Source: Centroscyllium fabricii | Taxonomy: Eukaryota | Assembly (NCBI GenBank): GCA_051313645.2 | Contig: JBNRSN020000008.1 | Coordinates: forward strand, 42,036,001-42,100,000 | Direction: 5' to 3' | Length of the DNA: 64,000 nucleotides | In this document: in pieces, positions 1 through 64,000 of the stretch | How the letters are laid out: every line of letters begins with the position of its first letter | How positions within the stretch are numbered: the first letter of the stretch is position 1 | Position numbers and translations under genes: made by a program | The notes under the pieces: model-generated | Databases searched by the model: none | What the model saw: only the letters and a program-made list of their open reading frames with translations | What the model was told of the DNA's origin: nothing

Positions 1-1254
1 AAGTTGCTGTCACCGTTACCAATGGTGCCCTTTACATCAATCTCTAAAACAGCCGATAAGATGGGGTCGGTGCGCGTAGCACCTCGTACTTGAGAAGCTG
101 AGACAGGAGCGTTGTCCACCTGGCTAAAATAAAAGACTTCTGCCATATGGAATTCTGGTTTAATGACAGGAAGTGGCAACCTAGATAAACCATCGGCGTT
201 GCAGTGTGAGTCTGCCTTACGATATTTTATATCATAAGAATGAGCAGACAACAATAAAGCCCAACGTTGCAGACGACTTGCAGCAAGAGACGGTATCCCA
301 GTGTGTGGACCCAGGATGGTTGTGAGAGGCCGGTGGCCTGTAAGAAGTGTGAACCTCCGCCCATATAAATACTGGTGAAATTTACGAACACCAAAGACGA
401 TACTCAAAGTTTCTCGCTCCAGTTGAGCATAGTAGGCCTCTGCTTTATTCAGTGTCCTTGACGCAAAAGCGATGGGTCTTTCATCCCCATTTGACATGAC
501 ATGCGAAAGAACTGCACCTACCCCGTATGGAGATGCATCACAGGCCAGCTGAAGAGGAAGGGAAGGGTCAAAATGAGTTAAGACATCTGAGCGAACTAGC
601 AGCTCTTTAGCCTTCTTAAAAGATTCTTGACAGGCAGTACTCCATTTCCATGTTCTGTCTTGACACAGCAATTCATGGAGTGGCTTCAACAACGATGCTA
701 GATTTGGAATAAAATGACCATAATAATTAAGCAGACCCAAAAAGGAATGCAATTGACTGACATTCTGCAGTGGTGGTGCATCCACAATGGCTGTGGTTTT
801 AGATGGGGCCGTATGCAACCCCTCGGCATCAATGACGTGCCCCAAGTACTCCACCGATGCTTTGAAAAATTCACACTTGTCTTTATGAACTCTGAGTCCA
901 TACTGTTTAAGACATTTGAGCATAGCATTCAAATTACGAAGGTGCTCCTCATCAGTGACTCCAGTACAAAGAATATCATCCAGGTAACACTGGACCCCAG
1001 ACAGTCCACTAAGAATTTGATCCATAGCATGTTGGAACAACGCAGGAGCTGAGGTTATACCGAAAGGCAACCGACGATAACGAAAAAGACCTTTGTGCGT
1101 GGTAATGGTGAGCAATTAACGCGAGTCTTCGTGGACGTGCATCTGTAAATAAGCTTGGCAGAGGTCTATCTTAGTGAACTTTTGTCCCCCACTGAGTCCA
1201 GCAAACAAATCATCAATGTGGGGAAGCGGGTACTGTTCCACACATAACACTGGT

Positions 1255-2079
1255 TTAAGTGTTACCTTGAAATCCCCACAGGTTCGGATGCCTCCATCTT
1301 TTTTTTTGCACTGGAACTATTGGCGTAGCCCAATCACTAATAGTGACCGGCTCCAACACTCCATTTTCAACAGGAGTATCTAAATCAGCTTCCACTTTTG
1401 GTCTGATAGCGTATGGTACCGACCTGGCCTTCATGAACACCGGCCTGCTATCTGGCTTAACATGTAGCTTGACTGTTATGCCCTTCATGCTTCCCAGCTC
1501 ATCTCGGAAAATCTCACTGTGTTTCTCCAAGATGGCCTGCAGCTCTGTGGAGTGCTTTGATACCATGTGTATTGCCTGGCAGTCCAGGTTTATCTTTTTT
1601 AGCCACGTGCGCCCCGTAATGGCAGGGTATTTCCCTTGCGTAATGTATAGTGGAAGTTTTGCGGTTCTGCCGCCATACTGGACTATGGTATCAGTCATCC
1701 CCTTCATGGGTACCGATTGCCCCGTAAATGTTTTGAATGCCGTATCAGAGGGTCGCAGCTTTAGGTGCCTCAAGAATTTTGTAGAGACATTGGCTGAAAT
1801 AATTGAGGCCCATGACCCGGTATTAATCTGCATTCTAACTGCGTGTCCCTCTAGCTTGGGTGAGACCCAGTAACCATCCGAACCCTCATCTATGTTCCGT
1901 ATTCTAAGGGTGTTTACAAGCATTTCCTCCCCTGAGGAGTCACTTGATTTGTTCTCTTGTTCCATTGCATGAACGTATTTCTTCCTCCTAGCCCCGTACT
2001 TCGATGGGGTACCCGTGCTTTTCTTACTGCGACATGCCCGCACTATGTGGCCCTTTTTCTCGCAGCTGCGGCATTCCAA
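1255..2079 (-). pseudogene. pol: Gypsy zinc knuckle, aspartic protease and RT start
   Basis: CRSCEKKGHIVRAC; MQINTGS (catalytic Asp replaced by Asn); WATPIVPV followed by a frameshift in a poly-A run. Confidence 0.85.
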
Positions 2080-2109
2080 ATCCCTGCACTAGCATGAAGA
2101 CGCCAGGTG

Positions 2110-2727
2110 TCACTTTTGCCCACAACGAAAGCACTGACCTTGACTGCTCGGCCCTTGGCCGCTTGGCTTATCACCGCCAACCTTATACACACGACTTGTC
2201 GTCGCCCGCAGCTGCTGAGCTTCCTTCAAAGCCATTTCCATGCTCACGCCAATATTTAAGGCTTGCTCCCATGTTAAATCCTTCTCTGTTAATAATTTCT
2301 TCCGAGCGGCCTCGTTGCTTAACCCGCATACGAGCCGGTCTCTCAGTGTATCATTCAGTGATTGACCAAAATTGCAATGCTCCGCGAGCTTCCGCAACGC
2401 TTCTGCAAACCTCGTAACAGCTTGGCCTTCTTCTTGGCTGCGTCTGTGAAAACGAAACCGTTCTGCAATGACTAAGGGTTTGGGTGCGAAATGGTTGGCC
2501 AGTGTATCCACAATTGTTTGATACGTTTGGGTGCCCGGTTTGTTTGGTTGCAGCAAATCACGCAGTAGATTGTATGTCCTCGGGCCCATTACGCTTAAGA
2601 ATGTGGAGGATATTCTCTCTTCCGCGATACCATTGGCTTTGATGAAACACTCGAATCGCTCGGTATAACTAGACCATTGCTCTGTCCCTTCATCGTAGGG
2701 CCCAATATTTCCGTAGACTGTAGCCAT
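2110..2727 (-). pseudogene. gag: Gypsy Gag, N-terminal part
   Basis: WSSYTERF..FLSVMG..LRDRLVCGL capsid-like motifs; ends in CFRCG at a frame break. Confidence 0.85.
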
Positions 2728-2861
2728 TGCTCAACCCTTATTTAATTCTTTCCCCTAACAAACGTGATTGAGGAATGCACAGCCTTATTTGATGCGTGCT
2801 GAACACAAGATGGCGTCTCTGCATCCTTTGTCATCTTCCTCGCGCTACTGGCTTCGCGTCC

Positions 2862-3010
2862 TTTTCACGCCCTTTTTAACGGCTTTGCGCCCTTTTTAAC
2901 GGCTTCATGCTCTTTTCGCGCCCCTTTTTTAAAAAAATGGCTTTGCGTTCTTTTCGCGACCTTTTTAACGGCTTCACGCTCTTTTCACGCCCTTCTTTTT
3001 TTAACGGCCT
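2862..3010. repeat. Degenerate short tandem repeats in the Gypsy 5' leader
   Basis: Recurring CTTTTC(A/G)CGCCC and TTTTTAACGGCTT units. Confidence 0.7.
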
Positions 3011-3389
3011 CTCTTACCCCCTCTCTAGGTAACTGGTGGTCGACTCTGTCATCTCCGTTCCTGGGCACCGCCACGCCCGCTGTTTTGGAGTGCTCCCAGC
3101 TCCTCCAACTTCCAGCGGTGGCAGGCCTCCTTTTTCTGCTCGCTGTCTTCCAGCCCCCCGTTCACCCTCCTGGGTGCGCCTGTCGAACACGGCTCCTCCC
3201 GCCGGTCCCGGTCCCGCCTTCGATCTGCAGCCAGCCCTCGCCAATTCCGCAACACTGGCCGTCTGACGTCCGCTCCCACTCTTGAGTGCGTCCTGCTCCC
3301 GAGTGCGTCTTCCAGTCGAAGTCACCGAGTTTTTTTTTTTTAGTTTTTTTTAACTCGTTAATGAGTCTTGTTTGACTCATTAATAGTGG

Positions 3390-3410
3390 ATCCCATCCAC
3401 CTCGTAGCCA
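3390..3410 (-). promoter_or_regulatory. Primer binding site, tRNA-Ser(GCT)-like
   Basis: Minus strand TGGCTACGAGGTGGATGGGAT, 3 nt after the LTR end; resembles the complement of the tRNA-Ser 3' end (TGGCGACGAGGATGGGAT). Confidence 0.75.
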
Positions 3411-3413
3411 ATT

Positions 3414-3594
3414 TGTTACATCTTGGGGCTCAATACAAAGACCACTCAGAGCCTCACATGACGTCGACTGTTTATTGCAGCAGCAGCAGGTACAAAAGAC
3501 AATAAGATGCTGGGGTTACCCAGCATGCCTTGGTATGGAACATTCCAACTGCCACAGCCCTTAAGTGGAGTGCAGACTACACCAATACATCACA
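3414..3594 (-). repeat. 5' LTR of the Gypsy element
   Basis: Minus strand TGTGATGT...ATGTAACA with AATAAA. CR1 ORF2 resumes immediately at 3595. Confidence 0.8.
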
Positions 3595-4810
3595 CAGTTG
3601 ATGTGGTGTATTTGAACTTTCAGAAGGCTTTCGACAAGGTCCCACACCAGAGATTGGTGTGCAAAGTTAAAGCACATGGGATTGGGGGTAATGTGTTGAC
3701 GTGGATTGAGAACTGGTTGGCACACAGGAAGCAAAGAGTAGGAGTAAATGGATACTTTTCAGAATGGCAGGCAGTGACCAGCAGGGTACCGCAAGGTTCG
3801 GTGCTGGGGCCCCAGCTGTTTACATTATATATTAATGATTTGGACGAAGGGATTAAATGTTGTATCTCCACATTTGCGGATAACACTAAATTGGGAGGCA
3901 GTGTGAGCTGCGAGGAGGATGCTAAGAGGCTACAGAGTGACTTGGACAGGTTAGGTGAATAGGCAAATGTATGGCAGATGAAGTATAATGTGGATAAATG
4001 TGAGGTTATCCACTTTGGTGGTAAAAATAGAAAGACAGACTATTATCTGAATGGTGACAGATTAGGGAAAGGGCAGGTTCAATGAGACCTGGGCATCATG
4101 GTACATCAGTCACTGAAGGTGGAAATGCAGGTACAGTAGGCAGTTAAGAAATCAAATGGCATGTTGGCCTTCATCGCGAGGGGATTTGAGTATAGGAGTA
4201 GGGAGGTGTTGTTACAGTTGTACAGGGCCTTGGTGAGGCTACACTTGGAGTATTGTGTGCAGTTTTGGTCTCCTAACTTGAGGAAGAACATTCTTGCTAT
4301 TGAGGGAGTGCAGCGAAGGTTTACTAGATTGATTCCCGGGATGGCCGGACTGACATATCAAGAAAGACTGGATCAACTGAACTTGTACTCTCTGGAGTTC
4401 AGAAGAATGAGGGGGATCTCATAGAAACGTTTAAAATCCTGACGGGTTTAGACAGGTTAGATGCGGGCGGAATGTTCCCAATGTTGGGGAAGTCCAGAAC
4501 CAGGGGACACACACTAAGGATAAGGGGTAAGCCATTTAGGACCGAGATGAGGAGAAACTTCTTCACCCAGAGTGGTGAAGCTGTGGAATTCTCTACCACA
4601 GAAGGTTGTTGAGGCCAGTTCGCTAAATATATTCAAAAGGGAGTTAGATGTAATACTTACAACTAGGGGGATCAAGGGATATGGCGAGAAAGCAGGAACG
4701 GGGTACTGATGTAGCATGTTCAGCCATGAACGTGTTGAATGGCGGTGCAGGCTCGAAGGGCCGAATGGTCTACTCCTGCACCTATTTTCGAAGTTTCTAT
4801 ATTTCTAAGA
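3595..4810 (+). mobile_element. CR1 (HER1-like) LINE, 3' portion, with stops and frameshifts
   Basis: [44 protein letters not shown]; 3' UTR stem and TTTCTAT tail. Confidence 0.95.
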
Positions 4811-4952
4811 TCACATCTTATTTCAGCTGACAATTTCATCCTGTTCAAAAGCTGTGATTTTAATTGGCATTTCCCAGTGCTGAATATGTATCCTAATATT
4901 TTTCACCATGAGTTTCCTTAGCTTTTAATGGTGGAACTCACATAGCAAGTAT

Positions 4953-5332
4953 AAACATAGAAACATAGAAGATAGGAGCAGGAGTAGGCCATTCGGCCCT
5001 TCGAGCCTGCTCCCCCATTCAATGAGATCATGGCCAATCTTCCAAACCCAGCACCCATATCCCTCTCCTTGTCCCCATATCCCTCTCGAGCCTGCACCAA
5101 CACATATCCCACCCTATCCCCGTAACCCCACATATTCAATCCCCCTAACACTAAGGGTCAATTTATCATGGCCAATCAACCTAACCCGCACATCTTTGGA
5201 CTGTGGGAGGAAACCCACGCAGACGCGGGGAGAATGTGCAAACTCCACACAGATAGTACCCGAGGCTGGATTTGAACCCGGGTCTCCAGAGCTGTGAGGC
5301 AACAGTGCTAACCACTGTGCCACCGTTTCGCC
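4953..5332 (-). mobile_element. HE1-type V-SINE
   Basis: tRNA-like head (GGTGGCACAGTGG, GGTTCAAATCC), V-domain TCTCCCCGCGTCTGCGTGGGTTTCC, CR1-derived tail with (CTATGTTT)n. Confidence 0.9.
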
Positions 5333-5662
5333 TATAAGTTCCAATTGCAAACCAGAGGCAGAGGTGATAATCTGAAATAAACTGGATTAAAGATAAAAAC
5401 AAGTCATGAGTGCTGGAAATTTGAAATAAAACGGAAATGGCTGGCACCGTACAACATGTCAGTCATCTGTATTCAAATGAAAAAGATGAGTTAGTGGGCC
5501 TGAATTTACTGTAAAAATAATGCAGAGGCTAACAGCACTCACCGTTATTTATATGCAAATCTGAATGCCACTTCAGGCGAGCACAGGTGCGCAGTTAAAC
5601 GCGAAAATCCAGAAGTTGCTGTCTGAGAGGCGCCGCTCCTCCGTAAGCTGCGCGAAAACAAC

Positions 5663-6391
5663 AGGCCGTATGTTCCGATCCCTGCTGGTGGATACAGGCT
5701 GTGTACACACCCGTAGGGACATCGGAAATCTGGTTTCAGGCAGGCACAGCGCATGCGCTGAAAACTGGCACTTCTGATCCATCAAGTAGGCCCTTGACAG
5801 ATTGAACGCCTGCCCTGGAGAAGGGCCTCTGCGGGCGGAGAGTTCCGCTTTCTGGAGAACCTCCGCCCGCAGAAAACCCTTAGAAATCTTACGCCTGGTA
5901 AAAGCAGACGTAATGCCTGCTTTTACCAGCATAAGAGGTGAAAAAAGTTTTTTAAAATGTTTTCAGTCATTTATCATTTAAAAATCCTTTAGAAAAAGGT
6001 AAGTTTACTTTTAGCCCCGTAATTTTTTTTATTATTTTGTTCAAATTTTTTTTAAAAAATTCAAATATTTAATTTATTGTAATTTCAACTCATTTTAAAA
6101 TGTGATTTAAAAAAATATATTTAATGTTTTACAGTGTTTTTTGGGGTGATCTCCATTCATATATTTGACAGGTCTATTTGTCAAGTGTATGAAGGGAAAT
6201 CCCCTTCTCCTATTGGCTCCCCATGGTCCATGTGATCCCAGGGACGCTTGAGAACTGCATGCGCCCCTGGGATATGTGGGCCCTGCACATTTCAAGTTGG
6301 AGAGGTCCATGAGCCCTCAGGTAAGTCTATAGATTTTTTCCAGATCGGAGGCCTCCGCACGTAGGAAGCCTCAGATCGGAAAATACGGCCC
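5663..6391. mobile_element. Nested MITE, 3-bp TSD
   Basis: TIRs AGGCCGTATGTTCCGATC / GATCGGAAAATACGGCCC; flanks AAC/AAT; AT-rich core. Confidence 0.8.
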
Positions 6392-6675
6392 AATATCTCG
6401 CCGTCTGGCTCCCCATTCAAATACATTGAACGGCGTGAAGTTCTTGTACTCACGTCGTAGATACTGACTAAACTCGCCACAGGAAGTTAGGACCTGTCCA
6501 TTTTAGTCCCTTTTTAATGCCGTGACAAGTCTTAATTACTGCCAAACAACCTCTCTGGCACTGAAAATAATTCTTATAAATATGGAGTCTCATTCCTTCA
6601 GATTTTAGTTATTGTTGGAGCCTTAAATTTCAATAAAGTTTACTTTTTCTTCCTGTCTCTTTTTTCTTTCTGTCT

Positions 6676-8138
6676 CATAAGAACATAAAAAATAGGAGCA
6701 GGAATAGGCCACTTGGCCCCTCGAGCCTGCTCCGCCATTCAATAAGATCATGGCTGATCTCGGGCTCAAAACCACTTCCCAGCCCGCTCCCCGTAACCCT
6801 TCACTCCCTTATCTTGCAAACATCTGTCAATCTCTACTTTAAATGTATTTAATGACCCAGCCTCCACAGCTCTCTGGGGCAGAGAATTCCACAGATTTAT
6901 GACCCTCTCCAAGAAGAAATTCCTCCTCATCTTCGTTCTAAAAGGGCGACCCTTTATTCTGAGTCTGTGCCCTAGAGTTCTAGATTTCCCCATGAGGGGA
7001 AACATCCTCTCTGTATCTACCCTGTCAAGCCCGCTCATTATCTTATATGTTTCGATAAGATCACCTCTTATTCTTCTAAATTCCAATGAGTATAGGCCCA
7101 GCCTGCTCAACCTTTCCTCATATGTCAACCCCCTCATCTCTGGAATTAACTTAATGAATCGTCTCTGAACTGCCTCCAATGCAAGTATATCCTTCTTTAA
7201 ATAAGGAGACCAAATCTGTACGCAGTACTCAAGGAGTGGTTTCACCAATACCCTGTACAGTTGTAGCAGGACTTCCCTGCTTTTATACTCCGACACCATT
7301 GAAATAAAAGCCAACATTCCATTTGCCTTTTTGATTACTTGCTGTACCTGCATGCTAACTTTTTGTGTTTCACGCACAAGGACCCCCAGGTCCCTCTGCA
7401 CTGTAGCATTCTGTAATTTCTCTCCATTTAAATAATAGTTTGCTTTTTTATTTTTCCTACCAAAGTGGATAACCTCGCACTTTCCCACATTATACTCCAT
7501 CTGCCAAATGTTTGACCACTCACCTAACCTGTCTATATCCCTTTGCAGATTCTTTGAGTCCTCTACACAATTTGCTTTCCCACCTATCTTTGTATCATCT
7601 GCAAACTTGGCTACATTACACTCGATCCCTTCATCCAAGTGATTAATGTAGATTGTAAATAGTTGGGGCTCCAGCACCGATCCCTGTGGCACCCCACTAG
7701 TTACCATTTACCAACCAGAAAATGACCCATTTATCCCGACTCTGCTTTCTGTTAGTTAGCCAATTCCCTATCGATGCTAATATATTACCCCCAACTCCGT
7801 GAGCTCTTATCTTGTGCAGTAACCTTTTATGTGGCACCTTATCAAATGCCTTCTAGAAATCCAAATACACCACATCCACTGGATCACACTTGTCCACCCT
7901 GCTCGTTACATCCTCAAAGAACTCCAGCAAATTTGTTAAACATGATTTCCCTTTCCTCAAACCATGCTGACTCTGTTTGACTGCAGAATGTTTTTCTACA
8001 TGCCCTGATATTGCTTCCTTAATGAAGGACTCCAGCATTTTCCCAACGACAGATGTTGGGCTAACTGGTCTATAGTTTCCTGCTTTCGGTCTCCCTCCTT
8101 TCTTAAATAGGGGTGTTACATTAGCAGTTTTCCAATCT
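6676..8138 (-). mobile_element. CR1 LINE, 5'-truncated
   Basis: ORFs 6766-7707 (GVPQGSVL, KFADDTK) and 7853-8038; (CTTATGTT) tail. Confidence 0.95.
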
Positions 8139-8517
8139 CTTTTCTCTCTCTGTTTTAATCGAATCTTTCTTTCCCTCTCTTTATGTCTCTTTCTGTACCT
8201 GATTTCACGTTGAATTGCCGATTTTAACTTATGTTTCCTGGTTCAGACTCCATGCTGCTCATTTACAATACTTCAATCTGGCTGGTTAAGGAGACAAACA
8301 GTTGCTTGCCCTATTCACACAGGTCCCAAATCTCCACCTTACAGTGCAAATGGCTATAGAAATTAACTGGGCAAAGAGAAATCTAACAAACAAGCGGCAA
8401 ACGTTCGCTGGCTACATTAAATTTTGGCCCATTGATTTAGAATTCGAAATTCAGAATTCTAAAGGGTTACACCCAAAGTATTAACCTACCTTTCTCTCTC
8501 AGTTACTAATTGATTAC

Positions 8518-9290
8518 TCTGCATTCCACCACCGGCGTACCATGGCTGCAGTGTGTACCATCTACAAGATGCACTGCAGCAACTCGCCAAGGCTTCTTTG
8601 GGAGCACCTCCCAAACCCACAACCTCTTCCACCTAGAAGGACAAGGGCAGCAGGCGCATGGGGATACCACCAGCTCGAAGTTCCCCTGCAAGTCACACAC
8701 CATCCTGACTTGGAAGTATATTGGGCGGCACGGTGGCACAGTGGTTAGCACTGTTGTCTCACAGCACTGGAGACCCGGGTTCGAATCCAGCCTCGGGTAC
8801 TATCTGTGTGGAGTTTGCACATTCTCCCCGTGTCTGCGTGGGTTTCCTCTGGGTGCTCCGGTTTCCTCCCACAGTCCAAAGATGTGTGGGTTAGGTTGAT
8901 TGGCCATGATAAATTGACCCTTAGTGTTAGGGGGATTAAATATGTGGGGTTACGGGGATAGGGTTGATGCAGGTTCGATAGGGATCGAGGGATATGGGGT
9001 GAGGGCAGGGGCGGGATATTGGGTTTGGATGATCAGCCATGATCTCATCGAATGGCAGAGCAGGCTCGAAGGGCTGAATGGCCTACTCCTGCTCCTAGTT
9101 TCTATGTTTCTATGATCCTTAATCGTCGCTGGATCAATATCCTGGAATTCCCTACCTGACAGCACTGTGGGAATACCTTCACCACACGGACTGCAGCGGT
9201 TCAAGAAGGTGGCTCACCATCATCTTCTCAAGGGCAATTAGGGATGGGCAATAAATGCTGGCCTTGCCAGTGACGCCCACATCCCATAAA
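8518..9290 (+). mobile_element. Old CR1/L2-group LINE 3' end, interrupted by a SINE
   Basis: Encodes AAVCTIYKMHCSNSPRLL; 3' end GGCAATAAATGCTGGCCTTGCCAG. Related pieces at about 10490-10870 (+) and 30390-30470 (-). Confidence 0.7.
8723..9114 (+). mobile_element. HE1-type V-SINE, full length
   Basis: GGGCGGCACGGTGGCACAGTGG head, B box GGTTCGAATCC, CR1 tail. Confidence 0.92.
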
Positions 9291-9492
9291 CTGATGATTT
9301 TTTTCCAGTGTTTCCTTTTTTTGTCTCAATATCTGTTCGGAGATTCAGTTTGATTATAGACAGCAGAACACAGCACCAGGTTTAATGCTAGTGTTGTGGG
9401 TTTTGTTGATAACCTAATTAGTATATTTAAATCTAATAAAAGAGATGCAGGCAACAAATTGACTGATGCAATATGCAGTCACTGACCAGGTT

Positions 9493-9886
9493 CATAGAAA
9501 CATAGAAACATAGAAACTAGGAGCAGGAGTAGGCCATTCGGCCCTTCGAGCCTGCTCCGCCATTCAATGAGATCATGGCTGATCATCCAAACCCAGTATC
9601 CCGCCCCTGCCCTCTCCCCACATCCCTCGATCCCTATCGAGCCTGCATCGACACATATCCCACCCTATCCCCGTAACCCCACATATTTAATCCCCCTAAC
9701 ACTAAGGGTCAATTTATCCTGGCCAATCAACCTAACCCGCACATCTTTGGACAGTGGGAGGAATCCGGAGCACCCGGAGGAAACCCACGCAGACACGGGG
9801 AGAATGTGCAAACTCCACACAGATAGTACCCGAGACTGGATTTGAACCCGGGTCTCCAGTGCTGTGAGACAACAGTGCTAACCGCT
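9493..9886 (-). mobile_element. HE1-type V-SINE
   Basis: Near-identical inverted copy of 8723-9114, lacking the first bases of the head. Confidence 0.92.
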
Positions 9887-10883
9887 AATGTCAGACACCA
9901 TCAGAGCACACAAATGTTAATCTAAGGCTTTTTAGTTGTATTTTAAAGAAGAATATTTATTTGAAGATTGTTAAACAGAAGAGGATCTCTGAATAGAAAT
10001 AATACTCTTGCAATTACATGGTTGACTTTTAATTACAGAAAGGCAGTTTGATTCAATCAACCGGTCTGTCTTCAATTACAACTTTAATGCACTCCTCCGC
10101 AGCCATTATCACGTCATTATTTTCCATTATTGTTCAATATTATGACTTTTGGATTCCTCTATCATGAAACAGATTTAAATAAAAACATATTTGTTTTAAG
10201 ACCATCAAACTATACAGATATAATCTGACATTATTTCCAATGTAACATCTACAGATTGAGCTAAAAACCCATAGGCATAAAAGATACATTTTCAGCCCTT
10301 TTTTGCCACAAAATCTTCCCTCCCCATGCTCTGTGTATGGCAAATAATACCTCTCAACACGATCAAAGCCAATGAATGCTTTCATCGGGGAAACTGCTGT
10401 TATTAAGCTGTCTGTTGTAATAGTGAAGATTGGGTTATTTACACATCAACTTCTGAGCACCAGTCCCTGCTGTGAGTAAATAACAAGTTTCATTTGGAGC
10501 GTGATGGAATGCTCACCACTTGGCTGGATGGAGGCAAGTGCAGCAACAGTCAAGGCGCTCAATACCATTTAGAATTCCACTTGATGGACACCATTACCAC
10601 AGGACTCAATTTCCAGTCCCTCCACCACCAGCGCACTGTGATTGAAGTATGTGCTATCTATAAGATGCACAGCAACAACTCTCCACGCTTACTTTACAGC
10701 ACCTCCCAGCCATGCAATCTCCACCACTGAAAAGGGCAAGAGCAGCAAGATCATGGGAAGATGGTCATCTCCAGTTTCCCCTCAAGTCACACAACATCCC
10801 AATTTGGACGTATAATGCCATTCCTTCATCGTCGCTGGGTCAAAATCCTCGAATTACCTAACTAACGCCATCAGCTCAATGAC

Positions 10884-11283
10884 AGAAACATAGAAACATA
10901 GAAACTAGGAGCAGGAGTAGGCCATTCGGCCCTTCGAGCCTGCTCCGCCATTCAATGAGATCATGGCTGATCATCCAAACCCAGTACCCCGTCCCTGCCC
11001 GCTCCCTATATCCCTATCGAGCCTGCACCGACACACATCCCACCCTATCCCCGGAACCCCACATATTTAATCCCCCTAACACTAAGGGTCAATTTATCAT
11101 GGCCAATCAACCTAACCCGCACATCTTTGGACTGTGGGAGGAAACCAGAGCACCCGGAGGAAACCCACGCAGACACGGGGAGAATGTGCAAACTCCACAC
11201 AGATAGTACCCGAGGCTGGATTTGAACTCGGGTCTGCAGTGCTGTGAGGCAACAGTGCTAACCACTGTGCCACCGTGCCGCCC
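10884..11283 (-). mobile_element. HE1-type V-SINE, full length
   Basis: Same head, V-domain and tail as the other copies. Confidence 0.92.
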
Positions 11284-11565
11284 ACTGTGCCAACTGAAAC
11301 AGTTCAGGAGACAGCTCACCACTACTATCTCAGGGCAGCTAGGGTCTTGTGTCCAGCACAGTGATGTAGGGAAAGGAGGCAATGCAACCAATGCATTCAA
11401 TTGCTGATCAGGTTTAGTAAGAGTGTAGGGAAAGCTGGGTCTCCAGAGACCTAAACCTAGATGTGGACACTGGGGTCAAAACAAAATCAAAGTTGCATTT
11501 CTGAGAGAGAATGAGGAGAAAGACTAAGGGATTGCAAAGAGTCTCCCTCGGGAACAGTAAGTAAA

Positions 11566-11837
11566 CATAGGAACAGAAGTAGGCCATTCAGCCCCTCAAG
11601 CCTATTCCACCATTCAATTAGATCACAGCTGATCTGTATCTTAACCTCATTATCTGCCTTGGTTCCATAGCTCTGACCACCCTTGCCTAACAAAAATCTA
11701 TCATTCTCAGATTAGATAGCTTCAAATGACCGAGCCTTAACAGTTTTTTGAGGGAGAGAGTTCCAAATTTCTACTACCCTTTGTGTGAAGAAGTGCTTCC
11801 TGCCATCATCCCTGAGCGGCCTAGTTCTAATTTTGAG
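11566..11837 (-). mobile_element. Old CR1 3' fragment
   Basis: AGGCCATTCAGCCCCTCAAGCC tail motif and a KHFFTQRVV-like ORF2 end. Confidence 0.75.
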
Positions 11838-12411
11838 GCTGCAATTTTGCTTAATGGATGCGGCCTGGGAGTGGGTCAGCTTGTTTCTGGGTTCCAGTCC
11901 TGCCCCCGACTGCTTCCGGCCAACGGATGTGATTTTACATCGATTGGCCTCGTTAAGCCTGCCCTGTGGGCTTGCTGGCCAATTAAGAGGAAGACGGTCA
12001 GATGACGTTATTTGATGACGTGTCAGCTGCCGGTTTTCTTAAAGGGACCATGCACAGTTTTATTTTAACAGCTCATTTCTCAGTGCTTGTCAGCATTGAG
12101 GTGCTGCAAACACTGGCAATGACTGTTGACAGGTGAGTTCTTGCACCCAGGCTCTCCAAAGACTCCCTTCATAGGCGGGAACAGATGGCAGCTGCAGGTG
12201 AGGTTACAAAAGTGATCCTCTGAGAGAGGTTCTCCCAATGAGGTCGCACTAGACAGCCAATTCAAAACGTGTTAGCTACAGAAAAGTGTAAATGCATTAA
12301 AAATGATTTTCCCAACATTTTCTTAACTCTGATGCTCACCAGTGCGCCATTGGAGCCTTCACACCACTTCTGCAGCTGTCATCAATGCAGAAACAATGCA
12401 GCAGACTCACA

Positions 12412-12664
12412 ACATAGAAACATAGAAACATAGAAGATAGGAGCAGGAGTAGGCCATTCAGCCCTTCAAGCCTGCCCCGCCATTCAATGAGATCATGGCT
12501 GATCATCCAAACCCATTACCCTGTCCCTGCCTTGTCCCCATATCCCTATCGAGCCTGCACCGACACATATCCTACCCTATCCCCGTAACCCCACATATTC
12601 AATCCCCCTAACACTAAGGGTCAATTTATCATGGCCAATCAACCTGACCCGCACATCTTTGGAC
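12412..12664 (-). mobile_element. HE1-type SINE, 5'-truncated
   Basis: Tail and 3' half only. Confidence 0.88.
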
Positions 12665-12915
12665 AACATGCCACACTTACTTGGCGTGTTATCCGGACAT
12701 CGGGGAACCCGAGGCAGAAACATCAAAATTGAAAAAGAGCATGTTAACAAGTATCAAGTACCTGTTAACAGCCAGATAAGTGGCTATAAGCCTCTTCCCG
12801 CTGCTTGGTGTCAGGTCCATGCACAAATCGGGATCCCAACACTTGAGATGATTGATTGGAGGCAGGTTGACAGCGGTCCTGCCTCCAATCCCACACTCTG
12901 AGGACTGGCAAAATT

Positions 12916-13431
12916 CATAAGAACATAAGAAATAGGAGCAGGAGTAGGCCATTCGGCCCCTCAAGCCTGCTCCGCCATTCAATAAGATCATGGCTGATCT
13001 GATCCTAACCTCAAATCTACGTTCACTTTCCATCCCACCCGAACCCGTGTGATCTCCCGGGAGAGGCGAAAAACCAAATTTAAAAAACCAATGGCCAATT
13101 TGGGAGAAAATATCTGGGAAATTCCTCTCCGACCCATCTAGGCGATCGAAACTCGTCCAGGAGATCACTCTGGCCCTGAATTTCCTGCAGAACTTACCTT
13201 CTGTAAGAGGTGATTTCCACCCCAGCCAGGAACAGGCCCAATTTACTCTTAAAGGACTCCAGCGAATCAACATACACTGCCCCAACTGGCAGCCTGTTCC
13301 CGAGTTCGCCACTACTTCCTGTGAAAAGAACCATCTCCTGACATCTAACATAGAATTAGAACACAAGAAGTAGGAGCAGGACCAGGCCACATGGCCCCTG
13401 GGCCCGCTCCGCCACCCACAGGACCATGGCC
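12916..13431 (-). mobile_element. Composite CR1-derived element with stacked 3' ends
   Basis: CR1 tail (13431-13345), then a second LINE ORF2 end (VRRWFFSQ) with its UTR, then another CR1 tail ending (CTTATGTT)n. Confidence 0.7.
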
Positions 13432-14508
13432 AGAAAGTTCATGCTTTATGTTGTTTTGATGTCTGTTAACAAATAATTAATTTTGATGGATCTCAAAATT
13501 ACTGCCAATTATGAAAATGTCTAAACATTGTAGGCACAGGTTCATGTTACAAACTATAGCTTGAGCCTTTTCAACTAATAGTGATTGGTCTAAGAACCAG
13601 AAGGGGGAAGATTGCCTCTGTGTTGGACATACAATAAAATTGCAAACCTGTTTAACAAGAATAGGTTTATGATCACCACACATAACACACAGGAAATCTT
13701 ACCCAATGTACTAACTCTGTATAAAATCAGATTGTCACACAATGCAGGTTAAAGTTCAATAGCTGTTTGTAAAATTCATCATAGTCCCCATGGTCAAACA
13801 TTAATTGAAAAAAGTGTTTCTTCATTTGAATCAAATTCTTTCCTTTAAAACCTGATTTAGTGTTCTACTGTAGAAATTACTTGCTCCTCGTAAAGGGATT
13901 CAGTCTTTACCATAAAGTCTTTGAGAACATTTTCTTTATGTTTGTCAGATGCTCTCAGTAAAGGACACAATTTCCATCAAAATGCGTCATTTCATTAAGG
14001 GCGTGGAGTGGAACTGGTTCAGAAGATGGGCATGACATAATTGACAAAGGCAAAAATGCTTTGGCTTGTATCTGGACGGCGGAAACATTAATAACACTCA
14101 ACCCAAGGTAATGCTATAATTATTCAAAGCTGCCGATAATTTTACTGCAGAATTTTCCAAAGAACTGAATTAAATTAATTGAAGAAGGCATGGTTTGTAC
14201 TGGTGATCGTCACTGAGTTGTACTTATGGGTTGGCTCATTTGTGATAAAATACTGAGATGAATCTTGCCACAGGAACGATCACAGCAATCTGAAAATGCT
14301 GAATGCATTTAAATAACATGCATTTTACATTTTAATCAGTTGTCATAAAAGTTTAACTTAATGATTCATTTGGTTAATAATAGATCATTTGTTCATACAG
14401 CAGAATGCACAGTGAGAGAGCAGTTGAAGGGGAGTATACCTGCTTCCTCCTGTGCGGTAGTTTTCAAGGTAAGATGGCTAAAACGGCGTACGATGGTAAA
14501 TTGAAATA

Positions 14509-14853
14509 TAGGATGAGCACCGGTAATCCGGCACCCAATGGTCCGGCAACGTCAGTTGTTCGGCACGAATCGAAACCGGCGGCCTTCAGTCTGTGGAGCA
14601 GCCGCTCGGTGCCGCCGCCGTTTCCCGCGAAGGGTGGGCGAGCGCCAAAGGCGTCGGCGTTTGGGTTGCTGTTTTTTCAGTTCTTGTAAGTGTTCTATCC
14701 CCAGGCTCCCTCCCGGGGAGTGTTCCCCGCGTGCTCTGGGCCCCGGGGAATGTTCTACCCGCGCGCTCCCCCCGAACCTTCAGTGGTGCAGAATTTTCAG
14801 TGGTCCGGCACAGGCCTGGTCCCGAGGGTGCCGGATTAATGGTGCTCAACCTG
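14509..14853. mobile_element. Tc1/mariner-pogo (Tigger-like) MITE
   Basis: TA TSD; TIRs TAGGATGAGCACCGGTAATCCGGCACCC / GGGTGCCGGATTAATGGTGCTCAACCTG. Confidence 0.85.
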
Positions 14854-15980
14854 TACGAATATTTTACAAAGCTCTCTGTACAAATGGTTGATTAAGGTTT
14901 TATCGGACAAGGCACATATTATAAAAATACAACAGTGCACACTTTGTCTGAATCCGCTGTTTTGCACATGCTTTACATTGCTTAAAAAGCAGTCGGCTAT
15001 CTCATTACTCTCCCTGATAAACTGCTTGGCTAAATGACATTCTATTGCTCATATGGATTATTCCCCGAGATAAATATTTTGGGTAGCATAATGGATTTTT
15101 ATGAAATAATGCACCAAAACCCAAAGGTTCAAGTCCCAGCTAGGAGATGCCTCTTATTTCCCTACACTGAATTCATTCTTTATACACGGCACAGCAGTAT
15201 ATACATCGAGTTTCAACATGTCCACCATGTCAATGGCCTAATCTTTGTTCATTATATTGTGTGGGAGTTGAACAACGATTGCTTCTAGAGTACAAACAAG
15301 AAACTATTTGCAAGCTCAAGCATGAGAACTGGTGCCGTTGATAGGGTCCTTGGGGAAATCTGCACCAATCAGAGTTCTGATGAAAGTAACTTCACCTTTA
15401 TTTATTAAAAGTGGTGAGGAACAGGCCTCAGAATGAAACTCATCACAAACATGCTGGCAGATTAATTGTGTTAAATTGAAGAATCCCTTTTTATTAATGC
15501 GCTTTCTTCTTACATCTCAAATTGGGCACTGAATAACAAATCTATTGTGTGAATTAACGAGTACAAGCTTCAATGGCTCGTTAAACAGAGATACTCATCT
15601 CCAGAGGGGACCATATTTCTGACTGCATGTAATAACCTTTAAAGCAGTGGCTCTGGCAATTGCTCTAATTAACTGACTTTGGGCAAGCGCTGGAAAAGCT
15701 AACGATTTTTGAGTTTGTATTAACCCGTAGATGGTCAGCAGGTTCAAGGAAATTCCTATCGCCCTGGGCTGACCATTTTGTTTCGCCCTTCCCGCCACAA
15801 AGTATGTTCTCTCACCACCGATTCCAACCCCCTCCACAGCCACTGTCTCAGGCTGCACAAATGTATGTGTATGAATAACCAGGCCTCTAACGTTCACAGG
15901 AAACTGAACAGTCATGGGATTCAAACCCCCAAAATGCTGATAGAAATCCCAGAATACAATAGCGTGCATAGAACTCAAAC

Positions 15981-16720
15981 GGCCCAGAAATTCGGGTTGG
16001 AGGCTTCACGCGAGTGCAAGCATCCAACCTACACTTACCTGGCGCGCCGGCCGTTGAGCGGTGCCCCTGCATGGAATCCCGATGCAGGGCCTTCCTGAAC
16101 TGCCGGCGCGCCGCGCTCCTGGATCCCAGCAGCGAAGATAGTGCGAGGCTTTGCGCGGGATCACGTGGGCCACGGAGAGCCAATCGGAGCACAGAATGCT
16201 CCATTCATAAGTTTGACAGGAAACGTATGAATACTACAAGCCCCAAAACCTCAGTAAATCTTAAAATATTATTTTTTTTAAATAACTATCAATTACATAA
16301 ATTAGCTATTTTAAACAAAAATTAAAAATTTTGAAAAAAATAATTAAAGCATTTAACAGGGCTAAAAATCAAATTACCTTTCTTTAAAGTATTTAAAAAT
16401 GAAAAACCTGTGGAAATGTTTTTTAAATTGAATTAATTCACCACTTACCTGCTGAAAAGGGGTCTTTGCGCTTGAAAATAGGAGACGTATCTTTCTCCGT
16501 ACTTACCCGGATAAAAACCTGTAAAAAAAAAATCGCAAGTGCATTGCACACGCGCTGCCGCGCATGCGCATGCATTCCGACCCCTGACCCCTTCTTTCAG
16601 GGGATCGGAAGTGCCGGTTTTGCACACATGCGCTGTGCATGCACGAAACTGGCACTTCGGATAGGCCTACAGGTGAGTACTGAGCGCGTACTCACCCGGG
16701 GCGATCGCAATTTCTGGGCC
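15981..16720. mobile_element. Harbinger-like MITE (GGCCCAGAAATT family)
   Basis: 12-bp TIR GGCCCAGAAATT / AATTTCTGGGCC; flanks AAC/AAT; homologous to 45423-46156 and 49182-49735. Confidence 0.85.
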
Positions 16721-17659
16721 AATTATTTGACCCAACTGGTGTTTATGCTCCACATGAGCATCCCCCCACCCTACTTTATCTAACACTATCAGCATAACAT
16801 TCTACTTCTTTCTCCCTCATGTACTTATCGAGCTCAATCCTCAGTAAGAAGTGGAATGCATGAGCAGTGGCATTAAAGAGATAGGACAAGTTAAACACAG
16901 CTCCGACCTTAGCAAATAAACATCACAACTGTGCATCAGACTCCATATTACTAGCAAATATCACCATGGAAACTCTGCTAGTAAATATTGAAAAAATATA
17001 TAAACAATATGGGGTAGAATTTCCACCGAGTTCGCCCCATCTCCTGTTATAACTTTGGTTTAAACAGTTTATGCCATTTTCCTGTCACTTCTGCCAATTT
17101 TCCAACAAGGTTAAAGGCTAGATATTGGGAGAACTCCCACAGAAATTCCAGGTGTTCACCTTGCACGAGGAGTTGCTCTGTATGCTATTTGTAGTGAAAT
17201 TGTAAACACGTTTATAAAGAATGTTTTTCTGATTTTGCTACAACTAGTGAACAGAGGAAATCTTTCACCCTGTACCCACCTCTCATCCTTCTATGTATTA
17301 ATATATGCATGGCTTTTCTTTTAGATGTTCTGCTTTTGCATTGCTTAATTATCTTAGCATCTTCTTCTGTTCCTCATGTTTCAAAATAAATTTTTGCTAT
17401 ACCAGCTCTGATGTTGAGGTTTATGCAAGTGTTAAATCTTAATTGCCAACTGCTGGATGTCTAGGCACGGGTACCTGATTGGCATGTGAGATTAGGGTTT
17501 AGGTGTTATTTAAAAAGTCAGAGGCATTTAGTGAAGATTTTCAACTTGGCATTTGAGCGTAAAACCGACGTTATAGAAACTGCCCGATTTTCATTTCTAC
17601 AGATTTCTCTAGTACAAAGTGAATATCGTCTGAGGTGCAAAGATCTTGCACTGTAACTA

Positions 17660-18036
17660 CAGGTCCGATACTGTTAATCTGACACCGGTGGGACTAGGCC
17701 GGTGCCGAATTAGTGAAAAATCCGAATGATTGAAGCTTCGGCGAGCGCATGCGTAGATCATTCAAAATGGCCACCATGAAGGCCGGCGGCCATTTTGAAT
17801 GGTCTGCGCATGCGCTCGCTAAAGCATCAATCGTTCGGGGAGGCCCGGGCATGCGCAGCCAAGCGCAGCGGCCATTTTGCGCATGCACAGACCAGTCTGG
17901 CAGTCGGGGAGAGGCCCGGGCATGCGCAGCCAGGCGCGGCGGCCATTTTGCACATGTGCAGACCAGTCGGCCGGATTCGTTCTGGACGACTGAAGTTTAC
18001 AGATTAACGGTGTCCGGATTAATGGTGCCGGACCTG
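17660..18036. mobile_element. Tigger-like MITE with internal GCGCATGCGC repeats
   Basis: TA TSD; CAGGTCCG..TTAATC / GATTAATGGTGCCGGACCTG; internal duplicated unit. Confidence 0.82.
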
Positions 18037-18494
18037 TATTACTATGATAAATTGCTTGTAAACTAATCCCATCATCCAACTATCCCAAATCAGCATATAA
18101 TTCAATTGAACTGGCATAAATAGACATTAAATCTACGCTTCAAAGACAGGAACGAAGCACCAAATTCACTCAGCATATTTTGTTTCGCTTCATAAATGTG
18201 TTTAACATAAACAGACTTCTCAACTGCTCTAAATATTCAGCCAGTGAGTCAAACATCACATCAGCTAAGTAATTGAATATTTATGGTTTGATGATTGCCA
18301 TTCACTTATTTTATTGCTCCCCAGTGGTCTCCATTGACCTGGATGCTCTCAAGTATATACTAAACTTCATATTTCCCAAATCAGTATGTTGTGGCTTCTA
18401 CAAAGTTGCCAAACACTTCACATTCTCCAGCGGTGGTAACTACAAGAATAAAGAGTACTCGAGACATTCTTGGCGCCATTTATTCAATGAAATT

Positions 18495-19198
18495 TGTAAG
18501 GGTTCGGGTTGAACCCAAATGCAGAACACCGGAGTCTGTCTAATAGAAATAAAGTACCTTTATTCCTAAGTACCGAAACATATAAATATATCAATATACA
18601 GAGATCTTAACCACAGTGCTTAAACAGTGAATGAATAAGTCAATAATCCCGAGTGCCGGTAAACAGCAGTTCATAAGTCCAAACCCAAGTTCAGGTGGTA
18701 GTAGGGACAAGGCCCAAAGCCAGGTGCAGAGGTACTCCCAGTAAATCCACAATCCAGAAAGGATGAATCCTTGTTCAGAGTTCAGCAAGTAATCCAAAAA
18801 CGACAGGACTGGTATAATCCAAACACGACTGGAATAGAACTCAATATAATAGAACAGTAACAGATACAGCAACACTGAACACTTCAACAAGTGACATGAA
18901 AATAACAATCCGACAAAGGCCAAAGGCCAGCAGGTGGTTTATATCCAGCTCCAGCTCAACAGTATGCTTGGAGCTGGCCAATCAGGTGTGAGCCATGACA
19001 ATAGGTAATTGAAGCCAATAACAGAAAAGAAGCATATAAATTTAAAGAGACAGTCCACCCATGACAAAATTAAATGATTCACAGGTTTTGGAAAAGCTGG
19101 CAACATAATGGAAAGAAAACAAGTTAGATTAATGCAGCACTCAGCAACTACAGGAAAGCCATGACTTCCATGCCACAAAGAGTTCAATGTCCTGATCA
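18495..19198 (-). mobile_element. Probable solo LTR
   Basis: TG...CA ends (TGTAAGG..CCTGATCA); minus-strand TATAAA near 18940 and AATAAA near 18560; TSD imperfect. Confidence 0.55.
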
Positions 19199-19380
19199 GA
19201 AGTGGCAAGGTTGAAATCAATGATCCCTTTAATTATTTTTGGGTGTGTGGTCCCTTTAAGAGGCTGCATGGCCCATTCAAAATACCGCGCACGCATGGTT
19301 TTTCCCATTTAAAAGCTGGCGAGCTGGCTGCGCAGGAGCTGCAGAGGTACGGGTGACCCCGAGCTTCTGGTCGCTTGTCA

Positions 19381-20910
19381 CATTAATTCTCCCCTCCACT
19401 CCCAATCTGACCTCTCTGTCCTTGGCCTCTTACACTGTTCCGATGAAGCGCAATGCTAGCTCGAGGAACAGCACCTCATCTTTTGATTAGGCACTTTACA
19501 GCCTTCTGGACTCAACATTGAGTTCAACAATTTCAGACTATAACCCCCTCATTTATTCAGGCGGCAGCTGTTGATTATTCTGCCATCGCCATTTGCAACA
19601 TTTTATCTCTCCTGCCTTTAATCCAAGCACACACCATCCCTTCAGTTCCTTCCTCCCCTCCCCCTCCCCTTTTCCTGCCTCTGCAGCTGCTTAAAACCTG
19701 TTACATCTCCAACTTTTACCAGTTCTGATGAAGGGTCACAGACCTGAAACGTTGGGGGGGATTTTGCCGGAAGGGCGGGAACCTGACGGGGATTGGTCTG
19801 GGCTGCCTCCGGCCCCGCCCGCCCAAACAGCTGGGAATGCCAAGCAATTTTAGTTTAATTCTAGAAGTAAAAGGGATTAAGGGTTACGGGGACCGGGCAG
19901 GAATTTGGACATGAGGCTAGGTGCAGATCGGTCATGGCCCTGTGTGGTGGGCCCAGGGACCGTGTAGCCTGATCCTGCTCCTATTTCGTGTGTCTAATTC
20001 TGTTAGATTCAGGAGATGGTTCTGTGATAGTAGATTGGTGGTTAGGATCAGATCAACCATGATGTTATTGAATGACGGAGCAGGCTCGAGGGGCTGATTG
20101 GCCTACTCCTGCTCCTATTTCTTATGTTCTTATGTAATTAGGTTGTTAAATCCACGCTGGCGGCAGCGGGAGGTAATTAGGTCAATCGAGTCGAGCTGCA
20201 GTGGGGCTGCGAGCAGCTTGATTGACAGTTCCAGCACTGGTTGTTGTCAGTTCCCATGGAAACACTCCACTGCGACATCACAGTGGAGTGGAGCCAATGG
20301 GAAAGGCCAAGTGCTGGTGACTGACAGGTGGGCGGGTGGGCACAGGATCCCTCACAACTCGCAGTGGCTGTCAGGAACTGTGCAGAACTGAGATTTCTCA
20401 GTTTCTGCTCACAGCTGCTGCTGCAGCCAGAACGGAGTTACTTACTCCTCTAAGGTGCTGGAGGCATGCCAAGCATTTGGCAGCATATCCTTCACACCTT
20501 GAAGGAGAAAGTTATAAATGCAAGAAGTCACACAACACCAGGTTATAGTCCAACAGTAGTAACCAGCGCTGTCAGCGGGGTTAAAGTGACGGGGTTAAGG
20601 CGGGAAACAGTGCAAAATGGCTGAGGACCCTTAAAATGGCATTAAAGATGCCAATTAAGGGCCCTTAACGAGGTGACAACCCATCCCCACCGGTCGGCGG
20701 CGGGAAGGTTTCGGGGTGGGGAATCTGGGCGGGGGAAAATGAGAAAGCGGCGGGGATATGGCAGGCAGGGGCGAGACCCGCCAGTTCTGCTGTTTTGCCT
20801 GCCAGGCCGCCGAAAACCCTGCCTCACGGGGACATGAAAATCCCCCCCGTTAACTATGTTTCTCTCTCCACGGATGCTGCCTGGCCTGCTGAATGTTTCC
20901 AGCATTCTCT
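19381..20910 (+). mobile_element. Penelope-like element 3' end (GIY-YIG C-terminus and terminal repeat with hammerhead), interrupted by a MITE
   Basis: Decayed NSPSHS.SDLSVLGLLHC..LEEQHLIF.LGTLQPSGLNIEFNNF; CTGATGA-stem-GAAAC at 19725-19750. Confidence 0.85.
19754..20848. mobile_element. Harbinger-like MITE, TSD GTT, containing a CR1 composite tail (about 19855-20134)
   Basis: Perfect TIR GGGGGGGATTTT / AAAATCCCCCCC; GTT at 19751-19753 and 20849-20851; homologous to 47851-48682. Confidence 0.88.
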
Positions 20911-21127
20911 GTTAGTACAGAAGTGTATGTTTATATGCATTCTCTACAAAGTAACTATTCTGGAAGCTCCTGCAATAGCCCACTGATTAAATGTACAAAT
21001 GGTGTGGAAACTAAACCACATAGATCAAAATGGCCCTAGGTTCAAACCTTGGCCTATGTTGATTGATCTCAAATAGGGGTGTGTATGGGAATAATCAACA
21101 GCTGCTGCCTGAAAAAATGAGGGGGTT

Positions 21128-21288
21128 ATAGTCTCAAATTGTTGAACTCAATGTTGAGTCCAGAAGGCTGTAAAGCGCCTAATCGAAAGATGAGGTGCTG
21201 TTCATCGAGCTTATGCTGAGCTTCATCGGAACAGTGTAAGAGGCCGAGGACAGAGAGGTCAGAGTGGGAGTGGAGGGGAGAATTAAAT
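21128..21288 (-). mobile_element. Penelope GIY-YIG C-terminal fragment, inverted relative to 19381-19545
   Basis: Reverse-complement match to the same segment. Confidence 0.85.
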
Positions 21289-22427
21289 TAAATGATTGGA
21301 AATAGCATCCCTGGGGTAGAGAGCAGAAAAATAACCTGGCATCTCAAACCTGACCGTTATTAAGTAACCCCCTCGTGGAAGGTGTATGCATGCAGGATGC
21401 TGACAGGATTGAACCCAGCTGTACTATTCCCCAACACTTTAATAGCTTGCTAACACTCAAGCTGGGATTTGGTGTTGTTTTAACACCATTAAAAATAAAT
21501 TGGCAGCATTCAAATAACACTAATACGAAAATCCAGGCATCACAGTCTGGGCTGACAATGGAGGATGGTCACCTAAATGAGGTAGTGGTTGGTTGCTGGC
21601 ACTATGGAAGTGGCCCAAACATAAATAACTACCTTCCAGAAAGAATTAATAAGGAGAGTGAATTTTTAAAAATGCTAATGTAGTTTCATGTCTGAAATGC
21701 TATTGGTGATAGCAAAATCATTAACATTTGAATTCCATCTATAACCACACGAATGAACACAAGTATAGAAACAATTACTCTGTTATGAAATTTTGCTAAA
21801 TATTAAAGCTATACAAAAGCCAGGCTTTGCCGAAACTGATGTGCCTCCTTAACCCATGCCTCACTCCTGCAGTGGACCAATGTATTGGAAATGAGTTGTT
21901 TGGTAATATGTAAACACATCCCCAGAAAGGACACACACACCCTGTTGGTTCTGTTTCACACACACACACTCAGACCAGCTTTCCACAATTTCCTGCCTGC
22001 AGCTGTAGAAAAGTACAGATTTTTTTATATGTAAAAGATCAGAATTACTATACATACGGGAGGATAAATGTGGCTCTTAAATTTATGCTCTGTATGTTTA
22101 AAACCTGTATCTGTGTGTATGTGGCTGTTCTGTCTCAAACCACATGCTGATGCTCCATCTGCAGAACATTCAATATGTGACAAGTAATGGTTTGGCTAGT
22201 GTTCATACACTTCAGTAATGATTCATGTCCCAGACATATAAATACCGCACCCACAATGCTTTATCTAGAATTCTACAGAAAATGTATGAGATTGAAAAGC
22301 AGACAGTGCATTCCTAGTGTTCTCAACATATTCACCTGACCTCTGAACTCAAAGTCACCTCCGTCGATCTGGCAGCAATTGTGTTAGATTGCACATTGCG
22401 ATCGGAAATGGTTTTGTTCTTTAAGAA

Positions 22428-22840
22428 GAAAGACTTGCATTTATATAGTGCCGTTCATGGCCTCAAGATGTCCCAAAGCAATTAAGTGCTTTTTGAAGTA
22501 TAATCACCATTGTAATGTGAGAAATGCAGCAGCCAATTTGCGTAAATCAAGGTCCTACAAATAGCAATGTGATAATCACCAGATCATCTGTTATTTTTAG
22601 TGATGCGAATTAGGGATAGCTATTGGCCAGGCAACTGGAGAGAACTCACCTGCTCTTCCTCAAAAACAGTGCCACGGGATCTTTTATGTCCACCCAAGGG
22701 GGCAGATGTGGTCTTGGTTTAACGACTCATCTGAAAGATGGCCTCTCCGACAGTGCAGCACTCCCTCAGCACTGCACTGGAGTGTCAGCCTCGTTTTTGT
22801 GCTCAAGCCTCTGGAGTGGGACTCGAACCCACAACCTTCT
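22428..22840 (-). mobile_element. SacSINE1-like DeuSINE
   Basis: Inverted homologue of 28888-29312; tail ATAAATGCAAGTCTTTC. Confidence 0.8.
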
Positions 22841-23335
22841 TTAAGTCTGTGTCACAGGCATGGATACAGGTTATGCTGCTACTCACAGATTTGCCTTCTG
22901 AAGCTAGGTCCCAGTCTCTGAGCAGATACGTAGTACGGACATCAGAGTGATAACCTGCCCCGTATGTGTGCGCATCATGCCACGTGCGTGCATTTCAAGT
23001 GAAAGTTTTGCTCGACGTGCAACAAACAACTTTTGCTGGACAGTGGTTCTTGCAGTCCTCATGGCATCATTTTTGACATCATGACACAGTGCATTCATCT
23101 GATTCATCATTCATCTGAATTCCACAAAACCAAAGTTATACTGCCACCATCAAATTTCAAACCTCAACTGCTGAGGGTTTCACTGCTCCTGCTGAAGTAT
23201 ACTGCAGAGCCAGATTGATGACCTGACTCCTGAGCTATATTGCCACTTTTTCCCCATCACTGTAAAACATGAATTGTGCTACAGTACTGTAAAAGTGGCA
23301 GTACATATGAGGCTTGAAAGAACTGTTTAGATCAG

Positions 23336-23607
23336 TGTGGTAAACCACTGTATATTGTATATAGATGTCTCCCCCTTGTGTCCCCTCCCTGTAACTGTAC
23401 GTAACGCCTCCTTGCCAGGGAGGACTCACCTGGGAGGACTCCGCTCCTCGGCTTCCTCCCCAGGCTCCGCCCACTGGGTATAAAAGTGAGAGCACACCTG
23501 AGTGCTCTCACTTTGGCTTGGAAGATCGTCGGACCTATGTCCTCTTCTATGTGAATAAAAGCCTCGATTACATCTCACCATCGACTGGAGTAATTGATTG
23601 TGCATCA
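23336..23607 (+). mobile_element. Solo Gypsy LTR
   Basis: TGTGG...TGCATCA, perfect 5-bp TSD ATCAG, TATAAAA and GTGAATAAAAGCC. Confidence 0.92.
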
Positions 23608-23979
23608 ATCAGGCAGAAAGATTGTTAATTTATAAAACAAAGAAATCACTGAACTGCATATGGGTAGGATATAGGTTTGCAACCATGACTCTCCAGTAAT
23701 GTCACCACATATAGGGGAAGAAATTCAGAATCGCCCCATTTGGGGCGCCATAATTGGCCGCGTGCAAAGTTTAGCGCCTGCTGCTAATTATCGCCTCCAA
23801 CTGCAAACTTGGCTTTTATCGCCCCTGGAGGTGATTGGAGCGCTAAATCAGGTGCTTCATACCTCTCTTAAAGCGCATTGGCCGAGGAGCGAGGCGTTAC
23901 CTCAGAGCGCTGGCAAAGCTCATGTGATGTCAGTCAGCAATGGAACACAGACACACTGGCACCGTCCAATTCTTAAAGG

Positions 23980-24020
23980 AGAGTTCTGACGAATGGTCAT
24001 CGACCTGAAACGTTAACTCT
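23980..24020 (+). ncRNA. Minimal type I hammerhead ribozyme (Penelope-associated)
   Basis: AGAGTT-CTGACGA-ATGGTCATCGACCT-GAAA-CGTT-AACTCT: 6-bp stem I, GGTC/GACC stem II, palindromic AACGTT stem III. Confidence 0.75.
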
Positions 24021-24330
24021 GTTTCTCACTTCACAGATGCTGCTTGACCTGCTGAGCTTTTCCAGCATTTTCTGTTTTTATCTTAAAGGGGAGGGTTGAT
24101 CTTGCTCTCCATCCACATCCTGCTCATTGCAGCCTTGAATCTCGGCCTGGAGAGACAACTGCATCAAATCTGCTGGAAAGAACAATGGAGAGACCCAGGG
24201 AAAGAGCTGAGAGTGCAGCCCCCACATTCTCTTCTAAATCAATACAAGGAAGGGCAAATCAAAATGAACCTGCAAAGTACTGCTCAGTACCCAAAACTCC
24301 TTCACACAGTGTTGAATCTCTCCAGAAGTC

Positions 24331-27300
24331 AATTCAATTCAATTCAATTCAAATAGCTTTATTGGCATGAATGGTATCAACCGTTGTTGCCAAAGCATTG
24401 TAATATACATAAAAAAATAATACATTAGTAGACGTAATAACAACAGTACTAACAGAATATATACAACCGCATCTGTAATAATATCAATAGATATATAGTT
24501 TACATGCAGTTTCAAACAGTATCACAGTCAGTGTTGGTCATTCTCTGCCTGTGTGTGCGTTCATGTGTGCATGTTGGTCATTCACTGTCCCTCAGGTTGT
24601 GGCATGCTGTTACGTATTGTGCACCAAGCTGTGCCCTATCTCCTTCGCCAAGGATTATTTTTAGTTTTAAAGTATCATCTAATTCTTTGAAATCTGGGAT
24701 TTCTAGGCTTAGTTTGTCAAAGTATGTTTTCCTTGTTTTGTCGAATTTTTTGCATTTTAGGAGGAAGTGCATCTCTGTTTCAACCTCATCTGTCAAGCAG
24801 TGACCGCATATTCTATTTTCTCTTGGCTGCCAGGATTTCTTCTGTCTTCCTTTTTTGACTGCCAACTGGTGGTCACTTAGTCTGTACCTGGTGAGGGTCT
24901 GTCTCTGCTTTATATTTCTGACAGTTGAAAGATAGTCTGCCAATTTATAATCTCTTTCTAGGGTACGGTAGCATTCTAGTCTGCTTTGGTTTTTGGTTGC
25001 TTTTTCCCAATGTTCCAAATATGTTTCTTTGCATTTTTTGATGATTTGGTTCACTCTAATTGATGTTTGGAAAGCAGTGTTGATCTGAGACTGGTCAAGG
25101 TTTGACTGAGTAGGGGTAGTCTCAGTACCAACTGACACAGGGGACTCTTTTCTGGGTTCCGCTCTTGGGTTTGGAGGGCTTTAAACTGGAGGGAGTCTGG
25201 GGGACTAGATTTAAGGTGATTCCAAAAATTTAATATTCTTTTTTGGATATTTATAATCAGTGGGTATCTGCCTAGTTCCGCCCTACATGCGTTTGTTGGT
25301 GTTTTCCTTTGGGTGCGGAGGATGCTCCGGCAAAATTCCGCATGTAGGGCCTCCACTGTGTGTTTTTCCCATTTAGCATAACTATGATGACTGAGCGAAC
25401 CCCACACTTCACTACCATAAAGCACAATGGGTTGGATTACGCTATCAAATATTTTAAGCCAGATTTTAATTGGGATTTGGATGTTGTAGAATTTTCTTTT
25501 GATTGCATACATAGCCCTTCGAGCTTTCTCTTTTAGTGCATTCACTGCCATGCTGAAGCTCCCTGATGCTGTAATGGTTAGACCAAGGTAAGTGTAGCTC
25601 ATAGTGTGTTCGATAATGGTATCCTTAAGGGTGAATTTGTATTTGTCTTCCTGACATCTGTTTTTTTTTGTTGAAAAATCATGATGTTTGTTTTCTTTAG
25701 ATTTACTGTCAAGGCCCAATTTTGGCAGTACTCATCGAGTAGATCTAACTGTTGCTGCAGTCCCTGTTCTGTGGGAGACAGCAGAACCAGGTCATCCGCA
25801 TAGAACAGTGATTTTACCTCTCCGTCCAGAAGACGGAGGCCCGGCGCTGTGCTCTGTTCCAACTTTACTGCCAAATCGTTTATATACATATTAAACAGTG
25901 TCGGGCTCAGATTGTAGCCTTGCCGGACGCCCCTCCCCTGGGTGAAGAGACCAGTGCATTTGTCCCCAATTTTAACCCTACATTTATTGTTCAGATACAT
26001 TGATTTAATAAGGTCGTATACCTTTCCTCCTATACCGCAATGGAGAAGTTTGTAATAGAGCCCTTCATGCCAAATAGAGTCAAATGCTTTCTTAAAGTCA
26101 ATAAAACAGGCAAATATTTTACCATTTTTTACTTGGTGTATATGTTTTCCGATGAGAGTGTGAAGGGTATGGATATGGTCAGTGGTGCGGTGTTTCGGGA
26201 GGAAGCCAATTTGGTTTTTACTGAGGATATTATGTTCGCTGAGGAAATCCTGCATTCTACTATTTATAATACTGCAGAATAACTTCCCTAGGCAACTACT
26301 GACACATATGCCGCGGTAATTGTTTGGGTCTGATTTGTTTCCGCTCTTATAAATGGGCGAGATAAGCCCTTGACACCAGATATCAGGAAAATCGCCTGAA
26401 CGTTAGATGAGGTTGAATATGCTGAGCACTGCGTCCTGCATCTCCAGAGTGCTGTACTTGAGCATTTCATTTTTGATGTTGTCTGTGCCACAGGCTTTCT
26501 TTGGGTGGAGAGATTTTATTTTTGTGGCCAGTTCTTCCGAAGTAATAGAGAAGTCGAGAGGGTTTTGGTAGTCTTTAATTGTTGTTTCTAATGCTTGGAG
26601 TTTTTCTTTGATATGGGAGTAATTTGGGTTTATTTTGTTTATTGGGATGTCTTTATATAGGTTTTCAAAATGTGCTCTCCAGATATCACCATCTTGAATT
26701 GGTAATGTTTGTGGTTTTGTAGTGCTCAGGTTATTCCACATATCCCAGAATTGGTTTTGATCTATGGAGTTTTCAATCTCTTCAAGTCTTTTGTGGGTGT
26801 AATTTTGTTTTTTGTTCCTAGTAGTGTGTTTATATCTTTTGAGAGTTTCATTATATCTAATACGCAAGTCTGGGTTGTTTGGTTGGTGGTGTTTTTGGTT
26901 TGATAACCTTCTCAGATCTTTCCTGACACTTTTGCACTCGTGGTCGAACCATTTTTCATGGTTGTATTTTTTTATAATTTTTCTTTTCTGTTTCACAAGG
27001 TCAGCTTTAATAGCTGCCCTGTGGAAGATCGTGTTGATATCATCTATGGCCGTGTTTACACCATCTCTGGTAGTCTCATATAGGTTTGTCTTGAGTTTCG
27101 ATATTTTATTTGTGAGGTCAGGTGTATTCAGGGCCATGATGAACTTATCTCCACTATCTGGAGCCCATCTGTATGCCTGATTTATTTTATACAGCTTACT
27201 GGGCTCTTTTTTTATGTCTTTAGTTTGAACAGAAGACTTTAGGTACACATTGATTTGGCTATGGTCTGAGAGAGGGGATTGCTGCCTGACAGTGAATGCA

Positions 27301-28116
27301 CTGATAGTACAGGAGTCCATGTCAGTGATTGCATAGTCCACCACACTAGACCCAAGAGCTGAGGAATATGTGAACCTCCCCTGCGAGTCCCCTCTGATCC
27401 TACCATTAACTATGTACAGGCCTAAGGCTCGACAGAGATGCACTACCTCTCTGCCACTTTTATTTATTTCACAGTCAAGGTTGTTCCGGTTGGTGATGGT
27501 TGGTGTGACGTACAAGGGGGTTTGACCGAACACATGGTTGTTGCCATGTGGGTCTATGTAATCGGGTTCACATCCGGTCCTTGCATTCAGGTCCCCACAT
27601 AGTAGTACATTTCCCTGGGCCTGGAAATGGTTGATCTCCGTGTGGAGAGTTTCAAATATATCTTCTTCAAAGTATGGCGATTCTACTGGGGGTATGTAAA
27701 CAGCACATAGGTATATATCATTTCCAGTTATTCCAATTTTTAAATCTAATTTCAGCCACATATGTGACTTTCCATGTTTTATTGATGTGATGTGACTGTC
27801 TAGTTCTCCTTTGTACCACACCAAGACGCCCCCGGAGGTTCTGCCCTTACGTATATTAGTAGTTTTTACCGAGGGCACCATGACTTCATGATATCCTGAG
27901 GGGCAGTGAATGAGCGTATCTTTTCGGTACCATGTTTCTGTTAGTATCATTATATCAGTGTCTTCTATGGATTTTAGGAAATCAGGGTTCATAGTCTTCA
28001 TCCTGAAGGTTGAAGAGTAGAGATCCTGGATATTCCAGCAGCTTATGTGGAATGAACTCATTTTAGTTTTTTTCTTTTACAATTAGAGAAGGAACCTATT
28101 TTGTGGGACAGGTGTG
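24331..28116 (-). mobile_element. RTEX-like LINE, complete but frameshifted ORF2 (APE + RT + C-terminal zinc finger), ORF1 absent
   Basis: ORFs 26403-28061 (SCWNIQ, LTETW, GDLNAR, SDH), 25599-26255 (GVRQG, FYADD), 25051-25719 and 24578-25138 (RLSDH.L...GR..RICGHC..ETEMHFLLKC); (ATTGA)n tail; TSD AGAAGTC. Confidence 0.88.
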
Positions 28117-28121
28117 AGAAG

Positions 28122-28141
28122 TCTCTCTCTCTCTCTCTCTC
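28122..28141. repeat. (TC)n microsatellite
   Basis: Direct inspection. Confidence 0.95.
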
Positions 28142-28887
28142 AGAATGCGTGGTGCAAAAAGTCACCAACAAAAAAAGGCAGGAAGCAGTCACATTTAAAT
28201 AGCGCTCCCCCAGTCCCTTTCTGACTGCAGAACGCTCCCCTCAACCTGTTGTTGTTAGCAGCAGGCGGTAAGGCAGGGGATGACACACAATATCCGGTCC
28301 GGGGCGCTACCGGGGCATTGCGCACTCAATTGACGTCACCATCTGCCGGTGCAGGAGATTGTGGCAGTAGTGTTTAGCGCCGCCACAAAATGTCTAGTCA
28401 ATTTCGAGCGTGGCGCAAAAATCGCCACGTCCAGGCGCTAGTTACTTTGCGCCCCCATTAGCGCCCTCATTAACTCAGGATTTCTTTCTAGATCTCTTAC
28501 TGTTGCCCTGGAAAATAGTGCAAAATCTTAGTGACATTATCTACAAAATCAGTCACATATCTCACTATTGGGTCTCCAACAACATCTTTTTGGTCTCACT
28601 GCCTCTAGACCCTCCATTTCACTCCCATGTCCATCTCCATTTGATTTGCTTGCCTCCTCCTTTGTCTTCTAGATGTTGGCTTGCAGTGCCTTCACTTAAT
28701 TCATCTTTATTTATATAAGAAACTAGTACTGTGCATCTAGCAAAAATCTCCACAGTATATCACTCTGTAGATAAATTTGATGTTGAAACCACCTTTATTT
28801 CTATCTAAAGTCTTCTGATCTTTTCACTGTATTTTTAAAGTTCAGGCAACTAACTTTTTCAACTCTTCCAGCCACGCATTCTGGGAT

Positions 28888-29312
28888 GTCTGAGCTCTGG
28901 CTCAGTTGGTAACACCCTCGCCTCTGAGACTTGAGCACAAAAATCTAGTCCGATGCTCCAGTGCAGTGCTGAGGGAGTGCTGCACTGTTGGAGGTGCTGT
29001 TTTTCAGCGGAGACCCTGTCTGCTCTCTCAATGGACATAAAAGATCCCACGGCACTATTTCAAAGAAGAGCAGGGGAAGTTATCCCCGGTGTCTTGTTCA
29101 ATATTTATCCCTCAATCAACTTCACTAAAAAAACAGATTATCTGGTCATTATCACATTGCTGTTTGTGGGAGCTTGCTGTGCGCAATTTGGCTGCCACAT
29201 TTCCTGCATTGCAACAGTGACTACACTTCAAAAGTACTTAATTGGCTGTAAAGTGCTTTGGGACGTCTGGTGGTCGTGAAAGGCGCTATAGAAATGCAAG
29301 TCTTTCTTTTTT
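28888..29312 (+). mobile_element. SacSINE1-like DeuSINE
   Basis: TGGCTCAGTTGG A box, AAAGATCCCACGGCACTATTTC..GAAGAGCAGGGG central domain, ATAGAAATGCAAGTCTTTC tail. Confidence 0.82.
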
Positions 29313-29432
29313 TAATTAATCCCCTTTTTTTAATGCAAGTCCAGCTGTGTCCATTCTACATTCTCTGTACAGCAGTTTCTCTTTAGTTATATAGATAAAT
29401 TATTTGGAGTGTTATACTTGACATCCCTTCTG

Positions 29433-29935
29433 CTTCTTCTTAGGCAGTCCCTCGGAATCGAGGATGACTTGCTTCCACGTTAAAAATGAGCTCTCAGGTG
29501 ACTGATGAGTCCAATGCGGGACCTGCAGTCTCTGTCACAGGTGGGGCAGACGGTGGTTGAAGGGGCGGGTGGGTGGGGGGCTTGGGTTGATGTGCGCTCC
29601 TTCTGCAGTTTGCACTTGGTTTCCGCTTGCTCCTGGTGAAGAGACTCGAGGTGTTCGGCGCCTTCCCGGATGCTTCTCCTCCACTTTGTGCGGTCTTGGG
29701 CCAGGGATTCCCAGGTGTCAGTGGGGATGTTGCACTTTTTCAAGGAGGCTTTGAGGGTGTCCTTGAAACGTTTCCTCTGCCCACCTGGGGCTCTCTTGCC
29801 ATGCCGGAGCTCCGAGTAGAGCGCTTGCTCTGGGAGTCTCATACGGGCATGCGGACGATGTGACCCGTCCATCGGAGTTGATCGAGCGTGGTCAAAGCTT
29901 CGATCCTGGGATGTTGCCCTGATCGAGAACACTAA
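29433..29935 (-). mobile_element. RTE LINE 3' fragment
   Basis: LPEQALYSELRHGKRAPGGQRKRFKDTLK, CPTCDRDCRSRIGLISH; (GAA)n tail. Confidence 0.92.
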
Positions 29936-30389
29936 TGCCAGTGCACCATCTCACTTGACATCCAGTCATTAAGTGAATAAACTGGTACATTTTTCTTCAC
30001 TTAATCTTGGCAAAAATACACTCGACCTGAGTAGAAAGCAGGTTTCCCTTCTTTATGCTACAGGTTTTCAAACTGGTTTCTACGGATCTTAGGGGAGCCC
30101 ATGTAGAGGATCTCAAGGGCTTCTCTTGGTGACCAGATGTCTGTGTGTCTAGGCCCAGGTAGACCATATCCCTGCAAGCACAGTGTCTCAAGAATTAGGT
30201 GATGGATATTTTTTGCTCTATTGGTTGACTTACTGGCACATTAGTTCTGTTGCTGTACATGAATGCCCAAATGCTTTCTTGAACAAGAGCATTGTTTGCT
30301 TTTGGGTAGCTAACAAAGGGCCTGATGCATTTGTCTGTGACTGCCTTCACGCAGAAAAGTTTGGAAATCACTTGCTTCATATTTTTTTA

Positions 30390-30785
30390 ATTCATTCACA
30401 GGATGTGGGCGTCACCTACAAGGCCGGCATTTATATTACCCGTTCCTGTTTGCACTCAAGAAGGTGGTGGTGAAGTAAATGGCTTGATAGGCCATTTCAG
30501 AGGGCAGTTAAGAGTCAACCATATTTCCATGGGTCTGGAGTCACATAGAGGCCAGACTGGGTAAGGACAGCACATTTCCTTCCCTGAAATTAGTGAACCA
30601 GATGGGTTTTGTATGACAATCCGGTAGCTTACTGAGACTAGTATTTGTTATTCCAGATTTATTTAAATTAATTCAATTTAAATTCCCCAGTTGCCGTGGT
30701 GGGATTTGAACTCAGGATTATCCACTTATTTGTCCAGGTCTACTTGATTACTAAACCAGTAACATAACCACTATGCTACCATACC
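30390..30785 (-). mobile_element. Old SINE/LINE-derived repeat
   Basis: LINE 3' end shared with 9240-9290 plus a tRNA-like head (GAGTTCAAATCCC on the minus strand). Confidence 0.55.
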
Positions 30786-31007
30786 CTAAACTTATATCAC
30801 ACTGATTTTTTTTTGTCAACATTAGCAAATCTATACACCAAGGAGTACAATATACTTGCCAGAGATAACAACATTCATATTGTAATTCCGTTTATCCTGG
30901 AATTGACTCAATTTGTGCAAAAGTTGCATATGTTCCAAGTTATGAAACACTCCCTTTGTTTAAAAAAACTTGGAGTGAAAATGTTATTCTATTTACTTAT
31001 CCATAGT

Positions 31008-31546
31008 CATAGAAACATAGAAACATAGAAGATAGGAGCAGGAGTAGGCCATTTGGCCCATCGAGCCTGCTCCACCATTCAATGCGATCATGGCTGTCCC
31101 TGCCTTCTCCCCATATCCCTTGATCCCTTTAGCCTTAGGAAATATATCTAACTCCTTCTTGAATATATTCAATGAATTGGCCTCTACTGCCTTCTGTGGT
31201 AGAGAATTCCACAGGTTCACCGCTCTCTGAGTGAAGAAATTCCTCCTCATCTCTGTCCTAAATGGCTTACTCCTTAACCTTAGACTGTAACTCCTGGTTC
31301 TGGACACCCCCACCATCGGGAACATACTTCCTGCATCTAGTCTGTCCAGTCCTGATAAAATGTTATACATTTCAATGAGATCCCCTCTCATTCTTCTAAA
31401 CTCCAGCCAGTACAAGCCTAAGTGACCCACTCTCTCCTCATACATCATTCCTGCCATCCCAGGTATCAGCCTGATGAATCTTCGCTGTACTCCTTCCATG
31501 GCAAGAACATCGTTCCTTAGATAAGGTGACCAAAACTGTACACAAT
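31008..31546 (-). mobile_element. CR1 3' fragment
   Basis: CVQFWSPYLR...RRNFFTQRAVNLWNSLP; (CTATGTTT)n tail. Confidence 0.94.
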
Positions 31547-33431
31547 TAGGCTCAGAGGTGATACGGGGTCTTTTTGTGTAACCCACTTACCAAAATGGCC
31601 ACCACAGTTCCAAGTGCCTAACAATAAACAGAAACTATAATGCAGCCATTTTGAAGCAAGCTCGAGACAAGAGTTTGCTTATTACATGGATGCAGCACAA
31701 TGTTTGAAAGATTGGCTAATCCACTACAGGTTTGGATTCTTCACACTGGCTGCACCAGATGCTGACACCATAGTTTCAAATTAAAATTTCTTGAAGCATC
31801 CAGCCAAAACATCATAATTATTTGGCAGGCAAGCTTGGCATCATACACCCAACAGCTGCAGTCAATTCAGCAATTTGGTCGGAGTGGCCTCAGGAACAAG
31901 GTGCAGCCGAGCACTTCTGTTTTGTGTGAGGCAGATCAGGCTGCTCACAGAATAATTGTCAGTGGCATACTTGATGATCTTGAGTTGTTGATCCGCCCAG
32001 GGAACATGTGACCGTCTTGCAGAACCATCCATTCTGATTTGTAGGTTGTCAAAGAATCTCTGGTTAACTAGAACCCCCCGAGGGTGGGCAGATGGTACTT
32101 GCAACATAGTGTAAGTGATTTTGTGGCCGGTTTTGCAGGTGGTGGGGGGTGGGGTGAAATTGGCCTTTGCTAGTAGTGCACATGGGGCTTGTAGTGAATC
32201 AGCAGCCCATTTTCCAATTAAAATTGGGTGCGATGTAAAATGGGCCGCCGAGTCGCTAGGAGCTTCTTTTGGACTACAGGTGTTGAAGAATTTTCCCCCC
32301 GATACATCAGCATTAGTCCATTTGGTGGATGACCATTCCAACATATTGACACCAATTATATGGGTGGATGTGATTGACACCACATATCACAGGCTTTGAT
32401 TTACTGTAGTAGGATCTTAATCAGCCTCCAATTTTTGATGGCATGCTGCGGCATTGGTGGTACGCCAGGATGGAATGTTCAAAATCTTGTTTACAGGATC
32501 ACTGTTCTAGTGACCCCAGGTGTGTTGACAGTTGGCTGCGACAAATATGCAAGACTTCAACGGTGATATTGTTACTGTGGTGGATGTTGCTTCCTGAGGC
32601 AGATCCACATTGTCAATAGTGTTATTTTTCACCTGACAAACGCAGCAGATATAGTTGGAAATGCACTGCTTTCACCCTGGGCTAATTGATTCTCATTCCA
32701 AGGCTGGCAGTTTCTGTGGATAAATGATTGATAGCTTCTAACAGATGTACAGGAACGTTATCATCAGCCGCAGTCATTAGTAAAACTATCCAGCTCGTCT
32801 TTTAAAAAAAATAGCTGGTAAGAAAATCAGTTTGGAAGATATGACAGCGAAATACTGCGGATGCAGGAAATCTGAAATAACAACAGAAAAAGCTGGAAAA
32901 TCTCAGCAGGCCAGGCAACATCCATGGAGAGAGGGAAACAGAGTTAACGGCCCAAAACTAAGGGTGACAGCGGGCCGTTTTGGAGCCGGGTACTCATGCG
33001 TGTGGGCTCCAAATTGAGGGTAGCAGCCATTTCCCGGTGCTACCTGCAATTCCTATGAAGGCCAGCGGGGGATCGCGAGCTGCAGCGAGCTGAAGCACGT
33101 TCGCCTGCGCACCAGGAGGGGCACAGTAGGATTCTGTTTTTTTTTAGAGTTTTTTATCGGGGTAAGTGATGCGCAAATCAATCACGCCAGTCGTTGGTGA
33201 AAAGTAATTGAAGGCTTTTATTCAGAAAGAACTGAACCTGGTCTGCGATGAGTCCGCCCGGAATGAGAGCCAGGTGGGCGGAGCATTCTCCTTTATACCC
33301 ATACTCAGAGGCGGGGTCAGCCGGTCCAGGTCCAGGTCCTTACAGAAAGCTACAGATTTATTAACACAAACTATATACAATAATAGCACAGTGTGAACCA
33401 CACCAAATGGTTCATCAAATTCACCCCTTCC

Positions 33432-34553
33432 TCAAAAACAAGTCCCGCGGGGCGAATATCTGCACTGTGTTATCAGTCTTTGAGGAGGTCGAACAGTCCG
33501 AACAGACCTGCAAGGCAGTGGCGGCTCTCGCGAATAGGCGGGAGCAGTCTCAATTGGAAAAGGCGCCGACGGAGCTTCTGACGTGAACAGAGACTCCACC
33601 GGTGGAAGAGGTACCTCATGCGCAGGAAGATCAGGTGGAGGTGTAGCAGCCGCCGGAAGGGTAGGCTGAGCAACGTGATGAGCTCCGTCGTGCATTGTGG
33701 ATGATGAGGGCCCCGATGTAGTGTGCGCAGGTGAATGAGAAGACGGCCCTCGTTGCGAAAATGTGACCTGGGAGGGCAAGGGCTCCGCCAACGACTGTAA
33801 GTGAACGTCTCCAGCGGGCGCAAGGTCTCTAATCGAGACGGTGTCCTCACGCCCGTCTGGGTACTCCATGTAAGCATACTGAGGGTTGGCATGCAGCAGG
33901 CGCACACGTTCAACAAGAGGGTCCGTCTTGTGTCCACGGACGTGTTTCCTAAGCAGAACCGGCCCCGGGTTGGTAAGCCACGTCGGCAGAGACGTCCCCG
34001 AAGTTGATTTCCTGGGGAAAGAGAAGAGTTTCTCGTGGGCTGTACAAAAGAGGGAACGGGTAGTGTGGAGCACATCCTGGAGGACCTCCTGACAGTGGGA
34101 GGTTGGAAGGCCTCTGGAACGAAGGGCCAGGGTGATGGCCTTCCAGGTGGTCCCATTATAATGTTCTACCTGACCGTTCCCCCGGGGGTTGTAACTGGTC
34201 GTTCTGCTCGAGGCAACCACCCTCACGAGCAGAAAATGACGCAGTTCGTCACTCATAAATGAGGACCCCCGGTCGCTGTGTATGAAGCCGGGAAGGCCGA
34301 AAATGGCGAATAGCGTGATAAGATGCTTTATCACTGTTGCACTCGTCATATCTGGGCATGGGAATGCAAAAGGGAAACGGGAGAACTTGACAACCACAGT
34401 GAGAATGTACGAGATACGGTTGGTAGAGGGGAGGGGACCTTTGACGTCCACACTCAGGCGCTCGAATGGGCGGGTGGCCTTGATGAGGTGCGCCCTGTCA
34501 GGCCTGTAATACTGGGGCTTGCACTCAGCACAGACAGGGCACTCCTGCGTCAT
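33432..34553 (-). pseudogene. pol: Integrase with GPY/F-like C-terminus
   Basis: CPVC, LSVDVKGPLP, IHSDRG, NGQVE, GPVLLR..DTVSIRDLAP. Confidence 0.92.
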
Positions 34554-34742
34554 CGCCTTGATCTCCGCAATGGAATAAGGGAGATTGCGTGATTTGACGA
34601 AGTGAGCGAGCCTGGTGACCCAAGGGTGGCAGAGATTAGCGTGGAGGGTGTTCAGACTACCCGACTGGGCGCTGGCACACGATCCTCGGGACAGGGCGTC
34701 CGGGGGATCGTTAAGCTTCCCTGGCCAGTACAGAATGTCATA

Positions 34743-36832
34743 CTAAAAAGCGGAGAGGTCGATCTGCCACCTGAAGATCTTGTCATTCTTGATCATACCC
34801 CTCTGTTTATGGTGGAACATAAATGCTACTGACCACTGGTCAGTAAGAAGGGTAAAACATTTACCGGCCAAATAGTGGCGCCAGTGGCGTACTGCTTCCA
34901 CGATTGCTTGGGCCTCTTTTTCCACTGAAGAGTGGCGGACTTCAGGGCCCTGTAGGGTACGGGAGAAGAAAGCGACGGGCCTGCCTGCCTGGTTAAGGGT
35001 GGCGGCCAGGGCGAAGTTTGAGGCGTCGCTTTCGACCTGGAAGGGAAGAGACTCATCAATGGCGTGCATGGTTGCCTTGATGATGTCTTGCTTGATATGC
35101 GAAAATGCAATTTGGGCCTCTAACGGGAGCGGGAAGGAAGTAGCTCTGAGGAGAGGCCGGGCCTTATCAGCATAATGGGGAACCCATTGTGCATAATACG
35201 AGAAAAACCCCAGGCATCTCCTCAAAGATTTGGGGGAGTGCGGCAGGGGCAGCTCCTGAAGGGGGCGCATACGTTCGGGATCAGGGCCGAGGACCCCGTT
35301 CTCAATTATGTAGCCGAGGATAGCCAACCGGTTAGTGTTGAAAACGCACTTATCCTCATTGTAAGTAAGGTTCAGACGCTGGGCCGTACGGAAAAACCTG
35401 TCGAAATTGGCATCATGATCTTGCTGGTCATGGCCGCAGATTGTGACATTGCCCAAATACGGGAATGTGGCCTGAAAGGGTACTGGTCAACCATTCGGTC
35501 CATCTCCCGTTGGAAGACCGAAACTCCATTGGTAACCCCAAAGGGGACCCGGAGGAAGTGAAAAATGCACCCATTTGCCTCGAAGGCAGTGTATTTACGG
35601 TCCTCAGCTCTGATGGGGAGCTGGTGATAGGCCGACTTAAGGTCGATGGTGGAGAAGACCTTATACTGGGCAATCTGATTGACCATGTCATTGATCCTAG
35701 GAAGCGGGTAAGCGTCGGGCGCAGTGTAGCGGTTAATGGTCTGACTATAGTGAATGACCATGCGCTGTTTGTCGCCCGACTTAACCACTACCACCTGGGC
35801 CTGCCACGGGCTGTTACTGGCCTCGATGATGCCCTCCCGCAACAACCGAGCAACCTCTGCCTTAATAAAGGTGTGGTCCCCCGCGCTGTATCGCCGACTC
35901 TTGGTTGCAATGGGCTTGCAGTCAAGGTCAAGGTTGGCGAACAGCGAGGGGGGGTCTATCTTCAAGGTAGACAGATCGCAAGAGGAGTGTGGTTGTGAGG
36001 CAGGGCAGTCACGGCTGCTGACCGTGAGATGAGGCAGGGGACCGCCGTACGCCATCGTCATGCTCTGCAGGTGGCACTTGAAATCCAGGCCAAGCAACAC
36101 AGTGGCGCAGAGCTGTGGGAGGACGTACAGTGGAAAGTTGCGGTATGTCGTCCCCTTCACAGTAATGGTGACTGTACAGCAGCCGATGACGTCCACAGTC
36201 TGGGACTCGGAGGCGAGGGAGATGTTACGATGTGCGGGCCTAACCCTGAGGGAATAACGGCTCACTGTACCAGGGTGTATGAAGATCTCCGTACTCCCAG
36301 TGTTGAACAGACAGCGGGTGAGGTGCCCCTCCACCCGGATGGGCATCATTGATAAAATAAGCGACGGGTTTGGGGCCGTAGAGGCAAGTGTAGTGTGCGC
36401 GCTGGGGCCCTTGTGCAAAGCTGGGTCTGCGTGTGATGGCGACGCCCGTGATTTGCACGCGGCGGGCCGCGGTGGGGTTTCGGACCGTCGGGCGCCCGAA
36501 TGCTGAATTGGTCTGGAGTGGTCTGTTGCTGCTGCCAGAATCGTAGTGGTTGCTGTGAAGTTGCCAGTTACTGCAGGTGCCTGTTCTTTTAAATTGTTCC
36601 TACACCAAGATGGCGGTGGCACGTGATGGGGCGGGCCCGCTGCAGTCGGAATGCGGGCTGTCCTATACAAAGATGGTGGTGTCACATGATGGGCGGGGCC
36701 GCTGCAGCTGTGACGCAGGAAGATGGCGTCATCACGTGATGGGGCGGGGCCTCTGTTGCCGGGATGCAGGCCATCCTGCACGAAGATGGCGGCGTCGCGT
36801 GATGGGGCGGGGCCGCTACTGCCGTCCTGCAC
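34743..36832 (-). pseudogene. pol: Pol protease, RT and RNase H, frameshifted
   Basis: CLFNTGS, IDLKSAYHQ, VPFGVTNG, PYLGNV at the YxDD position, VESDAS, SVEKEA. Confidence 0.9.
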
Positions 36833-36872
36833 GAAGATGGCGGCTCACGTGATGGGGCGGGGCCTCTGCTGC
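36606..36872. repeat. Five-copy GC-rich minisatellite between gag and protease
   Basis: Unit core AAGATGGCGGC-N-CACGTGATGGGGCGGGGCC, about 50-63 bp spacing. Confidence 0.85.
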
Positions 36873-37058
36873 CCGGAGGCCCGACGGCGCCCGCGTTTCG
36901 TGCCGCTCCAACGAAGAAGAAGGCCGCACCCCCAAAGATGCCGATACAGCGCGGGATCCGACGGAGGGAAAAAGACGCCCGCGCCCCCAACGATGGCAGA
37001 CGACGCTGGCAGGCCGCACCCGAGGCAAGTTAAGTAGGAATTGTTCTGGGGGCCGCTG

Positions 37059-37949
37059 TTAGGGAGCGCCAGGTACCTGAGGCCACTCTGTGGCGTGGAC
37101 ATCGCAGGCTCCTGCCGTTTTGCTTGCAGATTCCGGGGCCGATCGGCAGACCTTCGCAAAGTGGCCCTTCTTGCCACATTTGGAGCAGGATGACGATTTT
37201 GCTGGGCAGGAGCTTCGTGGATGGCGTTTCTGGCCACAAAAATAGCATTTCAGAGGCTTTGGCTGTCCAGATGGCGCCGTGGCCGCCACGGTCGCCATCG
37301 AGGGCGTCGGACGCGAGTCCCAAGGCCCAGGGGAAATCGTGTGGGAGCCGTGCCCCGTGTACGAATCCAGGCTTCGGAGGGCCCCATCCACCGCGTTGGA
37401 GAGCTTCACCGCCTGATTCAGGGACAAATTATCCTGCTCGAGCAGGCGGGTGTGAGCTGGGGCCGATCTGATTCCTGCCACGTAGGCATCGCAGATGAGG
37501 AGGTCCATGTGCTCCTGGGCATTAACAGGGGCACATCCGCAGCACAGAGCGAGAGCTTGAAGAGCCTCCAGAAAAGCTTCATTCAACTCACCATGCTGTT
37601 GACTCCGCGTGGCGAGTAGATGGCGAGCGTAGACGGCGTTGACTGGCTGGAGGTATCGAGCCCTCAGCAGCTCCAATGCTGCATCGTAGTCAGTGGCATT
37701 CTTAATAATAGAATATACCCTGCCACTCACGCAGGAGACCTGGACTAGTCTCCTGTGCGCATCGCTGACTTCAGCCACTACCAGGAACGATTCGAAACAG
37801 CTCAGCCAGTGCTCAAAATCGTTCGACGCGTTCGGTGCCTGGGGGTTGAGGTCGAGAGTTTTCCATTTAAGGATAGTTTTCCAGCTTTCTGAAGGTGTTG
37901 GCTGGTGTGCTGCTGGCTGGTGGCTCTGTTGTTGATCATCATTCTGCAT
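37059..37949 (-). pseudogene. gag: Gag with two CCHC knuckles
   Basis: CYFCGQKRHPRSSC and CSKCGKKGHFAKVC. Confidence 0.88.
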
Positions 37950-38885
37950 TCTTGTAACTTTGTGAATAAAATTGATGCGCAAATCAATCACGCCAGTCAT
38001 TGGTGAAAAGTAATTGAAGGCTTTTATTCACAAAGAACTGAACCTGGTCTGCGATGAGTCCGCCCGGAATGAGAGCCAGGTGGGCGGAGCATTCTCCTTT
38101 ATACCCATACTCAGAGGCGGGGTCAGCCAGTCCAGGTCCAGGTCCTTACAGAAAGGTACAGATTTATTAACACAAACTATATACAATAATAGTACAGTGT
38201 GAACCACACCAAATGGTTCATCACAGTAAGTATTGAAAAGGTTACGCTGACAAATATCAGCCATAACGATCCCTTTTTTATCCGGTAAGTGTTTTATGTT
38301 ATAGAATTTAAGTTTTTTTTTACAGGTTTTTACTTTTTTTAAACTGTAAAGACAGGTAACTATTTTTTTAGGACAGTTAAAAACTTTTTTTTAAAATTCT
38401 ACATTTAAATTTTTTCTTTAAAATAGCTAATTAATGTTAGTTGGAGTATTGTTAAAAAATGTGTTTTATAAATTTTATTTTTGCATTTAGATGTGTTTTT
38501 GAAGCTCTTCCTTTTCATAACCTACATAGATTTCTCTGTGTGAGTTATGAATGGAGGATTGCTTCCATTGATTGTCTCCCAGCAGATCACGTGGTGCTGT
38601 GCGAGATCTCCCACTAACTACAACATTGAGTTACACCAGCGCGGCGCCTGGAGCCTGCAGCAGCTTCACAAATCGGGATTTCACATCCCAGAATTGCAGA
38701 ACGGCAGGAGCGCAGGGCAAGTGGACCTCGGAGGCATACACGCGCAGGAAGCCTCCAAGGCTAATTTTGGGGCCATTATTTCAGGTCGAAACCCTTCTTC
38801 AGGACTGAGAAAAAAGCAGGAAATGAAACAGATGAAAAAGCAAGTTGGGGGCTGGGAAATGGGGGAGGGGATGAAAGAACAAAAG

Positions 38886-39545
38886 GCACAGCGGCAGCAG
38901 CTTCGCGGGCTTTTTTCAAAGCCAGGGGGAGAGCACAGCGGCAGCGCGACGTGGAGCGGACCTAGAGGGGGTCCCATAGTCGGCGGGGGCGGAAATAGCA
39001 GCGAGGAGGCGGCTACAAAAGTCGCCGAGGAGCGAGGCCCAGAGCACAGCGGCAGCAGCTTCGCGGGCTTTTTTCAAAGCCAGGGGGAGAGCACAGCGGC
39101 AGCGCGACGTGGAGCGGACCTAGAGGGGGTCCCATAGTCGGCGGGGGCGGAAATAGCAGCGAGGAGGCGGCTACAAAAGTCGCCAAGGAGCGAGGCCCAG
39201 AGCACAGCGGCAGCAGCTTCGCGGGCTTTTTTCAAAGCCAGGGGGAGAGCACAGCGGCAGCGCGACGTGGAGCGGACCTAGAGGGGGTCCCATAGTCGGT
39301 GGGGGCGGAAATAGCAGCGAGGAGGCGGCTACAAAAGTCGCTGAGGAGCGAGGCCCAGAGCACAGCGGCAGCAGCTTCGCGGGCTTTTTTCAAAGCCAGG
39401 GGGAGAGCACAGCGGCAGCGCGACATGGAGCGGACCTAGAGGGGGTCCCATAGTCGGCGGGGGCGGAAATAGCAGCGAGGAGGCGGCTACAAAAGTCGCC
39501 GAGGAGCGGCAGCAGTTTCGCGGGCTTTTTTCAAAGCCAGGGGGC
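38886..39545 (+). repeat. 158-bp CpG-rich tandem monomers (about 4.2 copies) at the CR1 5' end
   Basis: CTTCGCGGGC recurs at 38901, 39059, 39217 and 39375; partial fifth copy. Confidence 0.95.
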
Positions 39546-40005
39546 GGGGCCAATCCATTGGTACCCGTATATAGGTGGAGCAGTTGCTAAACCCGAGACA
39601 CTACACTAGTAGTGTCTCCCACCCTTCCACCTCCTCTAACCTTTAGGGTTAGAGGGAATTTAAAAGGTAGGTGATTTATTGTTTATTTTTAGAGACTGAA
39701 CTTAAGTGGAAGGGGCTCCTGGACTCAGGTAGCAGTCGGTGGCAGCAGCAGGACCAGGGCAGGAATTTTTCGCGGGTCTTTCTTTCAGGAGCAGGCAGCG
39801 GGACGGTACTAGGAGGAGACAACAGGAGGCGGCAGCTATAAAGGCAAGCAGGGTAAGTGATTTTTTATTTTTTTTATTTTTATTTCTTTTTCTGAGGTCT
39901 CTGTGGTATAACGGGGACTTCTGGTAGACTAGCACCCTAGTATATATCTTGGTTTTTTTGGTGGTGTTAATTTTTTTTTCGTAAAAGTAATTAGAGGGGT
40001 ACGTC

Positions 40006-40940
40006 ATGTCAGGGGAGCTCGGTGCCATGCGTTGCTCCTCCTGCCACATGTGGGAAGCCAGGGACAACACTGGAGTCCCTGATGACCATGTGTGTGGGAA
40101 ATGCGTCCACCTTCAGTTACTGACTGACCGCATTGCGGCACTGGAACTGAGGGTGGATGGGTTATGGAGCATTCACGATGCTGAGGGGTGCGTGGATTTC
40201 TCGTACAGTGAGCTGGTCACACCGCAGGCTAAGGGTGTGCAGGCAGAAGGGGAATGGGTGACCATCAGAAAGAACAGTAAGGCCAGGCAGGTAGAGCAGG
40301 AAACCCCTGTGGCCAGCCCCCTCACGAACAAGTATACCGCTTTGGATACTGTTGGGGGGAACGACCTACCAGAGGAATGCAGCAGTGGCCAACCTCCGGG
40401 CATTGGGGTTGCTTCTGCTGTTCAGCTGGGGGGGAAAAGGCGTGAGAGAGCAATAATGGTAGGGGACTCTATCGTAAGGGGAGCAGATAGGCGTTTCTGT
40501 GGCCGTAGACGTGACTCCAGGATGGTCTGTTGCCTCCCTGGTGCCAGGGACGGCTGCAGGGCATCCTGGAAAGGGAGGGAAACCAGTCAGAGGTCGTTGT
40601 ACACATAGGAATCAACGACATAGGTAAAAAGAGGGATGAGGTCCTGCAACAAGAATTCAGGGAGCTAGGCAGAAATTTAAAGTGCAGGACCTCAAAGGTT
40701 GTAATCTCTGGATTACTCCCTGTGCCACGATTTAGTGAGTATAGGAATAGAAGGATAGAGCAGCTTAATACGTGGCTCAAGAGTTGGTGCAGGAGGGAGG
40801 GCTTTAGTTTCCTGGATAACTGGCCCTGTTTCTGGGAGAGGTGGGACTTGTATGGGGACGATGGTCTCCACCTTAACCGGAGGGGGACCAATATCCTGGC
40901 GGGGAGGTTTGCTAGCATGGTTGGGGAGGGTTTAAACTAA
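40006..40940 (+). pseudogene. CR1 ORF1 (zinc finger, coiled coil, SGNH esterase), frameshifted near 40550
   Basis: CSSCHM..CGKC, VGDSIVR, VHIGIND, DGLHL split across ORFs 40006-40608 and 40530-40940. Confidence 0.9.
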
Positions 40941-41011
40941 CTTGGCAGGGGGTTGGGATAGGTAGTGGAAAAGAGGGAGGTCATAGGAAGCCAGAAACAA
41001 ATGGTAGGAAG

Positions 41012-43891
41012 GTGAGAAACAATAAGCAAGGGAGAGAAACACAAAGGGCCAAACAAATTCATAATAGTGTGATCAAAACAAGCCTAAAGGCTTTGTATCT
41101 CAATGCAAGAAGCATTAGGAACAAGGTGGATGAACTAGCTGTGGAAATAGAGGTAAGCAAATATGAGTTGATTGGAATTACGGAAACATGGCTGCAGGGG
41201 GGGCAAGGCTGGGAACTCAACATCCCGGGGTATACAACATTCAGAAAGGATCGGCACAAAAGAAAGGGAGGTGGGGTGGCATTGCTGGTGAAAGAGGGGA
41301 TAAATGCAATTGAAAGGAAGAATATTAACTCAGAGGATACGGAATCTATATGGGTAGAACTAAGAAATAGTAAAGGGCGGAAAACATTAGTGGGAGTTAT
41401 ATACAGGCCTCCAAATAGTAATATGGAGGTGGGGGACTGCATAAAAAGGGAAATTAGAGAAGCTTGCAATAAGGGCACAGCTGTCGTCATGGGCGACTTT
41501 AATCTACATATTGACTGGACTAGCCAAGTTAGTAAAAATACTGAGGAGGAGGAATTCCTAGAATGTCTACGGGATGGGTATCTGGACCAATATGTCGAGG
41601 AACCAACTCGGGATCAGGCCATCTTAGACTGGGTATTGTGCAATGAGAAGGGACTAATTAGCAATCTAGTTGTACGAGGCCCCTTGGGTCGGAGCGATCA
41701 TAATATGATCGAATTCTCAGTTGAGATGGAAAGTGAAAAGATCAACTCAGAGACTAAGGTCCTGAATTTAAATAAAGGGAATTATGAAGGTATGAGAAGG
41801 GAATTAAGCAAGATAGATTGGGCAGTGTTCCTGGGGGGATTGAATGTGGTTAGACAATGGCAAGCATTCAAGTATAGGATGGAAGAAATACAGAACTCGT
41901 TCATACCGGTTTGGCATAAGAATAAACCTAGAAAGGTGACTCAACCGTGGATAACAAGGGAAATAAGGGACAACATTAAATCCAAAAAATGGGCATATCA
42001 ATTGGCCAAAAAAAGTACTAGGCCGGAAGATTGGGAGCAGTTCAGGATACAGCAAAGGAAGACAAAGGGATTAATCAGGAGGGGGAAGATAGATTACGAA
42101 TGTAAGCTGGCGGCAAACATAAAAACTGACTGCAAAAGCTTTTATAGGTACATCAAGAGGAAAAGATTGGTAAAATCCCAAGTCGGTCCCTTGCAGTCCG
42201 ATTCAGGGGAATATATAATGGGGAATAAAGAAATGGCAGACCAACTAAATTCATATTTCGGTACTGTCTTCACAAAGGAGGACACAAGCAACCTCCCAGG
42301 GATAGCAGCGAACATAGGGTCTAATGCAAGGGAGGAGCTGACAGATATCAGTATTTCTAGGGAGATGGTTTTGGGGAAGTTAAAGGGATTGAAGGCCGAC
42401 AAATCCCCAGGGCCTGATAATCTACATCCTAGGGTACTTAAAGAGGTAGCCCTGGAAATAGAGGGTGCTTTAAGGATCATTTTCCAGAACTCGATAGACT
42501 CTGGATCAGTACCCACGGATTGGAGGGTGGCTAATGTTACCCCACTATTTAAAAAGGGGGGCAGAGAGAAAGCAGGGAATTATAGACCAGTAAGCCTTAC
42601 ATCAGTAGTGGGCAAAATGCTCGAGTCCATTATCAAGGATGTAATCTCGGAGCATTTGACAATTAGGGATGAGATCGGACAGAGTCAACATGGATTTACA
42701 AAAGGTAAATCATGTTTAACTAATCTATTGGAATTCTTTGAGGAAGTAACTCGGAAAGTAGATGGGGGAGAGCCAGTAGATGTGGTGTACCTTGACTTCC
42801 AGAAAGCCTTCGATAAGGTTCCACATAAAAGATTAGCATGTAAAATTAAGGCTCATGGGATTGGGGGCAAAGTTTTGATGTGGATAGAGAACTGGTTGGC
42901 AGACAGAAAACAGAGAGTTGGAATTAACGGCTCGTTTTCTGAGTGGCAGCCGGTGACTAGTGGAGTACCGCAGGGGTCTGTCCTGGGACCTCAGCTGTTT
43001 ACAATATATATTAATGATCTGGATCAGGGAATTGAATGTAATATCTCCAAATTCACGGATGACACCAAACTAGGAGGGGGGGCAGGCTCTGAAGAGGGTG
43101 TCAGGAAGTTACAGGGCGATTTGGATAAGTTGGGGGACTGGGCAGATAGATGGCAGATGCACTATAATGTGGATAAATGTGAGGTTATCCACTTTGGGGG
43201 CAAAAACAGGAGGGTAGATTACTACTTAAATGGCAATAGATTGGGAGATGGGGAGGTGCAGAGAGACCTGGGTGTTCTTGTGCACCAGTCGCTGAAGGCG
43301 AGCACGCAGGTGCAGCAGGCGGTTGGGAAGGCAAATGGTATGTTGGCCTTCATATCAAGACGGTTCGAGTATAGGAATAAGGATACCTTACTGCAGCTGT
43401 ACAAGGCACTGGTGAGACCACACCTCGAGTATTGTGTACAGTTCTGGTCGCCTCGCCTGAGGAAGGATGTTCTTGCCATGGAAGGAGTGCAGCGGCGTTT
43501 CACCAGGCTGATTCCTGGAATGGCAGGAATGACCTACGAAGAGAGATTGTGTAGTCTGGGCTTGTACTCGTTGGAGTTTAGAAGATTGAGAGGCGATCTC
43601 ATTGAGACGTATAAAATTCTGAAAGGTCTGGACAGGTTAGATTCAGAGAGAATGTTTCCAATGGCGGGGGAGTCCAGAACCAGGGGCCACAGTCTAAGAA
43701 TAAGGGGTAAGCCATTTAGGACAGACATGAGGAAGAATTTCTTCACTCAGAGAGTGGTGGGCCTGTGGAATTCCCTGCCACAGAGGGCGGTGGAGGCCAG
43801 TTCATTAAACATATTCAAGAGGGAATTGGATATATTTCTTCAAGCTAAAGGGATTAAAGGTTATGGAGAAAAGGTGGGGACGGGGTACTAG
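41012..43891 (+). CDS. CR1 ORF2: APE endonuclease and reverse transcriptase, 959 aa uninterrupted (true start uncertain)
   Basis: YLNARS, ITETW, GDFN, SDH; NYRPVSL, DFQKAFD, GVPQGS, KFTDD. Confidence 0.95.
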   Translation: MRNNKQGRETQRAKQIHNSVIKTSLKALYLNARSIRNKVDELAVEIEVSKYELIGITETWLQGGQGWELNIPGYTTFRKDRHKRKGGGVALLVKEGINAIERKNINSEDTESIWVELRNSKGRKTLVGVIYRPPNSNMEVGDCIKREIREACNKGTAVVMGDFNLHIDWTSQVSKNTEEEEFLECLRDGYLDQYVEEPTRDQAILDWVLCNEKGLISNLVVRGPLGRSDHNMIEFSVEMESEKINSETKVLNLNKGNYEGMRRELSKIDWAVFLGGLNVVRQWQAFKYRMEEIQNSFIPVWHKNKPRKVTQPWITREIRDNIKSKKWAYQLAKKSTRPEDWEQFRIQQRKTKGLIRRGKIDYECKLAANIKTDCKSFYRYIKRKRLVKSQVGPLQSDSGEYIMGNKEMADQLNSYFGTVFTKEDTSNLPGIAANIGSNAREELTDISISREMVLGKLKGLKADKSPGPDNLHPRVLKEVALEIEGALRIIFQNSIDSGSVPTDWRVANVTPLFKKGGREKAGNYRPVSLTSVVGKMLESIIKDVISEHLTIRDEIGQSQHGFTKGKSCLTNLLEFFEEVTRKVDGGEPVDVVYLDFQKAFDKVPHKRLACKIKAHGIGGKVLMWIENWLADRKQRVGINGSFSEWQPVTSGVPQGSVLGPQLFTIYINDLDQGIECNISKFTDDTKLGGGAGSEEGVRKLQGDLDKLGDWADRWQMHYNVDKCEVIHFGGKNRRVDYYLNGNRLGDGEVQRDLGVLVHQSLKASTQVQQAVGKANGMLAFISRRFEYRNKDTLLQLYKALVRPHLEYCVQFWSPRLRKDVLAMEGVQRRFTRLIPGMAGMTYEERLCSLGLYSLEFRRLRGDLIETYKILKGLDRLDSERMFPMAGESRTRGHSLRIRGKPFRTDMRKNFFTQRVVGLWNSLPQRAVEASSLNIFKRELDIFLQAKGIKGYGEKVGTGY

Positions 43892-44661
43892 CTTGCTAAA
43901 GATCAGCCATGATCTCATTGAATGGCAGAGCAGGCTCGAAGGGCTGAATGGCCTACTCTTGCTCCTATCTTCTATGATTCTATGATTCTATGGAAGGTTT
44001 GTGAGAGGTGAAGAGACATTAAGAGGTATTCACGGCGAGACGAGATGGTAATAGGACAGACTAAGAAACAAAAGATGGCTCCAGATGAAGTGTGAAATGC
44101 TGTTTGGAAGATGAAATTTGGAAGATAGCCTAGAATGAGGAAGCCCCATCAGCCCAATTGATCGCATCATTGCAGAATATCAAGAAATTACTTCAGTTGT
44201 CTGGGAATCTAATCCGAAGTTTTGAGTGGCAAGCCAGAATTACTGAACCAGTAATGTTTATTCCCCATCCTTCCCTTTTATATTTGTTTTTAATGCAGTT
44301 TTTATTGGATTGCAAGCAACATATAACCTAATGGGCATTACAAGTATTTTTTCTCCTGTTTCTGCTCGAGACTTTTGTTTTCCCTTGCTTTTGCCATTGT
44401 CACGCCTCTCTTAACTTTGTTTTCATTCTCTCTGTAATTGTTAAGCCATTTCTTTTTCTCTGAAATACCTTTAAATCTCTTGACCTATTGATCTTGCTCG
44501 TTGCAATACATCATCTGGCAGGAATAGAAAAAAATAGGAGAATCAACACTGTTCTTCACCAAAATAATGAAAAAATATCCAAAAGAAAGAAATTATTGCA
44601 AAGCTTAATCCAACAACAAAACTTTAAAGGAGAAAAAACTGATTGTTTCTACTTTACCTTA

Positions 44662-45260
44662 AGGCCCTGTCACACCTAGACGTTTTAGACAGTGTATGCA
44701 AATTTGGCTAAAACGCTGAACTTTTGACTTTTTTTCAGTTTTGGGCGTATAATAGCGTATTCATAACGTATGCATAACGTATTAGTAACGTACACAGAAC
44801 GTATCGATAACTTACAGATAACTTATACCAACGAATGCTTAGCGTGTTGTCGGCGTTCTCAACTTATGCCCAACGATAGTCTAACGTATGCATAGCGCGC
44901 AGCAGCGTATCGCCGACGTTTTAGATAAATGTTGATACGTTGGCATACGAAATCGTCAAGGTGTGACAGGGCATGACAGGGGCACAGGTAAGGTGTGTTC
45001 AACGATCGCCTAACGTGCCTACAACGTATGGCCAGCGTATGCGGAACGTGTGAATCATACGCTAGATACGTCGAGATTTTTTGTGCATGCTCAAAAATTC
45101 TCGACTTACTCGAAGTACAACGACGTATGCAACGTATGCCCAGCGTATGCCCAGCGTTCTCGTAACGTATGCATAACGTACCCATAACGTATCCGACGTA
45201 ACCCAGCGTTTTAGCCAAATTTGCATACGCTGGCTAAAACGTCTAGGTGTGACAGGGCCT
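44662..45260. mobile_element. PIF/Harbinger non-autonomous element with long TIRs
   Basis: About 56-bp TIR AGGCCCTGTCACACCTAGACGTTTTAG..GCTAAAACGCTG; flanks TTA/TGA; many AACGTA/AGCGTA motifs. Confidence 0.88.
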
Positions 45261-45422
45261 TGAACAACTTGCATTCATACGCTCAAAGCAAACTGGTTAG
45301 ATTTGCAGACAGCATCAAACTGGTTTGGGGTAATTGAATTTGAAGAGGCAGCAATTGACTTACAGAATGAGTAAGAGAAAATATATAAATGTGTGAAAGA
45401 GTGGAAGATAAACTTTAATACA

Positions 45423-46156
45423 GGTCCAGAAATTGGGGACTCCACGGGTGAGTACGCCCCACGAAAGTGCCGGTTTCATGCATGCACTGCGCATGCGCGG
45501 GAAACCGGCACTTCTGTTCCCCCGAACTAAGGGGTTAAGAGGTGAAGCGCATGCGCGGGAGCGGCAGCACGTGCGCATTGCACTTATGTTTTTTTTACAG
45601 GTTTTTCCGTGTGGGTAAGTGTGAAAAACTTAGACATGTAAAAAGCAGATGTAAGGCCTGCATTTAACAAGGTAAGTGGTGAATTAATTCAAATTGAAAC
45701 ATTTTTTCCACAGGTTTATTATTTTTAAATAATTTAAAGAAAGGAAAGTTTATTATTAGCCCCGTTAGAAAATATAATTATTTTTTTCAAAAATTTAAAT
45801 TATTGCTTAAAATAGTTATTTCATGTAATTTCTAGTTATTTTAAAAATGTGATTTAAAAAAAAATTATTTGAAGTTTTAGTGATGTTTTGGGGCTTGTAG
45901 TTTTCATAGTTTTGACAGCTCTTCCTGTCAAACTTATGATTGGAGCATTCTCTGCTCCGATTGGCTCTCCATGGCGCACGTGATCCCAGAGGATGCATCG
46001 CACTAACTGCGCCGCTGGGACACGCAAGCATTGCGCACCGGCAGTTGGAGGAGGCCCAGGAACGGTATTCCACGTGGGCCAACAGCTCAACACGCAAGGT
46101 AAGTGCAGGTTGGAGGCTTACACCTGCGGGACGCCTCCGACCCGAATTTCTGGACC
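45423..46156. mobile_element. Harbinger-like MITE
   Basis: TIR GGTCCAGAAATT / AATTTCTGGACC; perfect TSD ACA. Confidence 0.9.
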
Positions 46157-46367
46157 ACAGACTTTAATGCAAGGTATTGCACAGAGGAAGAACAGGGGAT
46201 GACACGAGAACTCCCTGAATGGTGTTGAAATGGCTGAGACGGATGTTAAAAGATTAGTAGATAAAAGACTCTACAGTCTCTGTGGAGCAGCAATCAAGGA
46301 AGAAAATTGTATGCTGTAGTCTAAAGCTCAAGCAGTGGACTACAAGTAGCAGGAGGTCATACTTAAA

Positions 46368-47500
46368 GGGGTCAATCTTCCTGGAGCCGCCAGGTGGGCT
46401 TTTGGGTGGGCCTGTAGGGAGAAAAACCACTAAAACGGGGGTCCGCGACGCCTCCCGCCCGCTTGTCAGTTTCACCCGGTGAGTTCGATTGGCCCGCCTC
46501 AGTCCCACCCGGCATCGGCGGGGATGGTCGTTAGGCTCATTAGGGTCCCCTAATTGGCATCGGTAATGCCATTTTAAGGGCCCCTTGCTATTTTGAGCCT
46601 CTTTCCACACAAAACCCGCCTGGTTGGAACGTTGCAAGCTAGCGGACACACAATCGGCTTGGTGACTTCCACCTTCAAGGCATTAAAGCACCTGCCGCAG
46701 AATGGCTAGCTGGCCTCCAACATGCTGGAGGTCTAACTGTCTCCCTAGGGTGCCCAATATTAGTGGCCAAAATCCTTCAAAAAACTTACCAGTCAGCTGC
46801 TTCCCAATGGCTCACATAAGACATGCTGCACAGCTGTCAGAGCCTGCCTGTGAAACAAAGCACTTAGAGCTGTCAATCATGCAGTTGGCGTTAGTTTCTG
46901 TTTACATAGGATTGTGATCTCTGAAATGACTGCAACCACAAACAAACATACCAGACTAGTTAGAGCTGTCACTCATCGAGTTGCAGTTACAATCTGTTTA
47001 CATTGGATTATGACGTTATAATGCCCTGAAACCACAGAAAGAAAAACAGCAGGCTGTTGTAAGAATGAAACTTACATGATATGAACTTAAGGTAAGCTTT
47101 AATCAACTTATAACTGTGATACATACAAAAGAGCTCTTCACCATGCCTCTTACTAAATCATACTGAGTAGCCCAGTATTTATACTGGGCTAATTACAGGA
47201 AGTGACATCATACAAAGTTCATAGGTCCCCAGAAGTGATGTAAGCAAAAACTCCAAGCTAGAAGCTGTTCTGTATTACCACACAGGCCACTTAGATCTGC
47301 CAATCATTGGCTCTGCTGCTTACACAGTGGAAAGCCCACCCGCTTTCTGTGTAAAATGAATCAATTGGCAGTGACTTCCCACACTCGGGGACTTAATTGG
47401 TCAATTGAGCCAAAATTTTCCATACCCTTCAGAAAGCAGGAAGATAAAATGATCAGCGGGGAACCCACCCATTTCCCACACCTTCAGGAACATTGACCCC
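46368..47500. mobile_element. Harbinger-like MITE containing a solo LTR
   Basis: TIR GGGGTCAAT.TTCCT; TSD AAA; inverted homologue at 52969-54164. Confidence 0.88.
47055..47282 (-). mobile_element. Solo LTR
   Basis: TG...CA, perfect TSD CAGGC; absent from the sister MITE copy. Confidence 0.88.
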
Positions 47501-47679
47501 AAACTGTGCAATGCTCCAGTCAGACCACACCTTGCATACTGTTTCCAGATCTAGTTGTCATGAGGCAAGGACAACATTCAAGCTCTGAAGGCACTGCAGA
47601 GAAAAACAGACCTTCCCTTTTGTTCTTACATCCCCTCCCCCAATTCCCAGCCCCCAAACTTGCTTTAAAATCTCTGAAA

Positions 47680-48790
47680 GTTAACTCTGTTTCTCTCTCC
47701 ACGGATGTTGCCTGGCCTGCTGAGTTTTTTCAAAATTTTCTGTTGTTATTTCAGATTTCCAGCATCTGCAGTATTTTGATATTGCTTTAAAATCTATTCC
47801 TTTTCCTGCTTGCTTCCAGTTCTGACGAAAGGTCTTTGACCTGAAACTTTGAGGGGAATTTTCATGTCCCCGTGAGGTGGGATTTTGGGCGGCCCGCCAG
47901 CAAAATAGCGGAACTGGTGGGTCCCGCCCCTCCCCGCCGGATCCCCGCCGCTTTCTCATTTTCCCCCACCCAGATTCCCCGCCCCACAACCTTCCTGCCG
48001 CCGACCGGCGGGGATGGGTTGTCACCTCGTTAAGGGCCCTTACTTGGCATCTTTAATGCCATTTTAAGGGCTCTCAGCCATTTTGCCATGTTTGCCGCCC
48101 TAACCCCGCCACCTTAAACCCCGCTGGGTGAAACCCAGCGGGAGCACAGCGCTGGTTATAACTTCTGGACTATAACCTGGTGTTGTGTGACTTCCTGAAC
48201 TTATTACTTTCTCCTTTTAAAGTGTGGGGGACATGCTGCCAAATGCTTGGCATGCCTCCGGCACCATAGAGGAGGTAGTAACTCCGTTCTGCCTTCAGTA
48301 TCAGCTCTGACCAGAAACTGAGGAATCTGAGTTCTCACAATGGCCTCACAGCTTGCACTGGCTGTGAGGGATTCGGAGCCCGCCCACCTGTCAGTCACCA
48401 GCACTTGGCCTTTCCCATTGGCTCCACTCCACTGTGATGTCACAGTGGAGTGTTGCCATGGGAACTGACAACAACCAGTGCTGGGACTGTGAATCAAAGT
48501 GCTCGCAGCTGCGCTGCAGCCCGACTCGATTGACCGAATTACCTCCCGCTCTCGCCGACGGGGATTTAACGACCTCATTAACCTAAAATTGCATGGCCTT
48601 CCCAGCTGGTTGGGCGGGCGGGACCGGAAGCCGTCCAGACCAATCCCCGCCAGGTTCCCGCCCTTCCGGAAAAATTCCCCCCGTTAACTATTGTGTCTCT
48701 CTCCACTGATGCTGCCTGGCCTGCTGAGTTTTTCCAGCATTTTCTGTTGTTATTTCAGATTTCTAGCTTCCGTAGTATTTTGCTATTGTA
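47680..48790 (+). mobile_element. Tandem Penelope terminal repeats with hammerhead, the second split by a MITE
   Basis: GTTAAC...TCTCTCTCCAC..GATG.TGCCTGGCCTGCTGAG occurs twice; CTGACGA..GAAAC at 47822-47847. Confidence 0.8.
47851..48682. mobile_element. Harbinger-like MITE, same family as 19754-20848, opposite orientation
   Basis: GAGGGGAATTTT / AAAATTCCCCCC; flanks TTT/GTT. Confidence 0.88.
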
Positions 48791-49181
48791 TTAAAGAAGA
48801 ACTTGAGACTGATTCCTGCCATCAAAAAACTGAGTTATGAAGAAAAATAGAAGCATCACATTTTAATCCCTTTATTATCTAGATATTTTCAGCTCCTGTA
48901 TTTCAGACTACAATATTCTCATAATTCAACCCCAGCTCTTTACATCCAAGTATTCACTTACCTGACACCTAGGTAACTTCCAGACCATGCTCAGAAGAAT
49001 GAACATAGAACCCTATTTGAGATGGTGTTGGCTGCTTGTTCTATCCTATGCCTCCATAGGATCCTCTGTTGCCTCTGAAAGACAGCAGTATAAGACCACA
49101 ATAGACCTTGCTGTGGGGTTTCACTGCCAAAAAACCTTGTTAAGCAGTGATAGAAAAAGTAAATAGCAGCAGTAACATAGT

Positions 49182-49735
49182 GGCCCAGAAATTAGGGGCC
49201 CAACGCGCAAGTTCGGATGGTATACTCATGCGTGGGCCCCTCGGAATTGCCGGTTTCCGGCATACAGCGCATGCGCGCGTAACCGGCAATTCCGATCCCC
49301 TGACTGAAGGGGTCAGGAGCCGGAGTGCACTTCCGATTTTTTCACGGGTTTGTATCAGGCTAAGTATTTTAAAAGGTTACGGCTGATATTTTCATCCGTA
49401 AAGAGTCGATATTTATCAGGTAAGTCTTTATTTTATTCAATTTAAGCATTTTTTTCCATAGGGTTATCATTTTTAAAAACTTCAAGGAAAGGTAAGTTGA
49501 TTTGTAGGTCTGTTAAATACTTTAAATATTTTTTTCAAAATTTTTAATTTTTGTTTAAAATAGCTCATTTATGTCATTGATAGCAATTTTAAAAATGTGA
49601 TGACATTTCACAAAGACCTCGGAGGGCCTCGCATCGGAAGTCCTAGGCGAGAAATCACCGAAATGCAGGTGCAGAAGGTAAGTGCAATTTGGAGGCTTGC
49701 ACACGCGGCAAGCCTCCGACCCTCATTTCTGGCCC
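49182..49735. mobile_element. Harbinger-like MITE, internally deleted
   Basis: GGCCCAGAAAT / ATTTCTGGCCC; flanks AGT/AGC. Confidence 0.82.
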
Positions 49736-49922
49736 AGCATATTGTTGCTGTGGTTGTTAAGTTTACTTAGCTTCTTCTTGTAATGGAAAATAAATATTAT
49801 ATGCTAAGCTATATATTGTGACTAAAATTTTACCACATCGTTCTTCTGTAACTTTTTTTTCTCTCACAAACAATGGACGTATCCAATATAGCTAACAATC
49901 TTCAGGTGTTTCAGACAGATCA

Positions 49923-50763
49923 GGCGCGATTTTAATTCAGAAGTTGGGTAAGAGGCAGGACTACAACTTTCGGGATTGTAGTCCCGCCTCCATCGAGATG
50001 CAGCCAATCCACGCGATGTTAACCTGATTGACCTCGTTGAGTCCGCCCGGCGGGCTCAGCAGGCCAATTAAGGGCCACCCGGCAACAGGTGACGTCACAG
50101 ACTGAAATTTCATCTGTCAAGAGGCTTTAACAGATGAAATATCAGTGTTTCACAGCTGTTTGAAGCTGTCAAACACTGACAGTCTGACTTCTAACCTGAG
50201 TCCTTCTCCACAGACTCAGTTAGAAATCTCTCCTGCACAGAAAGCTGAATGCTGTCACTTTTGACAGTTCGCAGCCATTCTGCTTTCTGTGCCGGTGAGA
50301 TGAGGAACTCCCGAGACCTAAAGGAAGGAAGGCTGAAAAGTTAAGAAAGGGTATGTAAAACTTCTTTAATCACTTTAGACACACCAAACACACTTACCTT
50401 TGCACCCATGCACACATCACTCACCTGAACACTGACATCTCGACCCCTCCAACTCCTTCAACCCGACGGCATGACTCCTCGAACTTGGCGTGGTTTGGAG
50501 CCATCGGGAATCCCACACTTCAACATTAAAAATAGGGATTAGGCTAAAAACTGCCTATTAACTATCTGTTAACAGGCAGTTAATTGGTACTAATCCCTTC
50601 CCACCTCAGGTAGGCGGGTCCCAGTGCGGGGCGGGTACCGGCCTCCTTTGAAACTGGCATGGAGGCCGGTTGGGTGCGGGATGGGTCGGGACCTCTGATT
50701 TCGAGATTTTAATCCCCTGCACTCCTCCAATCCCGACTCCATGGCTCAATGAAAATCGAGGCC
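49923..50763. mobile_element. MITE-like element rich in internal hairpins
   Basis: Ends GGCGCGATTTT / AAAATCGAGGCC; TSD not clear. Confidence 0.65.
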
Positions 50764-51939
50764 ATTCACTTCAAAGGCGATAGATTATCTCATTCCCCTT
50801 TGGAAGCCTAGATAAATGTATCAATTTTAAAAGGGCAGATACACCGATGGTCTGCTCAATGATATTTTTGGTAGCAGCGTGGCCACCATTGTCATTCCGC
50901 TGTGACAGGAGTCATGAGCCATGTTTGAAGGAGATATCCCTTGTCGCCCAATAGCCAGCCTGTGATCTGGCAGCAGGGTTGGAACTAAGGCAGCACAGAG
51001 AATGACTGAATCATGACTGCTGCCAGGAAACTGGTCACAGAGTCCAACACTGGGGAGGTCTAATTTCCCAAAAGAGTCCTAAAAGAATCGTAGGATGCTT
51101 ATGATGAGGGTTTTAATACTTCCAGCACACGCCCTGGATGGCTACAGAGCAGCCCGATCCAATATGGCAGACAAAGCACTTCCGGCGTGGGACAATCGCG
51201 CACATGCCAACCATGATATTGAAACCTTAGATGCCCATTTGTGAAAGGAGCGCAGTGTGATCGAAATTCTAGGCCCCTATTTCTTACAACCTTAGCATTG
51301 CATTTTACAATATTTGCTTTTACATATTAATGTTTTCAGACAACCCAGTTTTTACATCTGCGGCAAACTAAGCTCAGGAGCCAGAAATCCAGCACAGTTT
51401 GATGACCATATCGAAGAAGGAACAATTTTCTTGTATTGTCAAGCTGTGCCCATCAGACTTAATAATAGATCTGAGATGTTCAGGTTCATGTGCCAATCAT
51501 TTGACCACTTCAGACACTTCTAGAATGTACATGTCTATTCCATGTAATAACACTGCAAATAGAAAACTCAAACCTCAACTTCAGCCCTTAAGCTGTGCTT
51601 CTATTCTTCCCAATGACCTTCACTGCTGCCAATCTAATTCATCATCTTATCTCCACACTACAGTCACCTCTAGGGTTGAAGTATTAACTGGATCAGTGGA
51701 TTTAATTGTAATATTGAATTTCTGATTTTTAAGGTTGATTTCAGTTTGATTTTCTTGTGATTCTTACAGCACTGCGCACACATTCTGTACCTCTGTAGTT
51801 TCTATCACGAGAAAGTTTGTGCCCCAATAAGTAGTTTGTGCCCCAATAAGTTCAAGTAAAGAGCAAAAATGTATCGTCAGCAAATAACACAGTGCACTTG
51901 TTGATGTACTTTGTCTCCACGATTGTAATTTTTCATCAT

Positions 51940-52182
51940 TGTGGAGCCTCAAATCAGAGCCGACAGCTTGTTCTAACGAAAGGCTTTTATTTACAAAGAA
52001 CTGAACCTAGTCTGCGATGAGACCGCCCGGAATGAGAGCCAGGTGGGCGGAGCATTCTCCTTTATACTCATACCCAGAGGCGGGGTCAGTCGGTCCAGGT
52101 CCTTACAGAAAGGTACAGATATATTAATCCAAACTATATACAATAATAGCACAGTGTGAACCACACCAAATGGTTCATCACA
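51940..52182 (-). mobile_element. Solo LTR related to the 33167-38225 provirus
   Basis: Perfect TSD ATCAT; about 200 bp closely match the provirus LTR. Confidence 0.93.
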
Positions 52183-52968
52183 ATCATGTTGGAATTGTTA
52201 AGGTGGAAAGTAAACAAGCATAGAAAATATAACCAATTATATCCGAACCCAACCGCAATCTCTGGCCAATTTTAATTCCATATTTATCTGTGATGTTGAT
52301 CTTCCCACACTGCACATTTATTAATCAAACCAAGCAGTTTTTTCAGGATATCCATTTTATGTTCATCACCCACACATGACTTGATGTTACATTGGGTCAA
52401 AAGCATTCATGAAAAGTTGATGAAAATATTATTATCCTCACATTCCAGACCTTTGGCTGCAGTGGAAGCAAGTCTGGAACAAAAAAGATATTGATGGTCT
52501 TAACCAGCAGCGGCAAGATTATTCCACTGATCACAATAGCCACTGCATGATGTGTTAGGGAGGTGTGATCGGCAGAGACGGGGTAGGGAAACTCAACTGC
52601 AACGGTACCCTCCTCCTGACGAAATGCTTAGAACATGGCCTTGTCATAACCAACACTTTGTCCCATCAGAGAGACATGTACAAGGCTTCATGGCAACACC
52701 CTCACTCCAAGCACTGGCATCTGCTGGACTACATCATCGTCCGAGCGAGGGACCGCAAGGATGTCCGCATCACCCGTGCCTTGACAGGAGCTGATGACTG
52801 ATGGACAGCCAACCGCCTAATCCGCTCTGTCATCTCCATCATCGTAGCCCCCAAACAACAATGCCGCAGGAAAATCAACACTGGAGTACTCAAAGACCCT
52901 ACTAAGAAAGCCCTATTCAGCCTGTGCCTCACAAGCAACCTGACAACTCCCAGTGATTCAGAGACAGC

Positions 52969-54164
52969 GAGGTCTATGTGGTAACCGTATTACCAGTGTA
53001 TATAGTAACCGTATTACCAGTGTATATATGGATGTGCTCACCTTTGACATTGTACATTGTATGCAAGGCCAGATCAGCCACACCTCTAACTCCTCCCCTC
53101 AGGTGGGAGCATATAGGTGAGGGCTGCCCTGCCCCCGCTCATTCTCGCCTTGAACTCGACAGGAGACTAGCTCCATTGCAAGTGAATAAAAGCCTGTAGT
53201 TTGGGTAACTACTCATCTTTCGTGTTTGATTGACGATACGTCAGTCTATTTTCCTGAAGGTGTGGGAAATGGGTGGATTCCCCGCTGATCACTCTATCTT
53301 CCCGCTTTCTGAAGGGTGTGGAAGCCCCACATAATTTTGGCTTAATTGGCCAATTAAGTCCCTGAGTTTGGGAAGCCCCTGGCAATTGATTCATTTTAAA
53401 CAGAAAGCGGGCGGGTTTTTCCACTGTGTAAGCAGCAGAGGCAGTGACTGGCATATGTAAGTGGCCTGCAGTTTCTCTTTCTGTGTTTTCAGGGCATTAT
53501 GATGTCATAATGGAATGTAAACAGAGTGTACCCGCAACTCGGTGAGTGCCAGCTGTAACTAGTCTGGTCTGTTTGCTTGTTGTTTCAGTCATTTCAAAGA
53601 GAGCAATGCTATGTAAACAGAAACTAACACCCCATGGATGATTGACAGATCTGAGTGCTTTGATTCACAGCAGGCTCCTGACAGCTGCACAGTGCATCTT
53701 ATGTAAGCCATTGCGATGGAGCTGGCAGGTAAGTGATTTAAAGGTCTTTGGCCACTGATCTTGGGCACCCAAGGGAGACAGGTAGACCTCCAGCATGTTG
53801 GAGGTCAGCAAGCCATTCAGCGGCAGGTGCTTCCATGCCTTGAGGATGGAAGTCACCAAGCCGGTTGTGTGTCCACCAGCTTTCAATGGTGGTTTTTCAA
53901 TCAGGCGGGTTTTGCATGGGAAAAGGCTCAAAATAACAAGGAGCCTTTAAAATGGCATTACCGATGCCATATAAGGGCCCCTAATGAGCCTAACGACCAT
54001 CCCCACCAATGCCAGGTGGAACTGAGGCGAGCCGATCGGACCCACCGGGTAAAACAGACAAGCGGACGGGAAGCCAGTGGGAAGGGTCGCGGGCCACCGT
54101 TTTAGCTATTTTCCATACAGGCCCACCCAAAAACCCGTCTGGTGGCTCCATGAAAATTGACCCC
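52969..54164. mobile_element. Harbinger-like MITE with a solo LTR inside its left TIR
   Basis: GAGGTCTA[LTR]TTTTCCTG ... ATGAAAATTGACCCC. Confidence 0.82.
52977..53243 (+). mobile_element. Solo Gypsy LTR
   Basis: TGTGG...ACGTCA, perfect TSD GTCTA, GTGAATAAAAGCC. Confidence 0.92.
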
Positions 54165-56244
54165 AGAGTGTCCACAGCACCTGGTCTGCACTCAAGGCCT
54201 CCATAATCAGCACCTGTAAAGAGACGCTCGGTCACTCGACCAGGAAACACCAAGACTGGTTAGACGAGAATGACCAGGAGATCCATGAGCTAATAAGCCG
54301 CAAGTGCGATAGGCATTCCTGATCTGAAAACAGTAACAGAACTCGAGAGCAAGAAAGCAGCCCTACAAATGCCTGAAGGCTGAGGTACAACAAAAAACCC
54401 ACAACCTAAAGAACAGATGGTGGGTAGAGAAAGCACAGGAAATCCAGCAGCTAGCTGACAACCATGACGTACATGGATTCTTTAGCGCAGTCAAGACCAC
54501 CTATGGCCCAAGCACTCAAGGTCCTACACCACTGTGGGCCAAAATGGAGAGGTACTCATCAAGAACAGAGAGGCAATCAGTACCTGCTGGAAGGAGAATT
54601 TCAAAGATCTCCTTAACCAAGATTCTGTCTTCAATGCGAGTGTCCTCAACTCCATCCCACAGCATGCTACCTGCCACCACCTCAGCACAACCCCAGCCTG
54701 GCATGAGGTTGAAAAGGCCAACCAGCAACTGAAGAACAACAAGGCCTCAGGAACAGATGGAATCCCCACCGAGGCACTAAAACATGGCAGAGAAGCACTA
54801 TTGTTGTGAATTCATGAACTCATTTCTCTTATTTGGAAGGAGGTGAGCCTGCCAGGGGATCTCAGAGACGCCGTAATCATGACCATCTTCAAGAAAGGTG
54901 ACAAGTCCAATTGTGGAAAATTACAGAGGAGTCTCCCTGCTGTCTGCCACAGGGAAAGTCATCGCAAGAATCCTCCTCAATCGCCTGCTCCCAGTGGCTG
55001 AAGAGCTCCTCCCAGAGTAGCATTGCGGATTCCACCCACTAAGGGGTAAAGACAAGAGAAATGCAGGGAACAGCACCAACCGCTGTACATGGCCTTCTTT
55101 GACCTCACAATGGCCTTCGACACTGTCAACCATGAGGGATTATGGAGTGTCCTCAAATTCGGCTGCCCTCAAAAGTTTATCCACATCCTCCACCTGCTTC
55201 ATGACGACATGTAAGGCGTGATCCTGACCAACGGATCCACCACAGACCCAATTCACAGATGGACAAGCAAGGCTGTGTCATCACACCAACACTCCTCTCG
55301 ATCTTCCTGGATGCAATGTTCCATCTCACCCTCAGTAAGCTCCCCGCTGGAGTGGAGCTAATCTACAGAACAAACGGGAAACTGTTCAACCTCCGTTGCC
55401 TCCAGTCCAGATCCAAGGTCGTTCCATCCTCTGTCATCAAATTACAGTATGCAGACGACTCTTGCAACTGCGCACACTCTGAGGTCTAACTCCAAACCAT
55501 CGTCAACACCTTCACTGAAGTGTACAAGAGCATGGGCCTTGCACTAAACATCTGTAAGACAAAGGTCCTCTACCAACCTGCCCCCGCCACACAGCACTGC
55601 CCCCCTCCTGTATGCTTCAGAGACATGGACCATGTACAGCAGGCACCTCAAAGCACTGGAGAGGTACCACCAACACTGCCTCCGCAAGATCTTGCAAATC
55701 CATTGGCAGGATAGGCACAACAATGTCTGTGTTCTCATTCAGGCCAACATCCGCAGCATCGAAGCTCTGACCACGCACAATCAGCTCTGATGAATGGGCC
55801 ATGTCGTCTGCATGACCAATTCAAGACTCCCAAAGCAAGCGCCCTACTCGGAGCTCTGACACGGCAAGAGAGCCCCAGGTGGGCAGAGGAAATGCTTCAA
55901 GGACACCCTCAAAGCCTCCTTAAAAAGGTACAACATCCCCACCAACACCTGGGAATCCCTGGCCCAAGACTGCACTAAGTGAAGGAGAAGCATCCGGGAA
56001 GGCGCTGAACACAGATTCTCTTCGCCGGGAGCAAGTGGAAACCAAGCGCAGACAGCGGAAGGAGCGCACGTCAACCCAAGAACCCCACCCACCTCTTCAA
56101 CCACCATCTGCTCCACCTGTGACAGAGACTGTAGGTCCCGCATTGGACTCATCAGTCACCTGAGAACTCATTTTTAGTGTGGAAGCAAGTCATCCTCGGT
56201 TTCGAGGGACTGCCTAAGAAGAGAAGTCCAGCTGTACAGAGGAT

Positions 56245-56725
56245 TACATAGGATATACAGCACAGAACCAGGCCATTCGGCCCAACCAGTCTATTTATGC
56301 TCCACTCGAGCCTCCTCTCATCTTTCCTCATCTAACTCTCAGCATAACCCTCTATTCCATTCTCCCTCCTAAGCTTGCCGAGCCTCCCCTTAAATGAATC
56401 TGTGCTACTCACCTCAACCACTCCCTGTGGCAGCGAGTTCCACATTCTTACCACTCTCTGGGTAAAGACGTTTCTTCTGGTTTCCCTATTTCTTGGTGAC
56501 TACTTTATATTGATGGCCTCTAGTTTTGCTCTTCTCCACAAGTGGAAACACTGTCTCTGTATCTACTCAATCAAAACCTATCATAATTATAAATACCTCC
56601 ATTAGTTCACCCCTCAGCCTTCTCATTTCAAGAGAAAAAATACCCAGCCTGTTTATCCTTTCCTGATAGGTGTACCCTTACATTTCTGGTATCATCCTTG
56701 TAAACCTATACTGCAATAATCTCCA
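56245..56725 (-). mobile_element. Old CR1 3' fragment
   Basis: GGCCATTCGGCCC tail motif and an FTQRVVRMWNSLP-like end. Confidence 0.8.
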
Positions 56726-57136
56726 GCCTTCCCCCAATAAAATATTAATATAACATATTCGAGTAAAATTTGAGCGCTCCTGCTCCATCCTGGCCCACAA
56801 GAAAACCTTTTTTTTTAAACTTACCTGTCTGGACTTCCTCTGGCCCAAGATCCAGCTTCCAGCAGATTTGTCCTGCTGGGGAAGCCGACAATTAGGACTC
56901 CAGTAAAAATTGCAGATCAGGCCCTGGTGACATCATTGGCGCCCTACCTGCATATTTAAAGAGGACCCCACCACCTTGGACGGGGTGTCCTTGCCGCCTG
57001 CAATTTTAAATTGCAGTCAGATCAGGGTGCAAAAAGAGTGGGTGAATATCCCCCTTCCCTCAGTCTAGTTTCCACAGGGTGGGGGGTGGCTCAGTTTTGG
57101 GTGACCCCAAGTTTATGGATGGTGGAAGATGGGAGG

Positions 57137-58883
57137 TGTAATGTATTGGCACATGGTTTGTCATATGGTTTAGTATGAGCATGCTCAGTTCACTCTGGAC
57201 TAGTAAACAAGCACCTTGACTAGCAACTCATCGTGTCTCTGCCCTTCATTTGTTCTACCCACATATATTACATTTTTGCCGACGAGAATGGGATCCCAAA
57301 GCCATTTTTAGTCATCATGGAAGGATGCAGTGTTCAACCTTCGATTGGACAACATTTGGCAAATTTCTTGCTGAAGTACAGAACTACTCCGCTCACTACA
57401 ACTGGATATACTCCAGCAGAACTGTTGATGAAGAGGAGATTGAGAACACAGTTGAGTCTTGGTCAACCAAATTTGGCCTCAAGAGTTGAACAGAAACAGT
57501 TGAGTCAGAAACTTTATTTTGACAGCAATCAGAAAGAGCACAGTTTCCAACAAAATGAGTGTGTTCCTGTTCTCAGTCCCCCTGACAAGGCGAATTCGCA
57601 CAAGTGGGATATCTGAACCATAGTAGAGGTTGGTGGAACCAAGCGATATTTGGTTGAAATTGGTGACAACATCTGAAAGTGTTCGTGTAGATCAAATGAT
57701 TTCTGCTAGAGATGAACCAAGGCGTGATCTTGAACCATTTGATCATGAACTCATACATGGGTTTGACTCCATTCAGACTTCAGGAACTGAAGTACAGGTT
57801 CAAACAAGTCTGAGAGAAACAGGATCATCTTTCAGTTCGGAACCAAAACAAAATAGCCCAAACATTGGATCAACACCAAAACCTTTTGTAAGGAGATCAG
57901 GAAGGCTCCACAAACCTGTTATTAAACTGGATTTGTAGTTCATTTGTAGCATTTGTAGTTGATTTAAAAGAAAAAAAACTCGGAGTTTTGTTATGTGGTA
58001 CATGCAATCCTGGGAAAGGTGGGACTCTAGTTTTGTTGTATTTGAGAGGGTAATATGTGCATTTTTTTAAGGGAAAAGCAGCGTAATGTATTATCACATG
58101 GTTTAGTAGAAGCATGCTCAGTTCACTGTGGCCTAGTAAACAAGTACAGCTTGCGCACCGGAAATCCAGCACGAGCGGGACCAGGCCCGTGCCGGGAAAG
58201 TGAAAAAACCAGCAAAATGAAGTCGGTCAGTGCGCATGCGCGCACCATGCAAAATGGCCGCGTGCATGCGCACAACATTGGAAATGGCCGCCGAACGATG
58301 CAGGAAAAGTCCAAAAGAGGGGGCTGAGTGGGGCCATGTGTATGTGCGGATTGGTGCAGGGGGAGGGGACGGGGGCGGGAGGGGAGCTATTTTTAGAGTG
58401 AGTGCTCACTGGATGTGCTAGTACTGCCAAGACACGAGCCGGAGCTGTTCACTCACTCAGCCAGCCGCTCATCCACTGACTCCAGCAGCAGCAAAGCCGG
58501 GTAAGGAACTCCGCTCAACATTCCCATTCCCGGCTCCCACACAGGGCCAGCCTGCTCGCCGGGAACCGTGCGCTTCCAGTTTTATTTTCGCCCTGACGCC
58601 ACGGAAGGCCCGGCGACGCATGCGCAGATCATTCAAAACACCCGGCAGACGTTTTGAATGATCTGCGCATGCGCTCGCCGTTCAGCGGCGCATGCGCAGA
58701 TCATTCGCCAAAGCCGCGATGGCGGCTGCCATCTTGCGCATGCGCAGTGCAGTCGGGGCAATTTGTGCCGGCAGACTGAAGCTGCCGGCGTTTCGGGACA
58801 CGGATTTTCGGTGCACAACCTGTACCTTGATCAACAACTCATTATGTCTCGGCCCTTCATTTGTTCCACCCGTGTATGTTACA
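57137..58883 (+). mobile_element. Internally deleted Gypsy element: two short LTRs, tRNA-Ser-like PBS, integrase C-terminal remnant
   Basis: LTRs 57137-57272 and 58082-58883 (split); PBS TTGCCGACGAGAATGGGAT; FLLKYRTTP..TPAELLM and RRSGR..LDL; PPT AAGGGAAAAG; flanks GGAGG/GAAGG. Confidence 0.85.
58147..58822. mobile_element. Tigger-like MITE in the 3' LTR
   Basis: TA TSD; CAGCTTGCGCACCGGAAATCC / GGATTTTCGGTGCACAACCTG. Confidence 0.88.
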
Positions 58884-58889
58884 GAAGGC

Positions 58890-59340
58890 TGGCTGAGATT
58901 GGAATAGTCGAGTCTCAAGGTAACAAAAGCATGGATGAGGGTTTCAGGAGCAGGTGGAATAGGACGGTATTTTTAATGGAGAGGGTAGGAGGTTGGAAGT
59001 TCAGCTCAGGGTTAGATAGGGCACCAAGCTTGTAAACAGTCTGGTTTAGCTTGAGACAAGTGGCCAGGGAGGAGAATGTGGTGGGGTTGAAGGCAATGAT
59101 TTTGGTCTTCTGAATGATTCATTGGAGGAAATTGTGAGTCATCCAGGACCGGATGTCAGACAAGTAATCTTAAAATTAAGAGGCAGTAGTTGGGTCAAGA
59201 GAGGTGGGGTGGTGAGGTAGAGCTGGGTGTCATCAGTGTACATGTGGAACCTGATGTCATGGCTTCAAATGATGTCACCGAGGGACAGCATGCAGATGAG
59301 AAATAGGATGGGCCAAGGTTAGATATTTTGGGAACTCCAG
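58890..59340 (-). mobile_element. Old L2 LINE RT fragment
   Basis: Minus strand GVPKISNLGPSYF..FHMYTDDTQLY (GVPQGSILGP / YADDTQLY-like). Confidence 0.75.
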
Positions 59341-60012
59341 AGTCTAAGGGCTAAAAATTTGGGAGCTGAACGCCACCCGTTACTGGCAAGAAATGGTGAA
59401 AGCATGGCGGCTGCCACTCTTTCGCCAGCTGGTGGTGGGTCCATTTTGGTCCTCTCTGTAGCGCTGCCGGTAACTATTAGCGTCATGCTAAAAAAAAATG
59501 GCGGATTGATGTCAGTTGGCATGCAACGGCGACTTAACGTCACCGCAGCCATCTTCAACCATAGCGCTGAGTTCAGCGCTGGGTCATAACCACGACAGAG
59601 AAACCCAACGTGTAAAGAGACTGACAGAGGTGCTGTCAGCACCTGTTAAAGGAGGACACACATTGTTCATGTAAGTTTGCATTTAAGCTTTTGGACTTGT
59701 TTTTTTGATTTTATTGAAGTACTAGATGTTAAAAGTTTTTTTAAGTGTGTAGGGGGTGCTGCTTGTCACTATCAAGGCTTCAGATGGTAAAGAAAGGCCT
59801 CTGAAAAAGCCGAAATGCTGCAGCTGCTCAGTAGGTCAGGCAACACCAGTGGAGGGAAAAGCAGAGTTCACGTCGCAGATCAAGATGCTGCCTGTATTTC
59901 CAGCATTTTATGGTGGCATTTCAGATTTACAGCATCCGCTCACAGAGGGCAGAGGAAGACAAAGAACAGGAAGATGCCAAGGAGGAGAAAGCCGAAGAGG
60001 AGAAAGCAGAAT

Positions 60013-60391
60013 CATAGAATCATAGAAACTAGGAGCAGGAGTAGGCCATTCCGCCCTTCGAGCCTGCTCCGCCATTCAATGAGATCATGGCTGATCATCC
60101 AAACCCAGTACCCCGCCCCTGCCCTCCCCCCATATCCCTATCGAGCCTGCACAGACACATATCCCACCCTATCCCCGTAACCCCACAAATTCAATCCCCC
60201 TATCACTAAGGGTCAATTTATCCTGGCCAATCAACCTAACCCGCACATCTTTGGACTGCACCCGGAGTAAACCCACGCAGACACGGGGAGAATGTGCAAA
60301 CTCCACACAGATAGTACCCGAGGCTGGATTTGAACCCGGGTCTCCAGTGCTGTAAGGCAACAGTGCTAAACACTATGCCACCATGCCACCC
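60013..60391 (-). mobile_element. HE1-type V-SINE
   Basis: Same structure as the other copies. Confidence 0.9.
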
Positions 60392-61920
60392 AGAAGAAGA
60401 AGAAGCAGATGGAAGGATACATCACAGCCAGCCCCTTTGTGGCCGGGATCATCCACCTGCAGTTCCAGTGACCACAACCCCAATCTCCCTTTCAACATTA
60501 GTCTCACTCCTTATCTTCTCTCTGTTACTGACCATCACAGTGTCCTCTTGGCCACGATGCTGAAATAAAAGCCACCACAAAGCAAACTTTCCAATCCATC
60601 TTTATACATCTATCCATCCAATATGACATCAAGAAATCAACTCATCTCCCTGTCACCATTGTCAGCCATGGCTCAGTGGACAGCACTTTCCAGGTGGGAG
60701 GGGCTAGGAGTGAGCAGGTGTCACTCGTTGCCTTGAGTACAGCAGGGAGTTGGAGTGAGGTTGTTCAAAGTTGGTGGTGGGATTTTGGGGTTTTGTTTTC
60801 AGGTTTTACGGCCTTTGTGGCCCATAAACAACAGCCGGGCCCCTCAGAGGACAGACCCGGGATTAAATTAATTAGGGAAGAAAATGCAGTTGGAAGGGAA
60901 AGAAAAAGGCCCAAAGATTTGGGCCGGGACCTCAGGAGGTTTGGAAAGGAAAACACGGAGGTGGTCCAGTGTGTGGATAAGGCCTGACGAGCTTAGGATA
61001 TTATCCAAGCAGTACATGAGGACCATGGCGAGGGAAGCTGCTTTGCCTGCCGGCCAAAGCCGAATGTGGGATTTAAGGTAATGGTCAGCAGCTGAGAGGA
61101 GGTGGAAAGACTTTTACTCAGTTTGAGAGTGGGCGATAAGTTTTTGGATGCTGCTCTGCTATATTCGGAAGTGGTGGTCTCATTCTTAAACTTGCCAGTT
61201 TACATTGAGGACGATGTACTATTAAAAAGTTGGAATCATGGGACACTAAAATCTGCTCGGCGATAAGGAGGAGGTATTATCCAGGAACACGGGTAGCAGA
61301 TGGAACCCGTTACGTTAAGGTGCGGTTCCCAGAGGGGGTGAAGTCAGTGCCTTACAGTATGAAGTTCGAGACAATGGAAGGAGTGCAGTACTTCCGAGTG
61401 CTGCATGACAACCAAGTGAAGGTGTGTTATTACTGTCTGGGACACGACCATCTGGTAAGAAACTGGCCAGACTTGTATTGTTATAATTGCAGCGAGTCTG
61501 GACACATCGCTCGGGGCTGCAAAGCGGAGAACTGTGGGGTTGTCACAAAGGCCCCACCCGCTGTGAGTGTGAGGCAGAAGGAAGCGCTATGAGCGAGGAG
61601 GAGAAGGGAGAAGGAGCAGGAAGCGTGAGTGGATTGGCCAGAGGAGCGGAGCAGTCAGAGGACACAGCTGGCTAATTGATGGAGAAAAGAGCACCGGAAG
61701 AGGCAGGAAATGGTGGAACAGAGAGCAGGGAGAAGATGGTGGAAAACACCCCAAGTACTGTGGAAAAGAACAAAGACGGCAGCGGACAGCAAGGATCAAG
61801 TGCAGACTCGAGCCTAAATATGGTTCAGCTCTCCCTGGAGAATCTGGGGTCTGTGGGGTGAGAGGAGGCGGGGGCGGGGTGTGTAGTAAAGGCAAGTACT
61901 CCAAAGGAAGTCGGGGAGTC

Positions 61921-62240
61921 AATTCAATTCAATTCAATTCAATTCAAGTTTTATTGTCATTGCAGAGTACAAGTACAATACAACGAAACGAACACTCGCC
62001 GCTCCCGAGAGTAGTGCAAATAAGTTACATACAATTGCGTACATTAAAGTACATTTCAGGTGTGCAGATACTGAAGTTTTTTGTTAGAGTTCAGGAGGCT
62101 GACAGCCCTGGGGAAGAAGCTGTTCTTGAATCTGGCCGTGCGGGTGCAGATTGATCTGTAGGGTCTCCCGGAGGGCAGGGGGGCGAACAGACTGTGGCTG
62201 GGGTGTGTGTGGTCTTTAATAATGACTTGGCTGATGAGTC
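61921..62240 (-). mobile_element. Rex1/Babar LINE 3' fragment
   Basis: IIKDHTHPSHSLFAPLPSGRPYRS..RFKNSFFPRAVSLLN; AATAAA and (ATTGA)5 tail. Confidence 0.88.
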
Positions 62241-62904
62241 CTAATGATGCCCTGACCAACCAGAGCAAAACTTGAGCCACTTAGAAGGTTATCAGAATAC
62301 AGAGACTATGGCCCCGATATTTCCGGGGAGGTGGGGAGGGTGCGGCCGAGCGCGGTAACGGGGAGGGTGGGGGGGATACCTGGACTCAGCGGTCTTGCCG
62401 CTATTAACGGAAAGACCTCATTGTCATTTTCTTCCGTTTCCTGCCCGACAGCTGACCAGACTGGCAAGCTGGTTGCTGCGGGGCGGGAACGTCAACGGCA
62501 GGAGACTGCAGCCGGAGACTATAAAGATGGCGGCAGGTGCGTACGCAGTGGGTTGGGGACACGGTCCCTAATTGTTAATGATTAACCCCACCCCCGACAC
62601 TCTCCCGGCCATCCTGGGGGCGGGGGTAATGTCAAGGCTAATATTGCTGGCTGAAATACTAGCCAACTGTTCTTTTAATTTCACAGATGCATTAATGATC
62701 ATTGTGATATTTACTTAGCTGTGAATCTTCTGGCTATGTATGTACTGAAGCTGTCACTGTATGTTTGACATTACCAGCACTGTATTCATTTCACTGGTGG
62801 GAAATACATTTTGCAGCAGATATTCAAAGCAGCTGGGACAGTAAAAATAATTTCAGTGGGAGATAATCGACACCAACATTACTCTGACTTTCTAGTGCAT
62901 ATTA

Positions 62905-63009
62905 CAGGTTGAAATTCGTTAATCCGGCACGGGCGGGACCAGGCCCGTACCGGACAAGTGAAAATCCCGAACGATTGAAGTTTCGGCGAGCGCATGCGCA
63001 GACCATTCA
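62905..63009. mobile_element. Single arm of a Tigger-like MITE
   Basis: TA-CAGGTTG..TTAATCCGGCAC; matches the left arm of 17660-18036. Confidence 0.75.
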
Positions 63010-64000
63010 TCGGACATCTTGGTGAGCAGGAGAGGGCAAGACGAGGAGAGGGCACAAGAGGCGTGAGTCTTAAAGGGGCAGCAGGATGTGAGCGGTGAGA
63101 CAAAGATGCCAGAAGGGTGCAATATAGGGGCACCATTGTCCCAGGGGGAGAAGGATCAGGAAACAAGGGTCAGAGGTGGAGATGAGGTCGAAGGGAGCGT
63201 CACGGTTGGAAAAACTGCGATTGCAAGAGGACTGTCTATGGGAGAAGATGTATCTGATGGGGAGCAGGATTATGTATTGCAGGCACAGAGGGTTACAGAA
63301 GAGCTGAAGAGTGATGAATTAGAGGGGGACAGAGATATGAAAGTGGGCGATGGGGCAGCATCATGTGGAAAGGGAGAGGTTAGTGAGGAGCAGAAGAGGG
63401 GAGAAAGGGCAGCTCCTGGGCCCAAACTTAATGCAAGGAAGAGGCTGAAACAGCCAGGAAAATTTAAACAGGAGGTGAAAAAGAGTCGGAGGCTGCAGGA
63501 GAAAGCAACAGCTGGCCAAAAAGTTGGGAAGGAGCATGAGAGGAGGGTCGGGCCAGGGGTTAAACGATGGGGAGATTATCAGGCTTACTTTCCTTCATTG
63601 GAGCCATGATTACGTTGGTCTCAATTAATGTGAATGGACTGAGGGGTGAGAAGAAACTGCAGCAGTTGTTGCAGGGTTTTAAACACACGAACTTGTTGTG
63701 TCTGCAAGAAACCTTTTGGGATGAGGACATCCTAGGGAGCGTTCAGAAGGTTTAGAAGGGAGAGGTGTTTGCAAGCTGTACAAACAATAACCGTAGACGG
63801 GTGGCGGTTTTGGTGAGTCTGTCCATGAAGGAGAATGTAGGGCCTTGGTGGACAAGAACACTGAGGAGAGATGTTTACGGCTAAGGGTAAAAATGGAGGG
63901 ATTTAATTGCGATCTCTTTAATGTTTATGCACCGAACGACCATTGCAAGCATCGCAAGTTTTTTAGGGGGTTATTCACTGAAGTGGCAGAGGTGGAAAAT

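Follow-up and report, generated by a model that had tools for sequence, protein, structure and literature searches.

A covarying duplex in the primer position of a chromodomain-less animal clade of Ty3/Gypsy elements suggests self-primed reverse transcription

Introduction

How does an LTR retrotransposon begin reverse transcription if no tRNA can pair behind its 5' LTR? The question is raised by a Ty3/Gypsy element of Centroscyllium fabricii. It lies in the window, as we call the whole stretch of 64,000 nucleotides that was analyzed, and the initial annotation of this DNA had proposed that the element lacks a tRNA site and carries in its place the complement of a segment of its own LTR. Priming by the 3' end of a tRNA requires TGG (PMC5006619). 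In Tf1, it is bases 1-11 that pair with the site, and RNase H cleaves just after them, between positions 11 and 12 (PMC7175516). The Tf1/Sushi group consists of chromoviruses; its members form a three-duplex pretzel, and their RNA starts where the self-primer has its 5' end (bioRxiv 10.1101/2022.12.06.519325). Self-priming is established for Tf1/Sushi, and for plant TAR Copia elements it has been predicted (PMC6317226); the present case concerns a chromodomain-less animal Gypsy clade. Published work is cited throughout from the accessible parts of its text.

Architecture of the window element

The LTRs, TSD and protein domains define a Ty3/Gypsy element of 5.06 kb on the minus strand (33167-38225 of the window; Table 1). 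Its two LTRs show 6 differences, and the copy is damaged by a stop after gag, a frame change within RT and one in-frame stop. A domain scan of the integrase frames found no chromodomain. Gag is distantly similar to a K02A2.6-like protein (E 2e-15), and the closest named proteins to the element come from rays. Among solved structures the RT, compared by way of the relative P0004, is closest to Ty3 (Ty3-G, E 3e-74). By LTRs, TSD, polypurine tract and domain order, the window element and its relatives are Ty3/Gypsy LTR retrotransposons. The interval between gag and protease (36400-37050) is GC-rich, contains short direct repeats (36607-36698, 36720-36811) and is longer than in most database relatives.

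Table 1. Features of the Gypsy element and of related solo LTRs, in window coordinates.
Feature	Position	Strand	Remarks
Left TSD CTTAC	38226..38230	-	5 bp; right copy 33162-33166
5' LTR	37973..38225	-	253 nt, TG...CA; 247/253 identical to 3' LTR
TATA box TATAAA	38098..38103	-	putative function
Inr-like TCATTCC	38066..38072	-	predicted start A 38070, 33 nt after TATA start
Second Inr-like TCAGTTC	38035..38041	-	A 38039, 4 nt upstream of arm; alternative Tf1-like start
Putative self-primer arm in 5' LTR	38022..38035	-	GCC comes next; covaries across families
Possible LTR-end hairpin	37971..37988	-	ATTGAT (37988-37983)/ATCAAT (37976-37971); adjoins primer site
Primer-binding position	37958..37971	-	complementary to 38035-38022, without TGG
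gag with zinc knuckle	37062..37949	-	terminates in stop; zf-CCHC E 8e-4, below curated cut-off
pol: protease, RT, RNase H, integrase	33435..36844	-	Gypsy order
Polypurine tract	33420..33436	-	ends in AA, abuts 3' LTR
3' LTR	33167..33419	-	253 nt
Solo LTR, related family B	23336..23607	+	TSD ATCAG
Solo LTR, related family C	52977..53243	+	TSD GTCTA
Solo LTR, sister subfamily of window element	51940..52182	-	TSD ATGAT

The 14-nt self-complement claimed for this element was confirmed: TTTTATTCACAAAG (37971-37958) is the exact reverse complement of LTR positions 38035-38022, for which 1.3e-6 chance matches would be expected for a 14-mer in a 253-nt LTR. The paired arm does include the poly(A) signal that had been placed there (AATAAA, 38028-38023), and the element indeed has no TGG after its 5' LTR. 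A spacer of one base had also been described; it holds for the window element (A at 37972), while across families the spacer is 1-2 nt, with pairing from +2 or +3 after CA. The perfect 14-mer is retained in 27 of the 30 best-matching copies in the 7.2-Gb genome (window copy included), two copies deviating on the primer-site side and one on the LTR side. One of the 6 LTR differences of the window element falls in the 3' LTR copy of the paired arm (33225), a one-base change that probably arose after insertion.

Covariation between the LTR arm and the primer site

Both solo LTRs to which the initial annotation had drawn attention (23336-23607 and 52977-53243) contain GTGAATAAAAGCC, as it had stated. 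Full copies of the respective families elsewhere in the genome have primer sites altered in step with their own LTRs: CTATGTGAATAAAA pairs with TTTTATTCACATAG in family B, and TAAGTGAATAAAA with TTTTATTCACTTA in family C. Three family C solo LTRs with identical flanks on a single contig (L068, L069, L070) are a segmental duplication, not separate insertions.

Relatives were collected with a sequence pattern and with protein-guided scans. The pattern, its variable part left free, had 10,601 matches in the genome versus 4,879 for a control pattern. Among 66 matches examined, 37 had gag and 29 did not; at least 9 bp were counted at 24 of the 37 gag-bearing places in a fixed register that we judged too rigid, and the gag-less matches never exceeded 7 bp (0/29 at 9 bp or more). 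Of 559 metagenome loci from the protein-guided scans the best 80 were included, along with 6 contigs from prokaryote bins. The latter, GTDB contigs that bear elements of this eukaryotic clade (L173-L178), are probably host contamination of the bins. An IMG/VR scan gave only 2 matches, both to the zinc knuckle.

Sufficient upstream DNA was available for 166 of 181 gag starts; these represent 59 families, 22 of them found in this genome and the other 37 elsewhere. A register-free search found a longest perfect inverted repeat of at least 11 nt upstream of gag in 41 of the 59 families, versus 2 of 472 dinucleotide shuffles.

Pairing was counted column by column in the 47 families with a duplex of at least 8 nt and CA (15 from this genome, 32 from other hosts), a filter that itself favours pairing. 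Watson-Crick or GU pairs were present at +1 after CA in 3/47 families, at +2 in 44/47, at +3 in 46/47, at +7 to +11 in 47/47, at +14 in 42/47 and at +15 in 28/47; the families are related, so these counts are non-independent events. Part of the own-genome set came from a pattern that builds in 4-5 pairs, and the 32 families from other hosts were recovered by protein similarity alone. The representative of one family (L105) is without the terminal CA, hence mis-anchored in the column counts, and it was excluded from the stem and hairpin tests described below. The 12 families left out of the column counts were all single copies with only 5-7 bp. In L276, one of these 12, both LTR and gag are clear, yet the LTR arm mismatches the primer site; it may be a decayed or recombinant copy.

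Across the 47 families, several pair types occur per column and the primer site takes 44 distinct 13-mer sequences. At the nine variable positions, a primer site forms on average 8.4 of 9 pairs with its own LTR, versus 4.6 with the LTRs of other families, a difference reached in 0 of 20000 permutations. A two-sided change is seen even within one family (L108 versus L100). Covariation among relatives had been set beforehand as a test of the proposed duplex, and it is present and strong, the primer site tracking the LTR of each family. In the proposed fold, the paired arm measures 11-19 nt and ends at ...UAAA. Directly after the arm, (A/G)CC follows in 22 of the 32 families from other hosts and is a sequence constraint beside the presumed cut. 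At the other end of the LTR, AA precedes TG in 16 of 18 loci, which are non-independent; this fits a short terminal extension.

Search for a host RNA primer

If a host tRNA, a tRNA half or another small RNA served as primer, the match in the LTR would be a copy of that RNA. Half-tRNA primers do occur in Copia lineages (PMC6317226), and our search for a tRNA was partial. In the genome, 34 places combine the 12-mer of the arm with a T-loop motif, and ARAGORN, applied to 30 of these 34, found a tRNA gene at none of the 30, mitochondrial tRNAs lying outside the test; within these limits, the host tRNA match that the initial annotation had wanted sought did not appear. TGG is absent from positions +1 to +5 after CA in all 47 families. 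Moreover, the primer site varies with the LTR of each family, so that one host RNA cannot serve all of them: there are 44 different primer-site sequences, each matching its own LTR only. We therefore regard a host RNA primer as most improbable.

Phylogenetic placement

The window element is a member of a clade that is very abundant in this genome, as judged from the RT of duplex-bearing families found in 6 of 16 genome stretches that had been chosen for their chromoviruses (L224-L239). A Chromo or SH3_Tf2-1 domain was found in none of 28 proteins of the clade, while the same domain scan detected both domains in 5 control elements of this genome. These controls (L226, L227, L229, L234, L235) are Sushi-type chromoviruses with a chromodomain and a self-primer (GCTCAGTCTTG in L235), and they served as positive controls for the duplex test. 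In that test, their self-primer measured up to 11 nt and lay at least 154 nt before the LTR end; they also have an extra duplex with the sequence after the site, and a TATA-like motif about 30 nt before the self-primer.

In an RT-RNase H tree, from which 30 of 89 rows had been removed as at least 85% alike, the duplex-bearing families, the window element and a set of named proteins form one group (100/100, branch 0.94). The named proteins come from Hypanus, Narcine, Trichuris, Trichinella, Macrosiphum, Oratosquilla, Actinostola, Apostichopus and Styela. These relatives are known from proteins alone, and their position in the tree suggests that their elements would carry the duplex as well. Grouping the duplex clade with the chromoviruses was rejected (p-AU 0.0076) in a topology test that used 29 of the remaining 59 rows. 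The trees are unrooted, and the chromoviruses sampled in them are the chromodomain-bearing elements of this genome only. Placing the RT on a Gypsy tree, a check proposed at the outset, thus set the window element apart from chromoviruses.

One Gypsy lineage (L306 and L308; also L337, L338) joins the chromoviruses in both trees and is intermediate between those and the duplex clade; no LTR pair was found for L306/L308. A neighbouring Mag-like family of the same genome has TGG in 1 of 2 copies. The clade is without chromodomains and distinct from the Sushi-type chromoviruses of the same genome, and its members are LTR elements with no tRNA site and with a covarying duplex in primer register.

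Predicted priming mechanism

Covariation, the outcome of the limited tRNA search and, in own-genome families, TATA and Inr motifs upstream of the arm support the self-priming reading that had been put forward. We consider it highly probable that reverse transcription is self-primed through this duplex, in a manner that works like Tf1 in an element that is not a Tf1/Sushi member. By analogy with Tf1, the R region would fold back, so that the 11-19 nt ending in ...UAAA meet their complement immediately behind the 5' LTR, a pairing to which sequence and covariation point. The RT-RNase H of the element may, as in Tf1, cut at the 3' edge of the arm. Such a cut would place a 3' OH 1-2 nt away from the end of the LTR, the usual position of a tRNA primer's 3' end, and minus-strand DNA could, again as in Tf1, be extended from 1-2 nt after CA.

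The case for the duplex rests on covariation and not on folding energy. On its own, the 146-nt region folds with no more than ordinary stability (z -0.72), and the 91-nt core with unusual stability (z -2.8). The possible hairpin at the LTR end competes in the MFE fold with an alternative stem in the loop; an LTR-end stem of at least 5 bp is present in 11 of 15 own-genome families (null mean 3.5) and 3 of 31 others. No third duplex, formed by post-site sequence with the loop, rose above shuffles across the families of the clade. A suspected leader hairpin 5' of the arm was dropped, being not above shuffles either (mean z 0.15 and 0.44).

Sequence does not distinguish a fold-back from a primer supplied in trans by the R region of a second RNA copy, from its 5' or its 3' end; the arm is present in both LTRs. 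The loop of 24-68 nt (mostly 30-68) across families fits a local fold-back, however, and a primer from the 3' end would need downstream RNA and tail to be removed, which makes priming in trans very unlikely in our view.

Where the self-primer begins depends on the RNA start. A TATA box had been claimed at about 38097-38104, and TATAAA was found there (38103-38098). Similar motifs recur in own-genome families: a TATA-like motif lies 78-93 nt upstream of the arm end in 11 of 15, and an Inr 48-53 nt upstream in 10 of 15. With this spacing, the predicted primer of own-genome families is about 50 nt long and not the first 11 nt, and their RNA would start about 35 nt upstream of the arm, near 38070 in the window element. 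TATA at a matching distance occurs in only 1 of 32 outside families, so that the motifs point to the long-primer geometry in own-genome families rather than clade-wide. The proposal of a start upstream of the arm is therefore upheld, as a prediction for own-genome families, by their TATA and Inr positions.

The alternative is the exact geometry of Tf1, in which the RNA would start with the arm or shortly ahead of it (A 38039 is one candidate), and the primer would be the first 14-18 nt of that RNA. The Inr-like TCAGTTC 4 nt before the arm would suit such a start, and a second Inr-like motif near the arm is present in 3 of 15 own-genome families (the window element and two more), although without a TATA at matching distance. 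In one family (L106) the first paired base is the A of a TCATTT motif, a TATA at about 80 nt is missing from 31 of 32 outside families, and alternative starts are used by Tf2 (PMC5341516). Against this stand the TATA and Inr positions of the own-genome families just given, and the contrast with the Sushi-type control, whose TATA-like motif lies so much closer to its self-primer. On this evidence we find the exact Tf1 geometry unlikely, though it deserves to be kept in mind, and we lean towards a primer that is a 5' fragment of about 50 nt in own-genome families, unlike the first 11 nt of Tf1. Two short contigs (L096, L146) have their first base at the arm; they were considered as start sites and rejected, since a break of the assembly at a repeat accounts for them.

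The poly(A) signal

The duplex could have a second effect, since in many families the arm includes the poly(A) signal. AATAAA or ATTAAA lies inside the arm in 15 of 15 own-genome families and 18 of 32 outside families. No complementary site stands behind the 3' LTR of the window element, and the poly(A) signal of the 3' LTR thus cannot form the duplex in cis. Where the arm includes the signal, there is not quite an even chance that the duplex hides it, and does so at the 5' LTR only. Of the 14 outside families whose arm contains no canonical signal, 4 carry one in the loop and 10 in neither place, and masking therefore cannot be a universal role. It is a plausible second use of the duplex, not the reason for its clade-wide retention.

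Going further, one might suppose that the duplex solely suppresses the poly(A) signal of the 5' LTR and that another host RNA or a protein acts as primer. That the signal sits within the arm so often, and that the duplex can form at the 5' LTR alone, would agree with such a role. Yet those 14 outside families keep the duplex without the signal in the arm, no other primer site is visible in the 47 families, and the edge of the duplex keeps a constant place at +2/+3 after the LTR, a constraint that priming, and not masking, requires. We consider masking as the sole function improbable.

Relation to known elements

Like Tf1 and Tf2 of Schizosaccharomyces pombe, Tj1, Tosmo1-3 and Tf1/Sushi in general, the elements described here are Ty3/Gypsy, have no tRNA site, carry after the LTR a site complementary to their own R, and would have the primer 3' end beside the LTR end (PMC7175516, PMC4600332, bioRxiv 10.1101/2022.12.06.519325). 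They differ from Tf1/Sushi in having neither chromodomain nor SH3_Tf2-1 domain in 28/28 proteins and in forming a separate RT clade. Furthermore, their arm overlaps the poly(A) signal (not in all families) and ends 24-68 nt before the site, the third duplex of the pretzel is missing and an LTR-end stem is found mainly in own-genome families, in which the start is also predicted about 35 nt upstream of the arm.

Outside Tf1/Sushi, self-priming has been predicted from LTR complementarity for the TAR lineage of plant Ty1/Copia elements (Houba, Osr-1; PMC6317226), a precedent for a second origin of self-priming. Unlike the present clade, the TAR lineage belongs to the Copia superfamily and to plants, and there the mechanism is a prediction only (PMC6317226). 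Skipper of Dictyostelium and the fungal GalEa Copia elements likewise have no tRNA site after the 5' LTR, but Skipper has a polypyrimidine stretch without a complement in the LTR, and the GalEa hairpin lies wholly downstream of the LTR (PMC5006619, PMC5445492). In host range and domain order, the clade resembles metazoan non-chromoviral Gypsy clades (Mag lineage, MolGy, PolGy), whereas its Mag-like neighbour in the same genome has a TGG-type site.

The clade probably already has an RT-based name among these metazoan non-chromoviral clades. The accessible text of the metazoan Gypsy surveys PMC6238403 and PMC8556966 contains no mention of a PBS or of primer binding, and neither these two nor PMC2871265, in their accessible parts, nor a full-text search by motif gave a match for a clade name. 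In the accessible literature, with subscription papers and Repbase outside our reach, we found no account of self-priming in a chromodomain-less animal Gypsy clade; that an earlier remark on it exists for this very clade is conceivable, if on balance doubtful.

The accessible literature ties self-priming in Gypsy elements to Tf1/Sushi chromoviruses, and a second large clade would widen that; its protein relatives are from rays, nematodes, an aphid, a mantis shrimp, a sea anemone, a sea cucumber and a tunicate. If the mechanism holds, independence from tRNA would be far commoner in animals and would probably have more than one origin within Gypsy elements, and such elements may be beyond host control through 3' tRNA fragments directed at the primer site. 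More tentatively, self-priming may have evolved here independently and animal-wide, a single duplex both making the primer and hiding the 5' poly(A) signal, with a 5' fragment of about 50 nt, internal-ended, cut at a conserved TAAA^(A/G)CC, a geometry undescribed for Tf1/Sushi; we hold this complete scenario to be less probable than not, unlike self-priming as such. In practical terms, annotation that requires a tRNA site misses such elements, and the sharp, covarying duplex yields exact predictions for the RNA start, the cut site and the cDNA end.

Other repeats in the window

A tandem array with a period of 158 nt (38728-39659) lies just upstream of the Gypsy element. The window also contains two non-LTR retrotransposons with endonuclease and RT, one on the plus strand (40916-43891) with an open frame of 991 aa, the other on the minus strand (25599-28076).
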